Virus record (IMG/VR): IMGVR_UViG_2585427789_000011 | Source of the DNA: a virus | Lineage: Duplodnaviria > Heunggongvirae > Uroviricota > Caudoviricetes | Direction: 5' to 3' (one strand) | Length of the DNA: 6,545 nt | Part shown: piece by piece, positions 1 to 6,545 of the stretch | Position numbering within the stretch: position 1 is the stretch's first letter | Layout of the letters: each line of letters begins with the position of its first letter | The notes under the pieces: generated by a model | Seen by the model: only the letters and a program-made list of their open reading frames with translations | What the model was told of the DNA's origin: nothing | Database searches by the model: none | Translations under genes and position numbers: made by a program

Positions 1-272
1 GACAGCAGGCTCATAAGACGCCCCAGCGTCGCCATAGTGCGTTCACCGAATACGTGCGCAACAACCGTCTTCCGGAGACTGTCATACGCGTAAAACAGCC
101 AGCGCTGGCGCGATTTAGCCCCGACATAGCCCCACTGTTCGTCCATTTCCGCGCAGACGATGACGTCACTGCCCGGCTGTATGCGCGAGGTTACCGACTG
201 CGGCCTGAGTTTTTTAAGTGACGTAAAATCGTGTTGAGGCCAACGCCCATAATGCGGGCAGTTGCCCGGCAT
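1..272 (-). CDS. insB: IS1 transposase InsB, N-terminal 90 codons only (3' end outside window)
   Basis: ATG at 272-270 (minus); translation [91 protein letters not shown] matches recalled InsB; overlaps the insA 3' end in another frame, as expected for the IS1 InsAB' frameshift arrangement. Confidence 0.85.
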
Positions 273-466
273 CCAACGCCATTCATGGCCATATCAATGA
301 TTTTCTGGTGCGTACCGGGTTGAGAAGCGGTGTAAGTGAACTGCAGTTGCCATGTTTTACGGCAGTGAGAGCAGAGATAGCGCTGATGTCCGGCGGTGCT
401 TTTGCCGTTACGCACCACCCCGTCAGTAGCTGAACAGGAGGGACAGCTGATAGAAACAGAAGCCAC
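191..466 (-). CDS. insA: IS1 InsA (transposition regulator and N-terminal part of the InsAB' transposase)
   Basis: 91-aa ORF in the track: [40 protein letters not shown]...LKNSGRSR, matching recalled IS1 InsA with its N-terminal zinc-finger cysteines. Confidence 0.95.
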
Positions 467-498
467 TGGAGCACCTCAAAAACACCATCATACACTAA

Positions 499-521
499 AT
501 CAGTAAGTTGGCAGCATCACC
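499..521. repeat. IS1 terminal inverted repeat (insA-proximal end)
   Basis: 23 bp whose reverse complement is GGTGATGCTGCCAACTTACTGAT; sits 33 bp beyond the insA start, consistent with IS1 geometry. Confidence 0.8.
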
Positions 522-569
522 CGGCGAGTAAGTAGTACGCATCTTACCTCTTTTTTAGAGATAACCATT

Positions 570-680
570 ATGACAATAGAAAAACACGAAAGAAGCACTA
601 AGGATTTGGTGAAAGCAGCAGTATCGGGATGGCTGGGCACTGCGCTTGAATTTATGGATTTCAAGAGTCATGCGTGTTAA
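570..680 (+). pseudogene. ydfJ: 5' fragment (36 codons) of an MFS metabolite:H+ symporter gene, probably the ydfJ-type host target disrupted by prophage integration
   Basis: ATG 570-572; translation MTIEKHERSTKDLVKAAVSGWLGTALEFMDFKSHAC* carries the LGxALEF/WxDF motif typical of ProP/KgtP-family transporter N-termini, then ends after MDF about 20 bp before the integrase stop. I recall that Qin of K-12 interrupts ydfJ; the symbol is by recall and position only. Confidence 0.45.
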
Positions 681-700
681 CTATTTGATAAATATTAAAT
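640..700. other. Candidate attL junction (host/prophage boundary); the exact core cannot be defined without the attR or attB copy
   Basis: Transporter reading frame breaks after ...ALEFMDF around 660-665; integrase stop codon at 700-702. Inference from gene arrangement. Confidence 0.3.
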
Positions 701-1980
701 TAATTTTTCATTGCTTCGTTATGGGGCATGGTTGGGGCAAACTCGCTTAACTGTGTATTTAACAAAGCTACCTGTGCATTATTGTTTTCAGACATCCATT
801 TTCCGTATACCTTAAATACCATTTGCGCATCTGCATGGCCCATCTGGTTTGCTATAAATGCCGGGTTAGCACCAGCTGTCAGCGACCAGCAGGCATAAGT
901 ATGTCTCGACTGATATGATTTTCGATGGCGGAGTCCGGCACGTTTTATCGCTGCGTCCCACATCTGCCTTATTGAGTCAACGGTAAAATGGTCACCATAA
1001 TTTTTTACTCTCGCTGACACTTCAGGTTGAAAAACAAAGGTGCATTTTTGTTTTTCTGTTCTGCCATACTCTCTGAGGTGAACATCAATGATATGCTCTT
1101 TGCTCAGTCTCGTTAATGTCATCTGACTCCGGAGAGCGTCGATTGCTGGCTTAATAAGATGAATGACCCGATTGGTTCCCGCCTGTGTTTTTGGTACCGT
1201 GAAACGGTCTTTTGCTAAATTTCTCCTGATCATCATTGTTCCATTTTTCAGATCTATGTCCTCCCATCCAAGTGCACACAGCTCACCAGGGCGAACGCCA
1301 GTATAAACAGAAACACACCATAAATTTTTTGCTTGCTGATTTCTGCACGCATCGATAAGACGGATAAATTCCTCCCGCGAAAGAGGATCCGGAATGGTTC
1401 TTGATTCCTTTAATGGCGAGATCCCCTTAAACGGATTATCTGGCAGGTAACCGTTATCAACACCAAACTGGAACACGGCGTTAAGATTTGTCATGTAATT
1501 ATTTACAGTTACAGCCGATCTCCCTGGTTGTGTAACAATATAGTTACTTTTGGGGATCTGGTATCCAGTCAGTAGCTCTTTACGAACCTCCAGTAATTTT
1601 TCTTTATTAATCGATGAGGCAAGATTTTTTTCACCGATTATGCTCAGGATATTTTTGATGACGGCACGGTATGTGTTGAGTGATGTTTTGGCGACTTCAG
1701 TTTCTTTCAGTGCCAGAAATTTTTCAGCCAGTTCTTTTATGGTTAAATCTTGTCGGGCCTCACCAAATTTTTCCAGATTGCGTGAGGAGGGAAACTGTTT
1801 TGCATAGTCGAAAACACCAGTTTTTATTGCGTAACAAACAGAGGAGCGTAGTTCACCTGCAACGCGCCTGTTTTTTGCTGTGTCAGGAACCCCCAGATTT
1901 TCCCTGACTCTTACGCCTTTATAAACAAACCAGATACGTAATTTCCCTCCATGGTTTTCCACGCCTGTCGGATATTTCAT
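700..1980 (-). CDS. int: Phage tyrosine integrase (site-specific recombinase), Rac/Qin IntR-like
   Basis: ORF 700-1995. Translation has tyrosine-recombinase hallmarks: VYTGVRPGELCALGWEDID (box I Arg), RHTYACWSL (H-x-x-R) and a C-terminal MVFKVYGKWM tyrosine. The N-terminus MKYPTGVENHGGKLRIWF resembles recalled IntR-type N-termini, so I place the start at the ATG at 1980-1978; the ATG at 1995 is an alternative 5 codons upstream. Confidence 0.9.
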   Translation of the reverse strand: MKYPTGVENHGGKLRIWFVYKGVRVRENLGVPDTAKNRRVAGELRSSVCYAIKTGVFDYAKQFPSSRNLEKFGEARQDLTIKELAEKFLALKETEVAKTSLNTYRAVIKNILSIIGEKNLASSINKEKLLEVRKELLTGYQIPKSNYIVTQPGRSAVTVNNYMTNLNAVFQFGVDNGYLPDNPFKGISPLKESRTIPDPLSREEFIRLIDACRNQQAKNLWCVSVYTGVRPGELCALGWEDIDLKNGTMMIRRNLAKDRFTVPKTQAGTNRVIHLIKPAIDALRSQMTLTRLSKEHIIDVHLREYGRTEKQKCTFVFQPEVSARVKNYGDHFTVDSIRQMWDAAIKRAGLRHRKSYQSRHTYACWSLTAGANPAFIANQMGHADAQMVFKVYGKWMSENNNAQVALLNTQLSEFAPTMPHNEAMKN

Positions 1981-2014
1981 TTCAACTTCTCTCATTAGTT
2001 AGTGTGGCTTTTAG

Positions 2015-2266
2015 TCAAGTAAGATGACGTCTTGGTCTCGCTGATGCCTGGCGCTCAATCCAGCGATCAATTTCTTCCAGGTTGTAAAAGCATGGACTGT
2101 TATCCCATGGCATACCGTCATGAGCGACATGCTTATATTCCCTTCCTTCCATAAACGATTTTTCCCGGGCCTTTTTTAACGTACCTTTTTTTATACCTTT
2201 CAGCGCAATTAACTGCTCTTCGGATACCCATTTGCCGGGAGAGACAATCATGATTACTTCGCTCAT
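2015..2266 (-). CDS. xis: Excisionase-like / phage transcriptional regulator (Xis, AlpA-like)
   Basis: 83-aa ORF directly upstream of int, stop 19 nt before the int ORF. Pattern ...SPGKWVSEEQLIALKGIKKGTLKKAREKSFMEGREYKHVAHDGMPWDNSPCFYNLEEIDRWIE resembles the recalled Rac excisionase-like YdaQ/XisR. Alternative start at the ATG at 2251. Confidence 0.65.
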   Translation of the reverse strand: MSEVIMIVSPGKWVSEEQLIALKGIKKGTLKKAREKSFMEGREYKHVAHDGMPWDNSPCFYNLEEIDRWIERQASARPRRHLT

Positions 2267-2338
2267 CGATTTCTTTATCTCTTACATCAGACGAGCGCCG
2301 GTTGCAGAATACCAGTCACAACCGGCGACAGTTGAACA

Positions 2339-3418
2339 TTAAGAATCAGCCTGACTCGGGATCAGTTTTTGCCAGATAACTGAAACGTATTTTGCCTGGT
2401 AACGGGCGTCATCAAGTGCATTATGGCGCTCACCTTCGAATGGAATAGCCGTTCTGGCATCGAAGTCTATGGCTTTCCCCAGCTCAACGATTGTGCGTAC
2501 ATCGCGATCGTTGTAGTAACGCCACGGGCAGGGGATCCCCTGCCGTTCGTATGAACGGCGCAAAATCGTGTTGTCGAAGTTGGCTCCATTTCCCCAAACC
2601 TGAACAAAAAATTCACCGGAGTTTTCGTCGATAAATTCCCGCAATTGTAACAGTGCATCATCTAACGGGATTTCATCGGTCATAATGGCAGATTGCGCTT
2701 CGCGTGATTGCTTAAGCCACCATTTAATGGTGTCCCGATCAATGACTCCGCCAGCAGTTTCCAGATCGATAGTCTTACTAAATTCCGGTCCCATATCTCC
2801 GGTTTGCGGATCGAAAAATATTGCACCTATTGAGATGATCGGGGCATCAGGATTTTTTCCCATGGTTTCAAGGTCGATCATTAGATGGTCACACGTCCTG
2901 CTGGTGGATGTGATTTCGTGATGACCGTTCACCTTAATTGAGTGATCTGCCGTCTCGCCAGTTTCATTATCGCTATTGTGATGCTGATTGCCGCCAGTGT
3001 TCTCCTTGTGTGGATGTTCAGCGCCTTCCATTTCCTCCGGATCATCTTCCTGAACTTCAACCTGATACTCTTCATCGAATGTTTCTTGGTATGTTGCGTC
3101 GCCCATCACCGCGCCACAATCAGGGCAGTTGCCGCCGCCGGTCTGACCGCAGGCGGTGCAGACTTTTTCCACTTCCTGTTGCACCACTGGTTCAGGCTGT
3201 TTCGTTTCTGGCTCGTTTTGTAACGCATTTGGGCTGTTTTGTTCCGCTTTCTGGTAGTTCCGTTCCGATTCATGCTGGTTCTGGTTCACAGAATCGCGGG
3301 TCTGGATCCCCTTAACCCATTTCGGATCATTCGGGTCACTAATCCCTTCAACAAATTCACCACGTGATGCAGCAAGCAACTTATCGGCGTCAGGCTGGCT
3401 GATATTGGCTGCCTGCAT
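2339..3418 (-). CDS. DnaQ-like DEDDh 3'-5' exonuclease-domain protein with an acidic, Cys-containing N-terminal region; 5' boundary uncertain
   Basis: C-terminal 190 aa carry Exo I (MIDLETMG), Exo II ([12 protein letters not shown]) and Exo III ([13 protein letters not shown]) motifs. N-terminal half is Q/E/D-rich with a [16 protein letters not shown] zinc-ribbon-like cluster. The track ORF extends to 3652, but the first 78 codons overlap the upstream gene and look non-coding; the ATG at 3418-3416 is the first start downstream of the upstream gene's stop, with a weak SD. Confidence 0.7.
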
Positions 3419-3434
3419 AATTTTGTTTACTTCG

Positions 3435-3779
3435 TCAGCGGTAACTTTTACCGGCTCTGGCTGTGCGGTCTTCAGAGGCACCAACATTTTGCGGTAAACC
3501 CGAGTATGTACCATTTTTGCGGGCAAAATATTCTTCTTTCGTGATTTCAGTAGCCCCAGCAGCCAGCGCCTTATCCAGACCAGAAAGTTTGTTTGCGCGA
3601 CCGTATTTTTCGCCATCCTTATCGGCGAAGAGGAAATAGAACGGCCCCTCACGCTCTACAGATGGTTCAACTTCCACCGCGCATTCAGTTTTTGCGATAT
3701 CAGATACCCGTTTCCACTGCATCAGTTTCTGGTACTGACGACGAGAGAACATCAACAGCGCCCAGATCTCTTCCTTCAT
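3435..3779 (-). CDS. Hypothetical protein (114 aa from the ATG at 3779; the track ORF begins at a GTG at 3788)
   Basis: ORF 3435-3788, translation ...[90 protein letters not shown]... with balanced composition. Its 3' part overlaps the long exonuclease-frame ORF. No recognisable family. Confidence 0.5.
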
Positions 3780-3799
3780 CTCAAACACGCCCTTTGTAG

Positions 3800-4804
3800 T
3801 CAGGTATTCGCAATATATTTGTTCAGTGCCACAGGATCTTTGTGAATGTCGATCGGACGCTCACGGACAAGGCCAAAAATAGTCTGGCGGTCGTAGCGAA
3901 GGGCATCAGGCTGTTTGCGCATCGATGCCGAGATACGCTTCCAGTCTTCGCGGTCGTTGTCGATAACTTCATTTTTTGCCCAGCGATGGATGCTGCCGTC
4001 AATGTTTCCGGCATCCACATCACCAGGCCAGAGAGCGTAGGCCAGTTCGTCATCCAGTGTTTTCCATGTCTGCTTGTATTCGCGATGAATGGCAGCAATG
4101 ACCGGGCTGATTTTTCCTGTTGAATTTTCAGTGTACTGTTGATTGGCTCTGGCGCGGGCGAGATCAACAACAGACGTGTATTTTCCGGTTTCCTTGCGTT
4201 CACCTTCGCGACGTTTTTTCCAGATGCGCATCTCTGCCTGAATTTCGGGCCATTTGGCACTAGGAATACATTTATGCTTAACCCACCCGATGGCATGCAG
4301 CTTAAGCTCCGGATACATGGCGTTAACTTCTGGCATTTTCATCAACGCTTCAACGATATGTCCGTCGAATGTTGCCATGTCTTCCTGCAACAATTCCTGC
4401 GCGCTAATCACCATATCAACGGTGATGTTTTCACATGTACCGAACTTAACCAGGACCGCGTTCTGTACTTCAAGGGACAGCTTGTCAAAATTGACGATCA
4501 TCGGATCGGATTCTGGTTCGACCGGGACAAAGGAAGCGCCTTCCTCATCCCAGCGGTTTTCCAGCATATATTCGGTATCCCAGGAGTCGATGGCAGGGCG
4601 GGGCATGCCGGGTTTATCCTCGCAGACAAGAAATTTATAAGCGCAGTCCTGAGCAGCCGGATATTGCTCCAGGAATTGCCAGGTAAATTTGGCACGGGCG
4701 CGACGTTCGTCGCCGGCTTCAATGGCAGTGGCTACAGCGACTGCACCTTCTTCCTTTATTGCCTGTTCGTCCGGAATGGCGGCGCAAATAAAGACTTTAC
4801 TCAT
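3800..4804 (-). CDS. Hypothetical prophage protein, 334 aa (sits where ydfE lies relative to ydfD/dicB in K-12 Qin, by recall)
   Basis: Long ORF with protein-like composition (MSKVFICAAIPDEQAIKEEG...), GAGG about 11 nt upstream of the ATG, same strand and tight spacing with flanking genes. The antisense 230-aa ORF is F/H/C-rich and looks spurious. No motif recognised by eye. Confidence 0.7.
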   Translation of the reverse strand: MSKVFICAAIPDEQAIKEEGAVAVATAIEAGDERRARAKFTWQFLEQYPAAQDCAYKFLVCEDKPGMPRPAIDSWDTEYMLENRWDEEGASFVPVEPESDPMIVNFDKLSLEVQNAVLVKFGTCENITVDMVISAQELLQEDMATFDGHIVEALMKMPEVNAMYPELKLHAIGWVKHKCIPSAKWPEIQAEMRIWKKRREGERKETGKYTSVVDLARARANQQYTENSTGKISPVIAAIHREYKQTWKTLDDELAYALWPGDVDAGNIDGSIHRWAKNEVIDNDREDWKRISASMRKQPDALRYDRQTIFGLVRERPIDIHKDPVALNKYIANT

Positions 4805-4884
4805 TTTGTTTTAACCTCATTACAGATTTAAGGGTGAACAAATCCCTGCCATTGCTGGCATATAAAAATGAAACCGGATATTAA

Positions 4885-5088
4885 TTACGGTGCTGTTTTA
4901 AGTCCTGCCGGGATTTCGTTATTATCCATGTGAATAACTTTATCGACCGGATAACAGTTACCGGGAATTTTCTGTTCCGCTGCGGCAACCATGCATTCTT
5001 TCATTGAGCCGTATACGCCAGTAACCATGTCAACCGGTTCACCGGAAACAAGAAAAACCGTCAGAACAAGTGCAAATGTAGTATTCAT
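4885..5088 (-). CDS. ydfD: YdfD-like small membrane protein (prophage lysis-type protein), 67 aa
   Basis: Translation MNTTFALVLTVFLVSGEPVDMVTGVYGSMKECMVAAAEQKIPGNCYPVDKVIHMDNNEIPAGLKTAP has an N-terminal hydrophobic segment. Start ATG 5088-5086 overlaps the dicB TGA stop (ATGA), with AAGGA 8 nt upstream. Identity by position immediately downstream of dicB and recalled Qin gene order. Confidence 0.65.
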   Translation of the reverse strand: MNTTFALVLTVFLVSGEPVDMVTGVYGSMKECMVAAAEQKIPGNCYPVDKVIHMDNNEIPAGLKTAP

Positions 5089-5273
5089 TGCCAGCATCCT
5101 TTTTGCATCAGGCGTAAACGGGCCAGCATTGAAACAATGCATATTTTATTTAATAGCTCCCGTTCTTGTTTTCTCTTGTTAATGGCATCTTCAGTAAATA
5201 CTGGGTTACTGATAGTGACACCAATTTCAAAACAACCTTCAGACGTATTAACGTTTGGTAATAACGTTTCCAT
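5085..5273 (-). CDS. dicB: Cell-division inhibitor DicB (activates MinC-dependent inhibition of FtsZ), 62 aa
   Basis: From the ATG at 5273: METLLPNVNTSEGCFEIGVTISNPVFTEDAINKRKQERELLNKICIVSMLARLRLMQKGCWQ, near-identical to recalled K-12 DicB (MKTLLPNVNTSEGCFEIGV...). GAGGA SD at 5281-5285, 7 nt upstream. The track's longer ORF (to 5345) is an in-frame upstream extension without an RBS. Confidence 0.85.
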   Translation of the reverse strand: METLLPNVNTSEGCFEIGVTISNPVFTEDAINKRKQERELLNKICIVSMLARLRLMQKGCWQ

Positions 5274-5290
5274 TATCGCGTCCTCAACAA

Positions 5291-5446
5291 TGAATTTTGT
5301 GATGCGGCGCCTGGTGCCTCCAGGTGACGTTAACCAGTAAACCATTAACGCCGGATTGTTAGTTGATGTCTGTTACGCAAGTAAAAGACCGCTTGTTTTA
5401 ACTGTTCCGCGTGCGCTGAGCCGCATTCACCGCATCACAAAATTCA
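5291..5446 (-). promoter_or_regulatory. 17-bp perfect long-range inverted repeat in the dicF-dicB spacer; candidate RNase III processing duplex or translational control structure in the dicB 5' UTR
   Basis: Plus 5291-5307 (TGAATTTTGTGATGCGG) is the exact reverse complement of plus 5430-5446 (CCGCATCACAAAATTCA). One arm abuts the DicF terminator, the other lies 6 nt upstream of the dicB SD. A 17-mer repeat is not expected by chance in 6.5 kb. Confidence 0.45.
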
Positions 5447-5450
5447 CTTT

Positions 5451-5493
5451 AAAAGGGGCGGGTATCACGGGAAAAACAAAACGAATACCCGCC
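5451..5493 (-). terminator. Intrinsic terminator forming the DicF 3' end
   Basis: 9-bp stem GGCGGGTAT (5457-5465) / ATACCCGCC (5485-5493) with a 19-nt loop, followed on the minus strand by CC-UUUU. Confidence 0.55.
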
Positions 5494-5509
5494 AAAAGGT
5501 AATCAACAT
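5451..5509 (-). ncRNA. dicF: DicF-like small regulatory RNA (Hfq-dependent inhibitor of ftsZ and other targets in K-12), variant sequence
   Basis: Minus-strand sequence CAUGUUGAUUACCUUUUGGCGGGUAUUCGUUUUGUUUUUCCCGUGAUACCCGCCCCUUUU lies about 180 nt upstream of dicB, matching the recalled K-12 dicF-dicB spacing of about 185 nt. It shares the UUUGGCGG...GUUUU...CCGUGA...GCCGCCC-UUUU pattern with recalled K-12 DicF. The 5' end is set by analogy, not determined. Confidence 0.6.
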
Positions 5510-5790
5510 GGGTTGTTGTAGCGGAGTTGTCACTCAGGCGTATGGTCAACCTGACAACCCGGTGTCCTCAACGGGGAAGGAATAACCCCGCCATACTTAC
5601 CGCCGCGCCATTTCGCGGAGTGCCACAACCGGAAGCGCACGGTCGACGAAAATTTAACGACAGGCTATCTATGAACCAGCAACCTCGCCGTGCGCTTTCG
5701 CGTTATGCTCTGACTTTTCAGAGAAATATCCTTTCAGTAAACTGTCAGTGCCGGATGTTCACCCGTGGAGAACTCCTTAATTACCAACCC
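5509..5790. other. G+C-rich, hairpin-dense non-coding segment (candidate structured RNA or regulatory/recombination region); strand unknown
   Basis: About 60% G+C by hand count over 5521-5640, against AT-rich flanks. Perfect stems at 5526-5532/5552-5558 (7 bp), 5572-5576/5586-5590 (5 bp), 5603-5607/5614-5618 (5 bp) and 5633-5642/5688-5697 (10 bp, 45-nt spacer). No minus-strand ORF longer than about 15 codons; the only plus-strand ORF is Arg-rich with rare Arg codons. Confidence 0.4.
5715..5743 (+). promoter_or_regulatory. Weak candidate sigma70 promoter for the 77-aa gene
   Basis: TTTTCA (5715-5720), 17-bp spacer, TAAACT (5738-5743); 4/6 match to each consensus hexamer. Flanked by short repeats CTGAC/GTCAG and CTTTTCAG/CTTTCAG. 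By-eye call only. Confidence 0.2.
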
Positions 5791-5802
5791 TCAGGAGGGT
5801 GA

Positions 5803-6036
5803 ATGTTAAAATCAACTCTTATTGCTAAATGCCTTTATCAAAATCGCATGGTAAGCAGCATTTCAATAGGCGAGTCTGCAGTTAAAAGTATTTTCGAAGA
5901 GTACTTTTCCGGGCATGATTTTAATAAATGGAATACCAAATTACCGCCAGCAGTTTCAACGCGTATTCTGAAAGCAACTGAAAGAGCAAGTACAATTCGC
6001 GTTAACTATTTCATTAAAGATTTGTGGGATCTTTGA
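5803..6036 (+). CDS. Hypothetical small protein, 77 aa, transcribed opposite to the dicB operon
   Basis: ATG 5803 preceded by AGGAGG (5793-5798, 4-nt spacer); AT-rich coding sequence MLKSTLIAKCLYQNRMVSSISIGESAVKSIFEEYFSGHDFNKWNTKLPPAVSTRILKATERASTIRVNYFIKDLWDL; no similarity recognised. Confidence 0.55.
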   Translation: MLKSTLIAKCLYQNRMVSSISIGESAVKSIFEEYFSGHDFNKWNTKLPPAVSTRILKATERASTIRVNYFIKDLWDL

Positions 6037-6421
6037 TATCCACAGAGCCTAAAGTATGTGCATATGGATGTGCTATTGTGCGCCCTCGCAGATTTGCATC
6101 ATTTTCTAAATTCACTGAACGAAACAGGGCATCAACAAGGCTCTGTACAATGCAAAGGCAATCGAAGACTGTCGCCGTTTCTGTTTTGATTGATGAAAGA
6201 ACATGGCCATTCACGCAAACAGAAATTACCCGTTTATTAACATCGCTTTCCTGCTTTTGATTATCAGAACCATATAGCCCAGAAAAAGCATTGCGCACAT
6301 TACGAACCATATTATCGATGGTTTCTTTTTTGGTGTATGCCGGGTCAATTTTCACCAGACTATCACCGAGTGTCGTTGCAGCAATTATCTGGATTTCTTT
6401 TGGTAAATCTTTAAATTCCAT
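6014..6421 (-). CDS. Hypothetical protein, 135 aa, convergent with and overlapping the 77-aa gene by 23 nt
   Basis: ATG 6421 with GAGG 7 nt upstream; translation MEFKDLPKEIQIIAATTLGDSLVKIDPAYTKKETIDNMVRNVRNAFSGLYGSDNQ... protein-like; no HTH or other motif recognised. Not DicA-like despite the same length. Confidence 0.6.
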   Translation of the reverse strand: MEFKDLPKEIQIIAATTLGDSLVKIDPAYTKKETIDNMVRNVRNAFSGLYGSDNQKQESDVNKRVISVCVNGHVLSSIKTETATVFDCLCIVQSLVDALFRSVNLENDANLRGRTIAHPYAHTLGSVDIKDPTNL

Positions 6422-6443
6422 TATTAGCCTCGTTGGTTAACCA

Positions 6444-6545
6444 TTAACGTGGGTATGTAATCATTCTGGCAATGCTTAATGCCGCTGCTTTTTCCAGATT
6501 GGTGATATCCTGCTCCAGAGCGGACAGATTTTCAGCCTGCTTAGC
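6444..6545 (-). CDS. 3' end (33 codons) of an upstream minus-strand gene, product unknown
   Basis: Open frame from the window edge: ...AKQAENLSALEQDITNLEKAAALSIARMITYPR* with TAA at 6446-6444, 22 nt upstream of the 135-aa gene start. Too short to identify. Confidence 0.4.
   Translation of the reverse strand, partial: AKQAENLSALEQDITNLEKAAALSIARMITYPR

Follow-up and report, generated by a model that had tools for sequence, protein, structure and literature searches.

A frame break in a lambdoid prophage exonuclease gene of Escherichia coli is very probably an assembly artefact of two merged alleles

The DNA analysed here, referred to as the window, covers 6,545 nucleotides and is the entire contig JOSP01000066.1 of assembly GCA_000713785.1, from Escherichia coli 2-222-05_S4_C3. 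The isolate came from a study of Tanzanian children (PMC6222053), and its genome was assembled with MaSuRCA 2.3.2 from 100-bp HiSeq reads (PMC6222053 and its Table S1). The sibling isolate 2_222_05_S4_C2 was ST484 and O7:H4, as was 2_222_05_S4_C3 (PMC6222053, Table S1). The window corresponds to the left arm of a lambdoid prophage of the Rac/Qin type. Its features are given below, X and Y designating two alleles of the exonuclease gene and the prophages to which they belong.

1 to ~521, end of an IS1 element, with insA at 191..466
700..1995, minus strand, integrase (int), on the prophage X side
2015..2266, minus strand, excisionase (xis), on the prophage X side
1..3141, minus strand, pure allele and prophage X context: 3' part of the exonuclease gene, xis, int and the IS1 end
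2339..4804, minus strand, exonuclease gene as deposited, 2,466 nt versus 2,472 nt and 823 aa in intact homologues (aligned to L001, L002, L012 and L182, described below)
2339..3652, minus strand, ORF3, C-terminal part of the gene, open back to 3652, with an Rv2179c-like DEDD 3'-5' exonuclease domain at ~2372-2887
3435..3788, minus strand, ORF2, 117 aa, in the ancestral frame only from ~3710 to 3470, no Pfam hit
3800..4804, minus strand, ORF1, 334 aa, covering the N-terminus of the gene product, with YdfE_N/YdfE_C according to the precomputed Pfam table, closed by an apparently false stop after the first 1-nt loss
~3142..4250, zone of tie-break consensus, A>C>G>T on the plus strand, identical in contig JOSP01000052.1 and ending where the two contigs part
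4251..6545, minus strand, pure allele and prophage Y context: a 135-aa gene, dicB, DUF1482/ydfD, and 550 nt at the 5' end of the exonuclease gene

The original prediction had described two ORFs overlapping by about 218 nt at the 5' end of an exonuclease gene, the frame of ORF3 (frame B) being +1 relative to that of ORF2 (frame A). The list of ORFs agreed exactly, with a shared stretch of 218 nt at 3435-3652 between the ORF open to 3652 and the 117-aa ORF ending at 3435, and so did the codon phases (3788 mod 3 = 2, 3652 mod 3 = 1). The first ATG of ORF3, at 3418, and the A-runs of the overlap, CGCAAAAATGG near 3512-3522 and CGCAAAATG near 3489-3497, were also located in the sequence. The break between frames A and B turned out to be one of three within a single gene: the stop at 3800-3802 closes the 334-aa ORF, which has the same phase as the exonuclease ORF, and the deposited sequence holds three ORFs in place of an uninterrupted one of ~2,472 nt. 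The first ~26 and the last ~10 codons of ORF2 were frameshifted nonsense.

In a Pfam scan, PF16473 was returned for residues 178-349 of the 359-aa product of ORF3 (E=5e-68) and for the C-terminal part of the intact X protein (E=2e-67). YdfE_N and YdfE_C are given by the precomputed table at the N-terminus of both the 334-aa product and intact 823-aa proteins; the local scan returned them for neither protein, its model set probably lacking them. The exact 334-aa product occurred on two contigs of one assembly only among ~15 billion proteins. The first 3,404 nt of the second contig, JOSP01000052.1, were 100% identical to window positions 6545..3142 from its first base, and beyond this shared part JOSP01000052.1 carried a different excisionase and integrase.

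Megablast located the region 3300-3900 in 4,686 of the 5,426 complete E. coli genomes as well as in several phages, and one feature, 'exonuclease', spanned the whole stretch in every one of the matches listed. The comparison with homologues, proposed in the original prediction as the way to decide between one gene and two, gave a continuous single ORF of 2,472 nt (823 aa) in ~3,600 complete E. coli genomes, and likewise in several phages; examples are E2865 (L001, WP_000048369.1) and phage HannyBb (L002, XNS40216.1). The intact 823-aa protein WP_094258941.1 was present in E. coli AST19 (L012) and EC0026B. Many E. coli genomes were multi-copy for the gene, with a median of two places per genome. 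The exception to the single ORF was the PPompW_EH1846 phage record, in which the copy is annotated as a frameshifted pseudogene. Among the complete genomes and phage copies inspected, the two-ORF arrangement and its shift site were conserved nowhere outside three suspect assemblies, and two separate genes with the same stop and start were not found. The relatives thus keep one continuous gene over both frames, which speaks against the genuine long overlap that had been offered as one reading.

The departure from the intact alleles was concentrated in a short patch, which contained four small losses.

3440..3834, diverged patch, X and Y ~22% different, all four deletions inside
3809..3813, minus strand, candidate false deletion 1, 1 nt lost, X ATATCTGCGAA and Y ACATTACTGAA giving ATATTGCGAA
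3777..3781, minus strand, candidate false deletion 2, 1 nt lost, X TTTGAGAATGAAGA and Y TTTGAAGATGAAGG giving TTTGAGATGAAGG
3700..3710, minus strand, candidate false deletion 3, 2 nt lost
3467..3473, minus strand, candidate false deletion 4, 2 nt lost, the break between frames A and B, in the non-homopolymer sequence TCTGAAGACCGC

The patch was ~10-15% different from every known allele and ~12% from E2865, versus 0-1% from E2865 in the adjoining sequence. In the ~3,600 complete E. coli genomes that have the gene, the best identity to 3430-3840 was 90.2%, and the equivalent segment measured 417 nt in all of these matches as against 411 nt in the window. Natural alleles differ mutually by up to 24% in the patch, and the window had almost no private bases there. 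In the alignment to intact alleles the losses (-1, -1, -2 and -2 nt) lay near 3813, 3780, 3710 and 3467, and no indel was seen at either A-run. It is because of these losses that one ORF is cut into three. Both frames look coding near 3440-3520 because each of them is the ancestral frame on one side of the last loss, frame A upstream and frame B downstream. Sequencing noise or hypermutation in the patch was considered and rejected: the differences from X in the conserved stretch were almost all synonymous and almost none was private to the window.

For comparison, 76 distinct intact alleles were gathered from IMG/VR and genomes. The single allele closest to the window differed at 46 sites, and with one pair of alleles everything was accounted for apart from six gap columns and two bases. 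A mosaic model needed 34 switches at best, against a median of 1 and at most 10 when real alleles were left out one at a time. X (L012), taken as the first parent, came from AST19 and EC0026B, reference genomes with the downstream context of the window (xis, int, IS1, rspB). The second, Y (L182), came from genomes with the 135-aa upstream gene and with DUF4224 and an integrase downstream, and was found only by way of this 135-aa gene. Both are proxies taken from strains other than 2-222-05_S4_C3. The combination of L012 (rspB site) with L011 (mtfA/tRNA-Ser site) as parents was rejected, both having an X-type patch.

X and Y are of equal length and can be aligned without gaps, with 206 differing sites along the gene. 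The window was identical to Y at the first 54 of these sites and to X at the last ~45, and was interleaved between them. It showed no mismatch with Y in positions 1-600 of the gene (window 4804-~4205), and downstream of ~3410 no more than one mismatch per 200 nt with X. Across the 2,472 columns of the gene, only two substitutions and six lost bases fell outside X and Y. A runs test gave 42 runs for 43.4 expected. Since a midpoint allele of X and Y would alternate as well, this alternation excludes a recombinant without establishing an artefact.

In the mixed zone, the base kept at a difference between X and Y depended on the base itself, whichever allele supplied it. The rule was A>C>G>T on the plus strand of the contig, that is, T>G>C>A on the gene strand. 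It was obeyed at 94 of 107 sites from 4300 to 3226 (p=2.6e-16) and at 76 of 85 sites in the patch, where eight of the nine exceptions fell at the four deletion sites, at which ungapped columns mis-pair the bases. Control zones were at chance, with 22/49 in the pure-Y and 21/45 in the pure-X sequence. By pair of bases on the gene strand, the counts were as follows.

A/G, G kept at 31 of 34 sites
C/T, T kept at 29 of 33 sites
A/C, C kept at 12 of 13 sites
A/T, T kept at 12 of 14 sites
C/G, G kept at 6 of 7 sites
G/T, T kept at 4 of 6 sites

Past position 3142, where the window is pure X, JOSP01000052.1 obeyed the rule for 22 further consecutive sites. Segment 4250..3226 of the window was then rebuilt from X and Y with the base-order rule, a gap beating any base, and four compensating gap pairs (1+1, 1+1, 2+2 and 2+2) each within 9 nt. 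This reconstruction returned 1,017 of 1,019 bases, the two misses being at 3639 and 3455. A looser three-way dynamic-programming alignment, accepting the base of either parent, had given no mismatch, but was too permissive, with one gap pair 116 nt apart, and was replaced by the strict-rule version. In a unit-cost alignment of X with Y made without the window, the gap pairs 3812/3809 and 3473-3467 were strictly favoured, and 3781/3779 and 3709/3700 were co-optimal. The gap pairs matched the observed sizes of the losses at all four sites, and the sole other favoured pair in the gene lay in the unmixed Y zone. Over ~1.1 kb, the deposited sequence is what one X and one Y give when the ties of their consensus are broken column by column.

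The same patch was present in other assemblies. The 114-aa called product had just two relatives in the protein collection, in E. coli P0304816.3, on two contigs of one assembly, and in GCA_001911865.1. Their patches were 1-2 nt from that of the window with the same four losses, and the three contigs concerned obeyed the rule at 74-75 of 81 patch sites. Outside the patch both mixed X and Y differently from the window, and in P0304816.3 the mixing reached further, with three or four more deletions. These two assemblies are old drafts. A 27-mer specific to the mosaic had no match in the GTDB representatives, where a single genome per species makes the absence weak evidence, in metagenome contigs or in IMG/VR, and the corresponding 28-mers of X and of Y were each found in at least 120 IMG/VR contigs. 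The junction k-mers specific to the mosaic include GTTTGAGATGAAGGAAGAGATCTGGGC and TCTGAAGACCGCACAGCC.

We propose that the frame break is an artefact of assembly, in which two prophage alleles were merged and consensus ties were settled by symbol order; judged from the consensus sequence, on which this reading is built, we hold it to be very probable. The strain would possess two lambdoid prophages whose copies of the 823-aa exonuclease gene are different alleles: X in a prophage next to rspB and IS1, and Y in a prophage with the DUF4224 excisionase and a 341-aa integrase. The Celera-type back end of MaSuRCA would have overlapped a Y piece ending near 3142 with an X piece starting near 4250. 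In a 1:1 pile-up of two equally weighted sequences every X/Y difference would become a tie, and ties would be settled in a fixed order, a gap being preferred, then A, C, G and T on the plus strand of the contig. Where short compensating gaps separate the alleles, the bases on both sides would be lost, with net changes of -1, -1, -2 and -2. The assembler step (contig merging or bubble popping) and the symbol order of the consensus code are inferred; a tie-break symbol order is presumably written into the Celera/MaSuRCA consensus code. The overlap error rate of Celera/MaSuRCA is permissive for bacterial assemblies. The merging of sequences ~22% different locally is unusual for an assembler, and the two bases at 3639 and 3455 that the rule leaves unpredicted count as a point against an artefact.

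The interruption of the ORF is thus probably artefactual and the underlying genes are probably intact members of the 823-aa exonuclease family. The real genome most likely carries two intact exonuclease genes, and in JOSP01000066.1 an upstream Y part has probably been wrongly joined to a downstream X part. The suggestion that a single gene had been split by a 1-nt indel or a homopolymer error was right as to the single gene and the error at the sequence level; the loss, in turn, amounts to 2 nt, lies at ~3467-3473, outside the A-runs, and is one of four. The pseudogene invoked as another possibility appears to be a by-product of the assembler consensus over two prophage alleles, and not of evolutionary decay.

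Several readings in which the mosaic is real were weighed against the merger of alleles. The shared patch in three assemblies, taken alone, could be read as a real shared allele. One may imagine a decayed pseudogene allele, W, carried by both prophages here and by at least two other strains, which would stand midway between X and Y and would then have undergone four frameshift deletions. The patch is indeed common to the assemblies of three strains to within 1-2 nt, deletions included, a midpoint of X and Y would look interleaved in a way that the runs test cannot separate from a mixture, and genes of cryptic prophages do decay, a frameshifted copy being annotated in the PPompW phage records. 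We nevertheless consider allele W very unlikely. The choice of bases was set by their identity and not by the allele (94/107, p=2.6e-16, flanks at chance), and evolution has no cause to prefer, on one strand, whichever base comes first in the alphabet. Allele W would have only 1-2 private substitutions for four private frameshifts, with X and Y each at a distance of ~45 changes; neither the ~3,600 complete genomes with the gene nor the viral and metagenome collections contain it; and the mosaic zone ends exactly at the divergence of the two contigs. A variant in which a strand-asymmetric process, enriching one strand for bases early in the alphabet by comparison with both common alleles, produced a real allele of at least three E. 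coli strains, followed by four frameshifts, seems to us more improbable than W itself. The strand-asymmetric reading needs the changes C>T, A>G, G>T, A>T, C>G and A>C (plus strand) in the X and Y lineages from a W-like ancestor. The recurrence fits an artefact only if the other assemblies shared the allele pair and the consensus tie rule; a deterministic tie-break on the same common pair accounts for it equally well, and it alone explains the alphabetical rule.

A true hybrid of X and Y, arising when the resident prophages recombined and mismatch repair acted patchily on the heteroduplex, would have its substrates, both parental types being common and the gene often multi-copy, and the sequence is unmixed Y on one side and unmixed X on the other, as expected of a crossover. 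It would, however, require at least 34-41 switches within ~400 nt of sequence 22% different, in place of the few long tracts that a biological product is expected to show instead of per-site alternation. Repair should not remove bases from parents of equal length that align without gaps, nor does it choose bases alphabetically, and JOSP01000052.1 would need the identical product; such a hybrid is less credible again than the strand-asymmetric process. The chance that a homopolymer error of 1 nt in an A-run of the overlap explains the break is practically nil. There are A-runs in the overlap and the cause is indeed an error, but they contain no indel, the break being the 2-nt loss at ~3467-3473 in TCTGAAGACCGC, the data are Illumina reads, and three more losses lie upstream. 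Equally negligible, in our opinion, are two or three genuine genes with long overlaps, or a programmed +1/-2 ribosomal frameshift; the long ORFs and the protein-like character of both frames around 3440-3520 would suit them, but the homologues are one uninterrupted ORF.

If the two alleles were merged as proposed, there is no consequence for the biology of the locus and no pseudogene, overlap or recoding event to explain. At least eight GenBank proteins (KEO15983-KEO15985, KEO17491, KEO17492, ENH33641, ENH35191 and OKU47545) would be products of the artefact. A read-free test for this class of error would also be at hand, combining a per-site mosaic of two parents, an alphabetical choice of bases on one strand, and net deletions only at gap pairs; it could be applied to other drafts of the Celera/MaSuRCA era with clustered 'frameshifts' in repeated phage genes.

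The gene itself resembles the intact 823-aa 'exonuclease' of lambdoid, Rac/Qin-type prophages in its place between ydfD/DUF1482 and xis-int and in its C-terminal Rv2179c-like DEDD 3'-5' exonuclease domain. It differs in being 6 nt shorter and divided into three ORFs, and its middle 1.1 kb, a per-site blend of two alleles, equals no natural allele. In several phage records the gene is labelled RecE or exodeoxyribonuclease VIII, with which it shares the early-left operon position of Rac-like prophages and the word 'exonuclease' in the name. Its domain, unlike RecE, is of the DEDD type with an Rv2179c-like/RNase T fold; at E<=0.01 the Pfam scan returned Rv2179c-like and a weak RNase_T but nothing of the RecE family, and the 'exodeoxyribonuclease VIII' label is thus without support from the scan. 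The names YdfE_N and YdfE_C come from ydfE of the Qin prophage of E. coli K-12; the 334-aa ORF of the window, to which the precomputed table assigns both families, would be this module by itself, minus the exonuclease domain. We take ydfE of K-12 to owe its separation from the remainder of the gene to a genuine IS-associated truncation; the 334-aa ORF of the window, in contrast, would be set apart by a false stop resulting from a 1-nt consensus loss.

The proposed mechanism is close to the collapse or merging of diverged repeats in overlap-layout-consensus assemblers (Celera/CABOG in MaSuRCA), in which two copies of a near-repeat are merged, as here. Consensus errors of merged repeats likewise show the same consensus at two contig ends, a blend of the copies and the loss of gap columns. 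No published description of an alphabetical tie-break signature was found in the literature covered. The present case is set apart by the strictly alphabetical signature, which three public assemblies share; both observations were derived here from the sequence.

The base-by-base mixture of the two exonuclease alleles, X from the rspB-site prophage and Y from the second prophage, was also found, with the identical four deletions, in two further public draft assemblies, P0304816.3 (GCA_000359015.2) and GCA_001911865.1. The contigs with the recurring mosaic were:
AQBA01000035.1 (L185)
AQBA01000047.1 (L186)
LGND01000122.1 (L187)

E. coli P0304816.3 showed three or four extra deletions, at gene positions 1432, 1578, 1648 and 1918, which split the exonuclease gene into still more ORFs than in the window. 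The GenBank proteins ENH33641, ENH35191 and OKU47545, which come from the mosaic-bearing drafts, are probably likewise spurious. X and Y, together with the alphabetical tie-break rule applied at their differences, predict every base of the mixed zone except those at window positions 3639 and 3455. At 3455 the predicted base does occur in the LGND assembly, a difference corresponding to A107T in the 114-aa product called from the mosaic patch. Each of these two bases is probably a genuine strain-specific SNP of one parental allele.

The first 3404 nt of JOSP01000052.1, the second contig of the same assembly, are shared with the window contig (window 6545–3142). Beyond the contig split, positions 3405–3600 of JOSP01000052.1 (window 3141–2941) kept the tie-break rule at 22 consecutive X/Y sites, and therefore the 3′ part of the exonuclease gene in this contig is also a mixed consensus, here free of frameshift. 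The upstream end of the window carries genes of prophage Y (the 135-aa gene, dicB and DUF1482), and the downstream end corresponds to prophage X, with the DUF1233 xis, int and IS1, the latter adjoining rspB in AST19 and EC0026B. The window contig is probably a chimeric join, running from prophage Y upstream to prophage X downstream, and its synteny is for this reason unreliable. At its downstream end the contig begins inside an insertion sequence:
window 1–521, IS1 element, with the insA ORF at 191..466 on the minus strand

In the complete genomes AST19 and EC0026B, IS1A occupies the corresponding position, with the integrase on one side and rspB on the other; this end of the window is therefore a repeat-induced contig break.

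Two ORFs located upstream overlap tail to tail (window 5803–6421):
window 6014..6421, minus strand, 135-aa ORF
window 5803..6036, plus strand, 77-aa ORF

Gene calls for both ORFs are present in each of the nine full-length loci that the search for the 135-aa gene yielded, as well as in the short contig L184, and 901 blocks of the collection list the 135-aa product. Neither ORF had a match in Pfam.

Among the phage records, those of PPompW annotate their own exonuclease copy as a pseudogene, "frameshifted by deletion". One such copy is:
PPompW_EH1846 (L010, LC567839.1), 397–2864, exonuclease copy of 2468 nt

Several phage records name the gene "exodeoxyribonuclease VIII" or recE. This label looks like annotation drift, since the only domain found in the intact protein (L012:1931-4399, representing allele X) is that of a DEDD Rv2179c-like 3′-5′ exo(ribo)nuclease.

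Follow-up and report, generated by a model that had tools for sequence, protein, structure and literature searches.

A perfect 17-nt inverted repeat between a terminator-ended small RNA and dicB, in the early-left operon of a lambdoid prophage, forms a genuine and selected RNA helix on the minus-strand transcript. We consider it quite likely that this helix closes a conserved RNA module and is cut by RNase III in those transcripts that read through the terminator, which would mature the upstream small RNA and detach dicB. RNase III dependence and the approximate position of the cut would be as in the homologous operon of Escherichia coli K-12, from whose literature they are carried over. The processing site has already been reported for K-12 and is therefore not new.

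The window, that is, the whole stretch of DNA that was analysed, comprises 6,545 nt of a virus of the Caudoviricetes (IMG/VR record IMGVR_UViG_2585427789_000011). On its minus strand, which is the sense strand of dicB, lies the early-left operon of a lambdoid prophage. An E. coli record of 100% identity (NZ_CP068155.1) is annotated with repressor/Cro-like genes, ydfA, ydfB, ydfC, two hypothetical genes, dicB, a DUF1482 gene, an exonuclease and an integrase, and this annotation, together with the alignment to the K-12 Qin prophage, gives the layout of a Qin/Rac-type early-left (dicB/kil) operon. Upstream of the small-RNA slot, the segment 5530-5790 (minus strand) is near-identical to K-12 over ~250 nt. 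A 29-nt segment present near the 5' end of the K-12 untranslated region is absent from the window.

The inverted repeat and its maintenance as an RNA helix

A sequence-only reading of this DNA had claimed two exactly reverse-complementary 17-bp segments 122 nt apart, and the inverted-repeat search confirmed them at 100% identity (Table 1). They are the longest perfect inverted repeat of the window. In 100 dinucleotide-preserving shuffles searched with loops of 3-300 nt, the maximum length of a perfect inverted repeat was 9-14 nt and never reached 17 nt, and the analytic chance expectation for one of 17 nt is ~1e-4. Folding of the 5270-5510 minus-strand transcript, which that reading had proposed as a check, recovered the helix and extended it. 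In both the MFE and the centroid folds it consists of 21 contiguous pairs (P1), in which the 17 Watson-Crick pairs of the arms are joined by one A-U pair (A5448-U5289), one G-C pair (G5428-C5309) and two G·U pairs (G5447·U5290 and U5429·G5308). The z score relative to shuffles was -5.4 for this fold and -6.4 for the fold of 5282-5454. P1 thereby provides the ~20 bp or more, or two turns, of largely uninterrupted double-stranded RNA that characterize an E. coli RNase III site.

The 5' arm begins 10 nt past the stem of a terminator-like hairpin and the 3' arm stops 5 nt ahead of the dicB Shine-Dalgarno sequence, the ATG being at 5271-5273. The arms thus adjoin the two elements between which they had been placed, but the RNA that ends in the hairpin is not canonical DicF, as described below.

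Table 1. Features of the dicB upstream region, and related arm pairs and module copies. Positions are those of the window.
Feature	Position	Strand	Basis
Upstream hairpin, homologue of the K-12 190-nt-species RNase III hairpin	5630..5700 (arms 5630-5642 / 5688-5700)	-	Inverted-repeat search, K-12 alignment
Terminator-like hairpin (stem 5457-5493) and U tract (5451-5454)	5451..5493	-	Fold, K-12 alignment
P1 5' strand, 21 bp including two G·U	5428..5448	-	MFE folds, covariation, K-12 arithmetic
17-nt duplex, 5' arm, UGAAUUUUGUGAUGCGG (transcript)	5430..5446	-	Inverted-repeat search and sequence
P2 hairpin, GCGGC-UCAGC-GC-A-CGC	5409..5424	-	Alignment; invariant but in retrieval pattern
Hairpin of variable middle core segment	5368..5389	-	Fold, K-12 alignment
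P3 hairpin, 9 bp	5326..5352	-	Fold, covariation in 7/9 pairs
P4 hairpin, CCUGG-AGGCA-CCAGG	5310..5324	-	Fold, Rfam alignment, covariation
P1 3' strand	5289..5309	-	MFE folds, covariation
17-nt duplex, 3' arm, CCGCAUCACAAAAUUCA	5291..5307	-	Inverted-repeat search and sequence
dicB Shine-Dalgarno, GAGGA	5281..5285	-	Sequence; predicted weak pairing with U tract
dicB coding sequence, 62 aa, METLLPNVNTSEG...	5085..5273	-	ORF/annotation
Arm pairs from different lineages (example), CAGACCUUGCAAUGCAGUG / CACUGCAUUGCAAGGUCUG			
Arm pairs from different lineages (example), CAGGUUUUAAGGUGUGGUG / CACCACACCUUAAAGCCUG			
Arm pairs from different lineages (example), AGACUUUGCGGUGCAGUG / CACUGCACCGCAAAGUCU			
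Copies in Candidatus Arsenophonus triatominarum: L127, L134, L144, L149, L158, L162, L171, L179, L187, L192, L198, L201			
Copies in Candidatus Phlomobacter: L129, L148, L184, L199			

Homologues came from three motif scans, two over viral contigs and the third over species-representative genomes, which together gave several hundred loci. Chance matches, of which the genome scan had many in high-GC genomes, were excluded by also requiring the 3' motif. The alignment set, for which both the 5' and the 3' core motifs were required, consists of 65 distinct elements with their flanks from E. coli, Shigella, E. albertii, E. ruysiae, Citrobacter, Lelliottia, Klebsiella, Raoultella and Pantoea, and so spans six or more enterobacterial genera. 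RNAalifold recovered the closing helix from these sequences. Complementarity, the conservation of which the sequence-only reading had wanted examined, was kept: 14 of the 18 P1 pairs counted show changes on both sides, and 93.4% of P1 cells are paired. For the whole structure the paired fraction was 93.3%, falling to 29-45% when the 3' partner was slid by 1-3 columns, and none of 500 shuffles reached the observed values. Compensatory changes were also found in P3, in 7 of its 9 pairs. The invariance of P2 and P4 is uninformative since both motifs served as retrieval patterns; in Arsenophonus copies, which were retrieved by the 5' motif alone, the P4 stem is CCAAG/CUUGG.

The arm sequences themselves are wholly different between lineages, yet they remain complementary over 18-22 bp, and a helix of this length is kept by no fewer than six unrelated arm sequences, found in E. 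coli, Citrobacter, Lelliottia, Klebsiella, Raoultella and Buttiauxella. Between the window and K-12, P1 differs at three places (C-G to U·G, G-C to G·U and U·G to U-A), of which the first two lie inside the 17-nt arms and the third in the inner extension, and all of them pair. In a subset of related elements (the L244 type, Pantoea and Arsenophonus) P1 is only 6-10 bp, so the core can do without the long helix.

Across the alignment, cells with G·U (~102) far outnumber those with A·C (~16), which places the structure on the sense RNA rather than in a DNA palindrome or an antisense RNA. A chance repeat, or a palindrome acting as a protein-binding or recombination site, would account for the symmetry of a perfect inverted repeat on both strands and for nothing else. 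Both are exceedingly improbable, being already refuted by the shuffles, together with the low chance expectation, and by the compensatory changes; the frequent G·U pairs of the sense strand would moreover turn into A·C mismatches if the structure were one of DNA or of antisense RNA.

The enclosed module, its relatives and the upstream small RNA

The 122 nt between the arms had been taken for a spacer. This label does not hold: the segment is a conserved multi-hairpin module. Its core is predicted to fold into a multi-branch structure made up of P2, a hairpin in the variable middle segment, P3 and P4, the last abutting the 3' strand of P1. The sequence of the variable segment is unrelated in K-12. 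P4 is the most conserved motif of the family, and its middle pair covaries between U-A and G-C. The family-wide motif UCACC-N-GGAGGCACC-N-GGC (5310-5326, minus strand) holds a perfect Shine-Dalgarno-like GGAGG.

At gathering thresholds Rfam gave no match in the window. The permissive scan gave one meaningful match, to STnc100 (RF02076), at 29.9 bits (E 1.7e-4), and the K-12 element matched the same model at 34.4 bits (E 1.2e-5), neither reaching the STnc100 gathering score of 47 bits. The outer helix of the model aligns to the 17-nt duplex. In the reciprocal direction, a covariance model of the dicB type matched STnc100-type elements at 31-65 bits, at loci that had been retrieved via the shared 3' motif. 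Both types have the 5' GGUGAAU and the 3' UCACCNGGAGGCACCNGGC motifs in the same register. STnc100, PasD and EcOnc27 have been described in published work as prophage-encoded, Hfq-associated small RNAs located near Q, stx and lysis genes, and no link between them and the dicF-dicB region emerged from our literature search.

Like STnc100, PasD and EcOnc27/sRNA103, the element described here has a closing helix, a 5' GGUGAAU hairpin, P3 and a UCACCNGGAGGCACCNGGC hairpin immediately next to the 3' strand of that helix. It differs from STnc100, PasD and EcOnc27 in that its Rfam match is below the gathering score, in its P2, which is of the GC type rather than CCCCC/GGGG, and in its location in an early-left operon. 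The closing helix has 21 bp in the element, as against 4-9 bp in the STnc100-like relatives with a CCCCC-type P2 (n=69). A terminator-like hairpin follows ~26 nt downstream in 51 of these 69 copies versus 0 of 56 copies with a long P1, and no promoter-like site was found in the window between 5050 and 5850, so that, by these two scans, the element is without a promoter or terminator of its own, unlike those small RNAs. On the sequence comparisons, a distant relationship of the module to the STnc100/PasD phage small RNA family is suggestive rather than demonstrated.

Several features of the relatives were recorded alongside. The most conserved motif of STnc100-type copies also contains three CACC repeats, potential alternative partners for the conserved GGUG at the core's 5' end, which hints at alternative conformers or at a binding site. 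STnc100-like elements occur in head-to-tail arrays with a period of ~253 nt and a terminator-like hairpin after each unit (L023 457-981, L042 1810-2334, L095 4462-5000 and L113), as well as in pairs 484 nt apart (L021, L051 and L082). The genome of the insect symbiont Candidatus Arsenophonus triatominarum holds at least a dozen near-identical module copies. There and in Phlomobacter, a closing helix of ~10 bp and the covarying CCAAG/CUUGG form of P4 are followed by a Shine-Dalgarno sequence and an ORF beginning MRLDNPR. At L244 (8022-8230) and in ~14 similar viral contigs, a short-stem module (9 bp) lies upstream of a DicF-like small RNA, an order reversed with respect to the dicB operon, with the C4 antisense RNA and isrK nearby.

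The module precedes by 15-50 nt the start codons of dicB, of kilR (Rac-type), of several small predicted membrane proteins and of other small ORFs. DicF or DicF-like terminators come before it in E. coli, and in some loci (L013) it stands directly after a stop codon, with no small RNA. In Rac-type loci (L008, L047, L062, L117, L146, L280 and others) the long-stem module is preceded by a DicF-like terminator and followed directly by kilR, which encodes another FtsZ-directed division inhibitor. The 3' arm of the kilR loci contains a one-base bulge (CCGCAUCAACAAAGUUCA), and one Rac-type kilR locus also carries RalA.

The RNA upstream of the duplex had been named DicF, which proved to be incorrect for this allele. 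It occupies the position of DicF, between ydfC and dicB, and ends in a hairpin and UUUU, but the Rfam DicF model (RF00039, gathering score 48 bits) gave no match in the window even with E values of up to 10 allowed, as against 76.7 bits for the K-12 DicF control. Between flanks that are ~95-100% identical to K-12, the 53-nt DicF body has been replaced, including both published seed regions, and the terminator-like hairpin alone is kept (5450-5512, minus strand). This divergent allele is present, unannotated, in 149 of 5,426 complete E. coli genomes. The hairpin is followed by CCUUUU. A simple terminator scan did not call it because its loop is 12 nt and its U tract has only 4 nt; we describe it as terminator-like because of how it folds and because it is homologous to the DicF terminator.

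Probable RNase III processing and its predicted consequences

In K-12, the 3' end of a 72-nt DicF species is made by RNase III and termination gives a 53-nt form, as cited in two secondary sources (Faubladier 1990, in PMC5069750 and PMC9438474, for the former; both sources for the latter). DicF is annotated at 2383-2435 of the K-12 locus (L002), so the 72-nt species ends at 2454, and the K-12 5' arm spans 2445-2461. The cut would therefore fall in the middle of the helix, with a tolerance of ~9 nt on each side, a placement that is arithmetic from the sizes quoted in PMC5069750 and PMC9438474. Gordon et al. 2017 (PMC5371410, Table S1) list an RNase III-dependent site, 'intergenic dicF-dicB', at NC_000913.3 1649470 and flag it as known. 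The rnc mutant has 26 reads there, against 0 in each wild-type replicate, in RNA-seq data of low coverage and coarse resolution in which sites <400 bp apart were merged. This position corresponds to 2471 of the K-12 locus and lies within the element, 17 nt 3' of the inferred cut. A review also places the dicA-dicF-dicB intergenic regions among RNase III substrates.

The processing site that the sequence-only reading proposed is thus most likely right, judging by a helix that is maintained and long enough, the K-12 72-nt end within the 5' arm and the rnc-dependent RNA-seq site. By homology to that end, the 5' strand of the present allele would be cut after 5437, and the 3' strand, if the usual 2-nt 3' overhang is assumed, between 5299 and 5298. 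The other RNase III cut of the K-12 transcript, at the 5' end of a 190-nt species, has been confirmed by primer extension and is better documented; it maps to a separate upstream hairpin, not to P1. We considered whether the 190-nt 5' cut and the 72-nt 3' cut could be made in the two strands of one helix. This single-helix reading was rejected because the sequences surrounding K-12 2246 and 2454 lack complementarity to each other and because the 5' cut sits in a hairpin of its own.

We propose the following sequence of events. P1 would close the multi-hairpin module between the terminator-ended small RNA and the dicB ribosome-binding site, and, for it to form, transcription would have to continue past the terminator. 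Its approximately two turns of near-perfect double-stranded RNA would be offered to RNase III, which would cut both strands. The upstream small RNA would thereby acquire a longer 3' end, the counterpart of the 72-nt DicF species of K-12, and the dicB cistron would be detached with a leader of ~25 nt, from which the predicted effect is to free the Shine-Dalgarno sequence from weak pairing with the terminator U tract. Maturation of the small RNA 3' end cannot be the sole role, because some loci with a long P1, such as L013, have no small RNA or terminator before the module.

In the dicB loci, past a one-base bulge beyond P1, the terminator U tract together with AA is predicted to pair weakly with UUGAGGA, which contains the Shine-Dalgarno sequence. 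The predicted unpaired probability of the latter is 0.21-0.32 in the read-through RNA versus 0.80 in the predicted 3' cleavage product. The dicB AUG was in a small local hairpin in every construct folded. This A/U-rich hairpin, AUAAUGG-AAAC-GUUAUUA (5253-5276, minus strand), is predicted to keep the start codon paired, the unpaired probability being 0.00-0.06 with or without the long helix. The modelled change in Shine-Dalgarno accessibility is modest and is compatible with the earlier idea that the helix couples processing to dicB translation. An in-frame upstream ATG inside P3 extends the dicB ORF to 86 aa (5085-5345, minus strand), which fits an old report, as cited in PMC5069750, of DicB translation initiating at an internal, in-phase start.

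The same accessibility values could be read in another way, with the helix and the weak Shine-Dalgarno extension serving in cis as a brake on the translation of a toxic gene (dicB, kilR or the small membrane proteins) and RNase III being incidental, or acting by binding as at lambda cIII. The position of the module shortly upstream of these start codons, the capacity of the U tract and AA to pair with UUGAGGA, and the predicted gain in accessibility once the 5' strand is removed would all suit a brake. The extension, however, consists of seven weak pairs, three of them G·U, with no testable covariation, and in other genera P1 stops 3-30 nt short of the Shine-Dalgarno sequence and does not cover it, which makes a brake as the main role rather unlikely. 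The module might instead shield a long untranslated stretch of the operon from Rho-dependent termination or RNase E, the helix serving to keep the RNA folded. From the last upstream ORF to dicB this stretch measures ~570 nt from the ydfC stop in K-12 and somewhat less in the window; ~250 nt of it are nearly identical between the two, it is strongly structured (z -5.4), and Rho usually enters RNA that is untranslated and unstructured. Shielding leaves unexplained both the clustering of helix lengths at 18-22 bp and the rnc-dependent ends in K-12, and we regard it as quite improbable.

The resemblance to STnc100 raises the further alternative that P1 is chiefly a clamp on a functional RNA and that RNase III excises a trans-acting small RNA of ~130 nt, a relative of STnc100, PasD and EcOnc27. 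RNase III releases rRNA precursors by cutting both strands of the stem that closes them, and the Rfam match with the same outer helix in both the window and K-12, the reciprocal match of the dicB-type model and the common register of the GGUGAAU and UCACCNGGAGGCACCNGGC motifs point the same way. Against this, both Rfam scores are under the gathering score and the loci of the reciprocal test were retrieved via the shared 3' motif. Coverage of the K-12 core, at 0 reads in the wild type versus 26 in the rnc mutant, is the opposite of what a stable product would give, at a very low level of expression, and the literature search met no report of an RNA from the dicF-dicB spacer. An excised small RNA of this kind is unlikely. 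A wider version of the idea, to which we assign a similarly low probability, is that the element is a branch of the STnc100/PasD family that was built into early-left operons as the leader of host-killing genes, P1 having been lengthened from ~8 to ~21 bp so that RNase III would excise the core, freeing a second regulatory RNA and allowing the toxic gene to be translated from read-through transcripts only. We favour cleavage of the closing helix in read-through transcripts, with maturation of the upstream small RNA and detachment of dicB, as the probable role of the duplex.

Significance and relation to known systems

The prophage products DicB, DicF and KilR block division of the host cell and alter phage sensitivity, and their expression needs tight limits. 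The mapping result of 1990 is now tied to a concrete structure with covariation support. Across Enterobacterales, a long-stem module stands before several unrelated toxic small genes and may be related to stand-alone phage small RNAs. Its recurrent placement suggests, from sequence comparison, a reusable post-transcriptional gate, which would be of importance only if the gate function is true.

The closest known system is the RNase III site of the K-12 Qin dicBF operon. It has the homologous position in the operon, near-identical arms with three P1 differences that all preserve pairing, and the same flanks, a terminator upstream and the dicB Shine-Dalgarno sequence downstream. It differs in that the prophage of the window has another small RNA in the DicF slot and another middle segment in the core, and cleavage is reported for the K-12 homologue. 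RNase III sites are also established in the lambda N leader, lambda cIII and lambda sib, in the intercistronic signals of the T7 R1.1 type and in the stems of 16S and 23S rRNA. As in the N leader, at cIII (where binding activates), in sib retroregulation and at the R1.1-type signals, a stem of about two turns lies in a polycistronic phage transcript. As we propose here by analogy, a cut by the host RNase III would, as at those phage sites, separate the units and alter the fate of the downstream message. As in the stems that bracket 16S and 23S rRNA, the two strands are far apart and enclose folded RNA. These comparisons with the lambda, T7 and rRNA stems are drawn from established knowledge and claim no sequence relationship; in the present case, what the helix encloses is a 122-nt multi-hairpin core.

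Follow-up and report, generated by a model that had tools for sequence, protein, structure and literature searches.

A diverged allele of the dicF slot upstream of dicB in a Qin-like prophage arm: a probable terminator-derived small RNA

The stretch of DNA analysed here (6,545 nt, IMG/VR record IMGVR_UViG_2585427789_000011, hereafter the window) carries on its minus strand a hairpin element that occupies the position of dicF, upstream of dicB, with a sequence lying outside the Rfam DicF family. In our reading, to which we assign a probability of about 0.7, this element is an allele, here named class B, of a terminator-derived sRNA cassette that is DicF in the Qin prophage and KilS in the Rac prophage. 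Its position, the homology of its flanks, the hairpin, the allele classes of the slot and the loss of DicF-type complementarity were all observed in the sequences compared. By analogy, the element most likely works like DicF and KilS, as a terminator-derived and probably Hfq-dependent prophage sRNA placed before a division-inhibitor gene.

The element runs, 5' to 3' on the minus strand, from nt 5510 to nt 5451 (CAUGUUGAUUACCUUUUGGCGGGUAUUCGUUUUGUUUUUCCCGUGAUACCCGCCCCUUUU); the interval 5451–5509 given in the preliminary description does contain the sequence, and misses one base at its 5' end. As deduced from sequence and fold, the hairpin and U tract (nt 5493–5451) consist of a 5' arm GGCGGGUAU (nt 5493–5485) and a 3' arm AUACCCGCC (nt 5465–5457) enclosing the U/C-rich loop UCGUUUUGUUUUUCCCGUG (nt 5484–5466), followed by CC and by a UUUU tract (nt 5454–5451). 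The two arms form a perfect stem of 9 bp, or of 12 bp counting up to three further inner pairs, and the loop measures 19 nt, or 12 nt when two inner pairs are formed. The predicted folding energy is −16.8 kcal/mol, with z = −3.57 against dinucleotide shuffles. The hairpin is preceded by the 5' lead CAUGUUGAUUACCUUUU (nt 5494–5510, minus strand), a "type-2" 5' module recognised in two alignments with K-12 (A1 and A2) and in the table of slot alleles, where it is common to class B and to most class C alleles.

The window represents the left arm of a Qin-like lambdoid prophage adjoining rspB. On the basis of translations and of the annotation of homologous records, the gene order is ydfC-slot-dicB-DUF1482-exonuclease-xis-int, with int at nt 700–1995, xis at nt 2015–2266, a split exonuclease gene at nt 2339–3652 and 3800–4804, a gene for a small DUF1482-family protein after dicB, at the ydfD position (nt 4885–5088, by translation and homologous loci), dicB itself at nt 5085–5273 and the start of ydfC at the window end, all on the minus strand. 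The dicB gene codes for a cell-division inhibitor of 62 aa (METLLPNVNTSEGCFEIGVTISNPVFTEDAINKRKQERELLNKICIVSMLARLRLMQKGCWQ), annotated as DicB in homologous records, and its start (nt 5273) lies 178 nt downstream of the hairpin 3' end (nt 5451), matching dicF in K-12. The reading frame of the exonuclease gene (nt 2339–4804, minus strand) changes at about nt 3650–3800, leaving two ORFs of 437 aa and 334 aa; since homologous records have a single exonuclease gene of about 2470–2480 nt in this place, the prophage arm looks defective. Two ORFs of 135 aa (nt 6014–6421, minus strand) and 77 aa (nt 5803–6036, plus strand) are found between ydfC and the slot. The K-12 Qin prophage has neither of them, but records of related prophages (E400634, FDAARGOS_1077) list both as hypothetical proteins.

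Aligned to K-12, the upstream leader (nt 5511–5640, minus strand) is 93.5% identical, the 60 nt beyond the U tract 96.7% and the dicB-proximal part 94.3%, and the core, that is the element itself, is 47.8% identical and 9–10 nt shorter. Near-identical flanks around a diverged core point to a dicF slot in which, judging from these alignments, the inner cassette has been replaced.

The K-12 DicF sequence used as reference in the preliminary description proved exact (NC_000913, dicF, nt 1649382–1649434, UUUCUGGUGACGUUUGGCGGUAUCAGUUUUACUCCGUGACUGCUCUGCCGCCC), and the motifs listed there as shared, namely UUUGGCGG, GUUUU, CCGUGA and CCGCCC followed by a U run, were all retrieved. Calling the element DicF-like is correct as regards position and descent, the slot and the flanks being the same, and incorrect as regards membership of Rfam family RF00039 by score. 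The terminator region had also been described as conserved, which overstates the likeness: only the GGCGG/CCGCC clamp and short motifs at the loop edges are common to the two cores. Nor is the divergence restricted to the 5' segment, as the stem top and the loop are replaced too. In particular, the upper stem is made of GUAU/AUAC in the window allele and of UA plus CAGU/ACUG in DicF, the loop has 19 nt (or 12 nt) against 11 nt, and the U run counts four residues against five in K-12 DicF. The replaced stem top and loop correspond to the part of DicF that pairs with ftsZ and pykA.

The covariance-model search suggested as a check gave no RF00039 match in the window, either at the gathering threshold (48 bits) or at E ≤ 10 in 400-nt slices (nt 5300–5700 and 5150–5530), whereas K-12 dicF, used as control, reached 76.7 bits. 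At gathering thresholds no Rfam family at all matched in the window. The preliminary description had itself named the lack of a significant match as a refutation; this applies to membership of the DicF family, and the homologous position stands. On other alleles of the slot the model scored below threshold (28.6–43.5 bits), with 43.5 bits for class A2, 39.1 for KilS and 34.1 for class C (classes described below), and it gave no score on class B loci; class B is therefore the slot class furthest from DicF.

The difference previously reported at the 5' end is real, but it consists of an indel and not of a block of substitutions (alignments A1 and A2). In both alignments the window sequence CAUGUUGAUUACC (also CCAUGUUGAUUACC) faces K-12 CUCUGUUAUCAAU, a precursor sequence located upstream of the 5' end that RNase E produces in mature DicF, so that the 13 nt originally compared are not homologous positions; on this alignment, the "5' 13 nt" of the element are probably not the counterpart of the DicF seed. 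Indeed, about 9 nt of the DicF 5' tail (seed CUGGUGACG) have no counterpart in the window, and the single-stranded tail of about 14 nt, UUUCUGGUGACGUUU, which in DicF holds the xylR-pairing seed, is absent from the window allele, where the type-2 lead replaces K-12 CUCUGUUAUCAAU plus UUUCUGGUGACGUUU in a form 9–10 nt shorter. The element is thus an allele without the DicF seed, as opposed to one with a mutated seed. Since the "5' 13 nt" match precursor sequence upstream of the RNase E site, the mature RNA may have a short or different 5' tail. Having neither a scoring match to the family model nor the seed, the element stands outside Rfam DicF.

In K-12 dicF (nt 683–705 of the excerpt analysed), the 5' tail UUUCUGGUGAC resembles the GUUUGGCGGUA that follows it and starts its own hairpin. 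This repeat, seen twice in K-12 dicF, is present in one copy only in the window (nt 5485–5497). The DicF seed may have originated from a partial tandem duplication of the hairpin 5' arm, or class B from its deletion.

Alleles of the slot were collected by exact-pattern scans on the conserved flanks, performed on IMG/VR and on one genome per species, and from E. coli loci selected by BLAST. Twenty-nine distinct hairpin alleles were recovered, each folding as a hairpin followed by a U tract, and the GGCGG-stem-loop-CCGCC-U tract arrangement is retained in 29 out of 29. They fall into canonical DicF, KilS and at least three other hairpin classes. Class A is canonical DicF, and class A2, found for example in E. 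albertii, joins the DicF 5' tail to a different hairpin (GGCGGCAUCUGUUUGCCCAUGAACUGAUGUCCGCC). Class B, the type of the window, is built as GGCGGGUAU-loop-AUACCCGCC and includes seven further loop variants. Class C has the hairpin GGCGGCAUCAG-UUUCAUUGCUGG-CUGAUGUCCGCC, preceded by several different 5' leads, and KilS of the K-12 Rac prophage (ncRNA b4833) ends with GGCGGCAUCAG-UUUUUUUCUUGAAGUUCGG-CUGAUGUCCGCC-UUUUU and continues into the flank AAAGUGAAUUUUGUGAUGCGGUGAAUGCGG.

Loops differ freely between and within classes, with U-run lengths of 4–7 among the class B loop variants; the stem clamp and the U tract are constant across alleles, and no allele class departs from GUUU at the 5' loop edge. 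Covariation support for the hairpin is weak: one covarying stem pair (U-A in class B; C-G in class C, KilS and A2) was found with a hand-specified structure, and RNAalifold recovered from the allele alignment only the five invariant clamp pairs. The 5' modules and the hairpin modules occur in differing combinations, which indicates recombination between them.

Of 5426 complete E. coli genomes, 4614 have the flanked region, with roughly 11,000 slot places in all, and 216 (about 4%) have a member of the class B family, defined as 75–100% identity to an 86-nt query; an unbiased IMG/VR sample gave 4 class B loci out of 119. The exact allele of the window is carried by E. coli FDAARGOS_1077 (NZ_CP068155.1, nt 311054–311139) and E400634, and ETEC B7A is also a carrier strain. 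The gene that follows a class B allele is dicB or, in certain prophages, kilR, a division-inhibitor gene being present in every context seen. In the pattern scans, the slot turned up only in Escherichia and Shigella, leaving aside some MAG contigs with obvious contamination. The latter, labelled as Veillonella parvula, Candidatus Nanosynbacter, Collinsella and "Proteobacteria bacterium", hold exact E. coli dicF/kilS slots and probably result from binning contamination. One complete phage genome has a class B allele, located upstream of kil: PP818812.1, deposited as "Actinobacillus phage vB_Apl-pPE4", which is the sole INPHARED record with such an allele (92.9% identity). Its stated host, Actinobacillus pleuropneumoniae, looks doubtful; the dicA/ydaT/kil/exonuclease VIII module in the record is of a kind typical for E. 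coli. In the Shigella flexneri sequence CP182556.1 (excerpt nt 3236–3424), matches above threshold to isrK (61.5 bits) and to the C4 antisense RNA (75.7 bits) were located about 250–400 nt downstream of a class-C-like slot allele with a KilS-type lead, so that several prophage sRNA genes are clustered there.

A broader interpretation, which we put forward as tentative and rather less likely than not, is that the slot is a modular, hypervariable sRNA cassette of Escherichia lambdoid prophages, with DicF and KilS as alleles of one locus and class B as a distinct regulator with host targets of its own. Between near-invariant processing flanks, both the 5' module (DicF seed, type-2 lead, KilS-type lead and others) and the hairpin-loop module (of DicF, KilS, class B, class C or A2 type) would be exchangeable. 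If so, different prophages would reprogram the host differently from the same operon position.

In K-12, DicF derives from the dicBp transcript, in which RNase III cuts the leader to give a 190-nt species (PMC10448788) and RNase E then generates the 53-nt species, whose 3' end is the terminator (PMC10448788, PMC5069750). The corresponding upstream leader of the precursor, which in K-12 carries the RNase III site (PMC10448788), is conserved in the window at nt 5511–5640 (minus strand), as seen above by alignment, and promoter prediction for the minus strand gave no sigma-70-like site from ydfC to the hairpin, a result fitting with processing from an operon transcript. By analogy, these two findings would make DicF-type processing the most economical assumption. 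In the structure predicted for the 190-nt precursor, CAUGUUG is paired to an upstream CAACA and AUUACCUUUU is left single-stranded before the hairpin, where an RNase E cut would be expected.

Termination, processing, Hfq dependence and action in trans are what we infer for the class B allele, in the following order of events. The Qin-like early-left operon (ydfA-ydfB-ydfC-orf135-slot-dicB and following genes) would be transcribed from a repressor-controlled promoter outside the window, and the hairpin with its U tract (nt 5493–5451) would stop part of the transcription about 180 nt before dicB. RNase III would cut the conserved leader and RNase E the AUUACCUUUU segment just 5' of the hairpin, leaving, as for DicF, a stable RNA of about 45–55 nt ending in the terminator. 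This RNA would act in trans through its U/C-rich loop of 12–19 nt. As the allele has no DicF 5' seed and no complementarity of its 3' half to ftsZ and pykA, xylR and pykA would not be regulated, and ftsZ would be repressed weakly if at all.

Pairing with the DicF targets was evaluated by adding to the hybridisation energy the cost of unfolding the sRNA and the mRNA (accessibility-corrected duplex score, with W the length of the sliding window on the sRNA). The background consisted of the 143 translation-initiation regions (TIRs) annotated in three 50-kb segments of K-12 (150 kb). With DicF as control, xylR ranked 1/143 (W = 16), pykA 6/143 (W = 16) and 2/143 (W = 28), and ftsZ 3/143 (W = 28), in agreement with the published targets (PMC5069750). 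The window allele ranked xylR 129/143 and pykA 113/143 (both at W = 16), and ftsZ 9/143 at W = 16 and 23/143 at W = 28. In these models the DicF-type interactions with xylR and pykA are lost; a changed target set, as supposed in the preliminary description, is thus plausible, and the targets of the window allele are probably different from those of DicF.

Functionally the element could still be a DicF, with a loop that blocks ftsZ translation and inhibits division together with DicB, a reading we judge somewhat unlikely. What speaks for it is the loop segment GUUUUUCCCG (nt 5468–5477, minus strand), which can form 10 bp, with one bulged A, with ftsZ CGG(A)GAGAAAC at positions −12 to −2 (Shine-Dalgarno/spacer), the same site contacted by the DicF loop through AGUUUU/CUCCG. 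At W = 16, where ftsZ ranks ninth, the hybridisation energy is −11.3 and the total −8.0 kcal/mol, against a short-window value of −5.3 kcal/mol for DicF; the invariance of GUUU at the loop edge in all allele classes and the division-inhibitor gene (dicB or kilR) found downstream in every context point the same way. However, shuffled loops pair with ftsZ equally well or better 75% of the time (P = 0.75, in a loop-only test of limited power, given that canonical DicF itself obtains P = 0.084), and by hybrid energy alone ftsZ falls to 35/143. Moreover, at W = 28, the setting that places ftsZ third for DicF, the window allele reaches only the 23rd rank with a total of −1.8 kcal/mol, because the extended pairing of the DicF 3' half with ftsZ −29 to −17 is lost. 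The other class B variants pair worse with ftsZ, which they rank 28th–45th of 143, and a U/C-rich loop matches purine-rich ribosome-binding sites generally. As modelled here, the residual match to the ftsZ ribosome-binding site would be at the chance level for such a loop and, being no better than shuffles and worse in the other variants, it gives no positive support for any specific target.

As to termination, the element shows the G+C-rich stem followed by a U-rich tract typical of intrinsic terminators. A consensus terminator scan did not list the site, because its loop exceeds 8 nt and it has fewer than five U; the four-U tract, the long loop and the scan result make the efficiency of termination uncertain, and termination may be inefficient. 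In addition, the leader segment GGCGGUAAGUAUGGCGGGG (nt 5604–5586, minus strand) can pair with the hairpin 3' half (nt 5457–5471; CCCGUG.AUAC.CCGCC) in an alternative long-range helix. By constrained folding, the long-range conformer of the window has −63.1 versus −64.1 kcal/mol for the terminator conformer, and that of K-12 −76.0 versus −69.5 kcal/mol, being favoured there by 6.5 kcal/mol. The helix may serve in anti-termination or be cut by RNase III.

Such an arrangement, in which the hairpin 3' half can pair with a conserved leader segment, is found in attenuator designs, and it would suit an element that is a mere intrinsic terminator or attenuator, limiting the expression of the toxic dicB and of the genes downstream, with no RNA acting in trans and with the differences between alleles due to drift or recombination. 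The constancy of the stem clamp and U tract in all alleles, next to loops free to vary, and a target complementarity never above chance are also in line with this reading, which we nevertheless regard as unlikely. The module by which sRNAs normally bind Hfq is just such a terminator hairpin ending in a U tail, and large U-rich loops of 12–19 nt, conserved within a class, are unusual for plain terminators. Furthermore, DicF and KilS, the two characterised alleles of the slot, both accumulate as sRNAs associated with Hfq, and their targets were validated or detected by RIL-seq, the sequencing of RNA-RNA interactions among Hfq-bound RNAs (PMC5069750, PMC8175672).

Two last readings are highly improbable. 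An ordinary copy of DicF (RF00039), sharing locus and flanks with the K-12 gene and seeming to differ owing to a faulty K-12 reference sequence, is refuted by the exactness of that sequence, the 47.8% identity of the core and the missing model match versus 76.7 bits in K-12. A small protein, encoded by a 40-aa ORF (nt 5427–5549, minus strand) or a 48-aa ORF (nt 5356–5502, plus strand), both present in the mechanical ORF list, and with one phage record annotating an opposite-strand hypothetical protein that partly overlaps the homologous place, is rejected on account of frame-breaking indels between alleles (60, 63 or 64 nt between the flanks in class B, differences that are not multiples of three), and none of the E. 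coli records examined has a gene called there by PGAP, the NCBI annotation pipeline.

A second hypervariable patch was observed within the dicB leader, at about nt 5345–5392 (minus strand), where identity to K-12 drops to 21% and many variants occur across loci. The idea that the hairpin loop co-varies, or pairs in cis, with this patch was dropped, since the patch variants are unlinked to the hairpin class.

DicF is a textbook prophage sRNA, and its presence is usually scored by sequence identity or by the Rfam model, to which non-canonical alleles of the slot are invisible. As class B escapes the model, surveys of DicF conservation miss about 4% of the E. coli genomes, which carry a different RNA in the same place. 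If the alleles are functional, they would offer a natural experiment in the evolution of sRNA targets, in which promoter, processing signals and downstream toxin gene are shared, and seed and loop differ. The positional equivalence of DicF and KilS, which we did not find stated in the literature searched, would also join two separately named K-12 sRNAs in a single family; our search retrieved no paper naming KilS and DicF together and none containing the class B allele sequence. An earlier description may exist: Faubladier and Bouché (1994, J Bacteriol 176:1150) possibly described dicF-like sequences, one of them in Rac.

Among known systems, DicF itself has the identical place in the genome: the ydfC-side leader and the dicB 5' UTR border its slot, with flanks 93–97% identical. 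DicF and the window allele have in common a GGCGG...CCGCC hairpin that runs into a U tract, the GUUUU and CCGUGA motifs at the loop edges and a brief match to the Shine-Dalgarno region of ftsZ. By analogy, a similar size and biogenesis would be expected for the window allele.

KilS of the K-12 Rac prophage (b4833; Bar et al. 2021) has been verified by northern blot and detected by RIL-seq, with yncL as RIL-seq partner and a promoter of its own reported as possible (PMC8175672). At NC_000913.3 (nt 1418405–1418502, minus strand) it lies in the DicF slot: its terminator is of the GGCGG...CCGCC-U5 design, the flank that follows is identical, and kilR lies beyond it. Terminator and flank both align with the slot of the window; the place relative to the division-inhibitor gene, there kilR, is the same, as is the downstream flank AAAGUGAAUUUUGUGAUGCGGUGAAUGCGG. 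The clamp-hairpin-U tract design and the U-rich loop are common to both, and some class B alleles are themselves upstream of kilR. On the contrary, the 5' part of KilS, of about 45 nt and ending with GUAAAUAACGACAUUGCUGUGUGUAGUCCU, is different, the window allele having a Qin-type leader, and the KilS stem (CAUCAG/CUGAUG) and loop (UUUUUUUCUUGAAGUUCGG) also differ from those of the window allele. Given its different 5' part and loop, the element is not KilS either.

A likeness to STnc100 was found in the structured dicB 5' UTR (nt 5296–5444, minus strand), the dicB/kil leader, and not in the hairpin RNA. The Rfam STnc100 model (RF02076) scored this region below threshold, with 29.9 bits (E = 7e-5) for a gathering score of 47, and gave 34.1 bits for the K-12 dicB leader and 28–40 bits over K-12 and the loci of the other alleles. 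In Salmonella, STnc100 may correspond to the dicB/kil leader.

Finally, a general class of terminator-derived Hfq sRNAs arises through RNase E processing of operon transcripts (PMC9438474). The predicted biogenesis of the window allele would be the same as that of these 3'-end-derived sRNAs, with a longer mRNA being processed and the terminator serving as Hfq-binding module. Members of this class derive from the end of an mRNA, whereas the terminator of the class B element is internal to the operon, upstream of dicB.

Follow-up and report, generated by a model that had tools for sequence, protein, structure and literature searches.

A conserved multi-helix leader RNA precedes DicF-type terminators in early operons of Qin-like prophages, N-less lambdoid phages and P1

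The window analysed here is a stretch of 6,545 nucleotides from a virus of the Caudoviricetes (IMG/VR record IMGVR_UViG_2585427789_000011). Its non-coding island (5509-5790) is part of the dicB operon transcript and forms an untranslated leader on the minus strand. By comparison of homologous sequences, the portion at 5511-5631 (minus strand, hereafter the core) is a structured RNA of about 120 nt: a four-helix junction (P1, P2, P3-P4 and P5) with a probable pseudoknot. Three groups of temperate phages that are otherwise unrelated carry the core where their repressor-controlled early operons begin. The joint description, a conserved dicB-operon leader on the minus strand, a four-helix-junction RNA at 5511-5631 and placement once per phage in three phage groups, is held with high confidence. 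The best explanation of its function is tentative, at somewhat less than even confidence: the core may be a leader RNA that works in cis and favours read-through of the DicF-type terminator next to it.

The coordinates and general account of the island in a preliminary description of this DNA hold, but its G+C content, given there as about 60%, was measured at 52.8%; only the core reaches 58.7%. The flanks have 46.8% (5274-5508) and 38.7% (5791-6100). The first gene downstream of the leader is dicB (5085-5273, minus; Pfam DicB, E = 3e-40; also in RefSeq), a cell-division inhibitor. On the other side of the island are a 77-aa gene with no assigned function (5803-6036, plus; phrog_10348, E = 2.7e-46; no match in Pfam) and a 135-aa gene in the operon orientation (6014-6421, minus; phrog_1363, E = 3.7e-47; hypothetical in RefSeq), the 3' end of which shares 23 nt with the 77-aa gene. 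The island had been taken for a module that replaces ydfABC. Instead, the ydfC-dicF spacer of K-12 Qin aligns with it at approximately 95% identity, and in identical loci the RefSeq annotation retains ydfC, ydfB and ydfA immediately to its right; compared with K-12, it is the 77-aa/135-aa gene pair, right of the island, that has been inserted. Matches to the island were found in 4419 of 5426 complete E. coli genomes, in 65 phage records and in 511 plasmid records (mostly P1-like among the matches listed), and the element was also seen in Citrobacter, Trabulsiella, Erwinia and Serratia.

The structure of the core was assessed in an alignment (A2) of 32 diverse homologues. On the minus strand (5' arm/3' arm), the helices are P1 (5622-5629/5515-5522), P2 (5614-5618/5603-5607), P3 (5599-5602/5560-5563), P4 (5586-5590/5572-5576), P5 (5553-5559/5525-5531) and P5b (5550-5552/5536-5538). 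In the alignment, 95.5% of the cells pair, and 13 pairs are changed on both sides, compared with 5.9±1.6 in shuffles (0/500 reached 13) and 1-4 in slid controls. RNAalifold, run independently, returned P1-P5. The strand is indicated by 79 G.U cells, which would be A.C mismatches if the plus strand were read. A loop-loop pseudoknot probably joins the P5 loop to the P3/P4 junction (predicted at 5591-5596/5540-5545, with one covarying position). The least conserved helix is P4, a variable hairpin; its CU-rich loop always contains UCCUY despite sequence turnover, and near-invariant unpaired nucleotides in the core are kept from lambdoid phages to P1. Folded as a single sequence, the core is no better than shuffles (z = -0.2), so the evidence for it is comparative and not thermodynamic; the larger region 5440-5800 gave z = -2.7 (minus) and -2.5 (plus). 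A covariance model of the core (CM R1) scored 153 bits in the window, with a match spanning 5507-5638. Of the options first proposed for the island, a structured non-coding RNA is thus the one that the covariation backs, for 5511-5631 on the minus strand, and the stems do carry compensatory changes.

Upstream of the core, the Qin-type leader forms a hairpin, P0 (5630-5700, minus; z = -2.55). This is the 10-bp stem with a 45-nt loop of the preliminary description; it is real, with arms (5630-5642/5688-5700) of 13 nt that are 92% complementary. Four perfect inverted repeats had been counted, the others of which are 5-bp helices (P2, P4). With a 7-nt seed, the P0 stem is the sole inverted repeat inside the island, and a second one (5457-5465/5485-5493) is the terminator, outside it. 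The basal stem of P0 is conserved and its apical part is replaceable; across 20 variants, the 13-bp basal stem showed conservation with no compensatory change. The 5' part of the leader (5701-5800, minus) consists of small hairpin modules that, in alignments with K-12 and Tritos, are mosaic between prophages. The window is without a 29-nt segment of K-12 at about 5767, and the leader upstream of the core occurs in 31 variants.

DicF was among the first bacterial small RNAs to be described. In the window, the core is followed by a linker and an intrinsic terminator in the DicF position (5450-5510, minus), which aligns to K-12 dicF. The terminator is a perfect 9-bp inverted repeat (stem 5485-5493/5457-5465) followed by UUUU at 5451-5454 (z = -4.16). 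The segment has DicF-type placement, as a terminator-ended sRNA between the ydfC-side leader and dicB. The preliminary description had named it dicF: the hairpin is in the right position, but the Rfam DicF model (RF00039, gathering score 48 bits) gave no match at E<=1 in the whole window or at E<=10 in 5280-5810, with K-12 as a positive control at 76.7 bits. The segment 5450-5510 is therefore described as a non-canonical DicF-like sRNA module. In a crude comparison of duplex energies with the ftsZ initiation region against shuffles, K-12 DicF ranked within the best 7%; the ranks of the window variant and of the core were 89% and 92%. The spacer from the terminator to dicB (5296-5444, minus) is STnc100-like and structured, and is closed by a long stem (AAUUUUGUGAUGCGG/CCGCAUCACAAAAUU). 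It matched RF02076 at 29.9 bits, below the gathering score of 47 (E = 1e-4 locally), and sub-threshold matches were also obtained in K-12 (34.4 bits) and P1.

The core itself belongs to no Rfam family. The search of Rfam that had been suggested was run on the whole window and on the local region at permissive thresholds, and returned the STnc100-like domain and noise. The DicF model covers the 52-53-nt sRNA only; the island is the precursor stretch directly 5' of DicF in the ydfABC-dicF-dicB operon and is outside the model. Pas sRNAs were considered as an identity and rejected, since they map near Q and the late region. In the literature searched (dicF antitermination, precursor and read-through, 'dicF-like', put-like RNAs, STnc100), the core is undescribed and the sequence before DicF is called merely a 'long untranslated region'; older DicF and P1-genome papers may hold a description.

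One copy of the core per phage was found in every locus searched, and its hosts are Qin-like prophages, N-less lambdoid phages of the cdtI/2H10/Stx2c type, and P1/P7. In P1/P7, it begins approximately 15-25 nt past the start of the C1-controlled Pban promoter (estimated from the annotated -10). P1 scored 91 bits with CM R1 (positions 2479-2615 of locus L004). This match overlaps the 'dicF-like region' annotated in GenBank in the leader of the ban operon, which is the same element; that annotation is by sequence similarity, without structure or function, and RF00039 found no match in P1. The sole strong terminator of the 2.4-kb P1 leader follows the core, before the tRNA genes and ban, and the predicted terminated product is a discrete RNA of about 190 nt. 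In cdtI-type phages, the core is about 270 nt downstream of a PL (TTGACA-16-CATAAT) that adjoins cI, and is followed by a -19 kcal/mol terminator ahead of all the early-left genes. In nearly all variants, an intrinsic terminator of varying sequence lies 10-30 nt after the core: a simple test detected one in 67 of 73 variants, and the other 6 have long-loop hairpins.

An early promoter upstream, a terminator downstream and no detected N were found for the core in P1, cdtI, 2H10, F1055 and mEp460. No N gene is annotated in cdtI, 2H10, F1055, mEp460 or Tritos, and tblastn of three N proteins against all loci matched one locus, Shigella phage 75/02 Stx (N-like protein, phrog_271, E = 2.4e-21). Of the core, this phage retains no more than the final ~35 nt, before the same terminator/STnc100-like/kil arrangement. 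The anticorrelation between N and the core comes from one N-positive phage examined in detail, and N diversity exceeds the three queries.

According to the read-through explanation, the core would act in cis on the nascent transcript and the RNA polymerase that makes it. A fraction of the polymerases would then pass the DicF-type terminator into dicB/kil-type, recombination or tRNA/ban genes, and those that stop would yield the DicF-type small RNA. K-12 makes both terminated DicF and a read-through dicBF mRNA (PMC5069750, PMC9438474). No conserved alternative pairing between core and terminator was found in four representative types; in transcripts truncated before the 3' arm of the terminator, the 5' arm paired only with the local linker, in ways that differed among the four. 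This fits an effect via the polymerase rather than a hairpin switch. On the other side, no further strong terminators were found downstream in the window, in the P1 leader or in the cdtI early-left region, so nothing requires processive antitermination. Each phage has a single core copy and no PR-operon counterpart, a leaky terminator alone could give read-through, and the invariant adjacency of core and terminator/sRNA equally fits sRNA biogenesis. A bolder version, which we consider rather doubtful, sees in the core a phage leader RNA of a new class, one that would, alone or with host Nus factors, reprogram E. coli RNA polymerase past the DicF-type terminator.

The core would be a functional analogue, not a homologue, of HK022 put or Bacillus EAR. 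HK022 carries both putL and putR, and put RNA binds the zinc-binding domain of the RNA polymerase beta' subunit and suppresses termination. The likeness lies in the setting: in lambdoid phages without N, a phage cis RNA follows an early promoter under repressor control and precedes terminators; put acts on the polymerase making the RNA, as the core may do. The put RNA has about 70 nt and two stems in a V shape with a triplex (PMC9378689), whereas the core has about 120 nt, a four-way junction and a putative pseudoknot. The core also differs in being single: neither ~1.9 Mb of loci nor the whole cdtI genome yielded a second divergent copy analogous to putR. Homology with put was rejected, as a search of the complete HK022 genome with CM R1 gave nothing at E<=10. 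EAR, a pseudoknotted RNA of about 120 nt in Bacillales, lies within operons and promotes read-through. Its site resembles the Qin-type placement of the core after ydfABC; the taxa, however, are unrelated and the core matches no Rfam family. With the lambda nutL/N-leader, the core shares its place in the PL leader, a long double-stranded stem and then the first gene. The boxA likeness is limited to a candidate of 6-8 nt (UGCUCU(U/C)U, just 5' of P1 in the cdtI-type, Erwinia and Trabulsiella copies), with no boxB and no N protein detectable in core-bearing loci, and identity with a lambda-type nut site was rejected.

The main rival, which is unlikely in our estimate yet a serious one, makes the core a processing or stability scaffold with no effect on polymerase: as the folded 5' portion of the precursor of a DicF-type sRNA, it would position RNase E cleavage in the AU-rich linker just 3' of helix P1 and/or shield the upstream fragment from 3' exonucleases. 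In K-12, RNase E generates the mature 5' end of DicF (PMC5069750), and the CM match stops 9 nt short of it. Nearly every variant has a terminator/sRNA module after the core, and in the folds the AU-rich linker is either single-stranded or in a weak hairpin. Any stable hairpin would do for this purpose, however, and the 53-nt DicF is functional without the core (PMC5069750). Scaffolding also leaves the near-invariant unpaired nucleotides, the four-way junction and the pseudoknot, kept from lambdoid phages to P1, unexplained while the sRNA part is freely replaced.

An improbable alternative is a riboswitch-like or factor-sensing attenuator, in which the core would be the aptamer (its ligand a metabolite, an ion, a tRNA or a host protein) and the terminator the expression platform. 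The layout is aptamer-like: a conserved, covarying multi-helix core bears a peripheral hairpin that varies, and an intrinsic terminator, also variable, comes directly after it; the leader of phage P1 holds little else. Against it, the terminators are self-contained hairpins 10-30 nt from helix P1 and, in the four representative types, have no conserved mutually exclusive pairing with the core; the Rfam search gave no riboswitch family, and the downstream genes (dicB, recombination genes, tRNAs/ban) point to no ligand.

There is a similarly small chance that the core is an independent trans-acting RNA freed by cleavage: a decoy for a protein or tRNA enzyme, a base-pairing RNA acting through the CU-rich P4 loop, or a self-cleaving ribozyme. 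The compact four-way junction has a cloverleaf-like topology, the tRNA-like mascRNA family of Rfam gave a weak, non-significant match (14.3 bits, E = 5.4), UCCUY persists in the P4 loop and the P1 terminated product would be a discrete RNA. In favour of none of these roles, ARAGORN found 0 tRNA or tmRNA genes, Rfam gave no tRNA match (as the preliminary description had also judged) and no ribozyme family match, pairing of the core with the ftsZ start region was no better than random, and P4 is the helix that is least conserved.

It is very improbable that the island serves the 77-aa gene as a 5' leader or promoter on the plus strand, or acts as DNA, as a cluster of operator or recombination sites, as earlier proposed: it abuts the Shine-Dalgarno sequence of that gene, but the gene is absent from the K-12 ydfC-dicF spacer and from most of the ~3500 genomes with a conserved island, no plus-strand promoter-like site was found in the island, the G.U cells favour the minus strand, and the compensatory changes imply a single-stranded fold and not protein-binding DNA. 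Scarcely credible is a protein encoded by the 91-codon TTG ORF at 5527-5802 (plus), which exists mechanically where no credible ORF had been reported. The frame is open in many homologues, and phage records annotate 'hypothetical proteins' that overlap it. The annotated cdtI ORF, however, reads the same nucleotides in a different frame, variable sites among 54 distinct homologues are spread evenly over the codon positions (40/45/42), and indels of 1, 2 and 29 nt are common; because of this even spread and the frame-breaking indels, the ORF is considered non-coding. The homologues thus show neither a conserved ORF with synonymous bias nor any coding signature.

DicF is therefore preceded by a complex-fold RNA that Qin-like prophages share with P1 and that is more strongly conserved than DicF. 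The conserved core points to an unrecognised regulatory step in operons whose genes include toxic inhibitors of cell division, recombination genes and the P1 ban helicase. Even if the core only guides processing, a covariance model is merited, with which the 'hypothetical proteins' annotated across it could be corrected. If the core controls termination, this would account for the way in which lambdoid phages without N, apart from HK022, get past the terminator that heads the early-left operon, and for the expression of dicB beyond DicF; it would also add a third structural class of antiterminator RNA. If the bolder version is true, N-independent early antitermination would have a second route, one with no structural relation to HK022 put; the new class of leader RNA would be present in K-12 Qin, most E. 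coli genomes and P1, and the core would set the ratio of the DicF-type sRNA to toxic dicB/kil-type expression.

The window comes from a lambdoid prophage of E. coli. Over 2333-6545, which makes up its right two-thirds, it shared 97.5% identity with the yccA-adjacent prophage of strain FDAARGOS_1077, and the relevant genes are all on the minus strand, reading right to left. Beyond the right end of the window, identical loci continue with the repressor, ydfA, ydfB and ydfC, in that order. Within the window, a 135-aa gene (6014-6421; phrog_1363, no Pfam match) is followed by dicB (5085-5273; Pfam DicB, E = 3e-40), a ydfD-like gene (DUF1482) and then exonuclease, xis and int. The exonuclease frame is broken into ORFs 2339-3652, 3435-3788 and 3800-4804 (minus strand), in place of which the close relative L001 (97.5% identity, 6 gaps) carries one 823-aa gene; the prophage may be decaying. 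The ORF at the left end of the window (191-466, minus strand) is a putative IS1 InsA.

Between the 135-aa gene and dicB, 740 nt carry no minus-strand gene and contain the island, a G+C-rich non-coding stretch at 5509-5790. A plus-strand 77-aa ORF at the right edge of the island (5803-6036; phrog_10348, no Pfam match) forms a convergent pair with the 135-aa gene (23-nt end overlap), and no promoter-like site was found for it. The preliminary description had taken the island for a replacement of ydfA-ydfB-ydfC. This view did not hold: identical loci still have a complete ydfABC on the right-hand side, and the island aligned to the K-12 MG1655 spacer between ydfC (end 1649041) and dicF (1649382-1649434). 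Relative to K-12, it is the cassette formed by the 77-aa and 135-aa genes that has been inserted, between ydfC and the leader; K-12 lacks it. Using the island alone as query, matches were obtained in 4419 of 5426 complete E. coli genomes (K-12 derivatives among them, with ~95% identity), and the match spanned at least 80% of the island in 3503 of the 4419. A 29-nt segment present in K-12 (L003, ~2580-2610) and in phage Tritos is missing from the window at ~5767; because this segment is bordered by a CACGGGTGA direct repeat, its loss suggests a slippage deletion.

The island is richer in G+C than its flanks, as described, with a value of 52.8% (58.7% for 5511-5631) instead of ~60%. Among the perfect inverted repeats reported, the long-range stem is real (arms 5630-5642/5688-5700) and the others are 5-bp helices. 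A mechanical ORF of 91 codons with a TTG start (5527-5802, plus strand) was rejected as a gene: in 54 distinct homologues, the three codon positions held 40, 45 and 42 variable sites, and 1-, 2- and 29-nt indels were often seen. Folding of the whole 361-nt region gave z-scores of -2.7 (minus strand) and -2.5 (plus strand), with -2.55 for the P0 hairpin (5630-5700), -4.16 for the terminator and only -0.2 for the central 132 nt. The single sequence is only modestly unusual, and the strong evidence is comparative.

In BLAST searches, ~120 nt of the island (5511-5631, minus strand; hereafter the core) recurred in very different contexts: Qin-like prophages and phages Tritos, Evi, mEp460 and PPompW; phages cdtI, 2H10 and Ayreon, Stx2c-converting phages and Salmonella phage F1055 (84-92% identity); and P1, P7, SJ46, RCS47 and D6, with ~500 plasmid records that were mostly P1-like among the matches listed (77-82% identity). 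The phage P1 match overlaps a feature bearing only the annotation 'dicF-like region'; the C1-controlled Pban lies on one side of it and the ban-operon tRNA genes on the other. When viral and genome collections were scanned with patterns, 70-75 distinct core variants emerged, and Citrobacter, Trabulsiella, Erwinia tracheiphila and, with a decayed copy, Serratia symbiotica were added to the hosts. A covariance model (R1), built from an alignment of 32 diverse copies (A2), scored 91-153 bits on all family members and detected exactly one copy per locus, including one in the complete cdtI genome; it had no match in HK022. The core had no Rfam match, and no tRNA was detected in its region with ARAGORN.

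The core is a strand-specific structured RNA domain, better conserved than DicF itself. The structure proposed on A2 consists of five helices round a four-way junction and a pseudoknot: P1 closes the core, P2 is a hairpin, P3 closes a sub-domain carrying the variable hairpin P4, P5 is a long hairpin bulged by 4 nt and capped by an 11-nt loop, and the pseudoknot joins CCAUAC of that loop to GUAUGG, the hexanucleotide separating P3 from P4. Standard pairs were found in 95.5% of 1212 alignment cells. Both sides changed in 13 pairs, against 5.9±1.6 in column shuffles (0/500 shuffles reached 13), and in 33 cells, against 9.2 in the shuffles; when partners were slid by 1-3 columns as a control, 1-4 such pairs were obtained and pairing fell to 32-52%. 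Most of the covariation signal is in P5, where 6/7 pairs covary and one sequence has GGGUAACC/GGUUACCC in place of GGGUUGUC/GACAACCC. Compensatory changes were seen in each of P1, P3 and P4, and one-sided changes only in P2; one pseudoknot position covaries (U-A, U.G, C-G) and the remaining five pairs are invariant. RNAalifold, run without the proposed structure as input, returned the same P1, P2, P3, P4 and P5. The P0 stem, upstream of the core, was kept in 20 Qin-type variants with differing apical inserts, among which no compensatory change was found.

The 79 G.U cells become mismatches on the opposite strand (95.5% pairing on the minus strand vs 91.0% on the plus strand), and the core RNA is therefore in the sense of the dicB operon. 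The structured non-coding RNA first suspected in the island is supported for 5511-5631 on the minus strand, by covariation and by the independent RNAalifold prediction. The other readings, namely a plus-strand leader such as the 5' leader of the 77-aa gene, a DNA site such as an operator or recombination-site cluster, and a coding sequence, are effectively excluded.

The 5' end of DicF is generated by RNase E, and its 3' end by the terminator or by RNase III (PMC5069750, PMC9438474). The left neighbour of the island, previously read as dicF, is non-canonical: the hairpin at this position (5450-5510, minus strand; stem 5485-5493/5457-5465, then UUUU) aligns to K-12 dicF and carries replaced sequence. 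The Rfam DicF model scored 76.7 bits in K-12 and had no match in the window, phage P1 or phage cdtI; by a crude duplex-energy measure, pairing of the window variant with the ftsZ start region was no better than that of shuffled sequence, with K-12 DicF in the best 7%. At least six terminator types were seen behind the core; it seems that the core stays constant while prophages exchange the sRNA 'cartridge' that follows it. An STnc100-like domain (5296-5444, minus strand; sub-threshold Rfam match) sits between the terminator and dicB, and is closed by a ~15-bp stem, AAUUUUGUGAUGCGG/CCGCAUCACAAAAUU, at which RNase III could plausibly cut to give the 72-nt DicF form. Similar sub-threshold matches were obtained at L004 1135-1254 (phage P1, ban operon) and L003 2933-3142 (K-12).

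The core is single-copy at the head of repressor-controlled early operons, and an intrinsic terminator comes immediately after it. Across nearly all lineages a linker of 10-30 nt joins the two, and the terminator sequence varies by lineage (DicF, window, cdtI and P1 types, and others); a simple test detected the terminator in 67/73 variants, the other six having long-loop hairpins. In phage P1, transcription would start ~15-25 nt before the core, as estimated from the annotated Pban -10, and the UUCG-capped terminator with seven U's behind the core is the only strong one across 2.4 kb up to the tRNA genes and ban. The Qin-type order is ydfABC, core-terminator unit, STnc100-like domain and dicB. 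The cdtI-type order is cI, the cI terminator, a TTGACA-16-CATAAT promoter with operator-like repeats, a 270-nt leader and the core, followed by a -19 kcal/mol terminator, a 19-bp long-range stem and the early-left genes. Right behind the cdtI terminator (L249 33960-34040, minus strand), ACAAAACAGAGAAGAGCA pairs with UGUUCUUCUCUGUUUUGU ~60 nt downstream, before the first gene; this stem has analogues both in the STnc100-like stem and in the RNase III hairpin of the lambda N leader. Immediately 5' of the P1 helix, a boxA-like UGCUCU(U/C)U was found in cdtI-type, Erwinia and Trabulsiella copies (L234, L238 and L249), being exactly UGCUCUUU in Trabulsiella; Qin-type copies carry UGCGCUUCC there (window 5630-5642). 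As a sequence motif it is short, and suggestive.

Three local features were also recorded. In one sub-lineage (F1055, L252 4130-4300; Erwinia, L238; Serratia, L208; L053), the terminator hairpin loop is enlarged and contains AGGAG and the start codon of a small ORF (MFYRG.../VFCRD...) that crosses the terminator 3' arm and may couple translation to termination. The F1055 PL leader carries, upstream of the core (L252 ~3915-3935), a tRNA T-arm-like CTGGTTCGATTCCAG that may be a tRNA or att remnant. To the right of cro in cdtI (L006 4879-5080, plus strand), above-threshold Rfam matches to C4 antisense RNA (68.4 bits) and isrK (60 bits), with a weak c4-a1b1 match, suggest that this lambdoid phage carries an immunity module of the P1-like C4/ant type.

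No annotated N gene was found in the examined phages with an intact core. When three N proteins were searched (tblastn) against all the loci collected, one match was obtained, in Shigella phage 75/02 Stx (NC_029120.1): an unannotated N-like gene (L361 4921-5190, minus strand; phrog_271, E = 2.4e-21) between the repressor and gp10. This phage keeps only the last ~35 nt (3') of the core, ahead of the same terminator, STnc100-like domain and kil gene.

We tentatively propose that the core acts in cis: in the nascent transcript, the core RNA would let RNA polymerase read through the adjacent terminator. This reading is favoured because the genes that follow the terminator need to be expressed, because no N-type factor was detected and because the N-encoding relative lost the core. 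No hairpin-switch pairing was conserved among folds of truncated transcripts, and the remaining candidate route runs via the polymerase or a bound host factor. Against read-through, a PR-side core copy is absent, the N anticorrelation is based on few cases, no further strong terminators that would call for processivity were found, and a leaky terminator needs no help. The main rival, which we consider rather unlikely, is a scaffold that would place RNase E at the base of the P1 helix and stabilise the precursor; the K-12 match of R1 ends 9 nt short of the mature DicF 5' end and the invariant adjacency of the core to the sRNA module accords with a scaffold, but the need for such an elaborate, sequence-invariant fold is left unexplained. 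A riboswitch-like attenuator would fit the aptamer-plus-terminator layout but would be one without a switch, and is improbable; we give similarly little credence to a released trans-acting RNA, decoy or ribozyme.

In working principle, the systems nearest to the core are HK022 put and the lambda nutL/N leader; Bacillus EAR is also near. Judged by all the defining features open to testing, the core falls outside put, nut, DicF, tRNA and every Rfam family. Its sequence similarity is already on record as the 'dicF-like region' of phage P1, and may also be noted in older papers; in the literature searched, no description of its structure or function was found. As a terminator-coupled leader RNA of phages, the core is of wider interest since it occurs in E. 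coli K-12, most E. coli genomes and phage P1, beside a classic sRNA.

Follow-up and report, generated by a model that had tools for sequence, protein, structure and literature searches.

A convergent pair of small genes beside dicF and dicB as a possible effector and lytic-phase antidote module of temperate phages

Two small convergent genes, encoding proteins of 77 aa (plus strand) and 135 aa (minus strand) and overlapping at their 3' ends, lie in the window analyzed here (the whole 6,545-nt stretch of the IMG/VR virus record IMGVR_UViG_2585427789_000011), and comparison of their homologues indicates that the pair is a conserved two-gene module of the temperate (lambdoid) phages of Enterobacterales. 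The arrangement of the genes suggests that their products oppose one another and are linked to the switch between dormancy and lytic growth. We propose, with a probability of roughly 0.35, that the two are antagonists, such that the 77-aa protein would act as an effector of the prophage state and the partner as an antidote made early in lytic growth, with mutual antisense transcription reinforcing the opposition. Both proteins are annotated as hypothetical, though they are widespread in temperate phages of E. coli and Enterobacterales. If correct, the proposal would add a new small, portable module of prophage defence with self-immunity, would explain why unrelated convergent cassettes share the site beside dicF and dicB, and would provide a simple model in which head-on transcription combined with a protein antagonist makes two states mutually exclusive.

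The locus and its two genes

The locus belongs to a lambdoid prophage of E. coli and is its DicA-controlled early-left operon, ydfABC-dicF-dicB. The relevant features are as follows, in window positions.

5803..6036, plus strand: 77-aa gene, an ATG-start ORF, antisense to the early-left operon
6014..6421, minus strand: 135-aa gene, an ATG-start ORF
6014..6036, both strands: 3' overlap of the two genes, 23 nt shared, with no spacer or terminator between them
5793..5798, plus strand: Shine-Dalgarno sequence AGGAGG of the 77-aa gene, 4 nt 5' of the ATG at 5803
6428..6431, minus strand: Shine-Dalgarno sequence GAGG of the 135-aa gene, 6 nt 5' of the ATG at 6421
6014..6244, minus strand: partner domain, about codons 60-135 of the 135-aa ORF, the part kept beside the 77-aa gene elsewhere
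6257..6421, minus strand: N-terminal domain of the 135-aa ORF (MEFKDLPKEIQ..., about 55 aa)
5792..6425: the two-gene module, inserted with respect to K-12 Qin (alignment with NC_000913.3)
5803..6037: cassette exchanged in the rare 201-aa/63-aa allele (DNA alignment and protein comparison)
6444..6545, minus strand: 3' part of ydfC, the operon's gene directly ahead of the module (as annotated in E. coli DNA of identical sequence)
about 5451..5505, minus strand: dicF slot, a diverged sRNA-like sequence (alignment with K-12 dicF)
5493-5485 / 5465-5457, minus strand: terminator hairpin in the dicF slot, with a T run
5085-5273, minus strand: dicB (Pfam DicB, PF05358, E = 1e-39; matching ORF 5085-5345)

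Both ORFs are genuine genes, beyond chance, as is evident from their length-conserved homologues, their low dN/dS and the recurrence of the convergent overlap. The first-pass annotation had described the two ORFs at these positions, of protein-like composition, each with a good Shine-Dalgarno sequence and with an overlap at 6014-6036, and this observation was confirmed, the Shine-Dalgarno sequences being AGGAGG at 5793-5798 and GAGG at 6431-6428. In the identical E. coli sequence, PGAP (NCBI) labels both products hypothetical (WP_001735122.1 and WP_000394517.1). Elsewhere in the window an IS1 fragment adjoins the integrase gene, and the exonuclease gene that neighbours the pair contains two frameshifts when compared with a close relative.

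The 77-aa protein matches the phrog_10348 profile over its full length (residues 1-77 on positions 1-77, E = 2.7e-46), and its homologues are of constant length and 53-71% identical in at least seven other genera, forming 33 clusters that are mostly 77 aa long. An exhaustive HMMER search with the 77-aa profile gave 163 clusters (50% identity), nearly all of them single-domain proteins of about the same length. Fusion proteins carrying the domain were sought as a clue to function, and the longer matches inspected were mis-called starts, read-through or frameshift extensions, and a repetitive spurious protein, so that none of them offered such a clue. Purifying selection is pronounced (median dN/dS 0.16, with synonymous sites saturated and dN low). 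The AlphaFold2 model is all-helical, with five helices and a pLDDT of 96.4, and hydropathy analysis gives no transmembrane segment (peak 19-residue Kyte-Doolittle value 0.59); the protein is predicted to be a soluble five-helix bundle. A fold search found no structural neighbours of this confident model, which makes the protein a candidate new fold. In the window, residue 36 is Ser where the family has a near-invariant Pro.

The 135-aa ORF had been treated as a single unit in the first-pass annotation, and here the annotation has to be revised, since the ORF is a fusion of an N-terminal domain specific to E. coli and Salmonella with a conserved partner domain of ~75 aa. The whole protein matches phrog_1363 (residues 1-130 on positions 1-138 of 139, E = 3.7e-47), while residues 1-66 match phrog_9419, phrog_2151, phrog_6937 and phrog_33007, and the same N-terminus recurs on proteins of 179, 201 and 208-212 aa that have other C-termini. 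The N-terminal domain is modelled as a helical hairpin that leads into a disordered linker (49-60), and the partner domain as a beta-hairpin plus helices (pLDDT about 80). The partner domain, a family of 98 clusters with a median dN/dS of 0.27 (synonymous sites saturated), is 35-42% identical to free-standing proteins of 77-79 aa in Klebsiella, Dickeya, Serratia and Yersinia, and the genes for these converge on the 77-aa gene as well; in Yersinia, the partner domain is joined to a YdfC-like region (E = 5e-11). The window copy deviates from several near-invariant positions of the family, for example ATVFDC in place of AVAADY. It should be noted that phrog_10348 and phrog_1363 are catalogue entries without function, from which the pairing, geometry and promoter are absent.

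The first-pass statement that no motif points to a specific function holds. Neither protein matches a toxin, antitoxin, defence or anti-defence family in Pfam or NCBIfam, no defence model in PADLOC-DB v2.0 matches either at E <= 1, and sequence and fold searches of the PDB gave no match; for the alternative cassettes described below, PADLOC-DB v2.0 gave nothing convincing. The DicB/Kil-type profile (PF05358) matches only the neighbouring dicB ORF and neither gene of the pair. The partner occupies the position of the lambda N gene, and an identity as an N-type antiterminator was considered; there is no Pfam match, and inspection of partner N-termini such as MKKQGRIVTVSVNG and MSKSGRLVEVRVNG showed no arginine-rich motif. 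The annotation had named clear homology to replication or recombination proteins together with a lack of co-occurrence, or an ORF that is not conserved or translated, as grounds for abandoning a module; we found no such homology, strong co-occurrence, and conservation of both ORFs. Literature searches with either protein accession found no mention, and the literature on the dicBF operon describes only ydfABC-dicF-dicB-ydfD(E).

Co-inheritance and exchange at a variable site

The module was traced by a scan of viral contigs with an alignment of the partner in which a typical family member was placed first. The 77-aa gene is present in 162 of the 167 Enterobacterales phage loci that bear the partner domain, and in 160 of these 162 the two genes are convergent and overlap by 23-51 nt, namely by 23 nt (100 loci), 33 nt (29), 26 nt (21) or 51 nt (10). 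The length varies with the position of the first antisense stop codon, and the overlap looks like a by-product of tail-to-tail placement without a spacer; in this respect the first-pass reading is not borne out. There are 73 distinct protein pairs, which have diverged to about 25% identity and are almost never split. The two proteins diverge in a correlated way (Mantel r = 0.61, with none of 2000 permutations as high), and in no pair is one gene near-identical while the other has strongly diverged. The flanking genes vary from locus to locus, with RdgC, ParB-like, YfdP or dicF/dicB downstream and cI, BstA-sized genes or ydfABC upstream.

Tight co-inheritance of adjacent, overlapping genes is expected from linkage alone, and the pair could consist of two functionally independent accessory genes that lie tail to tail for compactness and are inherited together by virtue of their abutment. 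Compactness and mosaicism are typical of phage early regions, only the first antisense stop codon determines how long the overlap is, other, unrelated forward/reverse pairs are found at this position, and no functional family connects the two proteins. Against this, at least 73 diverged versions of the pair have almost never been split while their flanks changed widely, and replacement of the 77-aa gene comes with an altered partner C-terminus. We therefore consider independence of the two genes improbable, and favour the reading in which they are functionally opposed.

In E. coli, the pair is carried by 650 of 5426 complete genomes (~1 in 8), 602 of them at >=99% identity, and both ORFs are intact in the window and in nearly all 650 carriers. 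The pair is also present in sequenced phage genomes, among them Escherichia phage Evi and the PPompW prophages. Carriers include O157:H7 and prophages associated with Stx2a phages. K-12 Qin is without the module, and ydfC is followed directly by the dicF leader, both genes being absent as one unit; alignment indicates that the window copy is a recombinant module inserted between ydfC and the dicF leader. The pair thus sits just before the K-12 dicF slot. To this extent the first-pass placement upstream of dicF is right; the slot itself is diverged, and no DicF was found in the window with the Rfam model even at E <= 10.

Four alternative convergent cassettes occupy this site in E. coli, the pair itself and three others (201/63, 208/69 and 179/80), and zinc-ribbon pairs also occur. 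The 201-aa homologues are identical to the 135-aa protein up to residue 128 (GSVD) and then differ, and the cassette junctions lie at the 77-aa ATG and after codon 128 of the minus-strand gene. Homology between the window and the locus of that allele (L002) resumes exactly upstream of the 77-aa ATG, so that AGGAGG is common to both. One might conclude from the identity up to residue 128 that the overlap is an artefact of a reverse-oriented insertion, which truncated a 201-aa gene to 135 aa. A partner that ends ~7 codons past GS(V/L)(D/P) beside the 77-aa gene is, however, the widespread form across genera, and truncation was ruled out by the free-standing partners with the same overlap in four other genera together with the rarity of the 201-aa allele (8 of 5426 genomes versus 650), so we give it almost no credence; on both grounds the 201-aa allele is the derived form. 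The first-pass view of a compact accessory module at a site of variable genes is thus partly supported, since the module is present or absent as one unit relative to K-12 Qin, co-occurs in 162/167 loci and shares its site with other cassettes, and falls short on the overlap and on the 135-aa ORF as a unit.

Whatever its ancestral role, the window copy might be a decaying remnant in a cryptic prophage with no current function. A strict scan found no sigma-70 promoter ahead of the window's 77-aa gene, and TGnTAnnnT, the ancestral promoter element of this gene (see below), is absent from positions 5530-5802. The partner domain and Pro36 are off the family invariants, the neighbouring exonuclease gene is frameshifted and the integrase is flanked by IS1 sequence, and in two E. 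coli loci from IMG/VR the 77-aa gene is itself frameshifted. Loss of function is still somewhat unlikely. The window and nearly all 650 genomes have both ORFs undisrupted, the pair occurs in sequenced phages, and at this site one common upstream platform precedes four different reverse genes, which suggests that the platform supports expression.

Promoters, operators and a hypothetical mechanism

Outside E. coli, gene order and operator sequences show the free-standing partner (~77 aa) as the first gene of a cI-repressed early-left (pL) operon, which means that it would be made at the onset of lytic growth. Of 87 unique loci, 63 have a co-oriented gene for an S24-type cI upstream of the partner, at a median distance of 216 nt, and the DNA between cI and the partner repeats the operator palindromes found in the cI-cro region. 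In the Klebsiella locus L005, the operator motif ACAGnnnAAACTGT occurs in two copies in the cI-cro region and two in the cI-partner gap, and these operators overlap a promoter-like site, TTGACC-18-TATTAT. In the Yersinia locus L010, the operator palindrome is CTAAGTTATCTTAG, with one copy reading CTAAGATAACTTAG, and the cI-partner gap contains related, less perfect copies.

The 77-aa gene outside E. coli is predicted to have its own conserved extended -10 promoter pointing toward pL. The element TGnTAnnnT lies 39-43 nt before the 77-aa ATG in 46 of 53 unique upstream regions, and the invariant columns (TG, TA and the final T) are those of an extended -10 element. If this promoter is active in the lysogen, transcription would start, by prediction, ~7 nt downstream of TGGTATCTT. 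A conserved inverted repeat, GCCTG-N14-CAGGC, brackets the -35 region and is constant across phages with different cI operators. Base pairing of the repeat as RNA found no support, as its arms are mostly invariant, with one compensatory change versus several uncompensated ones.

This arrangement of promoters and operators is compatible with a defence component expressed in the lysogen and a counter-component of the lytic phase, and we propose that synthesis of the two proteins falls into opposite phage states. Of the two, it would be the 77-aa protein that a lysogen can make, and each transcript would run antisense through the other gene. When pL fires, the 77-aa gene would be silenced by collision and by formation of an RNA duplex, and newly made partner protein would neutralize the 77-aa protein already present. 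The 77-aa protein may be an effector of exclusion or abortive infection, or may otherwise be harmful to lytic development, and as an early-lytic antidote the partner would give the phage self-immunity.

The pattern of gene loss bears on which of the two proteins is harmful. Among the loci examined, a 77-aa gene without a partner was not seen, save for one cut by a contig end. The partner, on the other hand, is kept in loci that lack the 77-aa gene, carry another in its place or have it frameshifted (L095, L101, L130, L150, L166, L076/77 and the 201-aa allele); in most of these few cases another reverse gene has taken its place rather than a plain deletion having occurred. Such asymmetry would be expected if it is the 77-aa protein that requires an antidote.

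The opposite polarity would make the pL-encoded partner a harmful early-lytic effector, of host takeover or a division block, and the 77-aa protein a constitutive immunity protein that buffers leaky expression of pL in the lysogen. A partner under cI-controlled pL and an opposing 77-aa promoter fit this as well, and the module adjoins dicB and dicF, which are known toxic early genes (PMC5069750). The arrangement is also comparable, by analogy, with that of pore-forming colicins, whose immunity genes converge on the toxin gene and are transcribed from a promoter of their own. A toxic partner should nevertheless be deleterious when alone, yet it persists in several loci without the 77-aa gene and in two with a frameshifted one; an orphan 77-aa gene would be tolerated, and none is seen; and no similarity to toxin or immunity families was found. 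We regard this polarity as unlikely, and retain that in which the 77-aa protein is the effector.

A further alternative is that the module is a regulatory device, in which convergent transcription and antisense pairing tune the onset or strength of pL and thereby the decision between lysis and lysogeny. The proteins need not bind one another in this case, and the 77-aa protein might be a small nucleic-acid-binding regulator. The module lies at the very head of pL and there is no terminator between the genes, so that the transcripts are necessarily antisense to each other, and the GCCTG...CAGGC repeat around the -35 region, being constant despite differing cI operators, could be a site for a protein encoded by the module. 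Lambda oop/cII and P22 sar/ant, in which convergent phage genes are under antisense control, could serve as precedents by analogy. We hold a purely regulatory role to be rather improbable, with antagonism between the proteins remaining our preferred reading.

A broader hypothesis, which is speculative and unlikely to hold in full, is that the head of the early-left operon is a polymorphic hotspot for an unrecognized class of convergent switch cassettes consisting of prophage effectors of defence or exclusion and lytic-phase antidotes, with two orphan folds. Each cassette would join a forward gene of early lytic growth, at its 3' end, to a cognate reverse gene that the lysogen expresses, and head-on transcription together with pairing of the antisense transcripts would make the two mutually exclusive. 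The 77-aa/partner pair would be the most widespread member, and the 201/63, 208/69, 179/80 and zinc-ribbon pairs would be others.

Comparison with known systems

Type I toxin-antitoxin systems such as txpA/RatA and bsrG/SR4 have convergent transcripts that overlap at their 3' ends and are often found on prophages. The pair resembles them in its convergent orientation, in overlapping 3' ends that would allow the transcripts to pair, and in its prophage setting, and differs in that both of its products are conserved proteins under purifying selection, rather than an RNA antitoxin and a hydrophobic membrane peptide, neither of which was found here. With type II systems it shares two small co-inherited proteins, asymmetric losses and a possible inverted repeat at a promoter, whereas its genes are convergent instead of forming one co-directional, autoregulated operon, answer to separate regulators (cI-controlled pL versus an own promoter), and encode no known toxin or antitoxin domain (Pfam, NCBIfam, PADLOC and PDB).

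As in colicin operons, a small convergent gene that has a promoter of its own opposes an operon subject to repression and induction, and sits between the first gene of that operon and those downstream. The pair lies in a phage early operon rather than on a plasmid, however, and has no homology to the colicin genes; neither of its proteins is membrane-associated by hydropathy, and the asymmetry of its losses favours the opposite polarity. With lambda oop/cII and P22 sar/ant, the pair has in common convergent transcription, overlapping 3' regions and a location in the immunity or early region of temperate phages, and the difference is that its "antisense" transcript is the mRNA of a conserved protein, not a short non-coding RNA.

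Prophage defence genes are comparable in position. SieB with Esc in P22 and lambda, and RexAB in lambda, provide prophage defence with self-immunity and lie beside the repressor gene. BstA with its aba element is likewise a prophage defence with cognate self-immunity beside the repressor (PMC8585504). The pair resembles these systems in its position next to cI at the head of the early-left region and, we infer, in combining a component available in the lysogen with a counter-measure from the phage's own lytic program. It has no sequence or fold similarity to them, and its role in defence is a proposal. What would set it apart is the nature of the counter-component, which in the pair is a separate protein encoded by a convergent, overlapping gene, rather than a DNA element (aba), an internal in-frame product (Esc) or a co-directional partner.

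The two ORFs in the early-left operon

The window comes from an E. coli lambdoid prophage; the early-left operon of this prophage lies on the minus strand, with the 77-aa ORF antisense to it.

Features of the window, in operon order, followed by the opposing ORF
6444-6545, minus: ydfC, 3' end
6014-6421, minus: 135-aa ORF
about 5451-5505, minus: dicF-like slot, after a structured spacer
5085-5273, minus: dicB
after dicB, minus: DUF1482 gene, then exonuclease gene, excisionase-like ORF and integrase
5803-6036, plus: 77-aa ORF

The coordinates, strands, Shine-Dalgarno sequences and 23-nt overlap given for both ORFs in the first-pass annotation are correct as written, as judged from ORF calls and a 100%-identical E. 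coli sequence. AGGAGG lies 4 nt ahead of the ATG at 5803 and GAGG 6 nt ahead of the ATG at 6421, and 23 nt (6014-6036) are common to the 77-aa ORF and the end of the 135-aa ORF. Several E. coli chromosomes are 100% identical to window 5500-6545, and PGAP lists both ORFs there as hypothetical proteins. The 77-aa protein is a full-length match to phrog_10348 and the 135-aa protein a match to phrog_1363, the only two families to which the pair belongs, neither with a known function; both proteins gave no match in Pfam, NCBIfam or the PADLOC defence systems, and the pair has no match to the DicB/Kil division inhibitors. Homologues of the 77-aa protein of the same length and 53-71% identity are present in Klebsiella, Raoultella, Dickeya, Xenorhabdus, Salmonella, Morganella, Yersinia and Serratia, and an exhaustive profile search gave 163 clusters at 50% identity, nearly all single-domain and of about this length; the longer matches that were inspected proved to be a spurious repeat protein or the products of mis-called starts or read-through. 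Across 17 diverged loci aligned by codon, synonymous sites are saturated and dN is 0.3-0.46; dN/dS has a median of 0.16 in the 77-aa gene and of 0.27 in the partner. Judged from their sequences, both ORFs are real genes.

The slot of K-12 dicF (window 5451-5505, minus) holds diverged sequence with a GGCGGGTAT/ATACCCGCC terminator hairpin and T run; it lacks the GTGACGTTT segment, its loop differs from that of K-12, and a search with the Rfam DicF model gave no hit there even at E <= 10. A third variant occupies this slot in the relative L002, and such variants may have different mRNA targets. A sub-threshold match to STnc100, a Salmonella sRNA family (5296-5444, minus; 29.9 bits, E = 0.0013, gathering score 47), spans the dicB leader and the start of dicB. 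The exonuclease gene (2339-4804, minus) is split into three ORFs. Aligned with the unbroken 823-aa protein that a close relative has, they cover residues 1-332 (frame -2), 333-450 (frame -1) and 448-822 (frame -2), which implies two frameshifts, caused by pseudogenisation or sequence errors. The prophage has an IS1 InsA-like ORF (191-466, minus) beside its integrase end. The leftmost 2.3 kb of the window (1-2332: integrase, excisionase-like ORFs and IS1 fragment) has no match in a relative that is 97.5% identical over 2333-6545, so the prophage is mosaic there.

The partner domain and its pairing with the 77-aa gene

Many E. coli homologues of the 135-aa protein are 201 aa long, identical to it through residue 128 (…GSVD) and different beyond, and DNA alignment with the 201-aa allele places a replaced cassette between window positions 6038 and 5803. 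A first reading of the 135-aa ORF as a truncated 201-aa gene was rejected on the evidence of Klebsiella, Dickeya, Serratia and Yersinia prophages. In these, the 77-aa homologue always converges on and overlaps a minus-strand gene, which encodes 77-79 aa (191 aa in Yersinia); the overlap measures 26 nt in Yersinia and 23 nt in the other three genera. These partners are 35-42% identical to residues ~60-135 of the window's 135-aa protein, which is thus a fusion of an N-terminal domain of ~55 aa (MEFKDLPKEIQ…), also found on proteins with other C-termini, and the conserved partner domain. The AlphaFold2 model agrees with such a fusion, predicting a helical hairpin, a disordered linker (49-60) and a beta-hairpin-plus-helices domain (pLDDT about 80). 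The partner family has 98 clusters across Enterobacterales. Its domain carries an N-terminally fused ClpX-type C4 zinc finger (PF06689) in the Citrobacter protein P0160 and relatives, and in Yersinia locus L010 (4215-4787) it is joined to a segment resembling YdfC (38% identity over 60 aa, E = 5e-11). YdfC, encoded immediately before the module in E. coli, is thereby linked to it.

IMG/VR was scanned with each family, and all ORFs of the 167 fetched loci and of the window were then searched with the profiles of both. The partner is present in 167 loci, the 77-aa gene in 163 and both in 162 (73 distinct protein pairs); 160 of these 162 are convergent and overlapping, the 77-aa gene being frameshifted in the other two. 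The overlap is 23 nt in 100 loci, 33 nt in 29, 26 nt in 21 and 51 nt in 10, and its length is set by the first stop codon antisense to the conserved 77-aa C-terminus (…FIKDLWDL), so that the conserved trait is the absence of a spacer or terminator and not 23 nt itself. Two diverged 77-aa subfamilies, MTRSD… and MKRSD…, occur among the 73 pairs. The two proteins have diverged in a correlated way (Mantel r = 0.61, reached by 0 of 2000 permutations), and no pair joins a near-identical copy of one gene to a strongly diverged copy of the other. Linkage alone, holding together two independent genes, would be another explanation of the co-occurrence, and one that we consider improbable.

The sole locus with the 77-aa gene and no partner is cut by a contig end, and the 77-aa gene is missing from five loci that have the partner. 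Another domain follows or is fused to the partner in at least four of the five, and a different reverse gene faces it there. The orphan-partner loci include L095 (4241-4534), L101 (3974-4603 and 4836-5604), L130 and L150, and the product of the opposing gene is either a zinc-ribbon protein of 66-94 aa or a protein of 150-207 aa that ends ...YTGWQ.G.GD. A pattern of convergent pairs seems to recur in this region.

Predicted opposed expression of the two genes

The expression layout is drawn mostly from loci outside E. coli. Of 87 unique loci, 63 have an S24-type cI gene upstream of the partner and on its strand (median gap 216 nt). Klebsiella locus L005 has two copies of the palindrome ACAGnnnAAACTGT in the cI-cro interval and two more in the gap from cI to the partner, where it overlaps a promoter-like site (TTGACC-18-TATTAT). 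In Yersinia L010 the operator differs: the cI-cro interval has the palindrome CTAAGTTATCTTAG (one copy CTAAGATAACTTAG), and related, less perfect copies lie between cI and the partner. As the cI-cro operators are repeated in the cI-partner gap, the partner heads the cI-repressed pL operon as its first gene.

A block upstream of the 77-aa gene, TGCCTG-N-TTxxCCAC-n-TCAGGC-nn-GGTGGTATCtT (L005 3935-3975), is more conserved than the coding sequence. Of 53 unique upstream regions from outside E. coli, 46 contain a match to TGnTAnnnT that lies 39-43 nt ahead of the ATG. The alignment columns without variation are its TG, TA and final T, as in an extended -10 element; outside E. coli the 77-aa gene has a predicted extended -10 promoter of its own. 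The inverted repeat flanking this motif is constant across phages with different cI operators and shows almost no covariation, so an RNA helix is unsupported. The window lacks the conserved block, with a recombination junction exactly at the ATG, and no sigma-70-like site was found upstream of its 77-aa gene. Functional decay of the window copy, which is compatible with the other readings, seems to us somewhat unlikely.

A promoter-like sequence (CTGAAA/CTGAGA-17-TACAAT) lies 165 nt into the 77-aa gene in the window (5968-5996, plus) and in Serratia L008 (4166-4194, plus); transcription from this sequence would run antisense into the partner gene, and the sequence may be just conserved T-I codons. 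In L005, the stretch just past the pair (3874-3922, minus) matches DicF weakly over the full length of the model (29.9 bits, E = 0.013, under the gathering score) and has a terminator-like hairpin, so an association of the pair with a dicF-like sRNA may not be confined to E. coli. Just beyond the pair in L010 (3497-3624, minus), a tRNA-model match scores 38.5 bits over 128 nt, unusually long for a tRNA.

Convergent alleles and the proposed antagonism

Qin, the K-12 prophage carrying ydfABC-dicF-dicB, has neither gene, its dicF leader directly following ydfC. The earlier proposal of a compact accessory module holds, given an insertion of about 634 bp relative to K-12 Qin (window ~5792-6425) and both genes in nearly all partner loci (162/167), and the site is indeed one of variable genes, with three further alleles beside that of window 5803-6421.

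Convergent forward/reverse alleles at the E. coli site
forward 135 aa, reverse 77 aa: 650/5426 genomes
forward 201 aa, reverse 63 aa: 8/5426 genomes; L002 4001-4784
forward 208 aa, reverse 69 aa: L174 2013-2849
forward 179 aa, reverse 80 aa (zinc-ribbon-like): L175 3001-3763

The 650 complete E. coli genomes with the 77-aa cassette include O157:H7 (prophage at ompW), and the cassette is also found in phage records such as Escherichia phage Evi, PPompW prophages and Stx2a-converting phage records including a PPompW prophage. The forward proteins of all four alleles share the N-terminal MEFKDLP domain, and the four reverse genes share an upstream flank, the conserved ydfC-dicF spacer. Family searches with the proteins of the alternative alleles gave no convincing match, and the 63-aa and 77-aa proteins are unrelated.

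The pair is thus conserved, co-inherited and arranged tail to tail, with one gene heading a repressor-controlled lytic operon and the other opposing it from its own promoter-like element. We propose that the 77-aa protein, which could be made in the lysogen, is a prophage-state effector, and that the partner, which would be made only upon pL firing, is its early-lytic neutraliser. With no terminator between the genes, each transcript is antisense to the opposite gene, and the two states would be mutually exclusive. The same antisense arrangement could also be a case of convergent transcription with a purely regulatory role, which we regard as quite unlikely. The finding itself is real, and to its interpretation as a prophage antagonist pair of the proposed kind we tentatively assign a probability of about one in three. 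A colicin-like pair of reverse polarity would recall the layout of the pore-forming colicins, whose immunity genes are convergent, but we think it unlikely: loss or replacement was seen only for the 77-aa gene, in loci that keep the partner, and this fits less well with that polarity than with an effector and its neutraliser. New here are the true partner domain, the strict pairing across Enterobacterales, the placement at the head of pL, the conserved putative extended -10 promoter and, for the site in E. coli, its polymorphic convergent cassettes.

The pair differs from type II toxin-antitoxin systems in that it is not one operon and has no known toxin or antitoxin domain, and from type I systems in that both partners are proteins and neither is a hydrophobic peptide. 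In mode of working, its nearest likeness would be to prophage defence with self-immunity beside the repressor, as in BstA/aba and SieB/Esc.
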